Below, piece after piece: positions 1-64,000 of a DNA stretch of 64,000 nucleotides. The first letter of the stretch is position 1; every line of letters starts with the position of its first letter. Source of the DNA: a virus (taxonomy: Duplodnaviria; Caudoviricetes); IMG/VR virus record IMGVR_UViG_3300001580_000006, positions 96,001 to 160,000 of that record; one strand, written 5' to 3'. The translations under genes and the position numbers were made by a program. The notes under the pieces are model-generated. The model did not search any database, was not told where the DNA came from, and was given only the letters and a program-made list of their open reading frames with translations.

Positions 1-510
1 TTCTTTGTATCCTCCAAGCGCTAGAATGGCTGCATCCATTGCGTCTGGAGAAGTATCTTGTAAGTTCCAGTTCTGTCTACGGAAAATTGCGTGAGCTATA
101 TCTTTCGAGGTTACACCCTTACCTAGCGCATATTTCCTTGCCCTCATTACGTTAATCATATGTGGCACTATACCATTCTTATAGAGTTGGTGCAGAAGTG
201 CTCCCTTCAGCTCTGATATTACTGTCTGTCCGCGAGTCATTCCTGGGCGCGGCGTAAACTCCTCAACAACTATAATATCTGGTCGTCTGCGGTCAATTCT
301 TTCAATGAGCTGATCAACTATATAAGATATTCTCGCTTGTGTAAATTCCGACCTAGCTATTATTGTTTCAGCATATAGCTCGTTCAGGTCCGATCTGTAT
401 TGCGCTACACCACAGTTCTCGCTACCGAGATCGATCCCCATTACTCTAGTCAACAACCCAGACCTACTTGCTACTAGCAGCTTATGACTAGCGTTCAATT
501 CATTTTTCAT
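1..510 (-). CDS. ruvC: RuvC-like Holliday junction resolvase (runs off the window start; not in the ORF track)
   Basis: Manual translation: MKNELN...VMGIDLGSENCGVA...PDIIVVEE...ELKGALL...RKYALGKG...DAMDAAILA. The GID, E and D..DA catalytic pattern of RuvC is present. Confidence 0.8.
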   Translation of the reverse strand, partial: MKNELNASHKLLVASRSGLLTRVMGIDLGSENCGVAQYRSDLNELYAETIIARSEFTQARISYIVDQLIERIDRRRPDIIVVEEFTPRPGMTRGQTVISELKGALLHQLYKNGIVPHMINVMRARKYALGKGVTSKDIAHAIFRRQNWNLQDTSPDAMDAAILALGGYKE

Positions 511-1078
511 TTGCCATACCAAATTTGCATGGATGATAAAGCGCTGAACACTGTGAGCATAAATCTCTGCTAGGCCGTGGTTGAGCCAACTGGTCTAAAG
601 AACTTGTCCATAATTGATACAGCTCTCTGGCTGTGCCCTGCATCGCTGTTCCGGTAGTTAAGTTCCACAGTTTTGCATCAAAGAAGGCGGCTCGTGATAA
701 ATCCAGTGCCAGTAAGCGCTCGTCGAAGTTTATACACACTCTCTCTGGTTCGGTATTATTTGATACAACTATGTGGATGTCTGGCCCATCATGTACATCA
801 TCCTCGACGTGCGGCGTCTCTATCTTTTTATGGGCAGGCAGCTCAAATCGCACAAAATCTGGTCTACACTTTGTATTATGTATTAGTTCGCACATCGTTA
901 GAAGCTCTACTTTATATGACATGTCGTCTGGTAGCTTCTTCGCAAACTGACCTAGTCTTGTGTTTGGATTCGTTAATCGCTGTATTGCCCTGATAGGTAT
1001 TGGCTCTCTTTGACTGCGTTTGAGCACGTTCCTATATGGGCACAAATAAGCGGTTCGTATATGCTGATAAGTAAACAT
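500..1078 (-). CDS. Cas4-like/PD-(D/E)xK-fold protein with 1+3 Cys motif, degenerate active site
   Basis: N-terminal YLCPYR and C-terminal PRPSRDLCSQCSALYHPC. PD is present but no (D/E)xK. Confidence 0.45.
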   Translation of the reverse strand: MFTYQHIRTAYLCPYRNVLKRSQREPIPIRAIQRLTNPNTRLGQFAKKLPDDMSYKVELLTMCELIHNTKCRPDFVRFELPAHKKIETPHVEDDVHDGPDIHIVVSNNTEPERVCINFDERLLALDLSRAAFFDAKLWNLTTGTAMQGTARELYQLWTSSLDQLAQPRPSRDLCSQCSALYHPCKFGMANEK

Positions 1079-1353
1079 TACTTTTTAGTCAGTGCTGTTA
1101 CTAAAGTATGCACTCTCTCTTCGAGAGTATCTAGCATATCTGGAGACAACTGTCCGTGTGTATCCAGGCCTATCTGCACTATTGAGGCGATATCCTCCAG
1201 CACTTGCAGTCCTGTGTCGTGTAACTGACAGTCCTGCATAGCCTTTACTACTACATCGTAGTGTGGCTGGATCTTTCCTTCTCTTGATTTGAACACTATC
1301 TTAGCCAGCTCTTTGCAGGTGCTTAGTATTTTGTCCTGTTCTGTTTGCTTCAT
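1078..1353 (-). CDS. hypothetical protein
   Basis: GGAG RBS; stop codon overlaps the next start. Confidence 0.6.
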   Translation of the reverse strand: MKQTEQDKILSTCKELAKIVFKSREGKIQPHYDVVVKAMQDCQLHDTGLQVLEDIASIVQIGLDTHGQLSPDMLDTLEERVHTLVTALTKK

Positions 1354-1426
1354 CTTATCTCCGCTAATTCAGGTCCCCTGTGGTTAAAAATGGGTGTTCT
1401 ATAAAAATTAATAGAGGGTACGACCA

Positions 1427-2743
1427 TTAAATGGTCGTAGCCCTCCGCCTGGAAGCACCGACTGGAAGCGCTGCAGCAGTTGTTACGTCTGCTCTTCCGC
1501 CAACTCTTTTGAAAGAACTCACACGCGCATACTCTATCTGAGCCATCTTCGATGTGTTGCCGACAAACCTAAAGTACTTAGTACCTTTGCAGGTCGGTAC
1601 TATCTTGTTCTTCTGGAATGCGATTTCTATCACTGGCTTGAATACTGGAATAGCCGGATCGTTTGGATACGTTACTTCGCGGTATTCAGCGTTTTGTTCA
1701 CCGCCAGCGTCTATCTCATTATGGGCCAGCATTACTAGGTTGCTCTTGTAGTCTATTTCGGCGGTCTCAGAGATGTCCTCTCTAATAGGCCGGCGCGTCT
1801 CGTTACCCTGTTTGCTGCGCAGCTTATTTAACTGAACACTCATCAGCAGGGTATTTTTATGTTCGACAACTGACTCTTTCAGTTTAATTGCCGTGTACAT
1901 AAAGCGTTCACGTAGTTCCATACCTTGGTGCTGTATGTCGTGGAAGTTATCAATTATCAGAATTACTTTCTTGTTGTGATGCTTATTGCACACAAAATCA
2001 TTTATGCGTAAGATATCCGTTAGAGTGGATACAGACGATGAGTCCAGAATCATGTAGGAGTCCTGCATTAGATCAGTCATCTTCTTCCACGAAGAAGTTA
2101 GAAGCTCTCTCTGTCCATTCTGTAGGTTTACTGGTATTGCTACCTGTTGGGCGTCGAGCCCTCTGGCAGCGCCACCATATATTGATAGCTGTGAAATTAG
2201 GTGCGGCATCATTTCTTTGATGCTGTCGTCCAGCGTTACATAGATAACAAAGACCTGTTCTGGATTATATAAGGGTAGATTGATTGAGACGTTGCGTAGC
2301 CAGGAAGTTTTGCCGGACGAGCCGCGCCCGCCTATTACATACATTAAGCCACCTGTGTGCAGCCCATTCATGTCGGCGTTTAGTTCTTTCATGTCGTCGC
2401 CTAGATATAAGCCGCTGGGCCTCAACACGTTTTCGAAGTATTCCTTGGCTTCGTTTACAAACTTCATGCCAAGTTCTAGCACATTGCCTATATTAGTCTG
2501 TGGTAGGTGTGCGGTTTGCTGAGCTACAAGCTCTTGGATTTCTAGGATAGGTTTTCCGGAATTTATAGCTCGCGTTAGTTTTGATCTGAAGTGCGCATCG
2601 GAGTCGACGTCCTTAACCAGCTTTAAAAGACTGGCCACCTGTCTTCCGACGTCTTCAGGAGTAGAGTCCGTACCAGCAGCAATGTCAGCTTTGAGCTGGT
2701 CGTTCTCTAGGATTTTTCCAAGTATATCCATATGTTCCTCCAC
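1427..2743 (-). CDS. DnaB-like replicative helicase
   Basis: Walker A GGRGSSGKT, IIDNFHD, QLNK..R..D..E..IDYK, and KNK motif. Confidence 0.85.
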   Translation of the reverse strand: MEEHMDILGKILENDQLKADIAAGTDSTPEDVGRQVASLLKLVKDVDSDAHFRSKLTRAINSGKPILEIQELVAQQTAHLPQTNIGNVLELGMKFVNEAKEYFENVLRPSGLYLGDDMKELNADMNGLHTGGLMYVIGGRGSSGKTSWLRNVSINLPLYNPEQVFVIYVTLDDSIKEMMPHLISQLSIYGGAARGLDAQQVAIPVNLQNGQRELLTSSWKKMTDLMQDSYMILDSSSVSTLTDILRINDFVCNKHHNKKVILIIDNFHDIQHQGMELRERFMYTAIKLKESVVEHKNTLLMSVQLNKLRSKQGNETRRPIREDISETAEIDYKSNLVMLAHNEIDAGGEQNAEYREVTYPNDPAIPVFKPVIEIAFQKNKIVPTCKGTKYFRFVGNTSKMAQIEYARVSSFKRVGGRADVTTAAALPVGASRRRATTI

Positions 2744-2754
2744 AATTAAGTCGT

Positions 2755-2783
2755 ATTATAGCACAAAACTAATTAAAAGTCAA
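2755..2783 (-). promoter_or_regulatory. sigma70-type promoter for the helicase operon
   Basis: TTGACT-17 nt-TATAAT with TG extended -10. Confidence 0.8.
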
Positions 2784-2855
2784 GTACTTTTTTGACTATG
2801 TTATAATTTTACCATATATTTATGCTAAATTCCAACTTTGGGCCAAAGATTATTC

Positions 2856-2884
2856 TTGACTTTTCCTCCAATTTGTGGTATAAT
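2856..2884 (+). promoter_or_regulatory. sigma70-type promoter for groES (divergent from the helicase promoter)
   Basis: TTGACT-17 nt-TATAAT with TG extended -10; GGAG RBS downstream. Confidence 0.8.
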
Positions 2885-2914
2885 GTATAAAACAAACTGT
2901 GAGAGGAGATTACC

Positions 2915-3238
2915 ATGCGCATGAACCCAATGCCCGGGAAAGTCATTCTGTTTCTAACTAAGGAGCCAGAATCACAATCCAAAACTGGAATAATCCTAGT
3001 CAATCGCGACAGGGAAGACGGCTTTCGCAGTGGCACCGTAATAGCTGTCGGCGGCCCAAGAACCACTCCTAACGGAGCCAAGATTCCGTCCGAGATATCT
3101 GTAGGCGAAAAGGTGCTAATCCTACGATATGCCGGTATGTCCTTTCCCCCAGAGGTCGTGGGGTATGACGGGCCAGTAGAACAAGGCGACGAAATCAGAC
3201 TGGTCCTAGACGATGACATTCTGCTAACAATTGAGTAG
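2915..3238 (+). CDS. groES: GroES/Cpn10 co-chaperonin
   Basis: P..GKVI...SKTGIIL...GTVIAVG.PR...VGEKVL..RYAG...DDIL. Confidence 0.85.
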   Translation: MRMNPMPGKVILFLTKEPESQSKTGIILVNRDREDGFRSGTVIAVGGPRTTPNGAKIPSEISVGEKVLILRYAGMSFPPEVVGYDGPVEQGDEIRLVLDDDILLTIE

Positions 3239-3716
3239 TAAATTGAAAACTAAGGATATGGCGGCGTATAAGCGCAAGTATCGACTTGAGCACAAAGAGG
3301 CGTATTCAGGTGCCAGCCATAGGCATTATGCTAGTAACAAAGAAACTGTATTAGCGCACAACCGTACATATTATGGTGCCAACCGTAGTAAGATATCTGC
3401 ACAAAAGAAACTATATAATGCAGCGAATCGTGCAAAGATTGTTGCGTGCAGTCGCAAGCGCCAATTTGGTTTATCAGAATCCGATTTTGAGTCTATGTTG
3501 TGCATTGCAGAAAACAAATGCCAGATCTGTGCCACGCCGTTCAAAGATGAATTATATAAAGGACCGTATGTTGACCACGACCACAAAACTGGAAGGATTC
3601 GCGGTTTGTTGTGTGCTAAGTGTAACAAAGCATTAGGGCTATTTGGCGATAGCCCGGCTGTACTGAGTGCAGCAGCAACATATTTACAAAAACACTTAAT
3701 AGATAGCATTGAATGA
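3231..3716 (+). CDS. Endonuclease VII-family HNH nuclease (probable free-standing homing endonuclease)
   Basis: CQIC...VDHDHKTGRIRGLLCAKCNKALG. Confidence 0.85.
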   Translation: MSSKLKTKDMAAYKRKYRLEHKEAYSGASHRHYASNKETVLAHNRTYYGANRSKISAQKKLYNAANRAKIVACSRKRQFGLSESDFESMLCIAENKCQICATPFKDELYKGPYVDHDHKTGRIRGLLCAKCNKALGLFGDSPAVLSAAATYLQKHLIDSIE

Positions 3717-4672
3717 AAGATCTCTTAGAGTTTTACCAGCCAGTGGCTGGAAGTGATGAGCCGTTAAGGCCCAAAGGTGAGTACTATTGGGAAGATCTGA
3801 GCATTACCTTGAACGTTTTGCCAACCCAGGACCTGGTATTTGGAGGTTGTTCAAGGAAGAGTGTGTGGTGTCGTAGCCGACCATCCTCTTCATATGTGGT
3901 TCCTCCGTTGGCAGAAAGAAGGGCTGAAGCGAAGATATTGATGGAAAAGAAGGATTATGGCCTCCTCTTTGGACTACAGAAGGCAGCAGCAGAAGGGGAA
4001 GAGCTTCCAGATGTCGCCCAAATCGATTTAGAGGTGCCGCCATGGCCCGATTCTATACAACTGCCACTAGCAGATAGCTCAAATCCTCTGGTTATAGAGG
4101 CTAGTAACGATAAATGCTTGCTGCACCTAAGGTTACCTCTAATAAGAGAGGTGGACGGGCACGCTACGGTAATCGTTGTTAGAAGCCTATCTTCTAGGGC
4201 TGCCTGCTCCAACGCAATTTATGGAAAGCGTGGTACACAAACGCAGCCGCAGGCACGAGACATAGTTCTAGCCTGTATATTGTTATATGCCATATCGTTA
4301 CAGCCAAAACCCATGCGATTTGTGGATCGATGTTTGATAATATATTCAGATCAGGCATTTCAAAACACCATGCAGTATTTAGTTGAGTTGGGCCCAACTG
4401 GCCCAATTATTAATGGGTTCGTCTATAAAGAAATAACTCCAGAGGCCGTGCTAACAAGGTTGCGGCTTACGCATATGATGGTGGCTACTGGAGATGGAAA
4501 ACCAGACTTTGTATTTGACACCGCCGATGCACAGATGGCAGCCGCCGCGGCTGAGTTAATAACTCAGAAACAAGTCGGCTGGAAACCCGTAGCAGGATAC
4601 CCCTGCAAAGCATGCGGATTCGCTGATAGATGTATACCAAAAGACTGTGAGATAGAAGAAGGGGCTGGATAA
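3713..4672 (+). CDS. Cas4-like protein with 1+3 Cys motif, catalytic residues apparently lost
   Basis: GGCSRK near the N-terminus and PCKACGFADRC at the C-terminus. Confidence 0.45.
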   Translation: MKDLLEFYQPVAGSDEPLRPKGEYYWEDLSITLNVLPTQDLVFGGCSRKSVWCRSRPSSSYVVPPLAERRAEAKILMEKKDYGLLFGLQKAAAEGEELPDVAQIDLEVPPWPDSIQLPLADSSNPLVIEASNDKCLLHLRLPLIREVDGHATVIVVRSLSSRAACSNAIYGKRGTQTQPQARDIVLACILLYAISLQPKPMRFVDRCLIIYSDQAFQNTMQYLVELGPTGPIINGFVYKEITPEAVLTRLRLTHMMVATGDGKPDFVFDTADAQMAAAAAELITQKQVGWKPVAGYPCKACGFADRCIPKDCEIEEGAG

Positions 4673-4687
4673 CCAGCCCCTTCTTTT
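4656..4687. terminator. bidirectional intrinsic terminator
   Basis: AAGAAGGGGCTGG-ataa-CCAGCCCCTTCTT hairpin between convergent genes. Confidence 0.75.
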
Positions 4688-4696
4688 ACCAGCTGG

Positions 4697-4744
4697 CTAG
4701 CACTTTTTCTTGCTAGCCTTCTTCTTAGTTTTCTTAGCAGCCAT
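4697..4744 (-). CDS. 15-aa lysine-rich micropeptide MAAKKTKKKASKKKC
   Basis: Strong GAGGAGG RBS upstream of the ATG; followed by the terminator. Confidence 0.55.
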   Translation of the reverse strand: MAAKKTKKKASKKKC

Positions 4745-4777
4745 GGTAAATCCCTCCTCTCTGCAGTCTTAGATACC

Positions 4778-4909
4778 TTATTTCTTAGGTGACTTAGCCT
4801 TATTGGCAATCTTGGTCACCGATCCGCCGTTAGAAATGGTTGGGACCTTGGGGATCTTAGTTGGGGTGGCCGAAATGCGTGGGGCAATCGGCTTGCTGAG
4901 CTTAGCCAT
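4778..4909 (-). CDS. 43-aa basic Lys/Pro-rich peptide (true start is probably MAKLSKP)
   Basis: GGAG RBS before the ATG at 4909; the longer ORF would span the promoter. Confidence 0.6.
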   Translation of the reverse strand: MAKLSKPIAPRISATPTKIPKVPTISNGGSVTKIANKAKSPKK

Positions 4910-4949
4910 TTGTATTCTCCTGGTTATTATTAAGTGTTGGAACCGTATA

Positions 4950-4978
4950 ATTATACCATAAATCTTGGTCAAATCCAA
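4950..4978 (-). promoter_or_regulatory. promoter for the basic peptide pair
   Basis: TTGGAT-17 nt-TATAAT with TG extended -10. Confidence 0.65.
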
Positions 4979-4985
4979 AAAGATT

Positions 4986-7511
4986 TTACTTTAACTCTTC
5001 TTGAATGGCCCCTTCTATGGTAGAATCAGTGGGCATCTTTACTGACCAAGTGCGGTTGCCTATTACTAGTGCTGGTATGTCTCGTACATTGCGCATTAGC
5101 ATATCCGTAAGGATATCTGTAGCCTCGGCATGTTTGTCAATATCAAACTCATGATAATGATATTCATATTTGCCTGGCATTTTCTTTAGTAATGCCTGAA
5201 TACGGCCGTCCGTTGTTTTACATATAGAGCACCCCGGCTTTCCATATAGATGGATTGCTTTGTCGCGCCTTATATTTACATTTACTGGAGACCCAAGACT
5301 GCGGTCATTGTGCTGTTTGCGGTCTTCGCGCTCCTGCTGTTTACCTTTATTCCACTTGTCTGACTCACCATAATACCCAGTAACCCTGGTAATATAGGTA
5401 ACGTTCTCAGACGAGCACTTCTTGCAGGCGTCTAGTTCACCTTTCTCAACTGTACTACAATCATTACATCTAGTAAAGGTTGGGCTAAACACAACCTGAT
5501 CGTTCTGCGATAGATCATATATCTTAGTTATGAAGCTTGCCACTGCCTTAACGTCTGGAGTAGCGTCACCCATCCAAGCGTGTGTAATAGATCCAGCGTC
5601 TATAGCGCCATGGAACTGGCCCTCTAGTAATATCCTATCAACCAAACTGACATTAGCATCAACCGCAATATGCGTCGAGTTAGTATAGTAGACTGAGCCA
5701 GTTTTCACGTCACCCTTTACCAGCTTCTTAGCATCTGGATACTTCTCCAGGTCTAGCTTGGCAAACCTATACGCCGTTGATTCAGCTGGTGTTTGTTCTA
5801 AAGCAATATTCATCTTATGCTCTTTAGAGAGACGCTGACATGCTATATACATGTGAGACACTATCTTTAAGCCAAGTTCAAATGCTTGCTGATCTTCGTG
5901 TAGTTGTTTACCTGTAAGCTCCTGGACAGCTTCGTTTAGCCCAAGTACGCCAATAAGGTATCGTGCTGACCCTAGACCAAAATACGGTGCTCCGTCTTGA
6001 TCGTAGGTAAGTGTAGCTAGAGGACCATGTTCCTTTAGCGCCAATAGTTTATTTATGAATTTCTTTTTCTGAATGTGCGCGTCTACCGCTGTAGCAAAAT
6101 ACTTGTCCAAGCGTTCGGTAAATATCTTTTCCAGCTCTGGGAGGTCATATGACCCAGCTTGTTTGGCTTCTAGCGCAAACCTAGGAAGGTTAAGAGTAAT
6201 ATTCTGTAGGGCCGCAAATCTCATTCTCCACGGTTCGTGTTTGGCTGTCTCTACTTCGTCGTCAGACATGTTGACTCGTAATCTGCAACACTGTGACACG
6301 ACGTTTGTATCTCCTCGCTCAAACACCAAGTACAGGGATCCAGTTTTTGCAACTGCTTCAGATATTAGCTCTAGGTGACCTTCATGGTTATCAGTACGCC
6401 AGAAGTCTTTGGTAATATGGACATTAGCTTTTGGAAAGAAGAACGGCAAGCCATTGGCATCGCCATCTTTATATACCTCAATACACGCTCTTAGGAACCG
6501 CCTGCTTTCAGCAGTATAGTCTCCATATGTAAGAAATCCATCCTTCATGTTGTGCTTAAACATCTGAGCATTCTTTGGAAGATCGCGGACGAACTCTGTA
6601 TGCGACTCACCTAACTTATCTATCCATTTATGAATAAACCTACCACCTGGTCCTAAGGCAAATGTGTCCTTATAGCGAGGCGGTGTTTCATAATAGAAGT
6701 TTAGGTCGGAGAATATCGCTTGGCCTCCCCTAGTTCCAAGAAGCTGCGAGAATGAGAATATCATGTCTTGGGCTGATTGTTTAACAACCTCGTCAGAGAC
6801 GCCTTGTACAAATGGTGCCATGAATATGTTCACAGCATCCCAACCGATAGCCCCAGCAAAGTGACCTTGTAGTAACGAACTAAACTCTTTGATGTGGTTT
6901 ATAAGTACTAATAGGTGCTTGGCCGGCTTCGATGGATTGGGGTATGCTTTAGAAGATAGTCCATAGCGTATCACGTATGCCAGGTTCTGTCCTGAACAAT
7001 ATGGCCTGTCTACCAGCCCAAGATCATGCAGGTGCATATAGCCATCTTTGTGTGCAGTTGCAACTTCCTTACTGAATACCTCTCCAGAATCAAGAGCAAA
7101 CTGCTTCTTTATATTCTCGCCAATATATAAATTTATTGCCTCTGGGTTGTGCGGTACATTCGAGTTCTCTTGGTTGCCACCAGTAATCAAAGCTGATAGG
7201 TCACGGAATGACATAACGGCCAAGCTACCTTTTCTCCACTTTGCGCGCATGCCTCTTGACAAAAGCTCTGCCTGTGTAAGGGTTCTGATCTCTGCTGTAG
7301 TTACTGTTTCTAGCCCAGCATCCACGACTTTCTTTTCTACTGCAGTGGCAATAGAGTCAGCCACCTCTGGTTTTATACCAAGCTCATCAGTTAGCTTTTC
7401 TATAACCCGGGCTTTGTTCCACTCCTCGTGGGTAAAATTTGTAGTTGACCCCACCATTAAATTATTAGCGGTTGGATCATTGGTTGTCTGTCTAACTACC
7501 TTTGGGGACAT
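4986..7511 (-). CDS. nrdD: Anaerobic (class III) ribonucleoside-triphosphate reductase with N-terminal ATP cone and C-terminal glutaredoxin-like domain
   Basis: HLHDL, RPYCSG, SQCCRL, EQTPAES, YYTNSTH, CxxC..CxxC, glycyl-radical motif RVTGYY; tail YGKPGCSICK...IPALVI. Confidence 0.92.
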   Translation of the reverse strand: MSPKVVRQTTNDPTANNLMVGSTTNFTHEEWNKARVIEKLTDELGIKPEVADSIATAVEKKVVDAGLETVTTAEIRTLTQAELLSRGMRAKWRKGSLAVMSFRDLSALITGGNQENSNVPHNPEAINLYIGENIKKQFALDSGEVFSKEVATAHKDGYMHLHDLGLVDRPYCSGQNLAYVIRYGLSSKAYPNPSKPAKHLLVLINHIKEFSSLLQGHFAGAIGWDAVNIFMAPFVQGVSDEVVKQSAQDMIFSFSQLLGTRGGQAIFSDLNFYYETPPRYKDTFALGPGGRFIHKWIDKLGESHTEFVRDLPKNAQMFKHNMKDGFLTYGDYTAESRRFLRACIEVYKDGDANGLPFFFPKANVHITKDFWRTDNHEGHLELISEAVAKTGSLYLVFERGDTNVVSQCCRLRVNMSDDEVETAKHEPWRMRFAALQNITLNLPRFALEAKQAGSYDLPELEKIFTERLDKYFATAVDAHIQKKKFINKLLALKEHGPLATLTYDQDGAPYFGLGSARYLIGVLGLNEAVQELTGKQLHEDQQAFELGLKIVSHMYIACQRLSKEHKMNIALEQTPAESTAYRFAKLDLEKYPDAKKLVKGDVKTGSVYYTNSTHIAVDANVSLVDRILLEGQFHGAIDAGSITHAWMGDATPDVKAVASFITKIYDLSQNDQVVFSPTFTRCNDCSTVEKGELDACKKCSSENVTYITRVTGYYGESDKWNKGKQQEREDRKQHNDRSLGSPVNVNIRRDKAIHLYGKPGCSICKTTDGRIQALLKKMPGKYEYHYHEFDIDKHAEATDILTDMLMRNVRDIPALVIGNRTWSVKMPTDSTIEGAIQEELK

Positions 7512-7558
7512 TTAAATCTCCTTGTTGTCTATTGTTTGTGATTGGGTTTCCCTCCTCG

Positions 7559-7972
7559 TCAGTCGTCCCCTAGATAAACAAAGTACTTAGCAAATAAATC
7601 TAGCCCTTCTTTTTGCAGCTCTCCGCATTTTATCATATCACTTACAGTGTGTGTACAGTTTCTGCTGTTAGATAAGGTCTTACATAGGTTTGCTTCACAA
7701 AGGGTTATTTCAAACGCTAGAGATATCTTATCTATGATCTCTAGCCATTTCTTTGTGGCCAACTCGTCGTCCTTAACTTCATCAAAGATTGCACCTGGAA
7801 TACCAGCATACTTGTTTTGCCCGAGCCTTTTACGGCACTCTTTAAGCCTTGGCAGTACAAACTTTGCAACGGTAATGTCAAGACACCACAACTCATTGTC
7901 CGCAAACCCACGAGTCAGCCTTTGGAAAAACCAGCGGACCTCATATAAAGCCTCTACAATCCAATTAAACAT
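7559..7972 (-). CDS. hypothetical phage protein
   Basis: GAGG RBS; operon context. Confidence 0.6.
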   Translation of the reverse strand: MFNWIVEALYEVRWFFQRLTRGFADNELWCLDITVAKFVLPRLKECRKRLGQNKYAGIPGAIFDEVKDDELATKKWLEIIDKISLAFEITLCEANLCKTLSNSRNCTHTVSDMIKCGELQKEGLDLFAKYFVYLGDD

Positions 7973-7982
7973 ACTACCTCTT

Positions 7983-8669
7983 TTAACAAGTGCAGTTTGG
8001 CTCTACCTGCTCGGGTAGGTATTCTTTGATTCGACCAAAAATAAATGGGTACAGCGTTACAAATTTACGCAGGACTTCATACATTATACTGCGCATAGCT
8101 GGGTGAGCCTCAGGCTGTGCGCGTAGTGAGAATATATGAAACCACTCCCGTATGTTTGCTGTTACAACAATGGTAGACGCTGTACAAGTTGGTAGCACAG
8201 ACCTAGCTATCTCAGGTGGATATCCATTTTTTATCATCTTAAAATATGACTCTTCGGCTGTGCTAACGGCCGACCACCAAGCAGCCTTTGCTGGGTCGCC
8301 GCCGGCTCTCTCATAATCAGTAATGGCTGTTTTAAAAGGACTGATTACTTTTATTTCATTACCAAGACGGTTGGTACTGTAGTTGCAATATCTAGTACTC
8401 TCTTGTGCAAACGCTACGCCGATTCTGTGTCTTACAAGTTCGTGTGTTACTCCACGGTCTACAACAAGACGAGCTGCTATGTGTGCGTGTTCGAACATTG
8501 CTAGGTGCTTACGCTCCCACAGCTTGTCAAACAGCTTTTTATTTGCATCCGGCGCTGACATATCCTCAGTCAAATAGCAGACGCGCGCAGCGTCTACTAT
8601 TGACTTAATGATAGTATCTTCATCAGGAGGATTTATCAACCCAAATGATTGAACTACTAAGTTAGGCAT
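7983..8669 (-). CDS. thyX: FAD-dependent thymidylate synthase
   Basis: H..MFEH, THELVRHR....AQESTRY, ARSVLP, NIREW.H...R....AH. Confidence 0.93.
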   Translation of the reverse strand: MPNLVVQSFGLINPPDEDTIIKSIVDAARVCYLTEDMSAPDANKKLFDKLWERKHLAMFEHAHIAARLVVDRGVTHELVRHRIGVAFAQESTRYCNYSTNRLGNEIKVISPFKTAITDYERAGGDPAKAAWWSAVSTAEESYFKMIKNGYPPEIARSVLPTCTASTIVVTANIREWFHIFSLRAQPEAHPAMRSIMYEVLRKFVTLYPFIFGRIKEYLPEQVEPNCTC

Positions 8670-9052
8670 TAGCTAACATCGGCTCCAGCGTTAGCGCCAT
8701 AGCCAAAGCTAGTGTCCTCGCCGCCAGCCTTAGCTTTACGCTCAGTTACAGTGGCGCTCATAATCTCAGCGATTATAGCGTCTTGTAGCTCTTTCGAAGC
8801 AGAGGTTAGAGTCTTATCTTTTCCTTCCTCGAAGTTGAACGCGACGGCCCTTTGCTTTGGCCTGCTGTTGGTCTTTTCCCACTCGGTCTGCTCTACAGTC
8901 GGCCACTCGATAAACTTTCCGCCCTCTGGGTTCTTTGATTGCCACACTTTTATGTTGCGGACTACGATTGCTGATCCTATTCCGACGTCGGCTATCTTTA
9001 ACAGATTTCCCTTGCCGTTGAAGCAGCGCTTTACTGTGATTTTGGTTGCCAT
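8669..9052 (-). CDS. SpoVG-like nucleic-acid-binding protein
   Basis: IADV.IG..IVVRNIKV......FIEWP pattern with an acidic/flexible tail. Confidence 0.55.
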   Translation of the reverse strand: MATKITVKRCFNGKGNLLKIADVGIGSAIVVRNIKVWQSKNPEGGKFIEWPTVEQTEWEKTNSRPKQRAVAFNFEEGKDKTLTSASKELQDAIIAEIMSATVTERKAKAGGEDTSFGYGANAGADVS

Positions 9053-9341
9053 GGTTTCTATCCTCCAATATTTTGGTTAGTTGTTTTACTAAATGCTGTA
9101 TAGTTCTTATCTTGCGATTCTTATGAGGCTTTTTACTGTATGACTCAACAAATTTATTTACAAGCTCTACGAGCTGATCATGGAATTTACCCATGTCAGA
9201 GTTAGATGCCCACACCCTGGTCACGTCGCTAAGACTAATACGGTTGGCTATAATAGTCTCATCCTCTTTTATCAGCTTATGCCCCTCGACGACCTGACAG
9301 TCAGGATAAGAATACAGCGCAAGCTTAATTACATATGGCAT
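8814..9341 (-). CDS. hypothetical protein (3' part overlaps the SpoVG-like gene in another frame)
   Basis: Fills the gap between the polymerase and SpoVG-like genes. Confidence 0.45.
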   Translation of the reverse strand: MPYVIKLALYSYPDCQVVEGHKLIKEDETIIANRISLSDVTRVWASNSDMGKFHDQLVELVNKFVESYSKKPHKNRKIRTIQHLVKQLTKILEDRNHGNQNHSKALLQRQGKSVKDSRRRNRISNRSPQHKSVAIKEPRGRKVYRVADCRADRVGKDQQQAKAKGRRVQLRGRKR

Positions 9342-9356
9342 TTATTGTACCTAGGT

Positions 9357-11438
9357 TTACATTAAAGATTTTTCCAGTTTGCTTAGGCTGTTGACTACTT
9401 GGATTTCCTTTGTTAGCTCGATATCTCCTAGCTTCCAAGTCATAGCTTCATCCATAGCATCGTAGACATACTTATACTCTTCTGGGTTGTTATTGCACAT
9501 AGATAGTATCTCATCATGGATATGTAGAACAGTCCGTACGTCTATATCTGCGTGCTTCCAGGCACTATCTAATCTAGCCAGTGTCTGCTTTAGAACATCA
9601 GCGGCAGTGCCTTGGATTATAAAGTTAACAGCCATTCTCAGTTTGTCAGGAGATGGATTTTGTCCAACCACAATTCTACGACCAAACTCAGTTTCAGAGT
9701 AACCTTTAAAAGAAATTAGTTCGTTAGTGTCTTGTAGCCATTTGGCCAACTCAGGATAAACTTTAAAGAACCCTTGTATAATAAATTCGCATTGCTTTAC
9801 AGTATAGGTTCTACCTGTGCTAGTTGTCAGGTTTAATGCTAGGGTTCTAGCACCGCCTTGGTAGACGACCAGGAATGAAGTGGTCTTGGCATCGTCACGC
9901 TGCTGCTTACGTTTGATCGCTAGTTGATAGGCCTCCATATTATGGCCCTTTTCTTGGTCAGACATCTCATCCCAGTGCTCTAAAAAGTCTGGTTTCATCT
10001 CTGCCAGAAACTGTTCATAAGGGACATCCCATATCAACGCAGCGGTATAAGCATGCATGTCCTTGCCTTCAATCATCAACCTCTTCATAACCTGGTCGTC
10101 ACTGAAGTACGCAGCTATTCTTAGCTCTATAGCATTCCAGTCAGCCTTTACAAAAACCTTGTTCGGATCTGCAATTAGCAATCCACGAATATCCAACTGT
10201 TTATTCTTTGGAAGATTCTGTAGGTTTGGTGAGGAAGCAAACCTCCCAGTTTTTAGAATCTGCCTAAATTGGGTGTGGAGTCTTCCATCTTTAATTATAC
10301 TAACTGCCTCAGACTCTTCAGCTGAAGTTTTAACTTTGGATTTGCCGGCTAGTAAGCTATCTATATAAGTGCTGCGTATTTTGTCGTGTGTTCTATACGA
10401 TAGAACGTGGTCTATCATCTTGCATGTACATACATGCAGTGGAACTTCTGAATCAAAATACCTGGCTTTGATTGAATTCAATACTTGCTTAGCGGTAGAG
10501 AACTCAGCGTCTGGATCATCAAAGTCTGGCTCAAACTCTTCTGGCACCGGAACAGCCGCAGTTGTAAACAGTCTAGATACTTGCTTATTCTTAGCAATAT
10601 CAACTGAGTAGCTTTTGGCATCTTCCGCGCTCCACCCTGATGCTATAAGGAGCTCCCTGGCTGTTTCCTTTGCGCCGGCTTTAGCTTTAGTAATCTCCTC
10701 CATACACACAGCTCTAAGTGGCGCAACCTTCTGTCTATCTATGAGTATACCAAATGCCTCCATTTCTGCTAGAATTCTTACTAATGGTAGTTCTATCTCT
10801 GTAAGAACCTTTCTAGTAGTCTGGGGCATTATTGTTTCCTGTTGCTTAAATAGGGCAAATGTGTTTGCAGCGTCAGGGCCACCATACCTAGCACCGTCCT
10901 CTACTGACACTGTGGCTATACTACTCTCTAGCTCATTATAGCGTATAACCTTACGACGCAAGAAATGCTCTGTCTGCCACTTAAGTGCAGCTGGAACCTT
11001 CCAGTCAAGCATTCTTGCAGCCAACATAGTATCAAAATGCAGTGGGAAGCCATTGGTAAAATCTATGCCGTTTGTCTTTAGCACCATGTAGTCGTACTTA
11101 GCATGATGCATAACCAATGGCTTCTGCTGTAAGATAGGCCCAATGACTTCTTTTACCTTAGCCCATGATAACTGTTCCTCAACAGGAAACCTATTGTTCT
11201 GAAACATGTTAACTTGGGCTGGATGCCTGTGAGCTACTGGGATGTACCAGGCCCGATCTCCAGATATTGCTAATGGCAATGATACTATTTTAGCAATGGT
11301 GGGGTCAAGCGCAGTAGTTTCGGTATCTACAGCTATAACAGGCGCGGCCATAAGAGCCTGAGCTACCTGGTTAAGGTGATCCTCAGTCATTACAACCTCG
11401 ACCGTTATCTTTCCGGACAGGTCAAGGACTTCGTTCAT
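9357..11438 (-). CDS. polA: Family A DNA polymerase with 3'-5' exonuclease domain
   Basis: Exonuclease motifs DTET, HHAKYD, DTM; TGRFASSPNLQN; motif A DWNAIELR, motif B RDDAKTTSF..VY, motif C HIHDE. Confidence 0.93.
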   Translation of the reverse strand: MNEVLDLSGKITVEVVMTEDHLNQVAQALMAAPVIAVDTETTALDPTIAKIVSLPLAISGDRAWYIPVAHRHPAQVNMFQNNRFPVEEQLSWAKVKEVIGPILQQKPLVMHHAKYDYMVLKTNGIDFTNGFPLHFDTMLAARMLDWKVPAALKWQTEHFLRRKVIRYNELESSIATVSVEDGARYGGPDAANTFALFKQQETIMPQTTRKVLTEIELPLVRILAEMEAFGILIDRQKVAPLRAVCMEEITKAKAGAKETARELLIASGWSAEDAKSYSVDIAKNKQVSRLFTTAAVPVPEEFEPDFDDPDAEFSTAKQVLNSIKARYFDSEVPLHVCTCKMIDHVLSYRTHDKIRSTYIDSLLAGKSKVKTSAEESEAVSIIKDGRLHTQFRQILKTGRFASSPNLQNLPKNKQLDIRGLLIADPNKVFVKADWNAIELRIAAYFSDDQVMKRLMIEGKDMHAYTAALIWDVPYEQFLAEMKPDFLEHWDEMSDQEKGHNMEAYQLAIKRKQQRDDAKTTSFLVVYQGGARTLALNLTTSTGRTYTVKQCEFIIQGFFKVYPELAKWLQDTNELISFKGYSETEFGRRIVVGQNPSPDKLRMAVNFIIQGTAADVLKQTLARLDSAWKHADIDVRTVLHIHDEILSMCNNNPEEYKYVYDAMDEAMTWKLGDIELTKEIQVVNSLSKLEKSLM

Positions 11439-11439
11439 G

Positions 11440-11934
11440 TTAGGTAGTTGGTGAGATTTTTGCGTCTACGGAGCGCTGAATAACAACGTCGCGGACTAGG
11501 TTTGAGATAGCCGAAAGATAGGAGATCCACTCGGCCCAGAAGTTTTTGTATACATCGCACAAAGCTTTGTCAGCTTTGCTGGAATTATACTTCTGCGTAG
11601 CTCCAACAGCGGCAGCTTCAGCCATGGCTTTCTGTTTGCCATCTGAGAGCTTCTTAGTCTCTTCATTGCCGAGCAGTTTAACCATCTCCTGCTGAGCTAT
11701 AATGTCAGCTTCGTTGTCGGAGAGGATAGCAGCCCAGTTAGAGCTATCAGATTTCTTGGACCAGTGGTTGTGGTTAAGCGTAGCTACGCCAAACCGGAAG
11801 CTGATTAACTGCGACAGCGTGTTTATGTCACAGGTAGCCAGCAGGTTATCAACGTTTGCCGACATAGCTTTTCCAAGCTCATCAGCGGTAGAATCTACCT
11901 CTTCACGAGTGTAGACTTTCATATCTAGTTCCAT
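11440..11934 (-). CDS. hypothetical helical protein
   Basis: GGAGG RBS; first gene after a promoter. Confidence 0.6.
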   Translation of the reverse strand: MELDMKVYTREEVDSTADELGKAMSANVDNLLATCDINTLSQLISFRFGVATLNHNHWSKKSDSSNWAAILSDNEADIIAQQEMVKLLGNEETKKLSDGKQKAMAEAAAVGATQKYNSSKADKALCDVYKNFWAEWISYLSAISNLVRDVVIQRSVDAKISPTT

Positions 11935-11956
11935 ACTTCCTCCGTTTGGGGTTATT

Positions 11957-11985
11957 ATTATACCACATTAATTTGCAAAAAGCAA
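11957..11985 (-). promoter_or_regulatory. promoter for the polA/thyX/nrdD operon
   Basis: TTGCTT-17 nt-TATAAT with TG extended -10. Confidence 0.7.
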
Positions 11986-12021
11986 GTGCTTTACAGACTA
12001 TATTTTAGTGCATAGTGTAAG

Positions 12022-14898
12022 CTATTGCTCTTCTGGCTCTTGCTTGCCTAGAAATCTTTTGGCTAAGCTAGACGCCAGTAAACTGGCCTGTTCATCGGCT
12101 GACTCCGGCGGAATGCCATCTAATACTGCATCTCCGGCTTCTGCCTTTGCCACAACATCCTGTGCTAATAAGGCATCATAGGAGTTGTCTAGTACCATTA
12201 CATAAACATTTACAGAACCCTTCTGCCCAAACCTATGGCACCTATCCTCAGCTTGGCGCATTATAAATGGACTGTAGTGCTGCTCTACAAATACTACCGT
12301 TGATGCAGATTGTAAGTTAATAGTATCTCCAGCAGCTTCGATAGAGCCTATGAATATTCTACGATCAGGGTTGTTATTAAACTCGTCTATGATATCAAAC
12401 CGCCTGGTCTGATCATTCATTCTTCCATCTATAAGCAAAGAGCCAGGAAACGCTGAGGTTAAAATATCCGATACGTCATGGTGTCTAGTAAACACAACTA
12501 TCTTTCCCTTGTCGTCTTCCATCTCCTCCAACAAATCCTGTATGAACTCTACGGCAGCTGGAGCTTTCGCAACACCAACCTTCTTCATAAGACTAAATAT
12601 CATTCCCTGAACTTCTGGTTTTCTCATACAGGAAATTATTTGGGCGATAGTAGGAGCTCTATTGCCGAGCTCTCTCCCTAGTTCTTTGAATAGAGACTTC
12701 TCAGCTTTACGCACCTCAACTCGGTTCTTTGCATCAGTCTCTAACTCAATGATGGTCCGCACTTTTGGTGGGAGGTCTTTAAGAACTGCCGACTTTAGTC
12801 TACGCATCATACAACTTTCAGACAGCTTCTGGTGAAGATCGTCCATATTTATTGGAGCTGACTTTTTATAATCCTGATTGCCAGAGTGTGTTACAGGGTC
12901 ATACCCAAAGTATCTACGCAAGAACCAAGCCTTATCTGGGAATGTTAGTGGGTCAATGAGATGGATGATCTTCCACAGGTCAAGCACCTTATTGTATATT
13001 GGAGTTCCGGTTGCACAGATTACAGCTTGAACCTTCCTGCAAATAGTCATAGCTGCCTGTGTTCGCTGCGCTTTGTAGTTTTTGCAGTTGGAGACTAAAA
13101 CCCCGTTGGCGAAATAGTTATTGTTATTAGCAACTTCTATGTTGTATACAGGTATTAGATCCTGCGTTTGGCTATTTCCTGTAGAACTCGTGGTAGGTCC
13201 GCTATAACCTCCTCGTTCCAGAACCTCAGCACTAACCACCCGAGAGCACGCAAGACCTCTGTTTTCCGATGGTCGAGGAACCGCCAAAGTTTCAGTTTGT
13301 GTGTTTTGCCGTCGATCTCTATTGCTATCTTCCGTATTGGATCTGCTATATCCACTTTGTAGCAATGAGGTAAACTTTTGAATTGTTCGGCAACAGGATG
13401 CGTTAATATAATATATTCTGTTGGAAGACCTAGTGCATCCGCAACTAATTTCTGCTGAGTAGTTAGTGTTCCATTGCCACCCCGTGCCAAGAAGGTTCTG
13501 CCAATTAACTTTTGCCGCATCTTTTCCCTGGCAACGGGGTCTGCCATTGGATTGCGCTCCCTCATCCTCTGCGCAGCATCCGGGCGCCTTCGTCCTACAT
13601 TTGATGCCTGTGCTGTCTTTATTACAACACGACAGATTTCTTTTCTGCCCGGCTGTGCCATTCTCCATTTTGCGGCACAGGTGTTGCCGCAAAAGCGCAA
13701 TCTGTTCTTTGCACCATAATGATTTTTTGGTATAAAGGTCCTGCCACAATACTCGCAGATCTGTGGCTTTATTGGCTTCTTTAGCGCCTTGCTTATCGCG
13801 CTTCTTACATCGATTCGCGCATTTACCGCTATAGCGGCACAGCTTCGGGAGCAGTATACCGTTGTCGTCCTGCCGCGTTTTCTGGTTTTGAACTTCTTGT
13901 GGCAATACCGACAAGACATCTCTGTTAGACAAGCTTGCCGCCTCTTTGTAGCCCGAAGCAGTCCAGATCTTGTGGTTGCCAGTGCAGATAAATTCTCCAT
14001 GTTCATGGGTTATCCTCATCAATGTGTTAGTATAATTATAGCACATTTCATAGGAAAATCCAATATGCCTCTTAAATCTTTCTGCAATGGGCTGCCACTC
14101 TAACTGTCCAGTTTGTTTGTTATGGGACAGAGCCAGGTGCCCAACGCCGTGTTCAACCACGTCGCCTATTGACTGTGGTCCTTCATCAGTTATTATAGTA
14201 GCATTATATGGAAAGCAAAAGTGTGCTTCATCTAGTACAATTAACTGTGGGGCAAACTCTTTAATAACGTCTACGTACCTATTAAGTATCTCATAGTTAA
14301 TTATGAATACTATTCTTCCCCCTTGTTGAAGGTAGACGCGGCTTTGTTTCATCCAGTCTATACAGTCGTTCCCAGTGGCGAACCTTACGAGCTTTTCGCC
14401 CATAAGCCACTTGTTTGTCTCCCTTTCCCAATTCTTTTTTCCTATCGCTTTGCATACAACCACAACCTTTCTAATATCGGTTCTTAAGTTTAGCCAGGAC
14501 AGTATCTCGATTGTCTTTCCTGTGCCCATTTCGTCGGCTAATAGGATACGGCCATCATGTAACTGTGCAAACTCTACTGCAGCCCTCTGGTATGATCTTA
14601 CGATAAGCCCTTCTGGACACGGCACCTCTATATCAGATTCAGTGGCCCTAGATAGAGCCTTAGACTTGACCTTACGGTCCGCCAAAGTTATGGCTTCTGC
14701 TCTGATTGGTTCTATCTCCGGATCTAGAACTACACCTGGAGTGTCGCTGCCAAGTAGGCTAAGAAGTTGTTTGCGATTTAAGTACCAGCATTTATCTTCT
14801 GGCGACCAGGTAGCCTTAACGTCCTTTAAATAATCCTTCTCGTGATATGAAGTGATTGCGACGTATAAGTCTGCGCCAGGCTCTTTAAATATCTGCAC
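12022..14898 (-). CDS. SNF2/HARP-like SF2 helicase interrupted by an intein
   Basis: LADEMGTGKT, LDEAHF|CKN, ATGTP, QAEDRCHRFGQ. Confidence 0.9.
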   Translation of the reverse strand: MQIFKEPGADLYVAITSYHEKDYLKDVKATWSPEDKCWYLNRKQLLSLLGSDTPGVVLDPEIEPIRAEAITLADRKVKSKALSRATESDIEVPCPEGLIVRSYQRAAVEFAQLHDGRILLADEMGTGKTIEILSWLNLRTDIRKVVVVCKAIGKKNWERETNKWLMGEKLVRFATGNDCIDWMKQSRVYLQQGGRIVFIINYEILNRYVDVIKEFAPQLIVLDEAHFCFPYNATIITDEGPQSIGDVVEHGVGHLALSHNKQTGQLEWQPIAERFKRHIGFSYEMCYNYTNTLMRITHEHGEFICTGNHKIWTASGYKEAASLSNRDVLSVLPQEVQNQKTRQDDNGILLPKLCRYSGKCANRCKKRDKQGAKEANKATDLRVLWQDLYTKKSLWCKEQIALLRQHLCRKMENGTAGQKRNLSCCNKDSTGIKCRTKAPGCCAEDEGAQSNGRPRCQGKDAAKVNWQNLLGTGWQWNTNYSAEISCGCTRSSNRIYYINASCCRTIQKFTSLLQSGYSRSNTEDSNRDRRQNTQTETLAVPRPSENRGLACSRVVSAEVLERGGYSGPTTSSTGNSQTQDLIPVYNIEVANNNNYFANGVLVSNCKNYKAQRTQAAMTICRKVQAVICATGTPIYNKVLDLWKIIHLIDPLTFPDKAWFLRRYFGYDPVTHSGNQDYKKSAPINMDDLHQKLSESCMMRRLKSAVLKDLPPKVRTIIELETDAKNRVEVRKAEKSLFKELGRELGNRAPTIAQIISCMRKPEVQGMIFSLMKKVGVAKAPAAVEFIQDLLEEMEDDKGKIVVFTRHHDVSDILTSAFPGSLLIDGRMNDQTRRFDIIDEFNNNPDRRIFIGSIEAAGDTINLQSASTVVFVEQHYSPFIMRQAEDRCHRFGQKGSVNVYVMVLDNSYDALLAQDVVAKAEAGDAVLDGIPPESADEQASLLASSLAKRFLGKQEPEEQ
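13155..14006 (-). CDS. DUF559/Vsr-like endonuclease with zinc-finger repeats, nested out of frame inside the intein
   Basis: CRYC..YCSRSC and CEYC..FCGNTC repeats, RMRERNPM, YKVDIA...IEIDGKTH...D..K...L...GWLVLRFWN; own GAGGA RBS. Confidence 0.85.
   Translation of the reverse strand: MNMENLSALATTRSGLLRATKRRQACLTEMSCRYCHKKFKTRKRGRTTTVYCSRSCAAIAVNARIDVRSAISKALKKPIKPQICEYCGRTFIPKNHYGAKNRLRFCGNTCAAKWRMAQPGRKEICRVVIKTAQASNVGRRRPDAAQRMRERNPMADPVAREKMRQKLIGRTFLARGGNGTLTTQQKLVADALGLPTEYIILTHPVAEQFKSLPHCYKVDIADPIRKIAIEIDGKTHKLKLWRFLDHRKTEVLRALGWLVLRFWNEEVIADLPRVLQEIAKRRI
14035..14063 (-). promoter_or_regulatory. internal promoter within the intein, upstream of the nested endonuclease
   Basis: TTGGAT-17 nt-TATAAT with TG extension, 29 nt upstream of the ATG at 14006. 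Confidence 0.7.
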
Positions 14899-15071
14899 TA
14901 CTTACCTTTTAACCTCTCGTTTAGGTATTCTCCCTTAGCTTTCGTTCCGAGCTTTAGGATAGCATAAACGCACCCACAGTCTTCGCACTGATAAATCTTT
15001 TTGTCTGCGTTTACGATTGTTTGAAATAAGCATAGCCCACATTGTGGACATGCTCTAAATTCATCACCCAT
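14898..15071 (-). CDS. small zinc-ribbon protein (57 aa, not in the ORF track)
   Basis: MGDEFRACPQCG...YQCEDCG; fills the intergenic gap exactly. Confidence 0.55.
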   Translation of the reverse strand: MGDEFRACPQCGLCLFQTIVNADKKIYQCEDCGCVYAILKLGTKAKGEYLNERLKGK

Positions 15072-15474
15072 ATATTTCTTTGCTGAACAACGCTAATTGT
15101 ATTATAGAGTCAGCGGCAGGTGAGTCTATATCACCAACGTCAACTAGCCCATACTTTGATGCGTACAGCCTAAGCCCAGCTTTTAAGCTGTCTAGGGTTA
15201 GGGTAAACCTAGCTGCATCTTTTTTCCACTCTCCATCCTCATCTTCTAGTAGAACAGAGAGCCCCCTACTAATGGCCTGACTAGTATACTCCAGATCTTT
15301 TGGCAACTTATCACATTTTACTATGGTTGCACGCTTGCACCAGTAGTTTACTCCACCCTCTAAAGCAGTGCACACTATGTCGTCAATGTCTTCTTGTGTC
15401 AGTTCAATCTCGGTTTGGATTTTTATCGGCTCCATTATCGATCTCCTGTAGTTGCTCTTTTGTAATTCTATCAA
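15064..15474 (-). CDS. hypothetical phage protein
   Basis: DIVCTALEGG.NYW...DIDS..AD.IIQ.ALF...YG; probable start at MEPIK. Confidence 0.6.
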   Translation of the reverse strand: MIELQKSNYRRSIMEPIKIQTEIELTQEDIDDIVCTALEGGVNYWCKRATIVKCDKLPKDLEYTSQAISRGLSVLLEDEDGEWKKDAARFTLTLDSLKAGLRLYASKYGLVDVGDIDSPAADSIIQLALFSKEIYG

Positions 15475-15628
15475 TTACCCGACGTCTTTTCTTAAAGCGG
15501 TTTGACTGACACCACGGACAACTGCCGTGTGCCCTACAGCTTCCAAAGAATCGTCGCCCGTCTTTGTATTGCTTTCGCCAATCTTTTCTATGCGGATAGT
15601 TCTTATCGAATGACATGTTCTTTACCAA
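15404..15628 (-). CDS. small basic Cys/His phage protein
   Basis: SCRAHGSCPWC. Confidence 0.55.
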   Translation of the reverse strand: MVKNMSFDKNYPHRKDWRKQYKDGRRFFGSCRAHGSCPWCQSNRFKKRRRVIDRITKEQLQEIDNGADKNPNRD

Positions 15629-15636
15629 AAGAATTA

Positions 15637-15664
15637 GCCCTGGCTACACTTCTATAGCCAGGGC
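15637..15664 (-). terminator. putative terminator hairpin
   Basis: GCCCTGGCTA...TAGCCAGGGC inverted repeat followed by a T-rich tract on the minus strand. Confidence 0.5.
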
Positions 15665-15684
15665 GTCACCATATAGGTTACTAG

Positions 15685-16986
15685 TTACGTTTTGCGCATC
15701 CTACGAGCTGGAACTTCATCCATTGGATCATAGTACTTGGTAAGAATGCCATTCTTATCCGGGTTAAGAGAAACTCGATCTTCTAGATGAATGTTAGTCT
15801 CTCTGTGAATACCATGATCATTGTCAAACAGGAATATCTTTTGCGATGGCGGAGAAGCCACCTGCATCTTGTTTATAGACAACTCTGTTCCACCAACCAT
15901 TGAGCCATTGGTAACAATATAGTTGGCATCAATAGAGGCTGGCGTATGAATATGGCCAACCAGTAATATGTCTATTACTCTGTTGAACAACCGTGGTAGT
16001 TTTCTGGCCATTCTGTCTAAACCGTAGAATGGTATACCATAGGAACTGGAGCCTGAGTTGTGCCCATGCTGTAGACAGAAAGTGAATTTCCCGTGCTGCA
16101 CTAACATCATTGGGCTCTCTGCAACATAGACATTCACATTTTTCTGATTACGAAGTAGGAGCTTTAATAGCCTATAGAACATATAGTCTAGGTTGGTACG
16201 ATAGTGCAGCTGAGATTTCTTACCACCTATAACACCGTGGTTTCCACTGACTCCATAAATATCAATTTGTGGAATCTCTTTGGCCAATCGTAGAATAGAC
16301 TCTGTTTCTTTCATAACGCAGTCTAACACTTGGTCAAAAGCTCCACGGTCAATATAGTTGTTCTGCCCCGGGTAAACCAACTCACCAGTTTGCTGATCCC
16401 CCAACCAGTTAAGCACAAGCTTATTTATACCAAGGTGGCGGTCCTCATGATAAAACTGTATAGTCGTATCAGTGAGCATGTCCAGCCTACTAGCATACAT
16501 ATTAAAGTCATACTCAGCCAATCCTTGCACCCAGGCCTTATCAACCACCTCGCCAACGTGTGCATCTGACCGTAAGCCGTGCATAGTCTGCTCTTTCCTA
16601 ACCTTATGTGGTTTAGGGGGCCTAACTATTGGTATATGAATTCTGTTGACGTTGGCTTCAACAGCTTCATAAACCAATCTAGCAAACTGTTTTGATTTCT
16701 CGATCTGCTCGCGAAGACTCTCATTTTCTCTAGCTAAAATAGCAGGAGATACTGGACCATCTGTGCCATAGGCTTTGTATTTTCTAAACTCCTTAGCTTC
16801 TTCGCTACGCTTCTTCTTCCACTGGTTAACCACACCAAGTCTGCGAGCTTTATGATCACAAGCTGACGTAGATAAGCCCATTAGCTTCATAATTGCAGAT
16901 GCTGTAGTCTCTGGGTCTGCTAGTAGCTTCTTAAACTGCTCTACCGACTCCGGTGTCCACTCATTGTTTTTGGTTTCCATAATCAC
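15685..16986 (-). CDS. Calcineurin-like metallophosphoesterase with N-terminal HTH-like region
   Basis: SDAH.GE, LGD, GNHG, HGH, GHIH. Confidence 0.8.
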   Translation of the reverse strand: MIMETKNNEWTPESVEQFKKLLADPETTASAIMKLMGLSTSACDHKARRLGVVNQWKKKRSEEAKEFRKYKAYGTDGPVSPAILARENESLREQIEKSKQFARLVYEAVEANVNRIHIPIVRPPKPHKVRKEQTMHGLRSDAHVGEVVDKAWVQGLAEYDFNMYASRLDMLTDTTIQFYHEDRHLGINKLVLNWLGDQQTGELVYPGQNNYIDRGAFDQVLDCVMKETESILRLAKEIPQIDIYGVSGNHGVIGGKKSQLHYRTNLDYMFYRLLKLLLRNQKNVNVYVAESPMMLVQHGKFTFCLQHGHNSGSSSYGIPFYGLDRMARKLPRLFNRVIDILLVGHIHTPASIDANYIVTNGSMVGGTELSINKMQVASPPSQKIFLFDNDHGIHRETNIHLEDRVSLNPDKNGILTKYYDPMDEVPARRMRKT

Positions 16987-17567
16987 TCCCCTATATTTTC
17001 TACTGCTTCTCGCAGGACTTCAGTTATTTCATCATCATCTAGCTCTTCACCATTCTTAAAAAAGGTGTATTCTGTCCAGTCATTTACTGCGGTAAAGTCG
17101 GCTTGCGCTGTATACTCGTTGTCATCATCCTCAAGATCTACTGCATAAAAGGTAGTGCTACCTGTTATGTCTACGTTGGCAACTCTGCTCATTCTATTAC
17201 TCCACTAGTTAGTTCTTTAGTTTCACCCGATCCTAGCCACGGTATTAGGTCTACGACGTATCTAATCTCGCCTTCCTTTTTTAGTGCGTAATCTACAAAT
17301 ACGGAGACCCTAACTGCACCGCGTTTAGTGGCGGCCACGGTTTCTATGCCGCTAGCCTTAGTGCCACATCTGTGGGCTTTACCGTTATTGCCCTGTACCG
17401 TTCCATAAAACACAGCCATATTATTATACCATACTTTATATTGAATTCCAAAATGCTTGGCCGTTTCGAAATTGGCCAACTATTTCTCTACTGTTATACC
17501 CCAGCCAAGTGTAGCTAGAGCCTCAAAAGCTGCCTCATCAGCACTTAAAGATTCTAAATCATACTGG

Positions 17568-18134
17568 TCATTCGGGTCTTCCAGGTTTGTTAGCTTGTAG
17601 CCCATCTATTACTTTAAGAAGATCCCAAGGTTGCTTTATTCGTATTCCGTCCCACTCTTTATTCCATGGCCGATCCATAGCAACCGCGATCTTCCCGTGC
17701 TCCTTATAAGCATTTAAGTTTTTAAGTGAATCGTCAAGATATAAGTCACAGTCTATCTTCCATTTCTCATGACTGAATGTAAAGCTATCCCATGGTATGC
17801 CGTTATTTTCAATCCAGCTTAAGGTAAGTGGTGCTGGATCACATTCATACATTCTAGGTTGTGAGGTAATGATGTGAATTTTATAGCCGTTTTCTCTTAA
17901 GCACCGCATTAGCGATCTGGCTCCAGGTACGGCTTCAGCCTTCAAGAAGACATCTGCTATTACATTCTTGCTATAAGTGTATGGCCAAATATCGCTACCA
18001 AGTTGGAATGATGGCGCTAGGTCATACTCTGTGACATCCTTAGTCCAATGATCTGGAAAGTCTTTTTTATAGCGCTTAGTAAGAGCTTTTACAAACTCTC
18101 TCAGCACTTCATCTACATCAATTCCTATTGTCAT
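17568..18134 (-). CDS. 5'(3')-deoxyribonucleotidase (HAD, NT5C-like)
   Basis: IGIDVDEVL, IITS, K....D.YLDD, RPWN. Confidence 0.85.
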   Translation of the reverse strand: MTIGIDVDEVLREFVKALTKRYKKDFPDHWTKDVTEYDLAPSFQLGSDIWPYTYSKNVIADVFLKAEAVPGARSLMRCLRENGYKIHIITSQPRMYECDPAPLTLSWIENNGIPWDSFTFSHEKWKIDCDLYLDDSLKNLNAYKEHGKIAVAMDRPWNKEWDGIRIKQPWDLLKVIDGLQANKPGRPE

Positions 18135-18483
18135 AAACTACTCTCCAGTATAATTCTGCGGCGTTACATTGAGCTGCTTTGTATCTAACCTCAGCCTCAA
18201 GACTTTTATTTTGTATATAGACGTCCCACGCAGCAGCTTCAGTCATACAATATATTTTCCACGCAACGACATTATGTTTGTACTTCATTACGTTATAGTC
18301 ATACAGGTTATTTTCTTGATATTGTCTATGCCAGGACAACAGTCATCTTGTATTTTTCTCTGTGCCTCATCACATGAAAGCCCATATACTAAAAGGTACT
18401 CGTGTGTTCTATCTGCTGTTCCCTGACAATAAGACACGCCGTCAACTCGGAATAGGTATGCCTTCATACTATGCTCCAATTGT

Positions 18484-18765
18484 TTAATATTCAGAAGATG
18501 CGAAGAATCCAGGTTCATCTCTGAGCTCAAGTTCTTCTCGGAAAGACCGGTGCTTTCCTATTGACCCATCTGCTGTGTCATCATAGAACTTGAAGGTATC
18601 CAGTTCTTCTTCCGATAACCTTCTGGGTTCAGTTTCTTTCAAAGTTTCATCCGTGTCAATGCCTTCGCCAAGGGTGTCAATAAGATGTTTTGTGTAGACC
18701 TCCGTGGCTCCATCTTCCGTGTCTGCACAGACCCAGTCGTAATCGTTCATTTGATATACGTTCAT
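18484..18765 (-). CDS. hypothetical acidic phage protein
   Basis: GAGG RBS; operon context. Confidence 0.55.
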   Translation of the reverse strand: MNVYQMNDYDWVCADTEDGATEVYTKHLIDTLGEGIDTDETLKETEPRRLSEEELDTFKFYDDTADGSIGKHRSFREELELRDEPGFFASSEY

Positions 18766-18780
18766 GTTACCTCGTTAAAT

Positions 18781-19137
18781 TTAATGGTAATCTATTTCAA
18801 AGAAATTCAGCATACCACGACAAGGTTGAAATGGTAATAGTTCGGCATCACTAACTATGAAACCTACGGGTCCCATAAACCATGGCGAGAGGGAATTGTC
18901 CACGCAATCAATGACTTTGGCTTTACCAATTACACCACCAGTTTTCAAACCCTCAACTGGCCATATCAATTCAGGAAAGTGTTCGTGGATCCAGACTGCC
19001 CCATCATGGTCATACTTTCTGCTAGCATGTATTAGAAACTCGCCACGGAATTTGGTATGCCACTTTCGGTTTTCGACGTCTTTAATCCCAGCAGCCAGAA
19101 AATAAGCCCAAGGTTGTTGAAGCGATAGAGCTTTCAT
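18781..19137 (-). CDS. ASCH domain protein
   Basis: ALSLQQPWA....GIKDVENR.W....RG..LIHAS. Confidence 0.88.
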   Translation of the reverse strand: MKALSLQQPWAYFLAAGIKDVENRKWHTKFRGEFLIHASRKYDHDGAVWIHEHFPELIWPVEGLKTGGVIGKAKVIDCVDNSLSPWFMGPVGFIVSDAELLPFQPCRGMLNFFEIDYH

Positions 19138-19514
19138 AATGAGTTCTCCCAGCTTTCTTCTTTTTCTTTGCTACCAAACAGTTCTATTAAGTACTTACGT
19201 TTTGCTAACTGGTCAACAGCATCGGCTAAGTTCAGTCCTCTTAGAAGAATAGGGTCGGCTTGATAAGCATCTAAGTATGGAATCCACGCCACAGTAAACG
19301 GCTTCCTTTTGTAGACGTAATAGTATGCTTTGCCATCGGCTACGGGCCAAGATAAGATGCCGCCTACAACCTCACCTTCTGGTAGGTTGTCGGATATTTT
19401 CTGTAGCCTATCCATTTCGTTCTGCTCTTCTTTGATTCTACGGCTCATTGCACTATTTGACGTATCACTATAATCAAGATGATACGGCCATGTATATTGT
19501 AATACTTTAGCCAT
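19134..19514 (-). CDS. hypothetical phage protein
   Basis: VADGKAYY motif; overlapping stop/start. Confidence 0.55.
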   Translation of the reverse strand: MAKVLQYTWPYHLDYSDTSNSAMSRRIKEEQNEMDRLQKISDNLPEGEVVGGILSWPVADGKAYYYVYKRKPFTVAWIPYLDAYQADPILLRGLNLADAVDQLAKRKYLIELFGSKEKEESWENSL

Positions 19515-22096
19515 TAGCTTTCTACCTGTATTAAGTGGTTAATCGGGTCGACTACTATTCTATATGGCAACTGAGAATAGATGGCTGGGTTCTGCATCAC
19601 CATGAACCTGTGCTTTCTGCCAGACTCCTCCATGGCTGCTCTTTTAAACTCTAAGAACGCTTGGGCATTCTCTGGTGTCATAGTAGCACCAGTTTCATCT
19701 GTATACGAGGTTAAGTATGTCTTGTTAAGTCCTTTGCTGTGATGGATTAAAGCTGCTTCAATTATAGCCTCCTCTACCCATGCTTTCTGTGAGTCAGAGA
19801 GCTTTTCTACTAGACAGCTCTCTACGCCTGGTCTAATAGCTCGAAAGTCTAGTACATCAACCTCTTTGCCTTTCTCGGTAGCATCTCTAAGCGTCTCTAT
19901 TTTTATGCTTATACTGTCTGGATTATAATCTGATAGTAGACGGTTGGCGGTTACTTCGATGTCAGTTCTTATTGCCTCCAGCTCCATGGCTGGCATCTGC
20001 CCTGGTCTTATTGCTGAGGCAATTAGCTCCCACTGTGCTATCTCGTTCTTTAGCTCAGCCATCTTTGTAACTGCTGCTTGGTCTACACCATTTAATGCAA
20101 CGAGTGCTTGCTCAAACGCATGTACTTTATATTTAGCTCCAGCTTCAGCATCCCCAGTTGTGTTTAGCTCAGCCTTTAGTTTACTTAACTCAGTGTTATA
20201 GTCAGACTCAGCCGTTCTACGAGTTGCAATTTCTGAAATATCTACCGCATTTGGAGCAGTAGTCTTTAGATAGCCTAACTTATCTATCAAGTCAAGATAG
20301 AGCTTATAGTCTGTCATCTTTTCAGGGGAGTTGCTGTCCTTCCAATTGCTCAATGCCTTGCTAGTATCCGCAGCTTTCTTTTCAGCTTCAAGTTGGTTAG
20401 CGTAAGCTGCGTTGTATAGCTTCTCTATTGCAGTAATATCATACGTGGTGGTTGTTTTAGCAGTAGCCTCACCTATGTAGACTAGAAGCTCATTCTTCCT
20501 GTTACGTAGTGGTATGTCCTCTTTAGCTACTAGCTCTGGAACCAGCTCATACTTAGCTAGCTCAGCAGTTGCCTGATCAAGCTTTTCACTATTAGCTGCA
20601 ATGTTGGCTGTATATGAATTCTCGTCTTCAAGTAACTTAGCTAGCCTCTTCTCTCTACTAGTTTTAGCTTCATTACCAATTCGTACCGCTAACTGATAGT
20701 CCTCTTCAGATATCTTTGCTACTTTATACGCAGGACAATCCTCGAATAAATCCGATCCTATATCCTGGCAAGGCACCATGCTTTTTAAGGCGTACTTCTT
20801 TTCTGCCTCTTCTTGCTTTAGTTCTTCAGCAGTTGGGCTAGACAAAGCAGTCTTATATGACTTAGCGTTTACTAGCAGATCATTGGTAGCTTTAATAGCA
20901 GACTGTAGTGCAGCTATATCTCTTTTTAGATTAGACTGCTTTGTCATAAGATCTTGTCTAGCAATGACTTTCTCTAGCTTGTCATCTATTAAAGCTAGTT
21001 CTGCTTCAGCATCTCTAAGACCATTGCATAACTTGTCTTGCTCTGATAGTAAAGTTACTGCCTCACTCAGCGTTACTTTATATCCGTCTGCTCTCTGTTT
21101 AGCTAGTTCTACAGCCTGCTGTGCTAGTTTATTGGCGCTATCCAATTCTCGCAATGTGTCTTCCCAGCCACGGAACGACGAGGTGAGATCTTTGTCGGTT
21201 ACAGAAAATCCATGCTTAGTTTCTAAGGCAGCCTTCTGTAACAATAATTCGTTTATTTTAGCCTGGTGCTCTTCTGCAGCTGCAAATGAACTATTTAATC
21301 TAGACAACGCAGTAGAATTTTCAGTGGACTCTATATTAATTTTAGCTAGTCTAGTTTCAAGCGTTGCTTTGTTTACTAATATAGTATCGAGTGAGTCTTT
21401 GGCTGGCTTTAGGTGTTCGTCGGTTAATCTCTTAGCTGCACCTAGTTCATCACCTTTAATCACGTCGGCGTAGAAAGCATCGGCCTGGAAGTATGAGCTA
21501 ACAGCCGTAAATGCCTGCAATATCTGTTGAGCCACTTGTGAGCTCTTGGTACCTAGTTCTGCTTCTAGTACCTTAAGTTTACCCTCAGCGTGTTCCATCT
21601 TAGCCGCATAATGATCTAATCTATTAAGCTTATAGAACAACTCTTGCCTAAGTCCGCGCCGTATGTCTATAATTCTAAAGGACCTTTGTGAGCAGAACAC
21701 TGTTCTGAAGAACACGTTTGGAGAGCCTAACAGGCCCTCTAGCTTCTCATTATAGCTTCTTATATTACCTGACGGGTTTATATCAGTTCCATCAACTAAA
21801 AGAAATGCCGAGGATTTTGATTTAGTAGTCTTAAATATAGATCGAACAGTAACACCGTCGAACTCAAACGTAAGCTCTCTGCCACCACCGGGAATAAACA
21901 TATCCTCTAGCTTTGGAGCTTCAGGGTAATTAAGATAGGGTTGCATTAGGTATAGCAAGGTGGTCTTGCCGGCACCGTTGGGGCCGACTACCCCTATCAT
22001 ACCGTCTATGTTGGACAGATCTAGACTTACATCATGTATTTTTGATCCAATTACCAACCCTACAGAATCTTTTATCTCTATGTGCTTAAGTATCAT
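19514..22096 (-). CDS. sbcC: SbcC/Rad50-like SMC ATPase
   Basis: GPNGAGKTT, Q-loop, long coiled coil with a central Cys pair, degenerate C-terminal LSDSQ/DE; adjacent to SbcD. Confidence 0.82.
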   Translation of the reverse strand: MILKHIEIKDSVGLVIGSKIHDVSLDLSNIDGMIGVVGPNGAGKTTLLYLMQPYLNYPEAPKLEDMFIPGGGRELTFEFDGVTVRSIFKTTKSKSSAFLLVDGTDINPSGNIRSYNEKLEGLLGSPNVFFRTVFCSQRSFRIIDIRRGLRQELFYKLNRLDHYAAKMEHAEGKLKVLEAELGTKSSQVAQQILQAFTAVSSYFQADAFYADVIKGDELGAAKRLTDEHLKPAKDSLDTILVNKATLETRLAKINIESTENSTALSRLNSSFAAAEEHQAKINELLLQKAALETKHGFSVTDKDLTSSFRGWEDTLRELDSANKLAQQAVELAKQRADGYKVTLSEAVTLLSEQDKLCNGLRDAEAELALIDDKLEKVIARQDLMTKQSNLKRDIAALQSAIKATNDLLVNAKSYKTALSSPTAEELKQEEAEKKYALKSMVPCQDIGSDLFEDCPAYKVAKISEEDYQLAVRIGNEAKTSREKRLAKLLEDENSYTANIAANSEKLDQATAELAKYELVPELVAKEDIPLRNRKNELLVYIGEATAKTTTTYDITAIEKLYNAAYANQLEAEKKAADTSKALSNWKDSNSPEKMTDYKLYLDLIDKLGYLKTTAPNAVDISEIATRRTAESDYNTELSKLKAELNTTGDAEAGAKYKVHAFEQALVALNGVDQAAVTKMAELKNEIAQWELIASAIRPGQMPAMELEAIRTDIEVTANRLLSDYNPDSISIKIETLRDATEKGKEVDVLDFRAIRPGVESCLVEKLSDSQKAWVEEAIIEAALIHHSKGLNKTYLTSYTDETGATMTPENAQAFLEFKRAAMEESGRKHRFMVMQNPAIYSQLPYRIVVDPINHLIQVES

Positions 22097-23256
22097 AGAC
22101 CTATATCCTTAATATGGTATAGCTTAGTAGACAGCTCTTGTGTAACTGCTACTACTGGTACCTGATTATCGGCCCATAGTTGAAACTTCTCTACGAACGT
22201 TGGCTTACTAGCCAGCTCTGGAATCCTAGCTTTACTTGCTTGAGTAGATATAATACGGAATACTGGATCCAAGAAGACTCTTCGTATTTCTGCTTCAGCT
22301 AGATTGGCTTCATCAACTTTATAATCCATTGGCATCTCTATGGTTACATGCGCTCTATAAGAGATAACGCCATCAGGCAGGTTATGCTTTTCTCTAAATG
22401 CTTTTATGTCCTCTTCTACGTATGTAGACCTGATATGTATTTTTACAAATGGCTTAGCTGGTAAAGGAGTTAGAGCCATATGCATACCAGTGTCATCGAT
22501 GGTTGCATACCTAAGAGCTTTCATTGAGAAGTCATTAGCTTCAGTTGGGAACAAGGATCCTGTATACCAAATCCATGGGTAATCCTGCGAGTGTGGGGCT
22601 GTGTGCTCGTGCCCTAGAGCAACTAGATCAAACTTTGGTACCTTCTCTGCAGGTATGACTAACCCGGTTCTTATTCCACAGAAGTTTACTGATAAGTGAG
22701 ATACAAGGATGTGGGGTTTGTCAGCTGGCACAGCGCCGTGCATAGTCTCTGCAACAGCTATCCATCTATCTATAGCAGACTGCACTGGATCATTTCTTTC
22801 AGCTGATAGACCAGGGACTGGCAACAGTGATATATATGCTACTAGATCTAAGTTGAGCTGAGGATCCATAGCAGCATTAAACTCTGTTATCAAGCATAGC
22901 CCAGTAGCCCTATTACGATATACAGCAACTGTCCGAGGCTTCGAAGCTAGTACAACAGGAAACTCAGCCTTACTGTGAAACAGGTTATACACGTCTAGTA
23001 TGCCAGGAACGTCGTGTGACAGTGTTCCATATACACCAACGACTGGGGCAACCCTAGATAAACCTCTAAGAAACTTGCCCATCTCTATAACAGTTGGGTC
23101 GTCTAGCCTTACAGACCCATTAAATAAATCTCCGCACACTAATATAATGTCCGGACGTTCTTCATAGGCAGACTTCATAGTGGCATCTACTGCCTCAGCA
23201 AACTTCTTGGTCCACTGCGGGCACAGATGAAAGTCACCTATCATTAAAGCTTTCAT
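22093..23256 (-). CDS. sbcD: SbcD/Mre11-like nuclease
   Basis: GDFH, GDLF, GTLSHD, SH, ALGHEH, YTGS. Confidence 0.82.
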   Translation of the reverse strand: MKALMIGDFHLCPQWTKKFAEAVDATMKSAYEERPDIILVCGDLFNGSVRLDDPTVIEMGKFLRGLSRVAPVVGVYGTLSHDVPGILDVYNLFHSKAEFPVVLASKPRTVAVYRNRATGLCLITEFNAAMDPQLNLDLVAYISLLPVPGLSAERNDPVQSAIDRWIAVAETMHGAVPADKPHILVSHLSVNFCGIRTGLVIPAEKVPKFDLVALGHEHTAPHSQDYPWIWYTGSLFPTEANDFSMKALRYATIDDTGMHMALTPLPAKPFVKIHIRSTYVEEDIKAFREKHNLPDGVISYRAHVTIEMPMDYKVDEANLAEAEIRRVFLDPVFRIISTQASKARIPELASKPTFVEKFQLWADNQVPVVAVTQELSTKLYHIKDIGL

Positions 23257-23621
23257 TTCTTTGGTTTCCTTTTAGGTTTAGGCTTTTTAACTGGCTTTCC
23301 GGCTTTGATCTTAGAGTTACTTGGCGGGCTAGAGATGTTTGGTTTGTCTGCTGACATTCTTCCTAACTTTCCTTCATGCACCGCAAACTTTATTTCGCCG
23401 GTAAGTTGAGCTGGCTCTTCGATCAGTTCTACATAAGAGTAGGGGGAAATATCTACGCCACCAGCAGTAGGATAGAACGTCTTGTCCTTAATAGTTACAG
23501 GCTTACGATCTATTGGAACTATTCTAGCTCTGCATTCGTTGACTGTAGCAACCCTAAACAGCTCGGGCCCAGATAGCTTTATAACCTGCCCTACTATAAG
23601 TAGTCCTGTATTCATCGCCAT
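23253..23621 (-). CDS. hypothetical protein with basic tail
   Basis: Operon context. Confidence 0.5.
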   Translation of the reverse strand: MAMNTGLLIVGQVIKLSGPELFRVATVNECRARIVPIDRKPVTIKDKTFYPTAGGVDISPYSYVELIEEPAQLTGEIKFAVHEGKLGRMSADKPNISSPPSNSKIKAGKPVKKPKPKRKPKK

Positions 23622-24022
23622 TAAAATGGTAAATCCTCTTTAGGTGGTTTATCCCACGGTACAACAGCTGGAACATCGTCTAATGTCTTTGGTAGCATAC
23701 TAGCTTCTATCCTGTACAGTGTTTCAACAGCAGCTAGAGCATTCCAAGCAACGGCCGTAAGATGGTCTTCGTCACGAAAGCCACCCAAGTATTTGAATAG
23801 ATGCCTAATAGCAGAGTCTAGATACCTACTAACTGGTTGGCCCTTTAGCCAATTATGGTCACCATATTTTTTTGCGCCGTTCTCATAGTGACGGGCTAGT
23901 CTATATAAGGCGTACGGAGGAATTAGGTCAAACCGCCCTTTGCCGGCTCTGGTATCTCTAACGCTACCAGTCTCAAAGCTTTGTCTCTCTCCAGAGTCTA
24001 CTACCTTATCAAAGGAAGCCAT
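23621..24022 (-). CDS. dATP/dGTP diphosphohydrolase (DUF5664-like)
   Basis: F.TG.VRD...GK.RFDLIP...GAKKY...NW.KG......DSA.RH......EDHL....WN. Confidence 0.85.
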   Translation of the reverse strand: MASFDKVVDSGERQSFETGSVRDTRAGKGRFDLIPPYALYRLARHYENGAKKYGDHNWLKGQPVSRYLDSAIRHLFKYLGGFRDEDHLTAVAWNALAAVETLYRIEASMLPKTLDDVPAVVPWDKPPKEDLPF

Positions 24023-24426
24023 TATAGTTCATCTCCTGTTCTTAACTTTACATCTCTAATGTCTTTGAAGAACTCTTCATAGGTTTTGTATTTAGTTCGT
24101 ATCGATTTTTTAACCTCAGCTAGATCTACCCCCAACTCTTTGATCATAAATCTAAGAACATTGTGAGGCGAGAATACTTTCATTTGGCACATTGGACAGA
24201 ACTCAACAGGAACCTCATCGGTATAGCAATCAGCCTCCTCTTCCCAAGTGTCCCATTTCTCTTGTTGGCCTATTTTGTGCTCAAGGCACACTATATGACC
24301 AAAAACGCACGAGAACATATCAAAGTCTCCGGGGCCTTGATCATAACCACTTACGGTTTCTCCGCACACTTCGCAAATGAATGAAGTGCTAGAGCTGTTT
24401 GAAACAAAAGCAAATCTCGTTATCAT
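24022..24426 (-). CDS. FVSNSSS-leader family protein with Cys-rich zinc-binding domain
   Basis: MITRFAFVSNSSSTSF; CEVC, C..GH..C..H, CPMC. Confidence 0.7.
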   Translation of the reverse strand: MITRFAFVSNSSSTSFICEVCGETVSGYDQGPGDFDMFSCVFGHIVCLEHKIGQQEKWDTWEEEADCYTDEVPVEFCPMCQMKVFSPHNVLRFMIKELGVDLAEVKKSIRTKYKTYEEFFKDIRDVKLRTGDEL

Positions 24427-24616
24427 AGTTACCTCATACAGAATATAGTTATCTGCTCGTCTGTGGTAAACCCTCCCTCAAACGGTAAAGGTTGCGCCAG
24501 CTCATGGTGTATTTGGTAAGTATCAGCCAAAGTAACCTCAACTTTCTGTATAAGGCTAATCATTTGATGAGCCTCTTCCTCGCTTAGGCCACGCTTTATT
24601 AAGTCTGATGTCGTTA

Positions 24617-24991
24617 TCATTTTCTTAAGAACTCTATTAGTTTGTCGTGCGATTTAAACTTACTGTGGATCTCTTTCCTTACCTCATCCTCTTTTATGCC
24701 AAGTACTTTAATTATATAGTTGTATACGTCATCGTCTCTAAGAGTTTTCATGGTGCATACGGGGCAAAATTCTTTCTTTACCTTGCCGTATAAATCATCA
24801 TTACCGTGATCGTTATAGGTCTCATAGCTATCTGGAAGATGGCCGGCGCACATGATGTGTCCAAATCCGCATTCAGCCATGCCTTGGTTCTCTAATGATT
24901 CGCCATCATATACTACGGCTGCTTGACTGCACACTTCACACACATAGCTAGATGATGAGCTGTTGGATACGAAAGCAGTTCTTATTCTCAT
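24617..24991 (-). CDS. FVSNSSS-leader family protein with Cys-rich zinc-binding domain
   Basis: MRIRTAFVSNSSSSSY (ATGA overlap at 24991); CEVC, C..GH..C..H, CPVC. Confidence 0.7.
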   Translation of the reverse strand: MRIRTAFVSNSSSSSYVCEVCSQAAVVYDGESLENQGMAECGFGHIMCAGHLPDSYETYNDHGNDDLYGKVKKEFCPVCTMKTLRDDDVYNYIIKVLGIKEDEVRKEIHSKFKSHDKLIEFLRK

Positions 24992-25365
24992 TTCGGCTCC
25001 TTTATCCACTTAACTAATTCATCTATGGTCTGAAACCTATTCTTTATTTCTTTGCCAATGGTTGCAGTGTTAAAACCATACTGCTTCCATATATATTTTT
25101 CTATCATTTCATTAGTCAGAAAATAGCCCTTGCAGCAGCAACACAGGTCGGCCGGCACATAGAACCTATCATTGTCTGGTGACTCCAGCCACTCTTCAAA
25201 GGCTTCAAAATTCTCACCACCTTCCATGCATGCGTCGCATATTGTGTGTCCGTTTACGCACTCATAATAATCCATTGATTCGTCATAACCTTGTCCTCCA
25301 CAGTTGCTACAATAAACAAACGAAGACGAAGAACTATTCGAAACGAAGGATTCACGAATTTTCAT
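24988..25365 (-). CDS. FVSNSSS-leader family protein with Cys-rich zinc-binding domain
   Basis: MKIRESFVSNSSSSSF; CSNC, C..GH..C..C, CCCC. Confidence 0.7.
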   Translation of the reverse strand: MKIRESFVSNSSSSSFVYCSNCGGQGYDESMDYYECVNGHTICDACMEGGENFEAFEEWLESPDNDRFYVPADLCCCCKGYFLTNEMIEKYIWKQYGFNTATIGKEIKNRFQTIDELVKWIKEPK

Positions 25366-25769
25366 TTAACGTCAGCCTCCTTAAAGAACTCTTTCCACGT
25401 TTCATACGTACTTGGGCTGTTGAAGTCCCAGTCCCAGTGCTCTATTAATAGATTGCCGTCTGGCAGTGCATCTTTATTTATACTACCAGCGTCTTCTACA
25501 AAGTAGTATACAACATAAAACACAGGCTCACCCATATCTGGTGAGTCCTTGTGGTCTTTGGCGTGCTGTAGTATTAAGTCTACAGTTTTACGGCTAGTTA
25601 CGTTGCCGTATGTATTGCCTTCATAGCCCGAGTCATATATTCCAGGATCGCAGTATATGTCTTTAGATTTCAGCATGTCTGCTGTTATCTCTTTCGGTGC
25701 TATTCTATTGCAAACAACGATGCAATTGGAGGAGGACGAGTTGCTTACAAATATAAGTCTTTCCCTCAT
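25362..25769 (-). CDS. FVSNSSS-leader family protein
   Basis: MRERLIFVSNSSSSNC. Confidence 0.65.
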   Translation of the reverse strand: MRERLIFVSNSSSSNCIVVCNRIAPKEITADMLKSKDIYCDPGIYDSGYEGNTYGNVTSRKTVDLILQHAKDHKDSPDMGEPVFYVVYYFVEDAGSINKDALPDGNLLIEHWDWDFNSPSTYETWKEFFKEADVK

Positions 25770-25770
25770 T

Positions 25771-26358
25771 TTATTCTCCTATGTCTACTGTTTGATTCAT
25801 ATCTACTGCACAGTACGTGGTTTTATAGATCTTAATAACCTTTTCAATATGATAGTGTCCAAATAGCCAGTACCTTGGTTTGTGTACTTTATTCATTTCA
25901 TCTAGCAACAAGTTTGTAGGCGTTGGCACAGCATTGCGCAGTAGTCTTTTTGCTATCGAGCGAGGACCCTCATGTGATATCACTATGTCTGGTTTTTCCT
26001 TAATGTACAGCTCAAGAGCTTTATCCATTGCTTCAATAGACAGTTGCTCTTTTGGCCAGTAATCCACACCTGGAGTACGCATTTTCCAATCTACTGAGCA
26101 GCCGCCTGACACAAAGAATAGTTTTCCAAGTGGAGTATCCAGCGTTCCATAGTCGCCAAGGTACCCCTTGGTTTTTGTACAAAGATCTGGATTATCGTGG
26201 TTGCCTCTTATAAAGTAGTGATTACCAGGCGGTACTTCTGGAAGTGGGACACCAAAACCAAGCCCCAAATCTCCAAGCTGGAAAGTCCACTCGCTATCTT
26301 TTATTACACAGAGATACCAATCAAAGTCAGCATGAATGTCTCCTATAAACCGGATCAT
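25771..26358 (-). CDS. Metallophosphoesterase
   Basis: GDIH, GDLG, GNHD, SH, GHYH. Confidence 0.85.
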   Translation of the reverse strand: MIRFIGDIHADFDWYLCVIKDSEWTFQLGDLGLGFGVPLPEVPPGNHYFIRGNHDNPDLCTKTKGYLGDYGTLDTPLGKLFFVSGGCSVDWKMRTPGVDYWPKEQLSIEAMDKALELYIKEKPDIVISHEGPRSIAKRLLRNAVPTPTNLLLDEMNKVHKPRYWLFGHYHIEKVIKIYKTTYCAVDMNQTVDIGE

Positions 26359-27095
26359 TCTATATCTCCAGTGTCCTTATTCAAGTCTAGGTTATATTGT
26401 TCTTGTACATGATCAAAGATTTTCCCAAGCTTCTCCTTGACTTTATCATATGAGTCCATTTGCCTAAGTACATATGCTGGGTGCGCAACCCACGAGTATG
26501 CAATTTTCTGGTACTTTCCAAACGTTATATCTTCATCCAAAGGACTGTGTGACCCCGTCACGCCCAACCTACGCATTGCAGTAGCACCTAAGGCTATAAT
26601 GAAGTAAGGCCGTAATAGGTATATCTGATGTTCTAAGTACGGAGCACAAGCCTTTACTGGCTCTTCTAGAGTTCCTTCTCCTCCATCCTTATTTACTTTG
26701 CACAGCAAGGTATTAGTGTGGTACAGTTTCTCGTGGTCTATCCCAAGTTCTTCTAGCATTTGGTGCCATATTCTTCCAGATGGTCCAACCAGAGGCGAGC
26801 CGGCTATGACCTCATCCTTTCCTGGCGCTTCCGCCAGGATCATAACTTTTGCATAGGGGTTGCCCTTAGACAAGACAGATGCCTGTCTTATTTGTCTAGA
26901 CTTTCTACCCAATGAACATCTGGTACAGGAGTTTGCTAAGCCTCGCAGCCTCTCTATATAATCCTCCCTATTATCAGCTGTAAGCATGCACTTAAGAGGA
27001 TCCTTGGAGCTTTGGTGCATACTCTGTCCAAATAAATCTCCTTGGTCGCCCTTTGATAGTCTGCCATAAGCAGGTAATAGTGGTCTAGACATCAC
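26355..27095 (-). CDS. Uracil-DNA glycosylase, family 4 (Fe-S type)
   Basis: CTRC.L, EAPG..E...G.P.VGPSG, TN..C, C, LGATA, HPAY.LR. Confidence 0.9.
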   Translation of the reverse strand: MMSRPLLPAYGRLSKGDQGDLFGQSMHQSSKDPLKCMLTADNREDYIERLRGLANSCTRCSLGRKSRQIRQASVLSKGNPYAKVMILAEAPGKDEVIAGSPLVGPSGRIWHQMLEELGIDHEKLYHTNTLLCKVNKDGGEGTLEEPVKACAPYLEHQIYLLRPYFIIALGATAMRRLGVTGSHSPLDEDITFGKYQKIAYSWVAHPAYVLRQMDSYDKVKEKLGKIFDHVQEQYNLDLNKDTGDIE

Positions 27096-27719
27096 ACCTC
27101 TTTATTTGTCAGCTCTCTTAGCTGGTTTATCATTGGACAGAGCTCGAAGGAGCACGCCGGGTCTCCATCCATCATTTCGAATCCTCCCTCTCCATCTTTC
27201 TTATACGGTTTCCAGGCACATGTTCCTTCTAGTATCTCATCGCTGCCCATATGGTTTCCACAGAACCCATGGTCTTCAAATACGTGATATATATTCTTCA
27301 GTGTTTCTTCCGCCAACACACCAGATCGTATGCCGGCGAGGAAGCTATAAATCTCAGCTGTAAACCCGCTATGAAACCTATGCTTCTCGTACCACTTGTT
27401 GGCTATTGACCACTCTCTTTCAGTGTATTTACCCATTTATCACTCAACAATCCAAGTAAAAAATCAGGATCTGACCCTTGTTTTACCAATTCGTCTGACA
27501 TCTCTGTGGCTGTAAGAAACTTGGGCTTGCCAAACTTTACTATGCCTGACATGTGCCCGTAGGTTGTTTGGTAGTGTATATCGTCTATATCCATTTTCCC
27601 TACCGCTTCTGGGCGGCCAGATATTTCAGTATCATATAGTAGTTCTATTTTAACTATATGTTTAACCCACCTGTTCATGCTATCTTTTACAGGCTTCTTC
27701 GCTTTAGCTATCTTGTACT

Positions 27720-28832
27720 TCATTTTACGCCAAAGGTCTCCTTTAGCCAGTTAATTGAATCGACAAATGATTTTCCTTGAGTAAACTCGACAAATTTTAT
27801 AGCATCTCCGCCAGCGTCACTTCTCTGAGATTTGCACGAGAAACAACAGAACGTATTGGTGCGGTTGTAAATAACCAGAGATGGATCGCTATCGTTGTGC
27901 TGCGGACATTTTATGTAGGACCTATCACTGCTCTTCTGGTGGACTTGATAACCAAGAGCACCGCATATACTATGTATGCTTATACTCTTTAGGTCATCTA
28001 AGTTATTAGTTTTCTTAGACTTAGGGGCAGCCTTCTTGCTTTCAGCTACTAGTGGTTTACCCCATGACTGCTTTATCAGTCTTATGATTTCATCACGAAA
28101 GCCAGAACCAAGGTTATTATAGAGATCATTGACATCTGTTTTGCTATGTCCAGGCAGCTTCTTTGGAACAGCAACGCACACTGTAGCTTTAGGGAACTGA
28201 GTCTTGAGGTCTATGCCGAATTTTGTAAATCCAGCTACTCCCTGCCCAGCGCTATCATTGTCTGCGATAAGTACAAACTTATTCCACTTGCTGCCAAGGA
28301 ATGGTATCTTCTTACTGGCCATACCTATTCCGTATAACGCTAGTGCTGGAAGCCCAGCTTGGTGTAAAGTAAGAGCGCAGATTGGAGACTCAACTAATAT
28401 GAGTGGGTCGTTCTTTGGGTCGGGGCTTGATTGTAAACCATATGGATACCGTAAGTCCTTGGCATATAATATCTTGTGCTTTGGCTCAGCATTATCTATT
28501 GATCTAGTGGCTACCATAACAAGCTGCTTATCGTGCACAGAAGGAAAAACAATACGATTGTTCGCTGCGTACGAATCCCACCCTAACCTGCTTATTGCAG
28601 AGATGAGACCAGTTGGAGGCAATTCCGGAATGAAACCAACGGAAGCCTTTTCTAGTATCTCACTACGTAAACCGCGGCCACTTAGATAAGACTGGGCCTC
28701 TTTGTGATGAGACAACTCGTGTCTCAATAGCTCTAGAACTGCTGAAGTCAAATCAGGAACCCCTTTTTCGGCTTTCTTTGCTCCTCGGCAACTGAGATCA
28801 TTATGGCAGCTGTTCGGGTGCATTTGTCGCAT
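27720..28832 (-). CDS. DnaG-type primase with TOPRIM domain and C-terminal CHC2 zinc finger (start uncertain, possibly ~28751)
   Basis: YL..RG, RIVFP, LVES, DND..G, KTDVND; C-terminal CPQH.D..PS........CFSC....GD.I.F. Confidence 0.8.
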   Translation of the reverse strand: MRQMHPNSCHNDLSCRGAKKAEKGVPDLTSAVLELLRHELSHHKEAQSYLSGRGLRSEILEKASVGFIPELPPTGLISAISRLGWDSYAANNRIVFPSVHDKQLVMVATRSIDNAEPKHKILYAKDLRYPYGLQSSPDPKNDPLILVESPICALTLHQAGLPALALYGIGMASKKIPFLGSKWNKFVLIADNDSAGQGVAGFTKFGIDLKTQFPKATVCVAVPKKLPGHSKTDVNDLYNNLGSGFRDEIIRLIKQSWGKPLVAESKKAAPKSKKTNNLDDLKSISIHSICGALGYQVHQKSSDRSYIKCPQHNDSDPSLVIYNRTNTFCCFSCKSQRSDAGGDAIKFVEFTQGKSFVDSINWLKETFGVK

Positions 28833-30262
28833 ACCCGTATATCCTTATTCATAATCCATTTAGCTGGTTTATCACATAAATCACACTTACCTTCAGCTCC
28901 TGCACGTACATTACTTACGAGTGTGTCTAACCTTAAGTGTACTAGTTCTTCTTCGATTATGTGTACCATACGATCAGCCACTCGACGGGCCATTCCAGCT
29001 ATCGTTGGGTAATCTGAAGTATGTGGAGTTATAGGTAGAGCGATTATACGGTTAATCTGGGCTTTGTTCAGGCCAAGGCGTGCACCAAGATCAGCTATCT
29101 TCTGTTTATTTGGCATGTGTCTCCTTGAACCAATCCTTGTTTCTATGCCTATTCTTGCGTCTATACGACATACTCTTTATACCATAGAAAGCACGTTGTG
29201 CTAGACCACCAGCAGATATCAATAAGTCGGCAGCGTCTACGATCACAGCTACAGCTAGTAGAGCAACAAGGGCCTTGTTTGGATTCCGCTTTATACCCTT
29301 AACTGTCCTCCGGATGCTCGATGCTCTGAGCACTGCTTGTATCGACATTAGTTTCTCCAAGTATGATGTTAACTATTCCACCGTGGTTTTCTTCCATTAG
29401 CATAGCGTTAACTAAAGTGGCATAGCCAGCTGTAGCCAATAACCTATGGACTATCATTTGCAGGGCCAGCATCTTTGCGCTTTCTGGGTCCTGTCCTCTT
29501 TTTACTAATTCTGTGGTTAGCTGTATGAGTGCTACATCCGCCTCCGCAGGCAATAGTACCGTTTGCTTTGTCATAGCCTGTCAGTTTAGCCTCCTCTCTA
29601 TTAAAACCAATTTTTTCCAGCTGCATTAGATTCTCAAAGTATAGGTAAGCTAGCACATGGATAATATAGTTTGATGCCGATGCGCTAACCATAACGCCAA
29701 GTCGGTCCAGCTCTTCCTGTTTAAGGCTTGGCACCGGCTTGTTTGGTTCGTTACGCAAGCTCATTACCATATCTAATATATCTTGCCCTAAGCAAGATTT
29801 GATATACTGTATCATTGCTGGGTAGTTTTCTTGTGAATACTCATGAAAAGCCACCCTATTCGTTTGATTACGTAAAAAGTCCAATGCCGTATCTAGAGCT
29901 TTCTCTGATCTTTTGGCATTAGTGCTCATAAGTCTTTCTCCTTAAGTTTGCTAGTAGGTAGATCTTTCAACGTCGGTTCTGCTCTAGGAGACTCTACTTT
30001 AAATGAGTCACCACCCAACTCTTTATCGGTATTACTATGCGACATTATTACTAATTGGACCGAGTTTCCTCTTACGTCAGCTGCGGCTACTATTTTGTTG
30101 GGCCATGCATCTTTTACTATCCCTATGCCAAGACCATCTTTTTTGCCGGCGTCTACGCAGGCGGCTAATATACCTTCTAATACTTCAGTTCCAGTTGGCT
30201 TGTCTACTTTTAGCATACCTGATATTTCTACTGCGCGTGCGTATAGTGATTCGAATAAGCCG

Positions 30263-30655
30263 TTATTCAATATCTCCATCTGATTCCTCCCTAGGGCTTT
30301 CTACGTTGTCTGGCGGTAGCTGTGTAATTAGCGATCTGACTATGTCCGTCATCTCAGCTAGTACAATCAGCTGTGTGCCAACTTTAACATACGCCTGGTT
30401 TTTATATTTACGAAACGTTCCGCCAAATGATATCTGTGCTCCGGCAGACATCTTTGGTATTATTGGATCATCTGCTCTGCCGTACCATTGGACGTTTAGT
30501 GTGAACTCCTCTGTTATAGCCTTACCTTTAGCGCCGGTGAACACCTCTGCGCTTAGTACCTTGAAATATAATGTGCCATAACCAGGGTTAGTTCTACTAG
30601 CATCCCACGCTGGATCGGTAGAGACTAGACCAACTACGGTTACAAAAATCATCAA
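30263..30655 (-). CDS. possible OB-fold single-stranded DNA-binding protein
   Basis: V.VVG.V..DP, V.WYG, G..I...G.F, acidic C-terminus; near the recombination genes. Confidence 0.45.
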   Translation of the reverse strand: MMIFVTVVGLVSTDPAWDASRTNPGYGTLYFKVLSAEVFTGAKGKAITEEFTLNVQWYGRADDPIIPKMSAGAQISFGGTFRKYKNQAYVKVGTQLIVLAEMTDIVRSLITQLPPDNVESPREESDGDIE

Positions 30656-32523
30656 CTACCTTTTGCTTTTGCTCTAGCAGTAGATATATTGTTAGAGCAT
30701 TGTTGTGCTATGGCAGATGCTTTGTCAAAGTCTATGCCAAATTTTTCCTTGAGAAATGTATTTACTGAATCAGTGGTGTCCTGTGGCCATTGATCCTCAA
30801 ATCCAAAGCCAACGAACTGGTGCTTGGGTTTTTCATCAGTAGTTTTATTACCAAAGCCTATTCCTTTGCTTTTGCTTCCAGCTGCTATAGATGCTAGCAC
30901 TATAGCTGAACTTAAGTATGCTGTACGCCCAAGAGTGTCAGTAACAAAGCCATTGGTAAGCATATTTCTTACTATATCTGCAACTGTGGAGTGCGCAGCA
31001 TCTAAATTGTCTAGAACAAGAATGGGGTTATTAAATGTATTCAACTGTGTAATAAGGGATCCGCCCTTGTCAGAAAGGATATAACCAGCTGGAGCGCCTA
31101 ACCACCTATTTACTGTAGATGAATCAATAAACTCCTGTAGATCATAGTAGATAACTGCGTTTCTTCCATACAGTGCAAAGCTTAACTCTTCAGCATATAC
31201 CGATAGTAGTCCTTTGTTTGGGGTGCTTATTAGCGCACTCGCCAGTGGTTTGCGATAAGATTTAGCTAGCCCTTGGGCTACAATGCTTTCTGTAGTCTTA
31301 GAGCAATTAGGAAGAAGGGTCGTTAAGTACGATAAGCTCGTTAATAGCTTGCTAGTGTCTTTGGTAACCATGGCGGCTAAAAACGGATTCTCATTACGGG
31401 ATAATACGTCAGCTACTATGCCATCATTGACTTGCGCCGTGTTCTTAAGTCTGGCTCTAGCCATCAGCGAGTCAATAAACGATAGGGCTGCATCTGGTTG
31501 ACTGTGGTTCGGGCTATAGAATGTGCTATATGTTACAAGATCAGAGACGTTGTCCATTGGTATACCAACCTGGTGGTAGCCTTCGTATACCGGTGCTACT
31601 TTAGTAACCAGTTTAATTACTTCATCAAAGGGCAGCTCACCTACGTTTATTCTCTGTACTCGGCGCTCTAGTGCACGATCAGGTTCTATGCTTCCAGCGA
31701 ATTCTTGTGGGGTAGTAGAGCCTATCAATCTGATATCACGCCTGGCTAAAGCAGGTTTCAATATGTTTGCGGCATCAGAAGTCTGCATAGACTTGGTGGC
31801 AAATAAGGAATGGATTTCGTCAGCGAATAATATTACCCAAGGTAAGCTAGCACACTCCATAATGATTTGCTGAAGAACCGCGGCTACTTGTGAGCTGTGA
31901 TCACTGCGAGCCATTATCTGAGACGGAGACAGCTCTAGTATAACTGATTGAGACAAAGGACCACGAATAGTGCCATCCACCATTCTTTGTGCCAGACCTT
32001 CAATAATGGCAGTTTTACCAACACCAGCAGGTCCTACTAGTACAGGATTTGCTTTGTTACGACGCATTAGGGTCTGAACGATGGCATCTATAATATCCTG
32101 TCTTCCATATACTGGGTCCAGCTCTCCATCAATAGCTTCTTTGGTTATATTCCTAGTTATCTTACCTAGTAGGAAGCCAGAGTCAGATATATAATGACAG
32201 CGCTGGGTAAGCAGATCTATATCAGCTTTAGGTTGCTCTACTACAATGTCATCAGATATAATGCCTAGCTTCCTACATATTCCTATAAGGTCATCTATGT
32301 CTGTATAATGTTTTTGACTTGTATTGGCTAAGTCTTTTAGAACGCAGTCTAAGACTTTGTCGGCCTTAATGTTATCCATCAACGGTACTGCTGAAAATTT
32401 ATCCGGTGCTAATTCATATATCGCAGTTATGATGGCTACACGTTCTGGCGTATTGGCCAAAATCAGCTCGTTTATGCGGCGTAGCGCTGAGACAAGTCTA
32501 AACGAATACAGAGCAGATTTCAT
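30652..32523 (-). CDS. ClpA/ClpB-like AAA+ ATPase with degenerate second AAA module
   Basis: [56 protein letters not shown]. Confidence 0.88.
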
Positions 32524-33206
32524 TACTGAATCGCATTCTCATTTGGGTTTCGAATGTTGTCAAACACCTGTTCGATCATATTGACTATCTTATCCTCGTC
32601 ATACATATAGCCCATCTCGCGTAGAAGAATCTCCTGGCTACCGAAGTCTATCTTTGACCCGGTTCCGGGGTCCTGGTAACCGAACATGAAGAACTTGTAG
32701 TTATTGATTGGGTGGTAGACATTCTTCGACTTCATGTAGTAGATCCTGCCTAGTCCGAAAGCGGCGCAAGCTCTACGGAACGCATCAGTAGCAGCTGACT
32801 TCACCACCTCAGTATTGCCCCTGAACTCGCCTTCGTTGCCAGCAACGGCATCGCCTTCGCCTACTTCTTGACGAGAGATAATACCCATATCGGTCTTGAT
32901 GGATATAGTGCACTTGACGGCAGCGGTCATACGTTTGTCTGTCTTGGTAACATCAGCTATCTGAATCTCAGAGTTCCAGTTGTGCGTGCCAATCCTACGA
33001 TCAAGCTCTTCCTGAGCTTTCTGCTTATCATAGTACACTAGAACTGAAGCACAGGGACGTTTGCCAAACTTCTGGTGGTTGAATTCCTTGATGACGCTCC
33101 CGGGCCGTAGGCTAAGAGCCTGGCCAGGAAACGGAATGGATAGCAGCGTGCTTAGGTGGGTGGCCGGTACACCATCTTTGAATATTAGGTCTGCGTTGGT
33201 TTTCAT
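32523..33206 (-). CDS. Rad52/Sak-like single-strand annealing protein
   Basis: L..PF, Y.D.....LD...G..NW, K.AATDAFRRAC..FGLGR.YY. Confidence 0.8.
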   Translation of the reverse strand: MKTNADLIFKDGVPATHLSTLLSIPFPGQALSLRPGSVIKEFNHQKFGKRPCASVLVYYDKQKAQEELDRRIGTHNWNSEIQIADVTKTDKRMTAAVKCTISIKTDMGIISRQEVGEGDAVAGNEGEFRGNTEVVKSAATDAFRRACAAFGLGRIYYMKSKNVYHPINNYKFFMFGYQDPGTGSKIDFGSQEILLREMGYMYDEDKIVNMIEQVFDNIRNPNENAIQ

Positions 33207-33692
33207 TGTAGGTCTCCTATTGTTTTGTTTTCTATCTAGCTATGATAATGCCAGCTGTCGAACTTAATATTCTCGTAGCTTTTTCGTGGCATTTATCGCA
33301 CTCCACTGGTTCATTGCTTTGCGACATAGGAACTATCCTCTCAAAGGTGTTCCCACACTTGCATTGATACTCGTAGGTTGGCATTAGTTTTCTCACCTTA
33401 GTATGTGTTCTTGCGTAATATAATTATTTATTCTTTGTGTACCACTAACGAACCGCGTCTAAGTGCATAGCCTATATTAGTAATCGGTTTCCTAAATAGG
33501 TCTGTTCTGGTGAGGTACTGTGTAGAACTATCTATACTATTAAATATACTATATCTACCATTCTTATTCTTCTTTATGGTCTTTATAGACAATACCCCAC
33601 CGCTCAGTACTATAGCAAACTCATGCTCTTCATTATCGGCTAGTAGTGGAAAGAACTCGGCTTCTGATATTGGCTCCCACCCCATAAGGCTC

Positions 33693-34145
33693 CTATTCGT
33701 TAATATGAATACCACTGCGCAGCTTTCTAGATAAGTCTATTAAACCAGGTAAAAATGGTCTGTAGTACTTTAGAATGGCTGCAAATACATATTCCATTTC
33801 CTCTGCTACTTTGTCATCGTGTTCTTCAAGCTGGTCGTCAGTAAGATTCTTTTTAGCTATATCATCTCTGCACAGCTGTGGTATGTGAACTAACTCATGA
33901 AATACTGATATAGCCTTATCAGCATCTGACTGATTTCTTTTTACGAATATAGTTAGTAGCCCAAACGAGGACTTCCTAGACTTATTCTTTTTCGAAGGTG
34001 CGTGCTGCTCTATATAAGCAGTGCACTCCCTGAGATATGACGTTTCTATTATGAATACGTTTTTGCAAATCTCAATTATTTCCCAGTCAGGCTGTATGCT
34101 AATGTCGTATGCGTCAAATGTACGCTTGCATGATGCTACCGACAT
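33693..34145 (-). CDS. hypothetical protein with HExxH motif (possible zinc metallopeptidase fold)
   Basis: VFHELVH. Confidence 0.35.
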   Translation of the reverse strand: MSVASCKRTFDAYDISIQPDWEIIEICKNVFIIETSYLRECTAYIEQHAPSKKNKSRKSSFGLLTIFVKRNQSDADKAISVFHELVHIPQLCRDDIAKKNLTDDQLEEHDDKVAEEMEYVFAAILKYYRPFLPGLIDLSRKLRSGIHINE

Positions 34146-34200
34146 GCTTTGTCCGTCTTCGGTATTACTCTTATAGTCGGCTTGCCGGCATTAAGAACCT

Positions 34201-34545
34201 TTAATACTTTACTAGCACGCCCGATTTTAGTTGCTCTTGCAATAGCCATATAAAGAACTTCATCCTTTCAGCTTGAGGCCATGATTTTACCACAAAATCT
34301 ATGAATAAGTCAAGCATTATTTTTTGGTAATAGTTGCGGTTATGTACTTGCTTAGACCAGAATGACTTAAACCCCTGCTTGTGCTCACCTTCTATATGGT
34401 GTTTTTTACACAACGGTATAGCTGTCATGTCACTAGCTTTAAGTGCCATTCCGCCGCCATCTTCGTGTGCAGCTTCCGATACTTGGCCACAAAGAACGCA
34501 GGGCTTTGATCTAATAAACTTAAGGTACTGATCTCCGTATTTCAT
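34201..34545 (-). CDS. DUF968-like HNH-type nuclease
   Basis: FIRS.PC..CG...AAH.....KASD...IPLC..HH...H. Confidence 0.75.
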   Translation of the reverse strand: MKYGDQYLKFIRSKPCVLCGQVSEAAHEDGGGMALKASDMTAIPLCKKHHIEGEHKQGFKSFWSKQVHNRNYYQKIMLDLFIDFVVKSWPQAERMKFFIWLLQEQLKSGVLVKY

Positions 34546-34958
34546 AGGTTGTCTAAATAACTTGCTATGGATGGATGATATGTCTTCACCGGCCCATAGT
34601 TAGTCCACACTATGAAAGTTTTTGTAACATTGTATGAAGGAGATAGTTGTACCCTATCTCCAACACGCACAGCTCCACACCACACATGCGTTCCATCCTG
34701 ACCGTTCTCTAAAAACGTAACGTCTGGTGGAATTTCTCGTAAGATTTTCTCTCCTCTTACAGTTGGCGAGAATGACTCCCTAGCGGCCACTAGATTATCT
34801 GTAATAGTTTTATATGTGAAGTTGCAGGATATTGGCCTACCTTCTACAAATATGTATCCGGTTGACTCATGTATGTCATCTGTAGGTGCCATTTCTACAA
34901 CATCGCCGCGTTTTACAGAAGAACCGAATGCTTGCTTATGAACTATGTATAACCTCAT
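34542..34958 (-). CDS. hypothetical protein (TNYGPV paralog family)
   Basis: VRVGD...VWTNYGPV, shared with 43678..44280. Confidence 0.55.
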
Positions 34959-35953
34959 TCTACTTCGTCTACGACTGCCTTCTTTGGTGCAACCGTTTTG
35001 ACGGCCTCCATTATTTTAGCTTTTATGCTATCCGCTTCGCTGGCATTATCCTTCAACCATGTTATGGTATTGGCTCTACCATTGGCTATCTTATTCTCGC
35101 CGTACACAAACCAAGCACCAGCTTTTGATAGAACACCATACTTTATGCCGATATCTAAAATCTCCCCGGTAGAGTTAATGCCCTCGCCAAAGATGATTTC
35201 AAACTCAGCTTCACGGAATGGCGGAGCTAGTTTATTCTTCTGGACTACCACCTTGGTCATCTTGCCAGTCTTAACTTCGCCTTCTTTTATCATTTCGGTT
35301 TGGGTTACACGAAGTCTTACCGATGACCAGAACTTTAGGGCTAAACCACCAGGAGTAGTCTCTGGGTTGCCAAACATCACACCAATCTTAAGTCTGGTCT
35401 GGTTGGTAAACGCAACCAAGGTATTAGTTTTAGATGCATTACCAACAATTTTACGAAGAGCCTGGCCCATAAGCCTAGCCTGTAGGCCCATGTGGGAGTC
35501 ACCCATGTCGCCCTCTAGTTCAGCCTTTGGAACTAAGCCGGCCACTGAGTCGATTACTATAATTCCATACTCACCGGCTGCGCACGCTTGGTCAACTACA
35601 TCTAGTGCCATCTCTCCATAATCTGGTTGGTGATAGTCCATGGCTTCTACGTCGACACCTAGCTTAGCTGCATACACTTTGTCTAGAGCAAACTCTGCGT
35701 CAACATATAGAGCTTTAGCGCCACGTTTCTGAGCTTGAGCTATTAGACTAAGGCACAGCGTAGTCTTACCAGACATTTCTGGTCCATATATCTCTATAAC
35801 TCTGCCTCGTGGCATACCACCAATACCTAGAGCTACATCCAGACCAAGTGATCCGGTGGGTATAAAGTCTACTATTTCTGGGGCGTCGTTGAACGTTTGT
35901 ATAGTACCCTTACCATACTTTTTATTTATACTTGCAATGAACTCACCGGCCAT
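34955..35953 (-). CDS. recA: RecA recombinase
   Basis: [44 protein letters not shown]. Confidence 0.97.
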
Positions 35954-36257
35954 TTTTAGTCTCCCATATTTTTAATTGATTAGGATTGTCGTAAAATACA
36001 TCTGCTATTATAGTAACTCGTCGGTGCGGCACTAGCTCCTTTATAGCCTTAACATCGCTGAGTTCAACTAGTGGCTTTCCGCACATACAGTATAGCTCTA
36101 CTGACACTGACTGTATATCATTTTCTGCGGTAGCCCGCTCAGGCGTATGCCAGCCCTCAAGCTGAGTAAACTTACGAGACTTGACTATATACCTATACCC
36201 AAACTTGTCTGAGCACCTGCGGCACTTGAATATTGTTTCCAATATCAATGGTACTCC

Positions 36258-36602
36258 TTATCCAGAACAGGTTTCACCATACATAAATTCGGATGGTGGA
36301 ATACTACCTTCAATTTTGTGCTTCTTAACCAAGTCAGCTATTTCTTTGTCTACTATAGCACAGGCTTCTGGTATAGTATAGTCTTTTAGAAGCTGCTCAG
36401 CATCCTTTCCAATGCCCCACGCATTGTTATCGTTTACTAAGACAAGCCAATCTCCAATAGTTGTCTGTCCATAGTATGAATCACTATTGTCATTAGCACC
36501 AAGGGCTTTAGCTAGCCTGTCAGCAACAGTTGGAACAGTAATACCAATTATACAAAAGCTGGCGCTTGAGCTATTCGATACGAAACCAGTTCTTACCTTC
36601 AT
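36258..36602 (-). CDS. FVSNSSS-leader family protein
   Basis: MKVRTGFVSNSSSASF. Confidence 0.7.
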   Translation of the reverse strand: MKVRTGFVSNSSSASFCIIGITVPTVADRLAKALGANDNSDSYYGQTTIGDWLVLVNDNNAWGIGKDAEQLLKDYTIPEACAIVDKEIADLVKKHKIEGSIPPSEFMYGETCSG

Positions 36603-36886
36603 CCGTTATATCCTCCATCTATGTACCAGTTCAGATTTTCTGCTCTAGCCTCAATACCAACAGAGGCAAGCTGTGCCACTACCCTATTCTTAAACTCTAA
36701 TAGTGTTTCGCTGTCTTTCATGTCTGTTGGTGGCAGTCCTACAAACCTGTCGTCTTCGCAGTATTCTCCGATACCGGAGTGTGACTCCAAATCAGTGCCT
36801 TTTAATGAGCCACAGTCACGCTGTACGCCTAGTATGCAAAAGCTGGAGCTTGAGCTGTTTGAAACGAATCCTTTTCTAATCTTCAT
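36599..36886 (-). CDS. FVSNSSS-leader family protein
   Basis: MKIRKGFVSNSSSSSF. Confidence 0.7.
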   Translation of the reverse strand: MKIRKGFVSNSSSSSFCILGVQRDCGSLKGTDLESHSGIGEYCEDDRFVGLPPTDMKDSETLLEFKNRVVAQLASVGIEARAENLNWYIDGGYNG

Positions 36887-37102
36887 TTTCCTTTGGTGCC
36901 TCCACTATAATTTCTACGTACTCTATGGTCCAAATACCAGCATGGTTTTTGTACGGTACACAGCTAGCTGTATATATGGTCTCGTCTCCTGTAAACTCTT
37001 CTTTGTCAGTCAACCTAAACATAGAGCCATTGGGTACATCCTGAAGTTCACAGTCTAGCCATTTCCCGTCCACCCTATGCTGAAAGTGCCTACCCATCTT
37101 CA

Positions 37103-37615
37103 TTATCGGTCATCTCCACTGCCTTGTAGTACCCCACGGTCTTTACGTGAGTACAGTTTGTTTATGTTCTCTTTTGCTACATCGTCCATTCTTAATCCAA
37201 GCTCAGAACAAGTAGCTGCAATATACCACAGAACGTCGCCAAGCTCTTTACGAACCTGCTCTACGTACTCGGCGTCTAGCTGGTAACTACCGCGATCCCG
37301 TATCATCTTCTTTGTCTTCTCAGCCACCTCTCCAGCTTCACCAGCCAAACCAAGGACGGTGTACTGTACGTTGGTTCCAATATTTGGATATATGGCTACA
37401 CTGTTGGCTTTGTCTTGATATTCATTAAAATCCATTACGCTTCCAGTGCTGTTACAGTATTGGCAAGGCTCTTCTACTTGCTCTGAGCCCCAACTAGTTT
37501 GCTGACCAGCTAAAGATCTATCGCCGGCATCTATAGCCATATCCATTGTTATAGTCATAGACACTGGTTGTTCATAGCATGTAGCTCCTTGGCCGTGGCA
37601 TATCGGGCATCTCAT
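37103..37615 (-). CDS. MazG-like NTP pyrophosphohydrolase with N-terminal CxxCxGxG zinc finger
   Basis: LGLAGEAGEV...KK..RD, ELGDVLWY, N..KL..R..RG...GSGD.R. Confidence 0.85.
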   Translation of the reverse strand: MRCPICHGQGATCYEQPVSMTITMDMAIDAGDRSLAGQQTSWGSEQVEEPCQYCNSTGSVMDFNEYQDKANSVAIYPNIGTNVQYTVLGLAGEAGEVAEKTKKMIRDRGSYQLDAEYVEQVRKELGDVLWYIAATCSELGLRMDDVAKENINKLYSRKDRGVLQGSGDDR

Positions 37616-37790
37616 ATCTCTCTGCCTTCACTATCGAATACCTTAATACAGTCTGTCAGAAAGTTTTCGACGGTGCTATTGCCATTCTCAATGTCTTCAT
37701 AGAATTTGCTGATAATATCGCCAACATCAGCGTCATTATCAGGAAAATCTACCTCTTCGGTATACGATATTTTTATCTTGTACTTAGCCA

Positions 37791-38930
37791 TCAGTTGTCC
37801 TCCTCCATTCTTTCTGCTAAACCTACTGGTAGAAACGGTATACCGTCCTCTGTAAGGAACTGATATTTAACTACTAACATTTTGCCGATCCAATTTTTGC
37901 GGTCTTTCCAGATTTCAGCGCGCTCTTCCATAGATGTCTTCATTACCACCTTGAAGGTCAGGCCTTTCTTTGCTTCGCAGACAAACACAGCGCAGCCTTT
38001 CATTTTGCCTACGCCTTCCTCAACGTCTACGATTTTAAATTCGCTATCTACGAAGGCTTTCACCTTTAGTAGGTCGGCAGAGCGATGTCCAAACGAATAC
38101 ATTCCTGCTTTAGCCCGAACAATAGCTCCTTCATATCCTTGCTTGACAAACTTAAGGCGTAGCTTTTCCACCTCGTCAGCGTCCTTTGCTTCTACCGTCT
38201 CTACTATTACTAGGTCATTTTCGTTTGACGTAAATGGAGTTGCCAGTTTAAGGCCACTCAGCCTTGCTTCCCACGGTAGTTTACTATCTCCGTCTATGGT
38301 CGGCATATCATAAATGTTGTAACTTATGGCTTCAGAGCCTTCACGATTCTTTTTTACTAAGCGATTGATAGCCTGTAGTCCTATACCATGAACATATAGT
38401 TCACCGTCTAGCACACTCTTTTTATTAGACTTAAAGAATGGCTCTAATGCCTTAACGATGTGCGGGACGTTATATTCTTTTCCACTACGTGAAAGCAACA
38501 CTACGCGCTTTCCGTCCCACCTAGCCAAACAACGTACGCCATCTAGCTTAGGCTGAGCATCTACAGGATATTTTAATTTCTTGTTACGGTCCTCAAATTT
38601 ATGTGCGAGCATGGGTAGCATAAGCTGCTCATTAGCTTCGTCCATAGTCTCAGAATACTTACGATCTAACTTATTCTGCCACAAAGCTTTGGCTTCAAAT
38701 GCAGCCTGAGCTTCAGCGTTACGCTCATTGGACCGGCCAACGTTGGTTGGCTTGGCTTCATACTTAGCAACCTGCTTCTTACCATCTATTTGACCATATT
38801 CGGTACAGACATTCTTTCCTTCAGTCCACACCTTCCATGTAAATATGGCTCCACCCTTACCTTTCTGATAGAGGATGGGGTGCGGGGTGTCAGTTTCCTG
38901 GTGATCTGTATTTCCAAAGTAATGACTCAT
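37791..38930 (-). CDS. ATP-dependent DNA ligase
   Basis: PMLA, QPKLDGVR, SRSGK, LDGELY, GYEG..VR, LLKVK, G.P..P. Confidence 0.92.
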   Translation of the reverse strand: MSHYFGNTDHQETDTPHPILYQKGKGGAIFTWKVWTEGKNVCTEYGQIDGKKQVAKYEAKPTNVGRSNERNAEAQAAFEAKALWQNKLDRKYSETMDEANEQLMLPMLAHKFEDRNKKLKYPVDAQPKLDGVRCLARWDGKRVVLLSRSGKEYNVPHIVKALEPFFKSNKKSVLDGELYVHGIGLQAINRLVKKNREGSEAISYNIYDMPTIDGDSKLPWEARLSGLKLATPFTSNENDLVIVETVEAKDADEVEKLRLKFVKQGYEGAIVRAKAGMYSFGHRSADLLKVKAFVDSEFKIVDVEEGVGKMKGCAVFVCEAKKGLTFKVVMKTSMEERAEIWKDRKNWIGKMLVVKYQFLTEDGIPFLPVGLAERMEEDN

Positions 38931-39328
38931 TTTTAGTCCTCCTGCGGACAGGCTCTTTTACCTCTAGCCTTTTTAACGTTTGTAATGTTGTAATCAGAGC
39001 AATCAGCACAAATCTCGCTTAGTAAATTATCGAGTGCCTCCTCGGCCTCTACCTCGTCCTCTGCCGCTATCATTATCTCAGCTGTTACCTTATACCACTT
39101 GTTCATTTACTCCTCTATTATCTCTAAGGCTCCGCAGTCGTTGCCTTCTTGGTCTGAGTTAACCCAGACTTCATATGTCTTTCCTTTGTTTGCAACTTTA
39201 AAACCAAAGCCCTCTTGGTGCTCATCTGTAAAACAACTAGTAATTGTACCACCAATAAGAAGTTGCAGTATCTGCTCAGCCTCGTATGCTGCATTGTGGC
39301 TCATTTATAGTCTCCCGGTTTTGTTTTC

Positions 39329-39362
39329 AAAGTCGGAGTAGATATTAATCCGCTCCGACTTC
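39329..39362 (-). terminator. hairpin terminator after the Ubl gene
   Basis: AAAGTCGGAG...CTCCGACTTT inverted repeat immediately downstream of the stop codon. Confidence 0.55.
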
Positions 39363-39367
39363 TACGC

Positions 39368-39589
39368 TTAGTTGGATTTCTGACGAACCTCGGCGATTAG
39401 GATGGTTCCGCCATTGATGGCCAGGGTCTGAGTTGGGCTCTCCACCAGGACAGAGTTCTGCCTAATCTCAGAGTTCGCACTGATCTCCAAGTGGGCGGTG
39501 TCGATGGCGTCCTGGACGGTGGCGTTATCTTCTAAAGCCACTGGGTTCAGAATGCCAGGCATCTTCCCAATGTTGCAGGTAATGGGCAT
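39368..39589 (-). CDS. ubiquitin-like (beta-grasp) protein
   Basis: 73 aa: strand, GKMPG turn, strand, ATVQDAI helix, IRQN, terminal strand. Last gene of the E2-JAB-E1 operon; AGGAG RBS. Confidence 0.7.
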   Translation of the reverse strand: MPITCNIGKMPGILNPVALEDNATVQDAIDTAHLEISANSEIRQNSVLVESPTQTLAINGGTILIAEVRQKSN

Positions 39590-39662
39590 CTTTGATACTC
39601 CTTGTTAATGGTTGATTGTTAACTAATCCCAATCGGGATATTATAGCATATAGGGGTGACAA

Positions 39663-40346
39663 TTATTTCCAGTTATCGGTTGCTACATAGAATGGGCGCA
39701 TGCTAACTAGAGTGTGATTAGGGTATGGCCAACCACGGTGATTACATACTAATATGTGTGAAAGCATACCAGATGCTACCTTAAGCGTTGAGCTGATAGC
39801 TCTATTTCTGCAGTCGCCCATTTCATCATCTGGTTTGTCTTCAAACAGCGTGGCCTCCCACTTCTTAATTGAGTCTTGGTCACAAGGGTTAAATGCATAT
39901 AGTCTAAAGACTTCCGATGATAGCCTAGACTCAACAAACAATTTAATGTTTGGGTTGTTCTTAATACTCGATTCCCATAACTTGCGTCTGCTGTCCCAGG
40001 TATCTACAAACAGCATTACTATACCAGATAAGCCGTTTATTTTAATTAGCTTACCTTTCGACTGAATGGGCATGAAATCCATTTCTGATATTTCAGATAC
40101 AATCTCTTTCATAGCCTGCACCTTTGGCCGGCCCCAGTCTGACTTGCGGAACACCTGGTTCGGTATATTGTGGTCCTCTATGGTATCAAAGTCATAGCCT
40201 ATACAATGCTTAACTCCCATTCTTGCAAGGGTTTCTATGACGTTGGATCCTGTAGCACCTACTCCAATAACGTGAACAGGCTCTTTCATTTCTTCTGGGT
40301 TGAATACGTCTAACTGTCTCCAGTAATCTACTTTCATTATTGCCAC
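39663..40346 (-). CDS. ThiF/E1-like ubiquitin-activating enzyme
   Basis: RQ.D, IGVGATGS, YDFDTIE.HNI.NQ, G.PKV, VD....R, Cys in MGDCR. Confidence 0.88.
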   Translation of the reverse strand: MAIMKVDYWRQLDVFNPEEMKEPVHVIGVGATGSNVIETLARMGVKHCIGYDFDTIEDHNIPNQVFRKSDWGRPKVQAMKEIVSEISEMDFMPIQSKGKLIKINGLSGIVMLFVDTWDSRRKLWESSIKNNPNIKLFVESRLSSEVFRLYAFNPCDQDSIKKWEATLFEDKPDDEMGDCRNRAISSTLKVASGMLSHILVCNHRGWPYPNHTLVSMRPFYVATDNWK

Positions 40347-41083
40347 CTTTCCATCCAGTATTTATCTACTTCTGCATACTCTTCAGCTTCTGTCCTCTCG
40401 TCTTCAAAGCGTTCGTGTATTGAGCGATCTATAAAGGGTGTGCTTATTTTAATTGGAATTCTTTTGTCCTTGATGCTATCTTTTATTACTTTGTCGATCT
40501 CGTCTTCGATGCCGTCTTCCATAGGAACGGCAATATACCAAGGAACATCGTCCCATCTCCAACCTTGCTCAAAGTTCATAATGTCTACCCGAGCTGCAAT
40601 ATTGGCGTTGAATATAATTCTGATATACCACGGCTGTGCAGAGGTCTGCAGTTTTTCTGGGTCACCGTGTAGTCTAAACTGATCTTCATCTGGTCCAGAT
40701 GGTGACACTTGGTCATCGTCTCCCCACGGGTGTAGGTGGCCCCAAGCTTTTAGCCTATTTACATCTGTCGGATTACGCTCAGCAGTTTTAAAATAGGCAT
40801 CATACATACCATCAAACGTCATTTCCGTTTCGGCTCCATGGCACTCTTGCTCTGGTATAATAATACCATCGATAAGGTATTCAGACGGTGATACCTTAGT
40901 AACAGTATGGTACCAAGATACTTCCAGCCCCTTTGGCATTCTACGAATAAGCGTAGCTATTCTATTATACACCTCTGGTGTAAACTTAACTACTGGAGGT
41001 TTATCTTTGTTGATTATAGAATATTGCGTTTTGTAGGGACCTCTTCCCTTAACCAATAACGCCTGCTTCGATGGTTCCGGCAT
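40337..41083 (-). CDS. JAB/MPN+ metallopeptidase
   Basis: EVSW, IP.QE, WGHLHP......PS..D (E, HxH, SxxD). Confidence 0.8.
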   Translation of the reverse strand: MPEPSKQALLVKGRGPYKTQYSIINKDKPPVVKFTPEVYNRIATLIRRMPKGLEVSWYHTVTKVSPSEYLIDGIIIPEQECHGAETEMTFDGMYDAYFKTAERNPTDVNRLKAWGHLHPWGDDDQVSPSGPDEDQFRLHGDPEKLQTSAQPWYIRIIFNANIAARVDIMNFEQGWRWDDVPWYIAVPMEDGIEDEIDKVIKDSIKDKRIPIKISTPFIDRSIHERFEDERTEAEEYAEVDKYWMERWQ

Positions 41084-42866
41084 TTTGATCTTCCTCTTCT
41101 ATTGTAATAACGTTTGCTAGATCTTCGGTTTGATATCTGAGTGACAGTATCTCGTTCTTCTCTTCGTTGGTCAGTCGCTTCTTTCGGCTGTTTGGACTAA
41201 GCGGCCAGTCTACCACATGCATACCTAGGCCATCATTTATGTTTACCGAAGTTGCGTGTCCGATTATTCCATTGATTATGGTAACTACGTCTCCCTGCTT
41301 CATAGCTTTATTCATCCAGTCTTCAGCGTTACCCCAACATACGCTCTGGTTTGTAAAAGCATGAGGTACTGAAGACCCGTTTGGTCTACGATCCATGTTC
41401 CAGAATTTGATATCATGTACTGAGCCCTTAATTGGTATATCTACCAGTAGGCGTCCTACGTCAAATACTAGTCCACCAGGTATCATAATCTCTACGTTGC
41501 GAGTGTTCAGGATCAAATGATTGCCAACTAAGTGCAGTGCTTTGACATAGACACTGGTAAGAGCAGCCGCTACGCTGTTCTTAGCGCGCTCTATAATCTT
41601 ATCCTTGTTGCGCTTCTCTATCCTGTTTATCATTAGCTCAAGTTCTGTTCTAGCTATACGCTCTTCACACCTCTTTAACTCTGCCTGCAGGCTAGCCTGG
41701 GTTTTGAAGTCACGGGCCAAGGACTCTTCCAGTTTACCGATGTTGTCCTCAGTTATCTTCGACGCCATCTCTATAGTCTCTGGCGGAATTATGGTAACTG
41801 GATAAACTATCTCATCGGCTATCTTTTTGAACCATGCATCTGGGACCAAATCCTTCGTCAGCTCAGCCGAACTTGCTAAGAACTCTAAGGCAATAACCTT
41901 ACTCTTATATGAATATAATAGAAACGATAGTGCGTACGCTAGCTGTTTGACTACATTAGCTATTTGATCCTTGTGTTGTGATACTAGTAAGTAATTAAAC
42001 ATCAATAGCTTAGCGCTTATGTATGCTCCGTCTTTCTTTACTGCGGTATAAATACCTAAACAGGTTCCATCAGGAGCAACTATGTTTTCTATGTCATACG
42101 CTTTGCTATCAGCGAACAGCGATCTATCATCTGACTTAATAAAGTCCGGGATATAGTAGCCAACATGGTTAAACCTATTTTGAGGTGCGGTATACTTTAT
42201 ATCTAGGCAATCAACTGTCTCAACTTCAGTATCTTTAGTGTATGCGGAATCTATATATCCACTATACAGTACAAACGTTCCATTGTCTTGAAACTGCAAC
42301 TGTGGGTTCATAGAAACCCTTTGTTTATTACGCGTGTCGGCTGGCTGTGAATCTACAACAACAGATGCAAGCCCCATAGTCTTACAGAAGTTTGTTATCA
42401 TATTCAATACTGGTCTTACGCTATCGTCTTTTAAGAACTGATCGGCGTGTCGACTGTTTGGCCGTATAGCTATGCCGTCTATGTCTAGTGCAACAGCTCT
42501 AGTAGCTGTAGTACCGGCGTCATACGTTATTGATTCAACTTCTAAAACATTTACGTCAGCCCCGCCATATAGAACGTGCACCTCTAGATTAACACTCATG
42601 TAGTTATCATGTAGGAAGTCAGCAGTAAGCGCTGGCTGCCCAGCTGCTATTGGTAGCAGCGACAACATATTAATAATGGTATCAGTGTCGGAATGGATTA
42701 CGGGCACAACACTGCCGTCGCCTAGGGCAAAATCTGTTGCCCTATTGGTTCTCAGAAATGTGTTGACTCTTTCAATATCTCTCTTAGTGTGAAAGAATGC
42801 AGGCAGTCTTATCTTTACCGTTGGTTTATCTGCATACTCTGTAAGAAAGTCTAGGAGGGTGAACAT
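41049..42866 (-). CDS. large protein with coiled coil and C-terminal prokaryotic E2-like domain
   Basis: G...V.IP...PHAFTNQSVCWGN (the PH..x..C.G pattern of E2); directly upstream of the JAB and E1 genes. Confidence 0.65.
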   Translation of the reverse strand: MFTLLDFLTEYADKPTVKIRLPAFFHTKRDIERVNTFLRTNRATDFALGDGSVVPVIHSDTDTIINMLSLLPIAAGQPALTADFLHDNYMSVNLEVHVLYGGADVNVLEVESITYDAGTTATRAVALDIDGIAIRPNSRHADQFLKDDSVRPVLNMITNFCKTMGLASVVVDSQPADTRNKQRVSMNPQLQFQDNGTFVLYSGYIDSAYTKDTEVETVDCLDIKYTAPQNRFNHVGYYIPDFIKSDDRSLFADSKAYDIENIVAPDGTCLGIYTAVKKDGAYISAKLLMFNYLLVSQHKDQIANVVKQLAYALSFLLYSYKSKVIALEFLASSAELTKDLVPDAWFKKIADEIVYPVTIIPPETIEMASKITEDNIGKLEESLARDFKTQASLQAELKRCEERIARTELELMINRIEKRNKDKIIERAKNSVAAALTSVYVKALHLVGNHLILNTRNVEIMIPGGLVFDVGRLLVDIPIKGSVHDIKFWNMDRRPNGSSVPHAFTNQSVCWGNAEDWMNKAMKQGDVVTIINGIIGHATSVNINDGLGMHVVDWPLSPNSRKKRLTNEEKNEILSLRYQTEDLANVITIEEEDQNAGTIEAGVIG

Positions 42867-42885
42867 CTATTATCCTCGCTATAAT

Positions 42886-43521
42886 TTATGTGGTAAGAAA
42901 TCTCTTATCGTCGGGAGTAATGTCACACTCTCCAAGAAACAAGGAGAGCGGCCTAAGTGATTCTGGTAGAGAGTTGAACAGCATCTCATCTCCAAACATC
43001 CGCACCAATGCTATGTTAGAGAGCATAGCTATTCTACCTTCGAATCCACTTAGGGCTAAGTCAATAAGCCCAGACTCGTTTATAGTTAATTCTATTTCCT
43101 GATCCTTCATTATTTCCCAGTCCGGTGCAACGCCCTCAGTCTGATCTGAACTAAACGCACACGATAGTATTTCTAATAGACTAGTAACACTGTCTGAGGT
43201 TGTATATCCTTCAGTATCATATAGCATCTCAGTTGTGGTAAACCACTCATACTTCTCGTCTTTGAGGTCGTCAGCTTTATCTGGTAATTGAGCAGTAAGT
43301 AAGCCAATTAGGTGTTTTAGTTTGTCTTCGTCTAGGTATAAATCTGTGGTTATCTCAGAACTGGCACACTGTTTGCACTTCTTCTCTTCCATAGAATCTT
43401 CTAAGGTAGGAAGACTAATTAGTGGCACTGGTTTAGTAATATTGATCTTTTTCCAGCAGTTTTTGCACAAGGCAATGAACTGGAATGACACTGTCTCTGC
43501 CCAAATACTAAGCTGTGACAT
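42886..43521 (-). CDS. hypothetical protein with N-terminal CxxC..CxxC
   Basis: CKNC, CKQC. Confidence 0.55.
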   Translation of the reverse strand: MSQLSIWAETVSFQFIALCKNCWKKINITKPVPLISLPTLEDSMEEKKCKQCASSEITTDLYLDEDKLKHLIGLLTAQLPDKADDLKDEKYEWFTTTEMLYDTEGYTTSDSVTSLLEILSCAFSSDQTEGVAPDWEIMKDQEIELTINESGLIDLALSGFEGRIAMLSNIALVRMFGDEMLFNSLPESLRPLSLFLGECDITPDDKRFLTT

Positions 43522-43677
43522 TTAAACCCTCCACGGTATCTTGATGATTAGCTGTTTGTTCCATCTCCTCAAGCTTTTTAGTAGCACAAGCACAGCTGCA
43601 CAGAAATAAGCTTGTGGTTTTGTTAAACATGTTGGTATTGGTGTTACACACTGAACACCGACCAGCAACACGTAATC

Positions 43678-44280
43678 TTACCGAGTCGTAGTGGAACCAA
43701 TTGAGTTGCGAAACCATTCTTGGTGCTCCATTGCTGCTACGTATTCTATTGTTATAGTTGAATTTGGTCTAGCATATTTTGGTATACCTACTAGGGCTTT
43801 TGCAAACTTTGACTGCAGTAGACTATACCATTTCAAGTTTACTGGCCCATAGTTAGTATGCACTGTGTATATATTAGTTGTCCAAATAGTGCTAACTACA
43901 GGATCTCCGACTCTTATAGCTGACGACCATCTAGTTACTCTTTTTGGTACTCTAATTATAGTGCCTATTGGTTCTGCGTTTAGCACTACTTGACTAGCTG
44001 GTTGAAAGAACCAATCAATCTGCAACTTTGCCAGCTCGTTGGCCTTTATAAATACAGCGTCAAGCTGTGTGTATATTCTTATGCCCTGTACTGGATTGCC
44101 GACTATTTCTGCAAAGTCTCCAGCTCGTATGCAGTCATAGTTGCTTATGTTAGACAGTGTTTCGTTGCCGTCTTTGTTCCTAATTCGTCGCACTCTCCAG
44201 TACTTCGGTAGGCTCTGCAAGCTGTGTAACGTATGCATAATTTCTCGTATACCTGTCCATTGTGGGTTTAGCCATAGCAC
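43678..44280 (-). CDS. hypothetical protein (TNYGPV paralog family; start uncertain)
   Basis: WRVRRIRNK.G, I.AGDF, IRVGD, VHTNYGPV. Confidence 0.55.
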   Translation of the reverse strand: MLWLNPQWTGIREIMHTLHSLQSLPKYWRVRRIRNKDGNETLSNISNYDCIRAGDFAEIVGNPVQGIRIYTQLDAVFIKANELAKLQIDWFFQPASQVVLNAEPIGTIIRVPKRVTRWSSAIRVGDPVVSTIWTTNIYTVHTNYGPVNLKWYSLLQSKFAKALVGIPKYARPNSTITIEYVAAMEHQEWFRNSIGSTTTR

Positions 44281-44668
44281 TACTATCGTTTATACTAATA
44301 GGACCGTACTTAGAGTGCACCAACATTGTTCCAGTTTCTGCATACTCTTTCTCGTCAAGCTCTACATACGCAGGAATATTTAACACCTCTTTAATACTAT
44401 TCATGCGCCAGCCAAGTTTTTCTGAGTCGGCTATAACATACGAAAACTTTCCGGTTACCGGTCTTTCAGTAGCAGGCCGCAGGTACTTAAGTAAATCTTT
44501 CCGCCTAAAGCCATATATCCCGCGTCTTGTAAACACATCTATTTGTATACGTCCACCATAACGCTCTCGCGTTACGACAAAATCCCCTGGCTGTACGTAG
44601 TTTGACTTCCATACGTTGCGGCCCATCTTGTTTCGTAATCTTTTTACACGAAAAAATTCATTTGCCAT
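44180..44668 (-). CDS. hypothetical protein (TNYGPV paralog family)
   Basis: FRVKRLRNK.G, V.PGDF, VHSKYGPI. Confidence 0.55.
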   Translation of the reverse strand: MANEFFRVKRLRNKMGRNVWKSNYVQPGDFVVTRERYGGRIQIDVFTRRGIYGFRRKDLLKYLRPATERPVTGKFSYVIADSEKLGWRMNSIKEVLNIPAYVELDEKEYAETGTMLVHSKYGPISINDSSAMAKPTMDRYTRNYAYVTQLAEPTEVLESATN

Positions 44669-45435
44669 AACTGCATCCTTTTTAAAATATGATGTCAGGG
44701 CTCTTTTTATTTAAACTCAGCGCCCACGAATCGCAATTGATAAGTGAGGGAGATATAAAGGTTGGAGCCAATAACCACTGACATCAAGTACTATTACCCA
44801 ATGCTATCTCCTGCCGACCGCTTCCTTCATCTGTAAACATTTTTGAGTCTACAAATAGAATGGACAGTCCACTTGCTGTAGGTATTGGAACGAACATGCT
44901 TGTCATTACCATGTCTTCTCCGTCTACCTCTGGTTGAAGATATATGTCGGCGACCTTACCAGCATCCCTGATCTGTATAGACATATTGTTGTCGTTGTAT
45001 CGAGCGTAAACATCGGACACTTGCTCGCCCAAGGCCAAGAAGTGCAACAGTCTGCCAGGTATTAGATCAGACAGAATTATCTTGTGCAGTTTCGCGTCCC
45101 CACTGTATGTCACTTTCATCTTTTACCTTCCCAATTTTGTGAATTTGAGCTCGGCACTCGGGGCAACCGATTCTTGAATATAAATCGCAGGTGATTTGAT
45201 CTATCTCGTCTGACCAGTCACACTTGCTGCACTCTACTGAATAAATCATGGAAGTAGTTGTAGCTCCTCAATAGCTTCACTTACCTTATTCTTTGCAACA
45301 GATAGTCTGTGTAGATCGAGATAAAAGGTAGTAGTCTTTTCTATAGCAGTAAGTTCTTTGTACTGCTCTTGCAAAGACTCTAGCACTTTGGCCGTTTTAG
45401 TATGCTTCTTAGCTTGCATTTACCTATACCTAGTT

Positions 45436-45469
45436 AAAAAATAAGGGGATAGTATTTCTACTATCCCCT
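45436..45469 (-). terminator. intrinsic terminator downstream of the Ro60 gene
   Basis: AGGGGATAGTA/TACTATCCCCT hairpin followed by a T tract on the minus strand. Confidence 0.75.
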
Positions 45470-45504
45470 ACTGAACTCAGTTATTGGCGGCTGCAGCTCT
45501 TGTC

Positions 45505-46950
45505 CTATTGCCTACAATCTGAGCTTTCGTATGCTCGTATGTAATCCATTACATGCTCTGACCACCCGTCAATGTGCGTCCACTTGCCATACCCAATCCC
45601 GTTCTTTTCAATAGAGACGTTGATTAGATAGTTTTCGGTAGCCCAAGAGGTGTCAGCGTTGGTTGGATCTCCTTTAGAGCCCTTGGCATCACAATCCTGT
45701 TCGTCAGTGAACACTATAACTCTATCAGCGCTACCTTCCTCTCTTTTGACGTAGTCCATAGCCTGTTTCAGGAATATTCCGCCACCGCCTAGGCTCTGCT
45801 CTGCCTTCTTTACTGCATCTATTAGAGCAAAGCCATAACGCGGAGCAACTAAAGCAGTTTGATGCACCCTAGTGTGGTCGTTGCCGGCAGTACAGTAGAT
45901 CCGTGCATCCACACACCGTTCTCTAGCAATAACAGCTAAAGCAGCAGCAACATCTAGACGATTACGGTCGGATTTGGCTGATATATTGCCGCGCATAGAG
46001 CCGGAAACATCTATGATTAAAACTGTTTTGCCTGGAAGCTTGGAGTATCCATCCAAGTATTTCAACATTGCTTGCTCAATCTTGTTTTCCCACTGCGGGG
46101 CAAACTGAGCAGCTGATATGAACTGGAATGGTAGCACCATGCCGGGCTTCAGCCTATCTAAGGCTTCGAACACTAGCTTCTCGTTAACTCCGTTGTCTTT
46201 GAAGTTACGCAGATTGCGTAGTACAGCCAAAGCTCCCATCTTATTGTTGGATAAAAGACGCTCAAACTCTAGGCGCTTAGCTTCCTTGTCGTTGCCACAG
46301 GCTGATATGGCTACTTCCCAGGTGTCTGGGGTAGCTAAGGTGTTGGCGCGTAGCCTTCCCCAAAGAGTAGCCTGGTCCTCATCAATAGGACGAGGGTGCA
46401 CTAAGCATAGAACATCGCGTAGCTTTATTACCTTGTCATCGCCGCGGTATTTAGCCAACTGATACTCGTCGAAGCGGCGGAACGCACTAGCTAAACCAAC
46501 CTTGAACTGCCAAGGAATCGGCACCCTCTTGCCATATCTGTGATCAGCAGTACGCTTAGGCTTAGCTTGTCTATTTATACCCCAATATATGGCTAATATT
46601 TCTGAGAGCTCGTCTGCTCTTTTAATAATCTCCGGAAGCAGTTGCCCAACCAGCTTCTTATGCTCTGGGTGTCTTAGCATTAGGTTGGCTATAAGCAGCG
46701 GTGCATGACGGATTTTCATATCCAGTCTGGTCTCAATAGCCATATTGAATACGCTATGAGGATCTACTTGGCCTATTAGCTCAGCTATACGCTCGGCTAT
46801 AGACATACCACCCTCATAGAATGAATCTTCCCAAAGCATGCACGCCATTAGTGACCGCCTCAGTTTCTTTTCAGCTGAAATCATGGCGGCATTTGCGCCA
46901 CCAGCTGTATAAACTGGAGGTCTTTTGGCAGTTGTGTTTATTCTCGCCAT
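45505..46950 (-). CDS. Ro60/Rsr TROVE-vWA RNA-binding protein (start at MARINTT, RBS AAGGGAG)
   Basis: LRR...CMLWED.FYE.G, R.APL, RADE, FDEYQLAKY, LRDVL...HP.P, PDTWE, ALAVLRNLRN, vWA DVSGSM and TDEQ. Confidence 0.92.
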   Translation of the reverse strand: MARINTTAKRPPVYTAGGANAAMISAEKKLRRSLMACMLWEDSFYEGGMSIAERIAELIGQVDPHSVFNMAIETRLDMKIRHAPLLIANLMLRHPEHKKLVGQLLPEIIKRADELSEILAIYWGINRQAKPKRTADHRYGKRVPIPWQFKVGLASAFRRFDEYQLAKYRGDDKVIKLRDVLCLVHPRPIDEDQATLWGRLRANTLATPDTWEVAISACGNDKEAKRLEFERLLSNNKMGALAVLRNLRNFKDNGVNEKLVFEALDRLKPGMVLPFQFISAAQFAPQWENKIEQAMLKYLDGYSKLPGKTVLIIDVSGSMRGNISAKSDRNRLDVAAALAVIARERCVDARIYCTAGNDHTRVHQTALVAPRYGFALIDAVKKAEQSLGGGGIFLKQAMDYVKREEGSADRVIVFTDEQDCDAKGSKGDPTNADTSWATENYLINVSIEKNGIGYGKWTHIDGWSEHVMDYIRAYESSDCRQ

Positions 46951-46968
46951 AGTCTTACTCCCTTTTTG

Positions 46969-47468
46969 ACTAGGTAATTTGATTGGCCCCGCCGTACACG
47001 GCTTTACGTGCGACAACAAAAGGCTTAGTATACTATACCTATTGCTGGTTTTGATCAAACTAACCGCGGGTTATTGTTCGGCTTGCCAGATTCTCACTGG
47101 ACGCTCGTCCTTACGGACATTCAATATAGTGTTGCTGCCCCACTATTATCGGCTGTGGGTCACCATCATACAAAGTGCCATTTTGCGACTAAGCACCATG
47201 GCTGGTTGCGCATACAGTCTTTCAGCGCTACGTCATTTGGCGGACATACCAAGCCTAGCCGGTTTTCGGTGGACTGCAATCTTACCTTCCATGGTCTTTG
47301 GTCAACCTCTACCACGCGCAGCGACTTTCAGGTGCTAGGCATCTGTATGGAAGACTGCGTAGACAAACCGGCAAAATTTAACGCTACTCGGCATAGTCGA
47401 ATCGGGCAGTACTGCGGTTTCCCGCGTGCTCTGATTAAGGGCGAAGTAACCCAACTCTTCACCTGAGT
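46969..47468 (-). ncRNA. putative ~500-nt structured RNA starting with a Y-RNA-type 5' motif
   Basis: 5' CAGGUGAAGAGUUGGGUUACUUCG; no credible ORF on the transcribed strand; many local hairpins; abuts the Ro60 RBS. Confidence 0.55.
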
Positions 47469-47480
47469 AGCTTTTCTAAC

Positions 47481-47550
47481 TTGCCCGGAATAAGCGACTT
47501 GAGTATATTATCGTTTACAGTCGAAGTAACCCAAGCCTACACCAGGGCAA
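47481..47550 (-). ncRNA. minimal Y RNA (Ro60-binding helix, no tRNA-like domain)
   Basis: UUGCCCUGG-UGUAG-GCUUGGGU-UACUUCG...ACUCAAGU-CGCUUAUU-CCGGGCAA; the ends pair; lies between the promoter and the Ro60 gene. Confidence 0.75.
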
Positions 47551-47571
47551 TTTCTTTACTAGAATCAGCAT

Positions 47572-47600
47572 ATTGTAGCACAGAATCAATTAAAAGTCAA
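47572..47600 (-). promoter_or_regulatory. promoter of the Y-RNA/Ro60 unit
   Basis: TTGACT-17 nt-TACAAT with TG extension. Confidence 0.75.
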
Positions 47601-48448
47601 GTACTTTTTAACTCTGACCACAATAAATCTGATATCAGATCGTTTACATAATCTCTATCGTTATTATCAGGTAGCTGTGACTTGCTTGCAGCAGTGTTGA
47701 ACAGTTTCTTTTCGTGCTCAGCCATCTTTAATACTGACTTGAGGCTAAACTGTCCTTGCTTTATAGCTAACAACTCTTCTCTATCGATAGTGCGATAGTT
47801 TGTCATGTTCCCAGTGTCCAACAGCTCTCGTCCTAACCGATAGATGCGAATGAGGTGGGCTGCGTTCTTAGTGTCATACCCAAACTTATCAACTAAGGCT
47901 TTCCGCTTCTCACCCATGTATCCAAGGTATTTGTTGACTGCCTTAGTCTCTTTGTTTAGGTTGAAGTATGCAAAGGCACGACTATACCACTTCGGCTTTA
48001 CTAGATCAGGGTGTGATCTCATCATCTTGTCGAACTGCCCTTTTGCGTAGCCACCAAATGCGTCGCGCACTCTCGTTCGTGACAGAAATGCCTGCCTATT
48101 CTTTATGAGTTCAGACGATATGCACGACACAGTGGTTCTAAACTTTGCATCCAACCACAACCAGCCCAATACGTTAGGGTTGCAGCCTAGGAGAAGAGAT
48201 ACCGCCTTGCGTAATTCATAGCCTACACAGTCTACTAACACCCCACTCTCCATACGCATATAGTCAAAACCATCGTCTGACCTGTTGTAGCCGTCGAGGT
48301 TTAGATAGTAGTGACGGTCACGTATGTACACCTGGAAAATATCGTGATCATCTACTCCAACCTTATGCTCTGGAGGGATATATAAATTGTGGGCCTCTGA
48401 TCCGCGCAGGCCAGCGTATACTATCTTCCTTGTTTCTGCTTTAGGCAT
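47597..48448 (-). CDS. Pol-beta superfamily nucleotidyltransferase (RlaP/YcgL-like, RNA-repair associated)
   Basis: RGS.AH.L....DD.D, NPNVL..L, F.GYA..Q, GYDTK.A.H..R, L..IK.G. Confidence 0.85.
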   Translation of the reverse strand: MPKAETRKIVYAGLRGSEAHNLYIPPEHKVGVDDHDIFQVYIRDRHYYLNLDGYNRSDDGFDYMRMESGVLVDCVGYELRKAVSLLLGCNPNVLGWLWLDAKFRTTVSCISSELIKNRQAFLSRTRVRDAFGGYAKGQFDKMMRSHPDLVKPKWYSRAFAYFNLNKETKAVNKYLGYMGEKRKALVDKFGYDTKNAAHLIRIYRLGRELLDTGNMTNYRTIDREELLAIKQGQFSLKSVLKMAEHEKKLFNTAASKSQLPDNNDRDYVNDLISDLLWSELKST

Positions 48449-48460
48449 TGTCCTTATAAC

Positions 48461-48847
48461 CTAGAAGTCGGTATTTCTGATTATGGCTTTGATGCGACCG
48501 TTGCTAAACTCTACTGCTGGAGTTAGCTCCCACTCCTCGTCAGAGTTGTTAAGTTCAACCAGCAGCTCTTCCATAGTGGAAACGTTAATCAGCTGATAGC
48601 GAGCGCCGATTGACCGCACTCGCTCTATGGTAATGGCCTCTTCTGTCTCAATCGGAGTATCGGTAATAGTCACTACGTCGTTGTCGGCCAGGTCGGAGTA
48701 GAGGTCATCGCACTCCGTGCCGTTGATGGTAATAGTCTGATTCTCATCGACTATGTTAGCCATCCGAAAAAGGGTATCCACCGTTGCGTCATTTGGGTCC
48801 AAAGCTACTTTGCGCTCTGCCCCGTTGTGTACCATGGTGACAATCAT
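48461..48847 (-). CDS. protein with N-terminal ubiquitin-like domain
   Basis: V.....G....V.L....ATVDTL......ITING......L.D.DVVTI. Confidence 0.55.
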   Translation of the reverse strand: MIVTMVHNGAERKVALDPNDATVDTLFRMANIVDENQTITINGTECDDLYSDLADNDVVTITDTPIETEEAITIERVRSIGARYQLINVSTMEELLVELNNSDEEWELTPAVEFSNGRIKAIIRNTDF

Positions 48848-49183
48848 TGTATCTCCTTGGTTATTATTGCGTTGTCTGGTAATCTTTCAAGAAAGCGTGC
48901 TGGAACGACACCATTTTTCCATAGGTTGGTTGTAGCTAACTCGCTACCGTCATGGAACTTTATGGTGAATCGTTCGGCATCGTGGCCTTTCCACTTATCG
49001 GGAATATTTTCTTCATCTAGCTGAAAGCAGGTACGATCTGCAATGACAAATACTTTATTTCCAGCTTGTATACTATCTATTCTGTTTTGCCAATATAGGC
49101 AATCGTAACACAATGATTTAGTAAGCATTTCTGCAGCAGTGTCGTCAGAGTAGTCTCTTGTAGCCTGCCGTCTACCACAAGTA

Positions 49184-49831
49184 TTACACCTTATCTCCGC
49201 TTGAATCATCGCTGTCCCTCAATAAGTTCTTGATGTCCGCATCGGGCGTGGAGCGATATCTAGTAGTAGCGCAGGCCATGAAGCATAAAGCTTCACGGGT
49301 ACCTTCCCCTGTTCCAGCGTAGTTGGCAATGTTGCCTTTACTAATACCGATTGACGCACCTGCCGCAAATGCATCTTGATTAGCAGCCAGAAAGACAAAC
49401 ACCCATTTGTACACATCTGTCTGGTGAGAGATCATCTCATTAATTTGCTCGCGATGGAAGCTAGAACTTGCGTTCTCTTCTCCATCTGTAAGTATAGCAA
49501 TAATAACCTTCTCAGGTCTTTCGTCCTCTGGTAGGTTATTCAGTTGGTCGCCTATACGATTTATTGTCTGTCCGATAGCGTCGTATAGTGCTGTGGTTCC
49601 GCCAGGTCTATAGTTCTCTTCGGTAAGCTCTGGGGCGTCGGCGACGGGTTTGCGGTCTGTTAGAACAGATACCTCATGGTCAAATAGCACAATGGTAATA
49701 TTGGCATCTCCAGGACATTTCTTTTGCTCTTTTAGAAATGTATTGAATCCGCCAATAGCATCATTGGCAACGTGGCCCATGGACCCAGACTTATCAACTA
49801 TGATCCCAATTTCGGTAAGGTCCTTTTTCAT
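49184..49831 (-). CDS. vWA domain protein
   Basis: DKSGSM, G.TALYDAIG, ILTDG.ENAS. Confidence 0.88.
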   Translation of the reverse strand: MKKDLTEIGIIVDKSGSMGHVANDAIGGFNTFLKEQKKCPGDANITIVLFDHEVSVLTDRKPVADAPELTEENYRPGGTTALYDAIGQTINRIGDQLNNLPEDERPEKVIIAILTDGEENASSSFHREQINEMISHQTDVYKWVFVFLAANQDAFAAGASIGISKGNIANYAGTGEGTREALCFMACATTRYRSTPDADIKNLLRDSDDSSGDKV

Positions 49832-50040
49832 TAGCCCTCCACTTTAATAAGCATTCCTTCTCCCACAGGAATACTTAAATCAGTTGTAATGGTATCGTTT
49901 ATCTTTACAGTGTACATGTCTTTTGTCCACTGCTCAGTCCTTTTTAACAAATTCACCATGTCCAACACAGTACAGGGCTTCACCGAAGTAGTCCCAAATG
50001 TGTGAACTCTGCCACCGTTCAGCTGAACTTTGACTTCCAT
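49831..50040 (-). CDS. small ubiquitin-like/ThiS-like protein ending in Gly
   Basis: 69 aa: V.V.LNG, TV.D, VKIN, V.EG..I.VEG. Confidence 0.5.
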   Translation of the reverse strand: MEVKVQLNGGRVHTFGTTSVKPCTVLDMVNLLKRTEQWTKDMYTVKINDTITTDLSIPVGEGMLIKVEG

Positions 50041-50048
50041 ATATTCTC

Positions 50049-50570
50049 CTAATCAGATAGTTGCATATTCAATCTTCTTGCCATACTTTTGCTAAAGGTT
50101 CCAACGGCTGGACGTCGGCCATTCTTTGCTATGCTTTTGGCGTAGGCTATCCCTTCTGGAAAATCATTGTTGACAAATAGCACTACGTCCCCTTCTTTAA
50201 GCGTATAGTTAGGTCTACGCTTTATACCATTAATCATGGTCGCGTTGGTACTGTACCGCGTCTTACCAAAGTAGTACTTGTATAGCTCACCAGCAGTGGT
50301 GCTATTCTTAATAGCCACCTGCTCTACTGGCCCTGGTATTCTACCAGCAGTAATGATTATGTTGCTAGCCAGCGTAAACTTTATGTCGAAAGACTCGGAA
50401 GGGGGGAATTGCGAAGAAGGGAGGGAAGACGTACGGCTTGGTTTCTTCGTAGTATTTTCACACTCTTCATTTTTAATCTCATTGGCCAGCTCGTTGTCTT
50501 CTACGCTACATTTATCACAAAGAGACTTCCCCTCATCGGCAAAACGTTTGCATAATTTACATTGTGGCAT
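50049..50570 (-). CDS. zinc finger plus internal ubiquitin-like domain protein
   Basis: CKLC..CDKC; IITAGRIPGPVEQVAI...ING......LKEGDVVLF resembles the 39368 Ubl. Confidence 0.55.
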   Translation of the reverse strand: MPQCKLCKRFADEGKSLCDKCSVEDNELANEIKNEECENTTKKPSRTSSLPSSQFPPSESFDIKFTLASNIIITAGRIPGPVEQVAIKNSTTAGELYKYYFGKTRYSTNATMINGIKRRPNYTLKEGDVVLFVNNDFPEGIAYAKSIAKNGRRPAVGTFSKSMARRLNMQLSD

Positions 50571-51396
50571 AATACCTAATCTTTATAATTACAATCCAAA
50601 CATACTTGATTTTGACTGACGTCTGGGTCAATCGCTAAGAAGTTTTTGCTACCACAGCTAGGACAGCTTAATCCAAGCCACTGCAGGAACTTAGTCCATG
50701 GACTGAAGTTCTTTCTTTCTGTCTTTTCTTTCTCGCTCACGCTTTTTCCTTGGGCGCAGTGCAGCTTCTAGCTCTCCTTTCCACACCACGTCCCATTCAT
50801 GGTTCTTTATTCTTATGACCCTATACTTTTGCTCTGATTTAATACAGGCGGCAATAACTTTTCTTCCTACTGTGTCAAAGCCTTTTTCGGTAAAGAAGAA
50901 CCGACAGTTGCGATTCACCGCTCTTGTCGGCCCCATTATATCATCTATCCAGGCACTAACAACCTCGTCGGTTGTAATGCCGCATAGACCATGTTTATAT
51001 GCTGAGAACTTTAATTTAGACTTATGGCCAACTGTCATATGGATGCCAAGTTCTTTGGCTAGTCTAAGTGCATTGTCAATGCTATATTCGTTGATAACTT
51101 CGATACGATAGTACATTAATTATACAGTTCTTCTGCAGCTTCTGCTGCTCTATCCATTATTGGCTCATACTGGTCATTATCATACTGAAATGGGTCTGGG
51201 CTAGACGTGCGTACTTTGCAAGCTGGGTGTATACCAGCTTCGTCAAATAGATAGTTTATTATGCTGCCTGCACTTACTCCAACTACCATAGCTTCTAAAG
51301 TGGAAGCTGATAGATTTGGTAGGTGTAGATCTCTTATGCTTATTTCGTCGCGTTCAGCCCAAGATTTACTTGTACTCATCTTAACTGCTCTCCTAC

Positions 51397-51472
51397 TGGT
51401 TGCGGGGGCAGGAATCGAACCTGCGACCGTATGGGTTATGAGCCCAACAAGCTACCTCTGCTACACCCCGCG
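51397..51472 (-). tRNA. tRNA-fMet (CAT)
   Basis: C1:A72 mismatch, GGG-CTCATAA-CCC anticodon arm, TTCGA T-loop, encoded CCA. Confidence 0.9.
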
Positions 51473-51547
51473 ATGAAATCGTTTTGGTTTTTGCTAACTA
51501 ATATGTTATAATATAAGTAGTTATAGTAACTTTAAAGGAGTATACTT

Positions 51548-52111
51548 ATGAAAAGTCTTAATGGGCCAAAGGCCGGTGGCGCTATCCGCGCTGTTCAGCA
51601 GCGTAGAGACTCGATACAGAAGTACTACGAAAACCCTAAATTATGTCTTAATTGTGGTAAAGTTATAGAAGTTGGTGACCGCAAGGTTAGTGATGTTCGT
51701 ACGTGTTCATACTGTAGTCATTCTTGCGCCGCTAAAGCCAGCAATCATGCTAGAGGTTGTTCTCCCAAGGTGACTTGCACTAAATGTGGTTGTAGTCTTA
51801 GAGTTAAGTCCTCCAAAGCAAGAGGAACATGTGGCAACTGCTACAAGACTTTACTATTTGGTAGACGACGTAAGGACCAAGTACTACGTACTACTATAGG
51901 TGCACATGCTAGAACCTTATATATGAACAGTGATTTACCAAAAACCTGTTTTTCTTGTGGCTATGGCAAACATATTGAAGTTTGTCATATACGTAGTGTA
52001 TCCTCTTTTCCGCCATCGGCTTTAATAGAGGAGATTAACGCGCTAGATAATCTCAAAGCTCTATGTCCAAATCATCATTGGGAGTATGACCAGGATATAG
52101 AGCACGACTAA
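51548..52111 (+). CDS. HNH endonuclease (free-standing, antisense to its neighbours)
   Basis: YCSHSCAA; C..CGY.KH.EVCHI......N...NL..LCPNHHWE; own TTGGTT-17-TATAAT promoter (51484..51512) and AAGGAG RBS. Confidence 0.85.
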   Translation: MKSLNGPKAGGAIRAVQQRRDSIQKYYENPKLCLNCGKVIEVGDRKVSDVRTCSYCSHSCAAKASNHARGCSPKVTCTKCGCSLRVKSSKARGTCGNCYKTLLFGRRRKDQVLRTTIGAHARTLYMNSDLPKTCFSCGYGKHIEVCHIRSVSSFPPSALIEEINALDNLKALCPNHHWEYDQDIEHD

Positions 52112-52399
52112 CCCCTATTACTCCACCCCGCTATATAATGTTGACGTGATATACTTCCTGTATATCGTATTTTACTATTGCTGGTACTTTATCTCTACAG
52201 CCACTTTGTGTCATATCGTTGTCTGGAACTAGATCCCAAAACGTGTCGTACAGCTCTAGCCACTTATCTGTAGATAGCTTTTTATTATATGTAGCTTTGT
52301 GTGTGGCTACGGCTTCTTCAAACACTCTTTTATTTCTACAAGCAGCGTAGTGAATCTCGTCGCTATCAATCCACACTACAAGCCAGGCTTTTGGTTTGC

Positions 52400-53236
52400 T
52401 CATAGTTTGCTAACAGCTTCTGCTATCTTTGGCAGCCACTTTTCGTATTTGGCTTTCCGCGTAGCATCATTGTCTGAACAATGGTCATAGTTATACTGCA
52501 TATCAGCTAGCTTTACTTCTAAGACTAGCTTAATCCCAGATGCGATAAGCCTCTCCATATACATGTCGTAGGTCTCTGTTTTAGATCGAGAAAGCTCTTG
52601 TACACAAGTAGCAAGACGTTTTGGTATACCCTTAGTTATTAGGTCTTCAATAGTAATACCGCTATCCTCTATGACATCGTGTAGTATGGCAACTATCTGA
52701 TGATTCATGTCGACGAATTTATTAGCTATTGACATAGGGTGTATGATATATGGATCGCCGGCATAGTTTTGCCCAGCGTGTGCCTTTAAGGCTATAGCTA
52801 CAGCTTTATCATACATTTGGGTATGATAGCGCGCATCGTTTTTCCAGATGTGCAACATCTTGTTGATCTTTTCGAGCTGCACCTGTGCTGTTGCGGCGTC
52901 TACTGGATCTGAGGGGCGAAGGCCCTCCAAATCTTCCTTAAGAAAACGTAGTGCTTTAATAGCTTCTGGATCTGGGTTGTACGGTGGTTGATCAACAATT
53001 ACGTAGCGTGCGGCAAGCTCCTTTGCCAGGTGTCTCATATAAGCAGCTTCAGCACCAGAAGCATGACACTCTTTGATAATGCTATCAACTACGGTATTGT
53101 ATTTATCATTTGACACGCTATCTATAAGACAATCGTCACCCATGAACCGTACGTCGGCTTTGCAGTTAATACAACGATAATTCTCGTCCTTGTCGTACTT
53201 AAGTGTGAACTGCCCACACGCTTTACAGTAGTACAT
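52400..53236 (-). CDS. HD-domain hydrolase (RelA/SpoT-hydrolase-like) with N-terminal zinc finger
   Basis: AHAGQ...G.PY..HP, AILHDVIED, VKLAD...N. Confidence 0.8.
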   Translation of the reverse strand: MYYCKACGQFTLKYDKDENYRCINCKADVRFMGDDCLIDSVSNDKYNTVVDSIIKECHASGAEAAYMRHLAKELAARYVIVDQPPYNPDPEAIKALRFLKEDLEGLRPSDPVDAATAQVQLEKINKMLHIWKNDARYHTQMYDKAVAIALKAHAGQNYAGDPYIIHPMSIANKFVDMNHQIVAILHDVIEDSGITIEDLITKGIPKRLATCVQELSRSKTETYDMYMERLIASGIKLVLEVKLADMQYNYDHCSDNDATRKAKYEKWLPKIAEAVSKL

Positions 53237-53382
53237 CTTTCTCCTATCTAGTTTGTAATAGCTGACATATGTTTCATTGTCAATTTAAGTGCGAAGGTCT
53301 TCCCACGAGTTTACGTGCGTCTACGCCTCACTTTCCTTACACACTATTACGGCCGACGTAACCTGAGTCTTTAACTAGAACT

Positions 53383-53475
53383 TGGTGGACTGCACAGGGT
53401 TCTAACCTGTGTCTCTAGGACTAATATCCAACGTCTTGGAACGCCTTCAAGAGTTTTCCATTAAACTAGCAGCCC
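53383..53475 (-). ncRNA. tRNA-like RNA (93 nt) with expanded anticodon arm
   Basis: GGGCTGC/GCAGTCC acceptor plus ACCA, D arm GTTT-AATGGA-AAAC, T arm ACAGG-TTAGAAC-CCTGT; extra hairpin in the anticodon arm. Confidence 0.7.
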
Positions 53476-53480
53476 ATATT

Positions 53481-53556
53481 TGGTCGGAGACCCCGGGCTC
53501 GAACCGGGGGCTTCATGCTCCCAAAGCATGCACGCTACCAACTGCGTTAGTCTCCG
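53481..53556 (-). tRNA. tRNA-Pro (TGG)
   Basis: Canonical 76-nt cloverleaf, CATGC-TTTGGGA-GCATG, encoded CCA. Confidence 0.93.
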
Positions 53557-53806
53557 ATTTGTTGTGGTAGTGCTTCTATGTAACCCCAGTGGTCTACTAT
53601 TTTGCTCACTTCAAGCCAGCGGTTTTTGTATGGTCCCACACTGTGTGGGAAGTGCACCAGAACCTTTGAGCCGCTAGGAGAAACCTCACGGATAACAATT
53701 TCTAAGAAGTCACTACTGCAGTAGATATCTTGTACAAGAATACGTTTACCTACCAGTAGCTTTATTATTTCCAGTGAAAGTTTTTGTTCCATTGTTCTCC
53801 GTATAA

Positions 53807-54091
53807 CCGCTCTCGCCGACAGCCTGAGGTAGATGGATGTCCAAAGGCAACCTACCTTTTTGCCAGGATTTTATGGCTATCTTGATTCTTACTGTCGTAA
53901 GTCATTAAAGGCCTTTTCTATTTTTCATCGCAAGGCAACTCGATTCAAACTTGGTAACTTAATGCTTGAGTCTTCAAATTAATTGCATTAGGGATACAGT
54001 CAAATGACCGTATAAATATGCATTAGTTATTTCAAATCGTTTCTAACCCTCACGAGGGCCTCTGTGTTCCCTTTTTACGTCGGTAAAGCGG
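53807..54091 (-). ncRNA. putative ~285-nt structured RNA downstream of a coiled-coil gene
   Basis: Non-coding gap whose ends pair (CCGCUUUACCGAC / GUCGGCGAGAGCGG) and which has internal hairpins. Confidence 0.55.
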
Positions 54092-54097
54092 AACTTG

Positions 54098-54619
54098 TTA
54101 TTTCGGGGCTTCTATTAGATCCATAGTGGCATTAATAACTTCCAGGCGAGACTCGATGTTGTCATATAGGTCTTGCCAGAACCCCATGCGCTCATTCTTC
54201 TCCTGCTCGTTGTAGAACTTAACTACGCCCGGGCTGGCCTGGCTTGCCACCTTTAGGGACTGCGTCTTAGCCCTTTCCTCAGTCAAGGATTTCCATAGGG
54301 ATATTGCTAAGTGCGCGCCTTTGCGGCGGATGTTGAGCAGTGTGTTGAGAGAGTACTTCTTTCCGCCCATCTCAACAGTCAGCATGACATTGGTGTAATC
54401 AATGTCACGCTTCAGCTTCAGATACCGCTGAACCAGGTCTTCGCCGGACTGCATCATCGACTTAAGCTCCTTAGTCTGTTCGCTCTCGTCTTTGAACGCC
54501 GGCTTCATGTAGGCTGGGATGGCAGCATACTCGGTGACCTGTGCGCCCAAGCTAGCCAAGCGCTTCTCGATGATCTTCAGCTCTTTAAGGCCTTCGATTA
54601 TTTTCATTGTGTCCTCCAC
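54098..54619 (-). CDS. helical coiled-coil protein (DIP1984-like)
   Basis: MKIIEGL.ELK...K.L, LK..I..TN, I...L...NA; GGAGG RBS. Confidence 0.55.
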   Translation of the reverse strand: MEDTMKIIEGLKELKIIEKRLASLGAQVTEYAAIPAYMKPAFKDESEQTKELKSMMQSGEDLVQRYLKLKRDIDYTNVMLTVEMGGKKYSLNTLLNIRRKGAHLAISLWKSLTEERAKTQSLKVASQASPGVVKFYNEQEKNERMGFWQDLYDNIESRLEVINATMDLIEAPK

Positions 54620-55101
54620 ATTTATTTATAGTTATGGATTAAACTCCATCATGCTGAGTGTGGTGCTTGGCAATCTTCGTTACTGGACGAAGCTTGGCTA
54701 ACTCCTCTTCCTTCTTAGCCATCTTCTCTCTTTCCTCGGCCGCGTACAAGCGGCTAAGATGCTTGACGTATATCTTGCGGTGCCGGTGCACGTCTTCTAG
54801 CATTCCTTCTGCCTTCTTCTCCAAGATAAGATTCTTTAGCCGGTCATTGCACCTAGAGACGGCTTCGCCATATCTTTCGGTGGCACTGTACTTCATGTAC
54901 GGATTGTTCCTAGCCCGCTCTATTGCAACAGTGCGTCCTCTCTTACGAGAGTAGTTATCTAAGGCATTGTGTAGCACAATACCAATAGATATTTCGTCAT
55001 TATCGTACCTTGCGGCCACAGTAATGCCGCCGCTATTTTTGCAGCAGCCGCCTCCGCATGGGGGTTGATGTCGTATGAACAATAGTTCCATGGCTGACTC
55101 C

Positions 55102-56262
55102 TTATAGTCCATGTTTTAATTGATATTCAGGGCTTATAACTTTTAGTTGTACTCTGCCAAGTTTTGGATGCTTGCGTTCTACTGTAGGTTTCCACACTAG
55201 TCCCTCTCTTAGTTCACTAGCTAGTAATGCACTTGGTCCATTAGAGAACTCAACCATCTTGTCTTTGGCTGGCAGCTCTCCTTTATAAACTACTGGTACA
55301 AACGGTAGTCCTAACTCTTCTGCTATCTTCGTAGCCATATCGTGATTGACGTACACACCTGCAATCATTATGTCGAAGACCCTAAAGTCGTTTTGTACTA
55401 ATTTATAAACGTTGCGAACAGCAGCTCCTACCGATGGTCCTATAACCTCTGCCTGCACTGCGATATCTCCACTATCGAAGCCGAACGAGTTGCTTTCAAA
55501 GAACTTACGCAGTCGTTTCTCTACGTCCCAGCGTTTAGAAACCTCTACCCAGTGATTCTTGCCATCGAAGTTTTTGCCTACGCCAAGCTTACGCAGCAAC
55601 CAGAGGACAGCTCTATTCCATAGTTTGCCTTCTCCAGAACGGTACTTTAGTACAGACCTAGAGCATACACCATAGACCCCATCTTTCAAATAGAACGTGG
55701 AGGAGCAGCCCTCAAGCTTTTCTGTGGCAACATATTCGCCAGGGAATTGGTCGAATACATCTGGATAATTCTGCCACCTTTCAGAATCAGTCTGAGGGAT
55801 GTGCTCTGGAAAGTGATATTTCTTCCTCGCCCAGCTAACACGCTTTAGTAAGAATCTTTGTAGCTTGCCATATGATTCTCTCTTATCTAGCTCCTCAAGA
55901 GGTTCGTACTTCGCTATATCATAGAACTTACTAGCGTCATCACCTTCCTTCATACCAGCTGGGCAAGGCTGCAACAAACCCTGGGATAGAACTCCACCCA
56001 TCTTCATAGTACGTAGACGATACTCGGCTTTGTCCTTAGCACGAGCTTTTAAAAAGCCGAACTCTGGTCTATCCATTTTTAGTATGGAATCAGGAGGCAT
56101 AAAGGTAACAAGGTCGCCTACTTTATAGTTACCTTTTTGATCTATTACTTGGTAGCCAAGTACATAATATAGCTCTATGCGGTCTTTGCCTTCAATTGGC
56201 TCAACCTTTAGGATTTTGGTAATAGGGCAAGTAAACGTGCTCATTGGTGGTTCTTTTTCCAC
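55102..56262 (-). CDS. RNA ligase (Rnl2/DRB0094-like)
   Basis: I..V.PI...DRIE, SQGL, IP.TD.ER.QN, TEKLEG.S, CSR, Q.E..G, FD, VP, REG.V, LK.IS..Y. Confidence 0.88.
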   Translation of the reverse strand: MEKEPPMSTFTCPITKILKVEPIEGKDRIELYYVLGYQVIDQKGNYKVGDLVTFMPPDSILKMDRPEFGFLKARAKDKAEYRLRTMKMGGVLSQGLLQPCPAGMKEGDDASKFYDIAKYEPLEELDKRESYGKLQRFLLKRVSWARKKYHFPEHIPQTDSERWQNYPDVFDQFPGEYVATEKLEGCSSTFYLKDGVYGVCSRSVLKYRSGEGKLWNRAVLWLLRKLGVGKNFDGKNHWVEVSKRWDVEKRLRKFFESNSFGFDSGDIAVQAEVIGPSVGAAVRNVYKLVQNDFRVFDIMIAGVYVNHDMATKIAEELGLPFVPVVYKGELPAKDKMVEFSNGPSALLASELREGLVWKPTVERKHPKLGRVQLKVISPEYQLKHGL

Positions 56263-56686
56263 TCCTTTAGTGTATATGATGGGTCATAGCTACAACTTTG
56301 GCAGATGTGGCCTGGGAATGCAAATGTTTTGCAGTTTGGGCATCTCCATGCACCAACATAGTCTACAAATGACATAGCGTTAGAGAGCTCCTGCTCTATT
56401 AGCTTAAATTCGTCTGTGGTACTGTGTGCTTCTGACAAAGACGTTAGCCAACTACATTTCTGACATAAAGGGTGTTTTCCGCCAGGGCACTCCGCCCTTT
56501 CATCAAATGCTAAAGGTTTTGTGTAATAGTTTGCACACGGTGGCCTTACTTCATTAGCAAGGTGTTTGTCAAGAAGCTCAGTATGCAAGTTACTTAAGTT
56601 GTCGAGGGCCTTGGTTGGAATCTTGTTGCCATGCCTATATGGTGCTGTAACTTTATTTACAGCAAGCAACAACTTTTCGTAATCTG

Positions 56687-57289
56687 TCATTGATATAATC
56701 CACCATCAGTTATGTACTTAGCTACCGCTTCTGGAACAAGGTGTGCTATGTGACCCTGACTTTCTACTATTGCTCTGATAGATGTTGAGCTTATGTTAAG
56801 GTTGTCTACATTTATTAGCTTAAGCTTACTTCGCCATTTATCTGGTATGTCATAACCAAGCCTTGACATTACGCAAACAGTAGATAACTCAAATAGTCGA
56901 TCTGGGTCTTTCCAAGTAGATAGCTCCGCTGCTTGATCAGTTCCCATCAGTAGGAATAGTTCGCAATGCTTTCCGACCCCCTCTCTCATATGAGCTAAGG
57001 TGTCTACTGTATATGAAATATCGCTGTTGTTTACTTCGTAGTCAGAATAAAGAAATGTTGGACGGAAAGGCTTGGGCTCAGAGTATGGCTCTATTGCAAG
57101 CTTTACCATCTCTAAGCGCGTCTTAGCACTAGTAGCGTATCTACGCTTATGAGGAGATTTATTTCCTGTCGGAATAAAAATTACTCCGTCGAGCCCTAAC
57201 TGTAGCCCGGCGGAGTAGGCAGAACTTAGGTGACCGTTGTGTATTGGGTCAAAGGTGCCACCGAACACCCCTATTTTTGCTTTGTGCAT
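56687..57289 (-). CDS. nadD: nicotinate/nicotinamide mononucleotide adenylyltransferase
   Basis: GVFGGTFDPIHNGH, PHK, SYTVDTL, MGTD, W, ISST.IR. Confidence 0.93.
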   Translation of the reverse strand: MHKAKIGVFGGTFDPIHNGHLSSAYSAGLQLGLDGVIFIPTGNKSPHKRRYATSAKTRLEMVKLAIEPYSEPKPFRPTFLYSDYEVNNSDISYTVDTLAHMREGVGKHCELFLLMGTDQAAELSTWKDPDRLFELSTVCVMSRLGYDIPDKWRSKLKLINVDNLNISSTSIRAIVESQGHIAHLVPEAVAKYITDGGLYQ

Positions 57290-57508
57290 CCGTAGGCCAT
57301 CTTCCTTGGTAGTTCTTTCATTTGGTACTCGTCTAGCGACAGCGATACTCCACAGTTTTTACAGAAGAACTTAGTATACTTAATGGTTTCTCCATTCGGC
57401 CTTCGTACACCAGTATCTATAATCTCTGGGTGTTGTAAATCAAAGTCACGCTTTGTGTTGCTGATTTTAATGTTTCTGAGAAGTTTTTGCAGTTTGTTCA
57501 TAATGATG

Positions 57509-57639
57509 TGGTAGGGGAGCCAGGGGTCGAACCTGGAACCTCACGCTCCTAATGCGAAGTAACCCTAATCTACACTAGGCATAAGCCAGAATTAGCGACT
57601 AAGGCAACGGATGCGCTCTGCCAATTGAGCTACTCCCCT
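57509..57639 (-). ncRNA. tRNA/Y-RNA chimera 1: 76-nt tRNA body plus 55-nt Y-type insert (57556..57610)
   Basis: AGGGGAG/CTCCCCT-ACCA, intact D and T arms; insert contains AGUGUAGAUUAGGGUUACUUC paired with CCUUAGUCGCUAAUU. Confidence 0.8.
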
Positions 57640-57866
57640 ACATTTAAGTTTTCCTTATGTGCTTTATTGATGTACCACAATGTGGACAGTGCTGTATTCT
57701 ATAAAACTTACCAACTGTTGGTGTTATAAAAAAGTTTAGGTCATGGTCTGTCCACGGTGTGGTAATTACTCTCTGTAGCAGTATGTCCTCTGCCATATCC
57801 TTACAGCAGAACTCTATTGCAGAGACGTTCCATTTTTCTTTATAGTGTACTGTCATAACTTCCTTT

Positions 57867-58000
57867 TGGTGGGGGAGGACCGATTTGAACGGCCAACCTA
57901 CGGATTAATAGTCGAAGGATTCCTAGTCTTCACCAGGCTTACGCCGGGACCGGCGACTAGGCCTTTGTTTCGTTGCTCTAGCCAGTTGAGCTACTCCCCC
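57867..58000 (-). ncRNA. tRNA/Y-RNA chimera 2: 77-nt tRNA-Asn-like body plus 57-nt Y-type insert (57914..57970)
   Basis: GGGGGAG/CTCCCCC-ACCA, intact D and T arms; insert contains GGUGAAGACUAGGAAUCCUUC paired with CCUAGUCGC. Confidence 0.8.
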
Positions 58001-58005
58001 AAAGT

Positions 58006-58206
58006 TTACTTGCTACTAGACGTTGAGTTCTTAAAAAGGACTGAGCATAGAAGATAAAGCCCCAACGCCTGCCAAAACGTGATGGTTGGTATGCCAAACA
58101 GCATTGGCATTAACCAATTCCACAGCCACATAATTGGAAAACCCAGTATCAGCCCAGTTATGCCTATGATAGCCAGACCTAGTAGAAAACCTAAAAGTAT
58201 TACCAT
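58006..58206 (-). CDS. small membrane protein
   Basis: Hydrophobic; WLWNWLMP..FG.P.ITFWQALGL; GGAG RBS. Confidence 0.7.
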   Translation of the reverse strand: MVILLGFLLGLAIIGITGLILGFPIMWLWNWLMPMLFGIPTITFWQALGLYLLCSVLFKNSTSSSK

Positions 58207-58226
58207 TGTTTCTCCTAAAGTTTGTA

Positions 58227-58255
58227 ATTATATCACAAAATTGTTTAAAAGTCAA
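58227..58255 (-). promoter_or_regulatory. promoter upstream of the tRNA/Y chimeras, nadD and RNA ligase
   Basis: TTGACT-17 nt-TATAAT with TG extension. Confidence 0.8.
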
Positions 58256-58537
58256 GTACTTTCTTGTGTGTGCCCGAGTTTCATTTCCTGCCTTTTGTTT
58301 TGATCAAACATATCTTCCTGATGAATGACCCACAGCCCAACATCACCTAGCTTCATGTCAAATACAAGGGCTATAGCTTCTTCGTTGACGATAATAAGGT
58401 CTCCATTAAATGATTTCACCAGTGCATTAATTGAGTATAGCACAGGTCTTACGCCGATTCTAATAGCCAAGCCATCGGCTGTCTTGACAAAGAATGCTTT
58501 GTCACCAATTCTGAATAAAGCCTTATGAGGCAAGCTG

Positions 58538-59068
58538 TTAACGGCGCATACGCGACAATCCTGGCACAGATTCTGGTATGGTACGTACATTATGAATAAG
58601 ATCCAAAAGGTTTACGGGGTAGTAGTCTGTAACTTCTACAGATACATTTACATTTATGCCGGTGTCAAAGGTTCTGAGGCTTTTAGAGTGAATGTGCCCA
58701 TGAATGTTTATCTGCCCATCTGGAACTTGAGTAGGCCAGTGCGTTAGCAGAACGCCAGGCTGGAACTCATGGCTTTTCTTTACGGTGATAAAGCCAGCAC
58801 GAGACCACCAGCCTTTAGATCGTTCGTCGTGGTTGCCGGCGATAAGAATCTTGTGCCCATTCAGCTGATTCAGCACCGGCTTTAGCCTATCGAACCTAGC
58901 TAATCCCACATCACCAAGGTGATATACAGTATCATCTGGACCAACAACACAATTCCATCGCTCTATTAGAACTTTATGCATCTCGTCAATAGAAGAGAAC
59001 GGCCTATTTTCGTACTTGATAATGTTCTCGTGGAAAAAATGATGGTCAGATGTTACCCACGTTATCAC
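58538..59068 (-). CDS. Metallophosphoesterase
   Basis: SDHHF.H.NI, HLGD, GNHD, H.P, HGHIH. Confidence 0.88.
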   Translation of the reverse strand: MITWVTSDHHFFHENIIKYENRPFSSIDEMHKVLIERWNCVVGPDDTVYHLGDVGLARFDRLKPVLNQLNGHKILIAGNHDERSKGWWSRAGFITVKKSHEFQPGVLLTHWPTQVPDGQINIHGHIHSKSLRTFDTGINVNVSVEVTDYYPVNLLDLIHNVRTIPESVPGLSRMRR

Positions 59069-59408
59069 AGCCCACGCGCACGTCTGTACGCAGTGTGTTC
59101 AGATTCATCAAAGTCATCGCTGCAGCGAGCCTCTACGAACGCTGGATGATATATATCGTCATACATTAGAGTCCACGTTGCTCCAGGAGGTGCAATTGAG
59201 TCGAACAGCTTAGCCATTTTGTACTGATTATATGCGCTAGAGTGCCTTTGATCCAGATAACATAGATCATACAGTCTATATACTGCAGCTATTTTGTCAT
59301 TTGGTACGAAGACAACTCTGCGTAAGCGGGGTTCTCTAGGGGGCTCAGCTGGCGCCTCCAGTAGCGGAGGTGGTTCTTTCTTCAGTCCGAGTCCAAACAG
59401 CTTTCTCA

Positions 59409-59720
59409 TTACCAGTCCACCTTGTTGTTGTCGACACAGATCATGCCAAACAGCGCAGCAATAGCGATGTCCAGAAGTTCTTCTGATACAATCTGTCTGC
59501 CGTCTATCGTTTTATGGCAATTGCGTACTGCGTCACGAAGTTCGTCATGCTCTTCATCAATCGCCCCAAAGATTTCGTGCGTACTGACGAACGCTTTTCT
59601 ACCTTTTTCCTCTATCTTATCAGCAAGCATATCTTGGAGTTTGTCCAACCCAAGACGAAGCTCCGCATCCGTAACGTCAGGTCTGGCATGATAGTGCGTA
59701 TTATTAATGTTGAGTGCCAT
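59409..59720 (-). CDS. MazG-like helical protein
   Basis: S.HE..G.I.EE..E, EELLDIA. Confidence 0.55.
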   Translation of the reverse strand: MALNINNTHYHARPDVTDAELRLGLDKLQDMLADKIEEKGRKAFVSTHEIFGAIDEEHDELRDAVRNCHKTIDGRQIVSEELLDIAIAALFGMICVDNNKVDW

Positions 59721-60469
59721 TAGAACACCAGCGGCTGCGATGGGCCTCCAGTGCCCAGAGCTTGGCTCTGAGAGCTTACTGACTTGCTTACAAAGGTAGC
59801 AAGCTTGGCCAGCTTTTGCGGGGTAATTGAGCCGACGTCAACATACTGAGTCAGCTGAGCGTCATTGGAGAATTTGTCCAGCGAAGCAGCGACCCCGTTG
59901 TTGGCGGTGTTGACTCCTATTAGAATGGTGATGAGCGATTCGATGTCTTCGCCGACCTTCGATCTGTTTACCAGGTCAGCGATCATTCCTGGAGTAGTGC
60001 TGGATTCGTTGTCTTCCCCGTCCGTTATAATAAACACTATGCCATTGGCCATAAAATCCTGGTCGATCAGCTTCTTAGCATAAGTTAGAGTGGCCCCGAT
60101 ACCGGAGTAGGTGGCATCAAATAATGCCGTCATCCCGTTGCATACAGGCTCCACGTAGTCGGCCGGGTCTATTGTTGAAAGCAAACGGAACCCGTGGACC
60201 TCCTCCAACCCTTGATTAAAGGTCAGCAGGCGGAGCATCAGGTTCTCAGCTCGGGGTGACTTCTTACAGGCCTCTACGACGGTTTTAATGGCCTCTAGGA
60301 GCTGCGTATTGAACCCACCCACACTACCTGACCTATCGGTCGCGATGGTCACCAGGGTGTATTCTGTAGCTCCTAGGTCTTGGATCCTAACTCCAGAAAA
60401 CTGAAACGAGCCGCCGCCGTCGACGGTCATCTTCTCCAGATCTTTACCTAAGTCTTTGAGTTTCGGCAT
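59720..60469 (-). CDS. vWA (TerY-like) domain protein
   Basis: DRSGSV, G.TALFDA, ITDG.DN.S. Confidence 0.85.
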   Translation of the reverse strand: MPKLKDLGKDLEKMTVDGGGSFQFSGVRIQDLGATEYTLVTIATDRSGSVGGFNTQLLEAIKTVVEACKKSPRAENLMLRLLTFNQGLEEVHGFRLLSTIDPADYVEPVCNGMTALFDATYSGIGATLTYAKKLIDQDFMANGIVFIITDGEDNESSTTPGMIADLVNRSKVGEDIESLITILIGVNTANNGVAASLDKFSNDAQLTQYVDVGSITPQKLAKLATFVSKSVSSQSQALGTGGPSQPLVF

Positions 60470-60470
60470 G

Positions 60471-61265
60471 TTACACCAATACCTTATCTGATGTGGTGAT
60501 AGACATGCCGCGCTTGGTCATCTCGGCGACAAAGTCTGTACCCATCTTTTCGAAGCCAGTAACTGAAGAGGAACAATCTTCTAACAGTATGAACTTCTTG
60601 ATGTTATCCTCGCCAAAGTTGTTGGCGATATCACGGATGGTGTTGGCCACACAATGGCTTAGGGCCTCGCCGGCGATGAGAATCATGTCGGCTTCCTGTA
60701 AGGTCTTGATCAGCCTAGTGTTAAGCATGGTACTGGGGTCTGAAGGATCTGGAACGTCCGCCTGGACGGCCGAGTAGTGCTCGGTCCAGAAGTTGGATCC
60801 CTTGGTGACGTAGTCAATCATGCCGAAATAGTCCTCTTCCCACTTTACCAGCTCTTTGTAGAGGTCAGGGTGGATGTTGTGGCCCGGGGTGCCTATCAGG
60901 CAGTGGGGCGGCCAAATGCACAGCGGATAGCGACCGTTTTTGGCCAGTTCGGTAACGTAAGCTACTGCTCTGGGAAGGAACTGCGGGTTTGTGGTTGTCC
61001 AGATACCGCTCTTGACGTCCTTTTCGCTGATGATGGTAAACGGCCCTGGGTGCTCCCCTTTTGAATTAATCCAGAACAAGGGATGGGCAATGTCGACCAG
61101 GTGGTGAGTATCCATGGTTACATGGATATCGTCCAGCTTGTCACCGATCCGAGCGACCATCTTGGCCAAATTGGACATGTCTTTGTCGGCTCCACCGACG
61201 AATAACGCCCCTTTTGGGTCACAGAAGTCGTTCTGTGGATCGATAACGATTAAGTGAATCTTCAC
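60471..61265 (-). CDS. isochorismatase-family cysteine hydrolase (nicotinamidase-like)
   Basis: IDPQNDF, D.H, H, WPPHC..G..G, K, GEALSHCV. Confidence 0.85.
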   Translation of the reverse strand: MKIHLIVIDPQNDFCDPKGALFVGGADKDMSNLAKMVARIGDKLDDIHVTMDTHHLVDIAHPLFWINSKGEHPGPFTIISEKDVKSGIWTTTNPQFLPRAVAYVTELAKNGRYPLCIWPPHCLIGTPGHNIHPDLYKELVKWEEDYFGMIDYVTKGSNFWTEHYSAVQADVPDPSDPSTMLNTRLIKTLQEADMILIAGEALSHCVANTIRDIANNFGEDNIKKFILLEDCSSSVTGFEKMGTDFVAEMTKRGMSITTSDKVLV

Positions 61266-61277
61266 GTTATCCTCCTG

Positions 61278-61808
61278 TTAATTGTTGGTTTCTTTTATTA
61301 TAGTTATTGTACCATCCTTGGCAAGGTTGGTTATGTGATTTATTGGAGCATTGGAAAGACCCCAACCTACCTCAACATACAATATGTAAGTTGGCGGAAG
61401 GCCTTTAACAGTGTTCAAGAACTCTTTTCTGCTTGCTAATCTTTCGACAAGGTTTTTTATAGCAGTTTGATATCTACTTCGAATAACAGAGTGGATGTCT
61501 GAATGTGGTTCCATAACAGCCATAGGTGTGCTGGCACTAACTTCTCGTCCAATAGTTAGTGCAAACAATTCGTCTGTGTGCAGTTTGCGAAGAGCTCCTG
61601 TCGCCTCCCTCTGCAATCTAGCTACATGAGCGATGGTGTTTTCTATTATGCCTATTTCTCTTGACAGACCGTCTACTACTGCGTTAGTGTCTGCTGCCCG
61701 CACAGTTTGTACTCCAAACAGACCGAGAGTATCTAGTATAACTTTGGGGCCGGTTATAATAAAGCTTGTAGAGCTGCTGTTGGATACGAAGCTGTCTCTA
61801 ATCTTCAT
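61278..61808 (-). CDS. FVSNSSS-leader family protein
   Basis: MKIRDSFVSNSSSTSF. Confidence 0.7.
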   Translation of the reverse strand: MKIRDSFVSNSSSTSFIITGPKVILDTLGLFGVQTVRAADTNAVVDGLSREIGIIENTIAHVARLQREATGALRKLHTDELFALTIGREVSASTPMAVMEPHSDIHSVIRSRYQTAIKNLVERLASRKEFLNTVKGLPPTYILYVEVGWGLSNAPINHITNLAKDGTITIIKETNN

Positions 61809-62236
61809 TAATATCCGCCTTCTTTTCCTATTATGAGGTTAGCTGTCTCTGTATTGAAGTCCATCATAGTCATTGCTTTACAAAGATTGGCTGCTCTGCC
61901 ATCCTCTTGATCCCCAACGAAGCCGATAAACATGGCGGCTTTGCTATAAGCACGCGCGTATTCGTAGGCTATCTTGTGTGATCTCTCTGGTTCCCAAACC
62001 TCACCATGGTAGCCATGCTTAGCGACGTAGTCGTCCAACGCAATTTCTTCGAGCCGTTGCTTCTGCAGTAGGATACGGGCCAGCATCAACTCCTTACCAG
62101 ATAAGCCTGAGCTGGAAGGAATGCACTTAGCAATGGCCTCTGATAGCTGTATGTCAGTAGGGCGCAATCCAGTCTTCGATACTATTACGTAGGAAGAGGA
62201 GGAGCTGTTTGAAACGAAAGCTGTGCGTATTTTCAT
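61808..62236 (-). CDS. FVSNSSS-leader family protein
   Basis: MKIRTAFVSNSSSSSY. Confidence 0.7.
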   Translation of the reverse strand: MKIRTAFVSNSSSSSYVIVSKTGLRPTDIQLSEAIAKCIPSSSGLSGKELMLARILLQKQRLEEIALDDYVAKHGYHGEVWEPERSHKIAYEYARAYSKAAMFIGFVGDQEDGRAANLCKAMTMMDFNTETANLIIGKEGGY

Positions 62237-62457
62237 CCGTTATGTCCTGTCTTAGTTAAGAAGTCGTCTAGATTGTAGCCAGCAGCGTGTACTGCCAAGT
62301 ACGTAGCGTTATCTGACTCGTCCACTACTATCCCAGTATCGTCATTAATGTACACGTCTGGTGTGCTATGAAGTACGCCTATACCGGGATGTGACGGATC
62401 TGTAATAACATAACTACTCGAACTGGAGTTGGATACGAAACTTGTTCTTATTTTCAT
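62233..62457 (-). CDS. FVSNSSS-leader family protein
   Basis: MKIRTSFVSNSSSSSY. Confidence 0.7.
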   Translation of the reverse strand: MKIRTSFVSNSSSSSYVITDPSHPGIGVLHSTPDVYINDDTGIVVDESDNATYLAVHAAGYNLDDFLTKTGHNG

Positions 62458-62864
62458 GAGTACCTCGTTCCTGTAAATATTCTCAGTTTGCTGGGGGTTT
62501 GAAAGTCCTCGCCTTTAGCATATACGTTGAATTTTTCTATCAACATCCATGCGTCCTTTCGAAGCTTTTCTATGTCATATCGTTTGTTTTCAAGCTTGTC
62601 GCCCCAAGCTAGAGGTATACCTAGTATTATTTTGCCTTTGCTGGCTTCACCGTCTTCTCCTACTAGAATGACACAGTCATCTTCTGTGTTATTACCAAAG
62701 CTGTCTAATGCATCTCTTATAGAATCCTCATCGTTTTGATCAAATTCGTTCATACTCATCTTGGCAAGAATAATTCTGTTATGTTTAGTGTCTGCTAACT
62801 CAACACCAGCAATAACAAATGAGCTTGAACTAGAATTTGACACGAATTTGTAACGGTGTTTCAT
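62454..62864 (-). CDS. FVSNSSS-leader family protein
   Basis: MKHRYKFVSNSSSSSF. Confidence 0.7.
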   Translation of the reverse strand: MKHRYKFVSNSSSSSFVIAGVELADTKHNRIILAKMSMNEFDQNDEDSIRDALDSFGNNTEDDCVILVGEDGEASKGKIILGIPLAWGDKLENKRYDIEKLRKDAWMLIEKFNVYAKGEDFQTPSKLRIFTGTRYS

Positions 62865-63016
62865 AAATCTCCTTGGTACTGTTCATAGTCCGCAAACCAT
62901 TCTATGGAACAGCATTTGCAAGTACCTTTCCATGTGTATTGGTATTGTTCGCCAACTAACTCCATGGAGACCTCTGCCCCACAGACACACGTTAATTTTG
63001 GTACAACGCCTGGCAT
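62861..63016 (-). CDS. small Cys-rich protein (51 aa, not in the ORF track)
   Basis: MPGVVPKLTCVCG...GTCKCC; its stop overlaps the next ATG. Confidence 0.45.
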   Translation of the reverse strand: MPGVVPKLTCVCGAEVSMELVGEQYQYTWKGTCKCCSIEWFADYEQYQGDL

Positions 63017-63113
63017 TTCAAAATCCTATTTTACAGAAATTTCAAATTGTAACTCGAAAATCAAAACTTCGCCGGGAAAATTTCCAGATTTTCGGTTTTT
63101 CCTAATAGCATTT

Positions 63114-63938
63114 TTAGTGCTGACTGATTCTGCGATGAACTACGTATCTAAACGTGCCACCGTGCTCTAGGCAGGAACCTACTGTGCCGTCTTCGTCAGC
63201 ATACCTTAGGGTAAACCAGTGTTTGTTTGGGTGTGCGAGCTGGATGGCCTGCCAATCCTCTTTGGCTCTCTTCTTACTGTAATTAGCAGAATCCTTACTG
63301 TATTTGTTCTGAGCAGCACCAAAAGCCGCCCTGTCCAGATATTTCTGCCAACCGGGTAGTGGGCCAAACTGCTTTACTGCGGCTTCTGATAAGCTTGAGC
63401 TACTTACGGCGTCTATGAGGTGTTTCGATAGTCTTATTAGTGCCTCTGGGTCAAAGGAGTTCTCTTTTGGTGTAAATCTATTGTAGACACTTACTAAGTG
63501 CTTGTCACCATACTTTGCTTCGGTGTCGAGTCCTCCTACCTTATCAGCAAGCCATAAGTATAAAGCTGATGCTGCACGAACCGCATCGATGTCATATTGC
63601 TCCATATCAGAGTACTTTTCGTGGCTTGGCCATTCTCCAAACAGACGTACGACGTCATCATGGTATTCCCAGCCACTAGACAGCAGCTCCAGTATCTGCT
63701 CAGTAGTAGCCTCGCCCTTAGATAAGTCAGATAACACTATTTCAAGAATGGTGCCATTGGTTGGTATTCTGGAGACATCGTCGTAGTAGTCTGGAGCCGC
63801 TATGTATGGCCCATCAAAATCTACTAGTTGCCTAAATAGAATCTTTGATAGTTCTTCTTTGGTAGTTGGAATAGAATCTAGTCCTACCAAAAACCCTGAA
63901 GAGGACGAATTTGCTACATGTCTAAGTCTATGCTTCAT
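63114..63938 (-). CDS. FVSNSSS-leader family protein (variant HVANSSS)
   Basis: MKHRLRHVANSSSSGF. Confidence 0.65.
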   Translation of the reverse strand: MKHRLRHVANSSSSGFLVGLDSIPTTKEELSKILFRQLVDFDGPYIAAPDYYDDVSRIPTNGTILEIVLSDLSKGEATTEQILELLSSGWEYHDDVVRLFGEWPSHEKYSDMEQYDIDAVRAASALYLWLADKVGGLDTEAKYGDKHLVSVYNRFTPKENSFDPEALIRLSKHLIDAVSSSSLSEAAVKQFGPLPGWQKYLDRAAFGAAQNKYSKDSANYSKKRAKEDWQAIQLAHPNKHWFTLRYADEDGTVGSCLEHGGTFRYVVHRRISQH

Positions 63939-64000
63939 TTATACCCCATAGTTATAAACCCACCGTCTACCTTACTACCGTTTGCAACAATATGCAGTAC

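What the first reader, a model, noticed from the sequence alone, without database searches (positions are those of the whole stretch)
46969..47468. Possible giant Y RNA or new large structured ncRNA
Seen: about 500 nt with no credible sense ORF in an otherwise gene-dense genome. It begins ACUCAGGUGAAGAGUUGGGUUACUUCG. The far end (CCAAUC..ACCUAGU, 46969..46986) can pair imperfectly with that start, which would close a Y-type helix around a ~440-nt domain. That domain has GNRA-type hairpins such as GCGG-GAAA-CCGC and GUCC-GUAA-GGAC, and a long-range AGCCGGUUU complement (plus-strand agccggttt near 47257 and aaaccggc near 47365). Inference: an unusually large Ro60-tethered RNA domain, possibly a ribozyme or scaffold. 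I cannot assign it to GOLLD, ROOL or group I intron families by eye.
Basis: partly seen in the sequence, partly recalled or inferred. Interest (0 to 1): 0.75.

Follow-up and report, generated by a model that had tools for sequence, protein, structure and literature searches.

The report
Two small phage Y RNAs, long leader
The proposed 500-base "giant Y RNA" is really an ordinary 91-base phage Y RNA (the second of two in tandem) followed by about 430 bases of non-coding leader before the Ro60 gene, and I found no evidence that this leader is a structured RNA.

Summary
The window is part of a 223-kb jumbo-phage record. The 646-base gap (46951-47596, genes on the minus strand) lies between an RlaP-type nucleotidyltransferase gene and a Ro60/TROVE gene.

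The gap holds four things:
- A phage sigma-70-type promoter at 47600-47572.
- Y RNA 1 at 47551-47478.
- Y RNA 2 at 47471-47381.
- About 430 nt of ORF-free leader at 47380-46951.

Evidence on the Y RNAs:
- A covariance model built from relatives' Y RNAs has 14 of 15 pairs with compensatory changes.
- It matches both units end to end (64.7 and 28.4 bits).
- Y RNA 2 therefore closes locally.

- It is about 9.5 kcal/mol weaker as a duplex than the local closure.
- 3.9% of random windows pair with the 5' strand at least as well.
- It lacks the family's conserved 3' motif.

Evidence on the leader:
- No Rfam match even at E 10.
- No similarity in about 50 related Ro60 loci or elsewhere in its own genome.
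- No excess folding stability (z -1.0, 0.0 and -2.0, against -4.0 and -3.5 for the Y RNAs).
- No sequence variants in seven other contigs, so covariation cannot be tested.

Verdict: these are new members of a known kind (phage Y RNAs upstream of Ro60). The giant Y RNA is not supported, and the leader remains unexplained. Other first-stage notes on this same genome had already proposed the tandem small Y RNAs.

The parts
47572..47600 (-). Sigma-70-type promoter TTGACT-17-TACAAT with an extended -10 TG. The inferred transcription start is near 47565.
   Evidence: The scan gives 10 of 12 matches plus the TG. The same extended motif TTGACTTTT...TGnTAnAAT recurs at least six more times in the phage genome, including nearly the same letters at window 2783-2755 and at 58255-58227.
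47478..47551 (-). Y RNA 1, a minimal YrlB-like unit. It has an outer stem, the GGUGUAG / CGCUUAUUCC internal loop, a 9-bp inner stem and a small A-rich loop.
   Evidence: It was itself one of the 17 sequences used to build model R1, so its R1 match (64.7 bits, E 1e-15, full length) is by construction. Independent support: folding z -3.48, 0 of 200 shuffles, and a 3' motif score of 13.75 bits on a matrix built without it.
47381..47471 (-). Y RNA 2. It has an outer stem GCUACUC/GAGUAGC, the handle GGUGAAG / CGACUAUGCC and the inner stem GAGUUGGGU/GCCCGAUUC. Its loop carries two small hairpins, one capped by GAAA.
   Evidence: It matches model R1 at 28.4 bits, E 1e-5, over model positions 1-70 with no non-standard pair. 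It was not used to build the model. Folding z is -3.98, 0 of 200 shuffles. An inverted repeat 47380-47389 / 47465-47474 is found. GNRA-capped loop hairpins recur in 5 other units of relatives.
46951..47380 (-). ORF-free leader between Y RNA 2 and the Ro60 start codon. Its nature is unknown and it is probably the 5' UTR or spacer of the Ro60 message.
   Evidence: No Rfam match at E up to 10. No nhmmer or blastn similarity in L001-L039, L047-L052 or its own genome. Sub-segment folding z is -0.98, +0.05 and -2.01. Codon scores are negative.
46969..46986 (-). I judge it a chance complement.
   Evidence: The duplex is -21.1 kcal/mol, and 3.9% of background windows are as good. The 3'-motif score is -8 to -12 bits. 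It is not reported as an inverted repeat.
46958..46963 (-). Shine-Dalgarno AGGGAG, 7 nt before the Ro60 ATG.
   Evidence: Read from the sequence. The start codon agrees with alignment of relatives from residue 1-3 and with public gene calls.
45505..46950 (-). Ro60 (TROVE plus vWA) gene, 481 aa.
   Evidence: Pfam TROVE E 2.5e-12, with vWA_Ro60 and VWA_2 below their cut-offs. It is 40-43% identical to Ro60 of Brevundimonas, Caulobacter, Xanthomonas and crAss-like phages.
47597..48448 (-). RlaP-family nucleotidyltransferase gene, immediately upstream of the promoter.
   Evidence: Pfam PF10127 RlaP, E 3.2e-18.

Best explanation
The stretch is the front of a phage Ro60 transcription unit, not one large RNA.

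Arrangement (shown by sequence and models):
- One strong phage promoter at 47600-47572.
- Y RNA 1 (74 nt), then Y RNA 2 (91 nt).
- A roughly 430-nt non-coding leader, then the Ro60 gene.

The Y RNA handle (shown by covariation in relatives):
- Each Y RNA is a hairpin whose 5' and 3' ends pair.
- Two covarying helices flank a conserved internal loop, GGUG(A/U)AG opposite CGNYU(A/G)U(U/G)CC. This is the phage version of the published GNCGAA(N)G Ro60-binding motif.

Inferred by analogy:
- Host nucleases cut the two Y RNAs out of the precursor, as in Mycobacterium smegmatis.
- Phage Ro60 binds the handle.
- The loop (a small A-rich loop in Y1; two short hairpins, one GAAA-capped, in Y2) recruits a partner such as host PNPase.

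The 430-nt leader is most likely a lightly structured spacer that becomes the Ro60 5' UTR. A weak internal promoter-like site (TTGATC, 15 nt, TATAGT, about 47058-47032) could also give Ro60 its own shorter message.

The confidence given applies to the anatomy (two small, locally closed Y RNAs plus a separate leader). That the leader is only a spacer or UTR I hold at about 0.6.
For: - Family structure: 17 small units from 13 loci give 92% paired cells and 14 of 15 pairs with changes on both sides. 0 of 500 shuffles reach this, and slid controls give 38-49% paired.
- Model R1 matches both window units full length. It finds 99 units next to Ro60 in 39 related loci and more in L047-L052.
- In almost all relatives the units are 50-140 nt.
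- Local against distal closure: duplex -30.6 against -21.1 kcal/mol, whole-stretch fold -164.0 against -157.4 kcal/mol. The 3' motif scores +5.9 against -8 to -12 bits.
- Folding z is -4.0 and -3.5 for the units, against -1.0, 0.0 and -2.0 for thirds of the leader.
- The promoter motif is shared with at least six other sites in the genome, and no such motif lies inside the leader.
[quoted passage not shown] Two Y-like RNAs lie upstream of the phage phiLo Ro60 gene and form a complex with host PNPase (PMC12135203).
Against: - No transcript data could be obtained, so the promoter, co-transcription, processing and RNA ends are all inferred.
- A 430-nt leader is unusual. In most relatives the last Y RNA ends 10-130 nt before the Ro60 start.
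- The leader is somewhat G+C-richer (0.50-0.52) than its flanks (0.36-0.47).
- Its plus strand is oddly poor in stop codons.
- Weak thermodynamic z-scores do not exclude a functional fold.
- The Y RNA handle has U where the published motif has C (GGUGAAG against GNCGAAG), although relatives carry both forms.
Confidence: 0.8

Rival explanations
1. The leader (46951-47380) is an independent, lineage-specific structured non-coding RNA or regulatory element, co-transcribed with the Y RNAs. It could be, for example, a Ro60 substrate mimic, a regulator of Ro60 translation, or a scaffold.
For: - 430 nt without coding signal sit in a gene-dense phage.
- G+C is slightly raised.
- The minus strand folds a little better than the plus strand (z -1.66 against -0.89 for 516 nt). 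The 3' third has z -2.0.
- Other Ro60 loci also hold unexplained ORF-free stretches beside their Y arrays: L047:1939-2500, L049:2635-3500, L039:2602-2875.
- Relatives place RNase P RNA, tmRNA and tRNAs in the same arrays.
Against: - No Rfam family matches at E up to 10.
- No similarity to any of the other unexplained stretches, or among them.
- No paralogue in the genome.
- Folding energies are within the shuffle distribution for most of it.
- Nothing can be tested by covariation, because all eight copies are identical in this region.
Confidence: 0.15
2. One reading: one giant Y RNA of about 500 nt, whose 5' strand (47468-47451) pairs with 46986-46969 and encloses a roughly 440-nt effector domain.
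For: - About 15 imperfect pairs can be drawn between the two strands.
- Enlarged Y RNAs do exist in relatives. L018:4650-4886 is a 230-nt unit whose canonical handle closes a roughly 175-nt branched insert.
Against: - The local closure fits the covariance model end to end and is 9.5 kcal/mol better as a duplex.
- The distal strand lacks the conserved 3' motif.
- 3.9% of random windows pair as well.
- The enclosed sequence shows no excess stability.
Confidence: 0.03
3. The leader is the decayed remnant of something that once stood there, such as tRNA or Y RNA genes or a small protein gene. These fill the same position in relatives. It now has no function beyond spacing.
For: - In relatives the space before Ro60 holds further Y RNAs, tRNAs (L018, L048, L049) or small genes (L037:2253-2974).
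- The leader has no recognisable feature of its own.
Against: - No residual tRNA or Y RNA signal, even with filters off and E up to 10.
- No tblastn trace of any ORF from the related loci.
Confidence: 0.1
4. A protein gene, possibly frameshifted, lies on the plus strand (ORFs 46979-47338 and 47074-47466).
For: - The plus strand has open runs of 145 and 122 codons. The longest is reached in 0.5% of dinucleotide shuffles and the second-longest in 0 of 4000.
- A weak promoter-like site lies at 46925-46953 on the plus strand.
Against: - Codon-usage scores are -0.24 and -0.13.
- There is no third-position G+C periodicity.
- The translations are Cys-, His- and Trp-rich.
- No Pfam, PHROG or phage tblastn match.
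- It would run antisense through the conserved Y RNA 2.
- Gene callers did not call a complete gene there.
Confidence: 0.03

Closest known systems
Bacterial and phage Y RNAs of the YrlB / minimal type (Chen et al. 2014, PMC4201824)
   Same: The 5' and 3' ends pair into a long stem. There is a conserved Ro60-binding motif near the 5' end (GNCGAAN0-1G; here GGUGAAG and GGUGUAG). The genes are on the same strand within 4 kb of Ro60. Several Y RNAs occur per locus. They lie upstream of Ro60 in one precursor, as in M. smegmatis.
   Different: U replaces C in the motif. Y RNA 2 carries a GAAA-capped hairpin module instead of either a plain loop or a tRNA-like domain. Binding and processing are not shown here.
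YrlA (Rfam RF02553), the tRNA-like Y RNA
   Same: It has the same handle. Many relatives' units (20 of 59 sampled) carry the T-arm-like GGUUCGAAUCC element. Y RNA 2 aligns with the start of such units (UACUUCGCC..UAA..).
   Different: Y RNA 2 has no T arm, D arm or acceptor-like stem. RF02553 does not match it. In this phage, tRNA-shaped RNAs with a Y handle lie elsewhere (57513-58000).
Yrl1 and Yrl2 of Thermus phage phiLo (PMC12135203)
   Same: Two Y-like RNAs lie directly upstream of a phage Ro60 gene. In that study they were shown to bind phage Ro60 and host PNPase.
   Different: I did not compare the sequences. phiLo has no long leader reported in the passages I read.
L018:4650-4886, an enlarged 230-nt Y RNA in an IMG/VR phage contig
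   Different: Its handle has both conserved strands and a perfect inner stem, and its fold has z -2.7. The window's distal strand has neither.
Large ornate RNAs and other RNAs found in phage RNA-gene arrays (GOLLD, ROOL, RNase P RNA, tmRNA, group I introns)
   Same: Comparable size (about 400 nt) and a phage setting next to RNA genes. Relatives do carry RNase P RNA (L018) and a permuted tmRNA (L032) beside their Y RNAs.
   Different: No Rfam 15 family matches the leader even at E 10 on a 435-nt search. ARAGORN finds no tmRNA.

Membership tests
Y RNA (Ro60-binding, YrlB-like minimal type) | A long stem formed by pairing of the 5' and 3' ends, interrupted by a conserved internal loop | tested here: met
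   Model R1 aligns 47551-47478 and 47471-47381 over all 70 positions with all 15 pairs standard. The structure is supported by covariation in relatives.
Y RNA (Ro60-binding, YrlB-like minimal type) | The conserved 5' motif GNCGAAN0-1G (Chen et al. 2014) | tested here: met
   The window has GGUGUAG (unit 1) and GGUGAAG (unit 2). Relatives have GGCGAAG, GGUGAAG and GGCGUAG at the same column. This is a variant with U for C, so the feature is met in the family's own phage form.
Y RNA (Ro60-binding, YrlB-like minimal type) | Encoded within about 4 kb of a Ro60/TROVE gene on the same strand | tested here: met
   The units end 431 and 528 nt upstream of the Ro60 start codon on the minus strand.
Y RNA (Ro60-binding, YrlB-like minimal type) | Physical binding to Ro60 and existence as a discrete stable small RNA | not testable with these tools
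YrlA (RF02553) | A tRNA-like domain with T arm, D arm and acceptor-like stem | tested here: not met
   No RF02553 or tRNA match in 46800-47700 at E up to 10. RF02553 hits in the genome lie elsewhere and fall below the cut-off. The loop of unit 2 holds only two short hairpins.
   Duplex energy is -21.1 against -30.6 kcal/mol, and 3.9% of random windows are as good. The 3' motif scores -8 to -12 bits against +5.9. The constrained fold is 6.6 kcal/mol worse.
Known large structured RNAs in Rfam 15 (GOLLD, ROOL, OLE, HEARO, raiA, RNase P, tmRNA, group I and II introns, 6S, riboswitches, self-cleaving ribozymes) | A match to the family covariance model | tested here: not met
   No match at the gathering score in the window. 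No match at E up to 10 in 901-nt and 435-nt searches.
Conserved structured RNA (any new family) | Homologues with covarying base pairs | tested here: inconclusive
   No homologue was found. The seven other contigs of this phage are identical across whatever part of the gap each reaches (three of them all 430 nt of the leader, the others 182-395 nt), and L061 has a single SNP, in the Ro60 coding region. The nearest Ro60 is only 56% identical.

The most novel reading that the evidence does not exclude
The 430-nt leader (46951-47380) is a lineage-specific functional RNA that is co-transcribed with the Y RNAs. It could be a Ro60 client or decoy, or a regulator of Ro60 synthesis. The unexplained ORF-free stretches beside Y RNA arrays in other phages (L047, L049, L039) would then be its fast-evolving functional counterparts.
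Probability: 0.12. Interest if true: 0.6.

Novelty: new member of a known kind. Interest (0 to 1): 0.22.

Why it matters
- It removes a tempting false lead (a 500-nt Ro60-tethered ribozyme or scaffold) and replaces it with an exact annotation: promoter, two Y RNAs, leader and Ro60.
- The Y RNA handle defined here comes with a covariance-supported model. That model finds about 100 units in about 45 phage Ro60 loci, and it shows that these phages swap loop modules on a constant handle: a plain loop, a tRNA-like domain, a GNRA hairpin, or a roughly 175-nt insert.
- The model could be useful for annotating phage Y RNAs that Rfam's YrlA model misses.
- The leader is the only open point. If it proved functional, it would be a new RNA partner or regulator in the Ro60 system.

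Tried and rejected
- Rfam 15: gathering score on the whole window, then E up to 10 on 901 nt, on the 3.6-kb locus and on 435 nt. Only two tRNAs elsewhere and noise.
- ARAGORN: no tRNA or tmRNA in the stretch.
- blastn of the 646 nt against 50,697 phage records: no match.
- nhmmer and blastn of the leader against L001-L039, L047-L052 and its own 223-kb genome: only the Y handles match.
- All-against-all comparison of unexplained gaps in related loci: none is like the window's.
- Nearer relatives sought through Ro60: the best is 56% identical among 5.8 billion proteins. Contigs with the same or a 1-residue-different Ro60 are identical in the leader.
- Pseudogene test: tblastn of 1,763 ORFs from related loci against the gap gave noise only.
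- Coding tests of the plus-strand ORFs were negative.
- RNase P, tmRNA and group I features considered by eye (for example GAAAGUC, and ACAAUAACCCGCGGUUA resembling the P4 3' strand) were dropped, because no covariance model gives even a weak hit.
- Rfam YrlA searched over the phage genome gave only sub-threshold, mostly tRNA-like hits outside the stretch. Model R1 finds no further units in the genome stretches around those hits (L053-L059, about 18.5 kb).

Full report
**Setting.** The window is bases 96001-160000 of a 223-kb virus record that is 94% complete. Around the finding all genes lie on the minus strand.
- 47597-48448 encodes an RlaP-family nucleotidyltransferase (PF10127, E 3e-18).
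- 45505-46950 encodes a 481-aa Ro60 (TROVE, E 2.5e-12, with a vWA domain).
- This Ro60 is about 40-43% identical to Ro60 of Brevundimonas, Caulobacter, Xanthomonas and crAss-like phages.
- The gap between the two genes is 646 nt (46951-47596). The finding covers its downstream 500 nt.

**Checking the observation.**
- The stretch is non-coding. Its ORFs score -0.12 to -0.41 on a codon-usage log-odds trained on 75 long ORFs of this genome. True coding chunks average +0.27 with a 5th percentile of +0.12.
- These ORFs have no Pfam, PHROG or phage tblastn match.
- Public gene calls leave the gap empty.
- Whether the quoted pairings exceed chance is treated below.

**What the 5' end is.** Fetching 39 IMG/VR loci that encode relatives of this Ro60 (38-51% identity) showed a repeated element. 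Upstream of, and sometimes downstream of, Ro60 lie one to eight tandem copies of a small unit marked by GGUUACUUC.
- Seventeen of the smallest units align to a common design. The order is: outer stem, a bulged U, GG, the motif GGUG(A/U)AG, a 9-bp inner stem ending in GGU, UACUUC, a short loop, the return of the inner stem, CGNUUGUUCC, and the return of the outer stem.
- On that alignment 92% of cells are paired and 14 of 15 pairs show changes on both sides. The covariation score is 0.74, against 0.19 in shuffles (0 of 500) and 0.11-0.16 when partners are slid by 1-3 columns.
- This is the phage form of the bacterial Y RNA handle. Chen et al. 2014 describe the motif GNCGAAN0-1G near the 5' end of YrlA and YrlB, overlapping the Ro60-binding site, in RNAs within 4 kb of Ro60 on the same strand in 254 bacteria and 22 phages (PMC4201824).
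- Two Y-like RNAs upstream of the Ro60 gene of Thermus phage phiLo bind that Ro60 and host PNPase (PMC12135203).

**Two Y RNAs in the window.** I built covariance model R1 from these units and searched the whole window with filters off. It gives exactly two significant matches, both full length.
- 47551-47478 scores 64.7 bits. This unit was in the training set.
- 47471-47381 scores 28.4 bits (E 1e-5). This unit was not in the training set.
The pairings are GCUACUC (47471-47465) with GAGUAGC (47389-47383), the handle GGUGAAG opposite CGACUAUGCC (47399-47390), and GAGUUGGGU with GCCCGAUUC. No pair is non-standard.
- The repeat finder independently reports the two 5' strands as a 44-nt direct repeat 80 nt apart, and the outer stem of unit 2 as an inverted repeat.
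- Folded alone, the two units have z-scores of -3.5 and -4.0, with 0 of 200 shuffles as stable.
- The loop of unit 2 holds two short hairpins.
- In a regex sample of 59 units from non-redundant loci, 21 have a plain loop, 20 have a T-arm-like element (YrlA type), 6 have a GNRA-capped hairpin (including this one) and 12 have something else. The GNRA hairpin is therefore a recurrent loop module of this family, not part of a large domain.

**Local against distal closure.**

| Test | Local closure | Distal closure |
|---|---|---|
| Duplex energy with the 5' strand | -30.6 kcal/mol | -21.1 kcal/mol |
| Share of 6,397 windows of the same strand that pair as well | 0.05% | 3.9% (about two expected per 500 nt) |
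| Fold of the whole stretch | -164.0 kcal/mol (unconstrained; chooses local) | -157.4 kcal/mol (distal pairs enforced) |
| Score on the relatives' 3' motif matrix | +5.9 bits (top 0.08% of positions) | -8 to -12 bits |

About 1.4 such pairs are expected in 430 nt.
- Enlarged Y RNAs do exist. L018:4650-4886 has a perfect handle closing a roughly 175-nt branched insert, with z -2.7. The window shows none of the features that make that case convincing.

**The promoter.**
- TTGACT-17-TACAAT with an extended -10 TG lies at 47600-47572.
- It belongs to a motif (TTGACTTTT...TGnTAnAAT) found at least six more times in the phage genome, twice with nearly the same letters.
- No such site lies inside the leader.
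- I therefore infer one primary transcript that starts near 47565 and carries Y1, Y2, the leader and Ro60. The Y RNAs would be cut out as in M. smegmatis, where YrlA and YrlB lie upstream of rsr and come from a single precursor.
- A weak sigma-70-like site (TTGATC, 15 nt, TATAGT, about 47058-47032, my reading) might add a shorter Ro60 message. This is speculative.

**The remaining 430 nt (47380-46951).**
- Nothing in Rfam 15 matches, even at E 10 on a 435-nt search.
- ARAGORN finds nothing there.
- The leader has no similarity in the phage collection, in 39 plus 6 related Ro60 loci, or in its own genome.
- It shows no trace of ORFs seen in related loci.
- Folding energies are ordinary: z -1.3 for 416 nt, -1.0, 0.0 and -2.0 for its thirds, and no 120-nt window beyond -2.1.
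- Covariation cannot be tested. The nearest other Ro60 among 5.8 billion proteins is 56% identical. The seven other contigs of this phage reach 182 to 646 nt into the gap and are identical to the window over that length, and the only variant (L061) has one SNP, in the Ro60 coding region.
- In relatives, the space around the Y arrays holds tRNAs, an RNase P RNA (L018), a permuted tmRNA (L032), small genes (L037), or other unexplained stretches (L047, L049, L039). The unexplained stretches resemble neither the window's leader nor each other.

**Points against a plain spacer.**
- The leader is unusually long. In most relatives the last Y RNA ends 10-130 nt before Ro60.
- It is slightly G+C-richer than its flanks.
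- Its plus strand has open runs of 145 and 122 codons, which are rare in shuffles (0.5%, and 0 of 4000). However, there is no codon bias, no third-position periodicity and no homologue. I leave this unexplained.

**Verdict.**
- The stretch starts with a true Y RNA, but that Y RNA is 91 nt long and ordinary for its family.
- The giant Y RNA is not supported (about 3%).
- The leader is most likely the Ro60 5' UTR or spacer. I give about 12-15% to it being a lineage-specific functional RNA.
- Novelty: new members of a known kind.
- Other first-stage notes on this same genome (e1-5664079, e1-5664066) had already read the tandem small Y RNAs and the transcription unit, and my tests agree with them.

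Noticed in passing
window 57513-57640 and about 57905-58000 (minus strand): Two tRNA-shaped RNAs with a 7-bp acceptor stem, D and T arms and an encoded CCA. Their anticodon arm is replaced by a loop-closed Y RNA handle (in the 57513-57640 copy: AGUCGCUAAUUCUGGC, UUAU, GCCUAGUGUAGAUUAGGGUUACUUCG). They are circularly permuted relative to YrlA and sit behind a copy of the same phage promoter (58255-58227). R1 gives only 9.1 bits because of the permutation.
   Followed up: partly
L018:47-368 (IMG/VR contig 3300020583_000158; also L038): A bacterial class-A RNase P RNA match (RF00010, 148.8 bits). It stands at the head of a 21-tRNA array interleaved with Y RNAs in front of a Ro60 gene, on a contig classed as viral.
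   Followed up: no
L032:1353-1739: A permuted tmRNA (RF04321, 130 bits; ARAGORN tmRNA*) lies directly beside Y RNA units upstream of a phage Ro60 gene.
   Followed up: no
L018:4650-4886: A 230-nt Y RNA. Its canonical handle (outer stem UCAUUA/UAAUGA, GGCGUAG opposite CGCCUGUUCC) closes a roughly 175-nt branched insert, with z -2.7. It lies downstream of Ro60.
   Followed up: partly
window 46951-47596, plus strand: Stop codons are depleted in two frames, giving open runs of 145 and 122 codons (0.5% and 0 of 4000 shuffles). There is no coding signature of any other kind.
   Followed up: partly
L047:1939-2500; L049:2635-3500; L039:2602-2875: ORF-free stretches of 270-870 nt lie beside Y RNA arrays in other Ro60 loci. 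They are not alike among themselves, and none matches Rfam at the gathering score; only L049 was also searched at E up to 5.
   Followed up: partly
L051:2488-3228 and 7342-8386: A 401-kb contig with Ro60 53% identical has a 246-aa reverse transcriptase (RVT_1) gene directly upstream of its Y RNA and Ro60. Prok-E2 and Prok-JAB genes lie downstream, echoing the E2/JAB/E1/Ubl operon noted downstream of Ro60 in this window.
   Followed up: no
genome-wide (for example window 2783-2755, 2856-2884, 34313-34284, 58255-58227): A shared phage promoter motif TTGACTTTT(A/T)...TGnTAnAAT occurs at seven or more sites.
   Followed up: partly

What the first reader, a model, noticed from the sequence alone, without database searches (positions are those of the whole stretch)
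57509..58000. Two complete tRNAs carrying a Ro60-binding Y-RNA helix at the same anticodon-stem position (circularly permuted Y RNAs)
Seen: both minus-strand RNAs have perfect 7-bp acceptor stems, encoded CCA and normal D and T arms. Removing 57556..57610 (55 nt) or 57914..57970 (57 nt) leaves exact 76-nt and 77-nt cloverleafs. Their anticodon arms are CAT|GC-ATTAGGA-GCGTG (resembling this phage's tRNA-Pro arm) and ACG|GA-CTATTAA-TCCGT (tRNA-Asn-like, anticodon ATT). Both inserts sit between nt 29 and 30. Both form a hairpin with the same bipartite motif as the RNA upstream of the Ro60 gene, GUG(U/A)AG..GG..(A/C)CUUCG paired with ..GUCGC, but in reversed order and closed by a tetraloop. Known: bacterial YrlA RNAs bind Ro60/Rsr through a helix formed by their 5' and 3' ends, and carry a tRNA-like domain with a closed acceptor stem. 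Inference: here the topology is inverted, leaving a free CCA end. These could be chargeable or CCA-processed Ro60-tethered tRNA mimics, decoys for anticodon nucleases, or an evolutionary intermediate between tRNA and YrlA. Alternatively the inserts could be excised and the halves joined by the phage RNA ligase.
Basis: partly seen in the sequence, partly recalled or inferred. Interest (0 to 1): 0.93.

Follow-up and report, generated by a model that had tools for sequence, protein, structure and literature searches.

The report
Phage Y RNAs built as whole tRNAs
This phage encodes two RNAs that are complete tRNA cloverleafs with a free CCA end and, branching from the anticodon stem, the hairpin that bacterial Ro60 proteins are thought to bind. 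They belong to a small, previously undescribed phage group of Y RNAs whose strand order is the reverse of the known YrlA type.

Summary
RNA A (58000..57867, minus strand, 134 nt) and RNA B (57639..57509, minus, 131 nt) each have a perfect 7-bp acceptor stem, encoded ACCA, and D and T arms. Each also carries a 55-57-nt insert on the 5' side of the anticodon stem. The insert's 21-nt motif occurs only four times in the 223-kb genome: in A, in B, and in two hairpin RNAs just upstream of the Ro60 (TROVE) gene.

I found at least 15 homologs in about 12 other phage contigs or genomes. Nearly all lie beside a TROVE gene on the same strand. One host phage is cultured: the crAss-like Bacteroides phage PhiCrAssBcn24. 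All five helices covary (97% of cells paired, 23 of 28 pairs changed on both sides). The tRNA 15:48 tertiary pair covaries too. A 5-bp anticodon stem with a 7-nt loop can be formed in all 11 aligned members.

Most Ro60 loci instead carry the known YrlA order: Ro60-binding stem at the RNA ends and a closed acceptor hairpin. A and B are therefore YrlA-lineage Y RNAs in true tRNA topology. This is a new variant of a known kind.

Ro60 binding, processing and function are inferred, not shown. The intron and pseudogene readings are disfavoured.

The parts
57867..58000 (-). RNA A, a 134-nt Y RNA in tRNA topology: acceptor 58000-57994 / 57877-57871, ACCA 57870-57867, D arm 57991-57975, T arm 57894-57878
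   Evidence: (107 bits with R1)
57922..57961 (-). Ro60-type module of A: helix b CCUAGUC/GACUAGG; internal loop GCCGGUC / UGAA; helix a CCGG(C)/(G)CC-U-GG with the family-invariant bulged U; GUAA tetraloop
57900..57921 (-). A: conserved AAUCCUUC linker, then the anticodon-like element GA-CUAUUAA-UC-CGU. With ACG at 57973-57971 it completes a 5-bp anticodon stem and a 7-nt loop
57509..57639 (-). RNA B, a 131-nt Y RNA in tRNA topology: acceptor 57639-57633 / 57519-57513, ACCA 57512-57509, D arm 57630-57615, T arm 57536-57520
   Evidence: (120.8 bits)
57562..57605 (-). Ro60-type module of B: helix b (G)CCUUAGUC/GAUUAGGG(U); internal loop GCUAAUU / UGUA; helix a CUGG(C)/(G)CC-U-AG with bulged U; UUAU loop
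58227..58255 (-). Sigma-70-like promoter TTGACT-17-TATAAT with an upstream TG (11 of 12 matches), about 225 nt upstream of A. No terminator-like site down to 57200, so A and B sit inside a polycistronic unit that runs into the RNA-ligase genes
   Evidence: ORF map
47483..47548 (-). Y1, a hairpin-only Y RNA (YrlB-like) with ends in helix a: GCCCUGG-UGUAG-GCUUGGG-UUACUUCG...CUCAAGUC-GCUUAUU-CCGGGC
47383..47471 (-). Y2, a second hairpin-only Y RNA: helix a GCUACUC/GAGUAGC, GGUGAAG, helix b GAGUUGGG/CCCGAUUC
45505..46950 (-). Ro60 ortholog (TROVE plus vWA domains), the presumed protein partner
   Evidence: (TROVE 3.1e-12)
55102..56262 (-). RNA ligase (RNA_ligase plus PHA02142 OB domain), downstream in the same transcription direction as A and B

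Best explanation
A and B are phage Y RNAs of the YrlA lineage built in tRNA topology. Each is a full L-shaped tRNA mimic: a 7-bp acceptor stem ending in ACCA, D and T arms, the 15:48 tertiary pair, and a 5-bp anticodon stem with a 7-nt loop. From the 5' strand of that anticodon stem branches the Ro60-binding module. The module consists of helix b, an asymmetric internal loop holding GUCGC on one side and (U/C)G(A/U)A on the other, and helix a with an invariant bulged U, closed by a tetraloop. In known YrlA the same parts are joined the other way round: the RNA ends lie in helix a and the acceptor is a closed hairpin.

Inferred steps:
1. A and B are transcribed from the promoter at 58255-58227 within the RNA-ligase operon.
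2. They are cut out by RNase P and 3' trimming, as tRNAs are.
3. The module binds the phage Ro60 encoded at 46950-45505.
4. The tRNA-shaped half, now with a free CCA end and an anticodon-like loop, engages a tRNA-recognising partner. The most likely role is as a competitor or decoy for host tRNA nucleases, or as a platform for the neighbouring RNA-repair enzymes.

Shown here: the anatomy, the conservation, the covariation, and the linkage to Ro60 genes. Inferred: transcription, processing, binding, and function.
For: Anatomy. The motif is shared only with the Ro60 leader RNAs in the whole genome.

A structure-only scan that used no module motif was run over 1.7 Mb of Ro60-linked loci. It required a 7/7 acceptor, a D arm, a 55-125-nt gap, and a T arm. 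It gave 12 distinct hits, 11 of them carrying the module. The same scan gave 0 hits in 1.04 Mb of unrelated viral loci.

On the 11-sequence alignment A3, 97.4% of cells are paired, 23 of 28 pairs change on both sides, and 0 of 500 shuffles reach the observed values. Helices a and b were not search criteria. RNAalifold alone returns the same 28 pairs. The 15:48 pair covaries (A-U seven times, G-C three times). A 5/5 anticodon stem can be formed in 11 of 11 members, against a shuffled mean of 0.86.

Members sit 100-700 nt upstream, or a few hundred nt downstream, of TROVE genes on the same strand. Homologs L174 and L181 carry GCGAAG, the published YrlA motif GNCGAAN0-1G (PMC4201824). Canonical-order units with the same motifs occur in L023, L028, L042, CcrColossus, and in 83 of the roughly 128 pattern matches in the bacterial loci.

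The Rfam tRNA model matches members L174 and L246 end to end. A phage Ro60 has been shown to bind phage Y-like RNAs with a CGAA internal loop flanked by stems (PMC12135203). M. smegmatis YrlA is opened by RNase P and receives CCA in vivo (PMC4201824).
Against: A and B lie 10.6-11.1 kb from the Ro60 gene, beyond the 4-kb rule used to define YrlA. Their motif is GUGAAG/GUGUAG, not GNCGAAG. No close relative of this phage was found, so conservation of A and B at this particular site is untested. About half of the family lacks an encoded CCA, so the CCA end may not be essential. The functional partner of any YrlA tRNA domain is unknown in the literature.
Confidence: 0.75

Rival explanations
1. A and B are intron-bearing tRNA genes. 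The 55-57-nt module is excised and the halves are joined by the phage RNA ligase, giving working tRNA-Asn(AUU) and tRNA-Leu(UAG).
For: Removing the inserts gives clean cloverleafs. An RNA ligase, an RlaP nucleotidyltransferase and an HD protein are encoded nearby.
Against: The branch point moves from 26/27 to 31/32 among homologs, so there is no fixed splice-site structure. The inserts are far shorter than group I introns, and no intron family matched. The 'anticodons' differ even between the near-identical homologs L038 (AGG) and L175 (GAG), and across the family they run AUU, UAG, GCU, GAU, GUU, UUG. An A34 anticodon, or a Leu anticodon on a class I body, is not a normal bacterial tRNA (established tRNA knowledge). 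The insert itself is the most conserved and covarying part and tracks Ro60 genes.
Confidence: 0.05
2. A and B are decayed tRNA pseudogenes that picked up a chance insertion and have no function.
For: ARAGORN and Rfam do not call them as they stand. The anticodons are odd.
Against: Both have perfect acceptor stems, intact tertiary-pair nucleotides, and compensatory changes in every helix across at least 11 homologs. The family recurs next to TROVE genes in unrelated phages.
Confidence: 0.02
3. The tRNA-shaped RNAs act mainly without Ro60, as decoys or competitive inhibitors of host anticodon or acceptor-end nucleases, or as chargeable tRNA mimics. On this view the module serves only for stability.
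For: The anticodon-like 7-nt loop keeps U33-like and purine-37-like positions while the triplet varies. Hughes et al. proposed that the YrlA tRNA domain is a competitive inhibitor of an anticodon nuclease (PMC7790460). A and B sit in the RNA-ligase operon, 10 kb from Ro60.
Against: The module's loop nucleotides and bulged U are the best-conserved part of the RNA and are shared with the hairpin RNAs in the Ro60 leader. Family members are tightly linked to TROVE genes. This rival concerns function and is compatible with Ro60 binding.
Confidence: 0.12
4. The real RNA units are canonical YrlAs read from a long transcript, and the tRNA-order reading is an artefact of tandem repeats.
For: In tandem canonical arrays the model R1 also matches across unit borders. 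In arrays with similar acceptor sequences both readings are possible (L305).
Against: A and B are 227 nt apart, with a 70-aa ORF with a good ribosome-binding site between them. Helix a is closed by a 4-nt loop, so no RNA ends can lie there. The acceptor strands of each unit pair 7/7 with each other. In cross-border matches helix a has 11-60-nt 'loops' and the acceptor mostly pairs at only 2-6 of 7 positions, with rare 7/7 cases.
Confidence: 0.03

Closest known systems
YrlA (Y RNA-like A) of Salmonella Typhimurium and other bacteria and phages (Chen et al. 2014, PMC4201824; Wang et al. 2018, bioRxiv 10.1101/312249)
   Same: A tRNA-like D arm, T arm, acceptor helix and Levitt pair. A Ro60-binding stem with an internal loop carrying (G)NCGAAG-type and YUAY-type motifs. 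Encoded with Ro60, on the same strand.
   Different: In YrlA the RNA ends lie in the Ro60-binding stem and the acceptor is a closed hairpin, with no free CCA; Salmonella YrlA also lacks an anticodon loop. In A and B the ends lie at a 7-bp acceptor stem with encoded ACCA, the Ro60 stem is closed by a tetraloop, and a 7-nt anticodon-like loop is kept. The motif is GUGWAG rather than GNCGAAG. A and B lie about 11 kb from Ro60.
Mycobacterium smegmatis YrlA after processing (PMC4201824)
   Same: [quoted passage not shown] This is a Ro60-bound tRNA mimic with a free CCA.
   Different: It is made as a canonical-order RNA and becomes two pieces (82 and 65 nt) held together by base pairing. A and B would be one covalent piece. 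CcrColossus unit 2 looks like the M. smegmatis type: encoded ACCA plus a 30-nt hairpin inside the acceptor loop.
Thermus phage phiLo Yrl1 and Yrl2 with phage Ro60 (PMC12135203)
   Same: Phage-encoded Y-like RNAs upstream of a phage Ro60 gene, with a stem, internal loop and stem carrying a CGAA motif. Binding to phage Ro60 is shown experimentally.
   Different: Canonical 5'/3' stem topology with no tRNA body described. They resemble Y1 and Y2 of this window rather than A and B.
Circularly permuted tRNA genes of Cyanidioschyzon merolae and an archaeon (cited in 10.1101/312249), and permuted two-piece tmRNA genes (my own knowledge)
   Same: The same tRNA-like RNA family exists in two gene orders related by circular permutation.
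   Different: Those are processed back to a standard tRNA or tmRNA. Here both orders appear to be end products, and the tRNA order is the unusual one.
Ordinary phage tRNAs (about 19 elsewhere in this genome)
   Same: Cloverleaf, encoded CCA, embedded in operons, and probably processed by RNase P.
   Different: A and B carry a 55-57-nt conserved module in the anticodon stem, their anticodons are not usable, and they are linked with Ro60.

Membership tests
YrlA | Encoded within about 4 kb of a Ro60/TROVE gene on the same strand (PMC4201824) | tested here: not met
   A and B are on the same strand but 10.6-11.1 kb from the gene start at 46950. The feature is met by the homologs L038, L175, L174, L181, L202, L207, L212, L033, L384, cr112_1 and PhiCrAssBcn24.
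YrlA | GNCGAAN0-1G motif in the Ro60-binding region | tested here: inconclusive
   A has GGUGAAG and B has AGUGUAG (C replaced by U; A replaced by U in B). Homologs L174 and L181 have the exact GCGAAG at the same alignment columns.
YrlA | T and D stem-loops with tRNA-invariant nucleotides and a covarying 15:48 pair | tested here: met
   U8, A14, G18G19, U54U55C56, A58 and G53-C61 are present. The 15:48 pair is A-U in 7 members, G-C in 3 and G-U in 1.
YrlA | Order T arm, closed acceptor-like hairpin, D arm | tested here: not met
   The order is acceptor 5' strand, D, module, anticodon element, T, acceptor 3' strand, ACCA.
YrlA | The 5' and 3' ends of the RNA pair to form the Ro60-binding stem | tested here: not met
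   Helix a is closed by GUAA (A) or UUAU (B).
YrlA | Bound by Ro60/Rsr | not testable with these tools
   Needs a pull-down or a gel shift.
tRNA | Cloverleaf with a 7-bp acceptor stem, D, anticodon and T arms, and a discriminator followed by CCA | tested here: met
   Met only if the 55-57-nt insert is allowed. ARAGORN calls A and B after insert removal but not as they stand. Rfam RF00005 spans the homologs L174 and L246 end to end at 44.8 and 41.1 bits.
tRNA | An anticodon that fits an isoacceptor identity and is conserved among orthologs | tested here: not met
   The anticodons are AUU (A34) and UAG on a class I body. The triplets differ between the close homologs L038 and L175 and across the family.
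tRNA | Aminoacylation and use in translation | not testable with these tools
   Needs acid-urea gels or charging assays.
Intron-bearing tRNA (group I or bulge-helix-bulge type) | A conserved intron core or splice-site structure at a fixed position | tested here: not met
   No intron family matched at E<=10. The junction position varies from 0+5 to 5+0 among homologs. The insert is itself the conserved Ro60-type module.

The most novel reading that the evidence does not exclude
These are Ro60-tethered tRNA mimics that are matured by RNase P and by 3' trimming or CCA addition, and whose free CCA end is used. They may be charged, bound by EF-Tu, or attacked and repaired in place of host tRNAs. 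That would couple the Ro60 ring and the phage RNA-repair enzymes directly to the tRNA-targeting arms race. They would also be the one-piece tRNA-order form from which canonical YrlA arose by tandem duplication and permutation.
Probability: 0.15. Interest if true: 0.9.

Novelty: new variant of a known kind. Interest (0 to 1): 0.72.

Why it matters
What the tRNA-like half of bacterial Y RNAs does is an open question. [quoted passage not shown] A natural set of Y RNAs that keep both features, in one covalent piece, gives a direct handle. One can now ask whether the CCA end and the anticodon loop are used, and by which enzymes. This can be done in a cultured system, since crAss-like Bacteroides phages carry members of the family.

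The family also bears on the origin of YrlA. Tandem tRNA-order units, as seen in L212, L384 and the crAss-like phages, are the kind of dimeric precursor from which a permuted YrlA can be carved. The Ro60 tree requires at least five switches between the two orders.

On the practical side, such genes are missed or mis-annotated by tRNA finders. In CcrColossus a canonical-order YrlA unit is annotated as tRNA-Gln.

Tried and rejected
- BLASTN of the region and tblastn of the neighbouring proteins against GenBank phages found no close relative of this phage. The peptide-pattern search with the RNA ligase also found nothing.
- The first strict DNA pattern (AGTCGC...GTGWAG...CTTCG) found only chance coding matches in IMG/VR.
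- My first classifier script had a regex window bug, fixed.
- Rfam holds nothing that matches canonical YrlA loci. I used my own model R1 instead.
- The resemblance of B's anticodon arm to this phage's tRNA-Pro was rejected as a sign of origin, because the same arm is conserved in L038 and L175.
- Co-occurrence of the tRNA-order form with RNA-ligase or RlaP genes is not general: only L202 has them near Ro60.
- L353, L305 and the many 120-180-nt R1 matches with long helix-a 'loops' were set aside as cross-border readings of tandem canonical arrays.

Full report
**What is there.** The window is bases 96001-160000 of a 223,464-bp IMG/VR phage record. On the minus strand lie RNA A (58000..57867, 134 nt) and RNA B (57639..57509, 131 nt).
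- Each has a perfect 7-bp acceptor stem followed by ACCA, U8, a 4-bp D stem with a GG-containing loop, and a 5-bp T stem with a UUCRANN loop.
- ARAGORN and the Rfam tRNA model miss both as they stand. They find only the two ordinary tRNAs of the window.

**The insert is a Y RNA module.**
- The 21-nt motif GTGWAGRNTNGGRWTMCTTCG occurs four times in the whole genome: in A, in B, and at 47542 and 47462.
- The last two copies lie in the roughly 600-nt non-coding leader of the TROVE/Ro60 gene (46950..45505; TROVE E = 3e-12, plus vWA).
- There they belong to two hairpin-only RNAs whose ends lie in the stem: Y1 (47548..47483) and Y2 (47471..47383).
- The same motif sits just upstream of TROVE genes in the unrelated IMG/VR contigs L008 and L013.
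- L023 shows three tandem units in the published YrlA order: motif, variable region, T arm, closed acceptor hairpin, D arm, 3' strand.
- GUGWAG therefore corresponds to the GNCGAAN0-1G motif that Chen et al. tie to Rsr binding, and the UUAC in the motif probably corresponds to their YUAY (PMC4201824).
- In A and B the two strands of the module come in the opposite order and are joined by a tetraloop.

**A family, found without using the motif.**
- I scanned 1.7 Mb of Ro60-linked phage loci for a 7/7 acceptor stem, a D arm, a 55-125-nt gap, and a T arm. This gave 12 distinct hits, 11 of them with the module: A, B, L038 (also fetched as L246), L175, L033, L174, L181, L202, L207 and two in L212. 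The twelfth, L033 9081-9217, has no module.
- The same scan gave no hit in 1.04 Mb of unrelated viral loci.
- A covariance model built from the 11 sequences (R1), together with further pattern scans, added more members:
  - L310, on a Clostridia MAG contig that also encodes Ro60;
  - two units in L384;
  - probably L189;
  - two units each in the crAss-like phage cr112_1 and in the cultured Bacteroides phage PhiCrAssBcn24.
- All are on the strand of the TROVE gene, within a few hundred bases of it.
- In the window's own genome, R1 finds only A, B and about 19 ordinary tRNAs.

**Structure and covariation.**
- On alignment A3 the 28 pairs are 97.4% formed. They cover the acceptor, the D stem, helix b, helix a and the T stem. 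Twenty-three pairs show changes on both sides. No shuffle out of 500, and no slid register, comes near the observed values.
- RNAalifold predicts the same 28 pairs unaided.
- Helices a and b were not part of the search criteria, so their covariation is independent evidence.
- Invariant features are the U bulged out of helix a, the following RG, and (U/C)G(A/U/C)AG.
- The tRNA 15:48 pair covaries: A-U in seven members, G-C in three and G-U in one.
- Every one of the 11 members can form a 5/5 anticodon stem with a 7-nt loop at the right distance from the T arm. Shuffled sequences average 0.86 of 11.
- The 5' strand of that stem is composite. From 0 to 5 of its nucleotides follow the D arm directly, and the rest follow the module. 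The branch point therefore differs among members; it is 3+2 in A and 2+3 or 3+2 in B.
- The loop keeps a U33-like position (9 of the 11 members in A3) and a purine-37-like position (all 11), while the triplet varies freely.

**Relation to known Y RNAs.**
- Most Ro60 loci hold canonical-order units, often in tandem. This is true of the 80 IMG/VR loci fetched with a Ro60 profile and of bacterial genomes (83 of about 128 pattern matches).
- The literature describes YrlA as resembling a circularly permuted tRNA with a closed acceptor and no free CCA, and notes that Salmonella YrlA lacks an anticodon loop (bioRxiv 10.1101/312249).
- The known exception is M. smegmatis YrlA. RNase P opens it and it gains CCA, giving two pieces (PMC4201824).
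- CcrColossus unit 2 looks like that type. It has an encoded ACCA and a 30-nt hairpin inside the acceptor loop. GenBank annotates part of it as tRNA-Gln.
- I found no paper describing a one-piece tRNA-order Y RNA. The held library is incomplete, so this is not proof of absence.
- On a Ro60 tree the tRNA-order loci need at least five changes. The two orders therefore interconvert, or the RNAs move between phages. Tandem units offer an obvious route for interconversion.

**Context and likely working.**
- A strong promoter-like site (TTGACT-17-TATAAT, 58255-58227) lies about 225 nt upstream of A, and no terminator-like site follows.
- A and B each begin 4-5 nt after the stop codon of a small ORF.
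- Downstream lie a cytidylyltransferase-like gene and an RNA ligase. Between the ligase and Ro60 come an HD protein, two tRNAs, a vWA protein and an RlaP nucleotidyltransferase.
- I infer that A and B are released from a polycistronic transcript by tRNA-processing enzymes and bind Ro60 through the module. They would then present a tRNA-shaped half with a free CCA end to a partner.
- The decoy or competitor idea has a precedent in Hughes et al. (PMC7790460). None of these steps is shown.
- About half of the family lacks an encoded CCA.

**Rivals.**
- Splicing is disfavoured. The junction is variable, the anticodons are unusable and unconserved, and the insert is the conserved, Ro60-linked part.
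- Pseudogenes are excluded by the covariation.
- A tandem-array artefact is excluded for A and B. They have a 4-nt closing loop on helix a, a coding gene lies between them, and each unit's own acceptor strands pair 7/7.

**Verdict.** This is a new variant of the YrlA kind. It recurs in phages and is testable in a cultured phage.

Noticed in passing
window 46960-47380 (-): About 420 nt of further non-coding, strongly structured leader lies between Y2 and the Ro60 start codon. It includes a third UUAGUCGC at 47190-47185. No T or D arm was seen, and its nature is unknown.
   Followed up: partly
L378 3128-3195 (JX100810.1 109217-109284, Caulobacter phage CcrColossus): The annotated 'tRNA-Gln' is part of a canonical-order YrlA unit. 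Its 7-bp acceptor (GGGCGUG/CGCGUCC) carries an encoded ACCA followed by a 30-nt hairpin insert inside the acceptor loop. This resembles M. smegmatis YrlA, which RNase P opens.
   Followed up: partly
L376 2040-2132 (MT774388.1, crAss-like phage cr112_1): The annotated 91-nt 'tRNA-Ile' has a normal acceptor stem and normal D and T arms, but an anticodon arm extended to an 11-bp stem. It may be another odd tRNA or mimic 1.9 kb upstream of the TROVE gene.
   Followed up: no
L033 9081-9217 (+): A 137-nt tRNA-shaped RNA with a 7/7 acceptor and a long insert between the D and T arms, but without the Y module. It lies 2.7 kb downstream of a TROVE gene.
   Followed up: no
L305 6950-7456 (-), Acidobacteriaceae MAG: A tandem YrlA array in which one unit border also gives a 7/7 acceptor in tRNA order (174 nt, no CCA). 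The topology is ambiguous in arrays whose units have similar acceptor sequences.
   Followed up: partly
L174 9832 and 9906; L207 2524 and 2596; L212 5349-5503; L376 5860-6140: tRNA-order Y RNAs are usually accompanied by one to three hairpin-only modules (like Y1 and Y2 here) near the TROVE gene: between the RNA and the gene in the IMG/VR loci, and downstream of the gene in the crAss-like phage. This suggests a fixed set of one tRNA-like RNA plus several small Y RNAs.
   Followed up: partly
window 57644-57856 (-): The 70-aa ORF between A and B has a good ribosome-binding site and ends in a CPHCG zinc-ribbon-like motif. It has no Pfam match and no homolog in the 82 Ro60 loci.
   Followed up: partly
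G000 C1 1.8-4.0 kb, 87-90 kb, 218-221 kb: The phage carries about 19 ordinary tRNAs in three clusters outside the window, besides the tRNA-Met and tRNA-Pro inside it.
   Followed up: no
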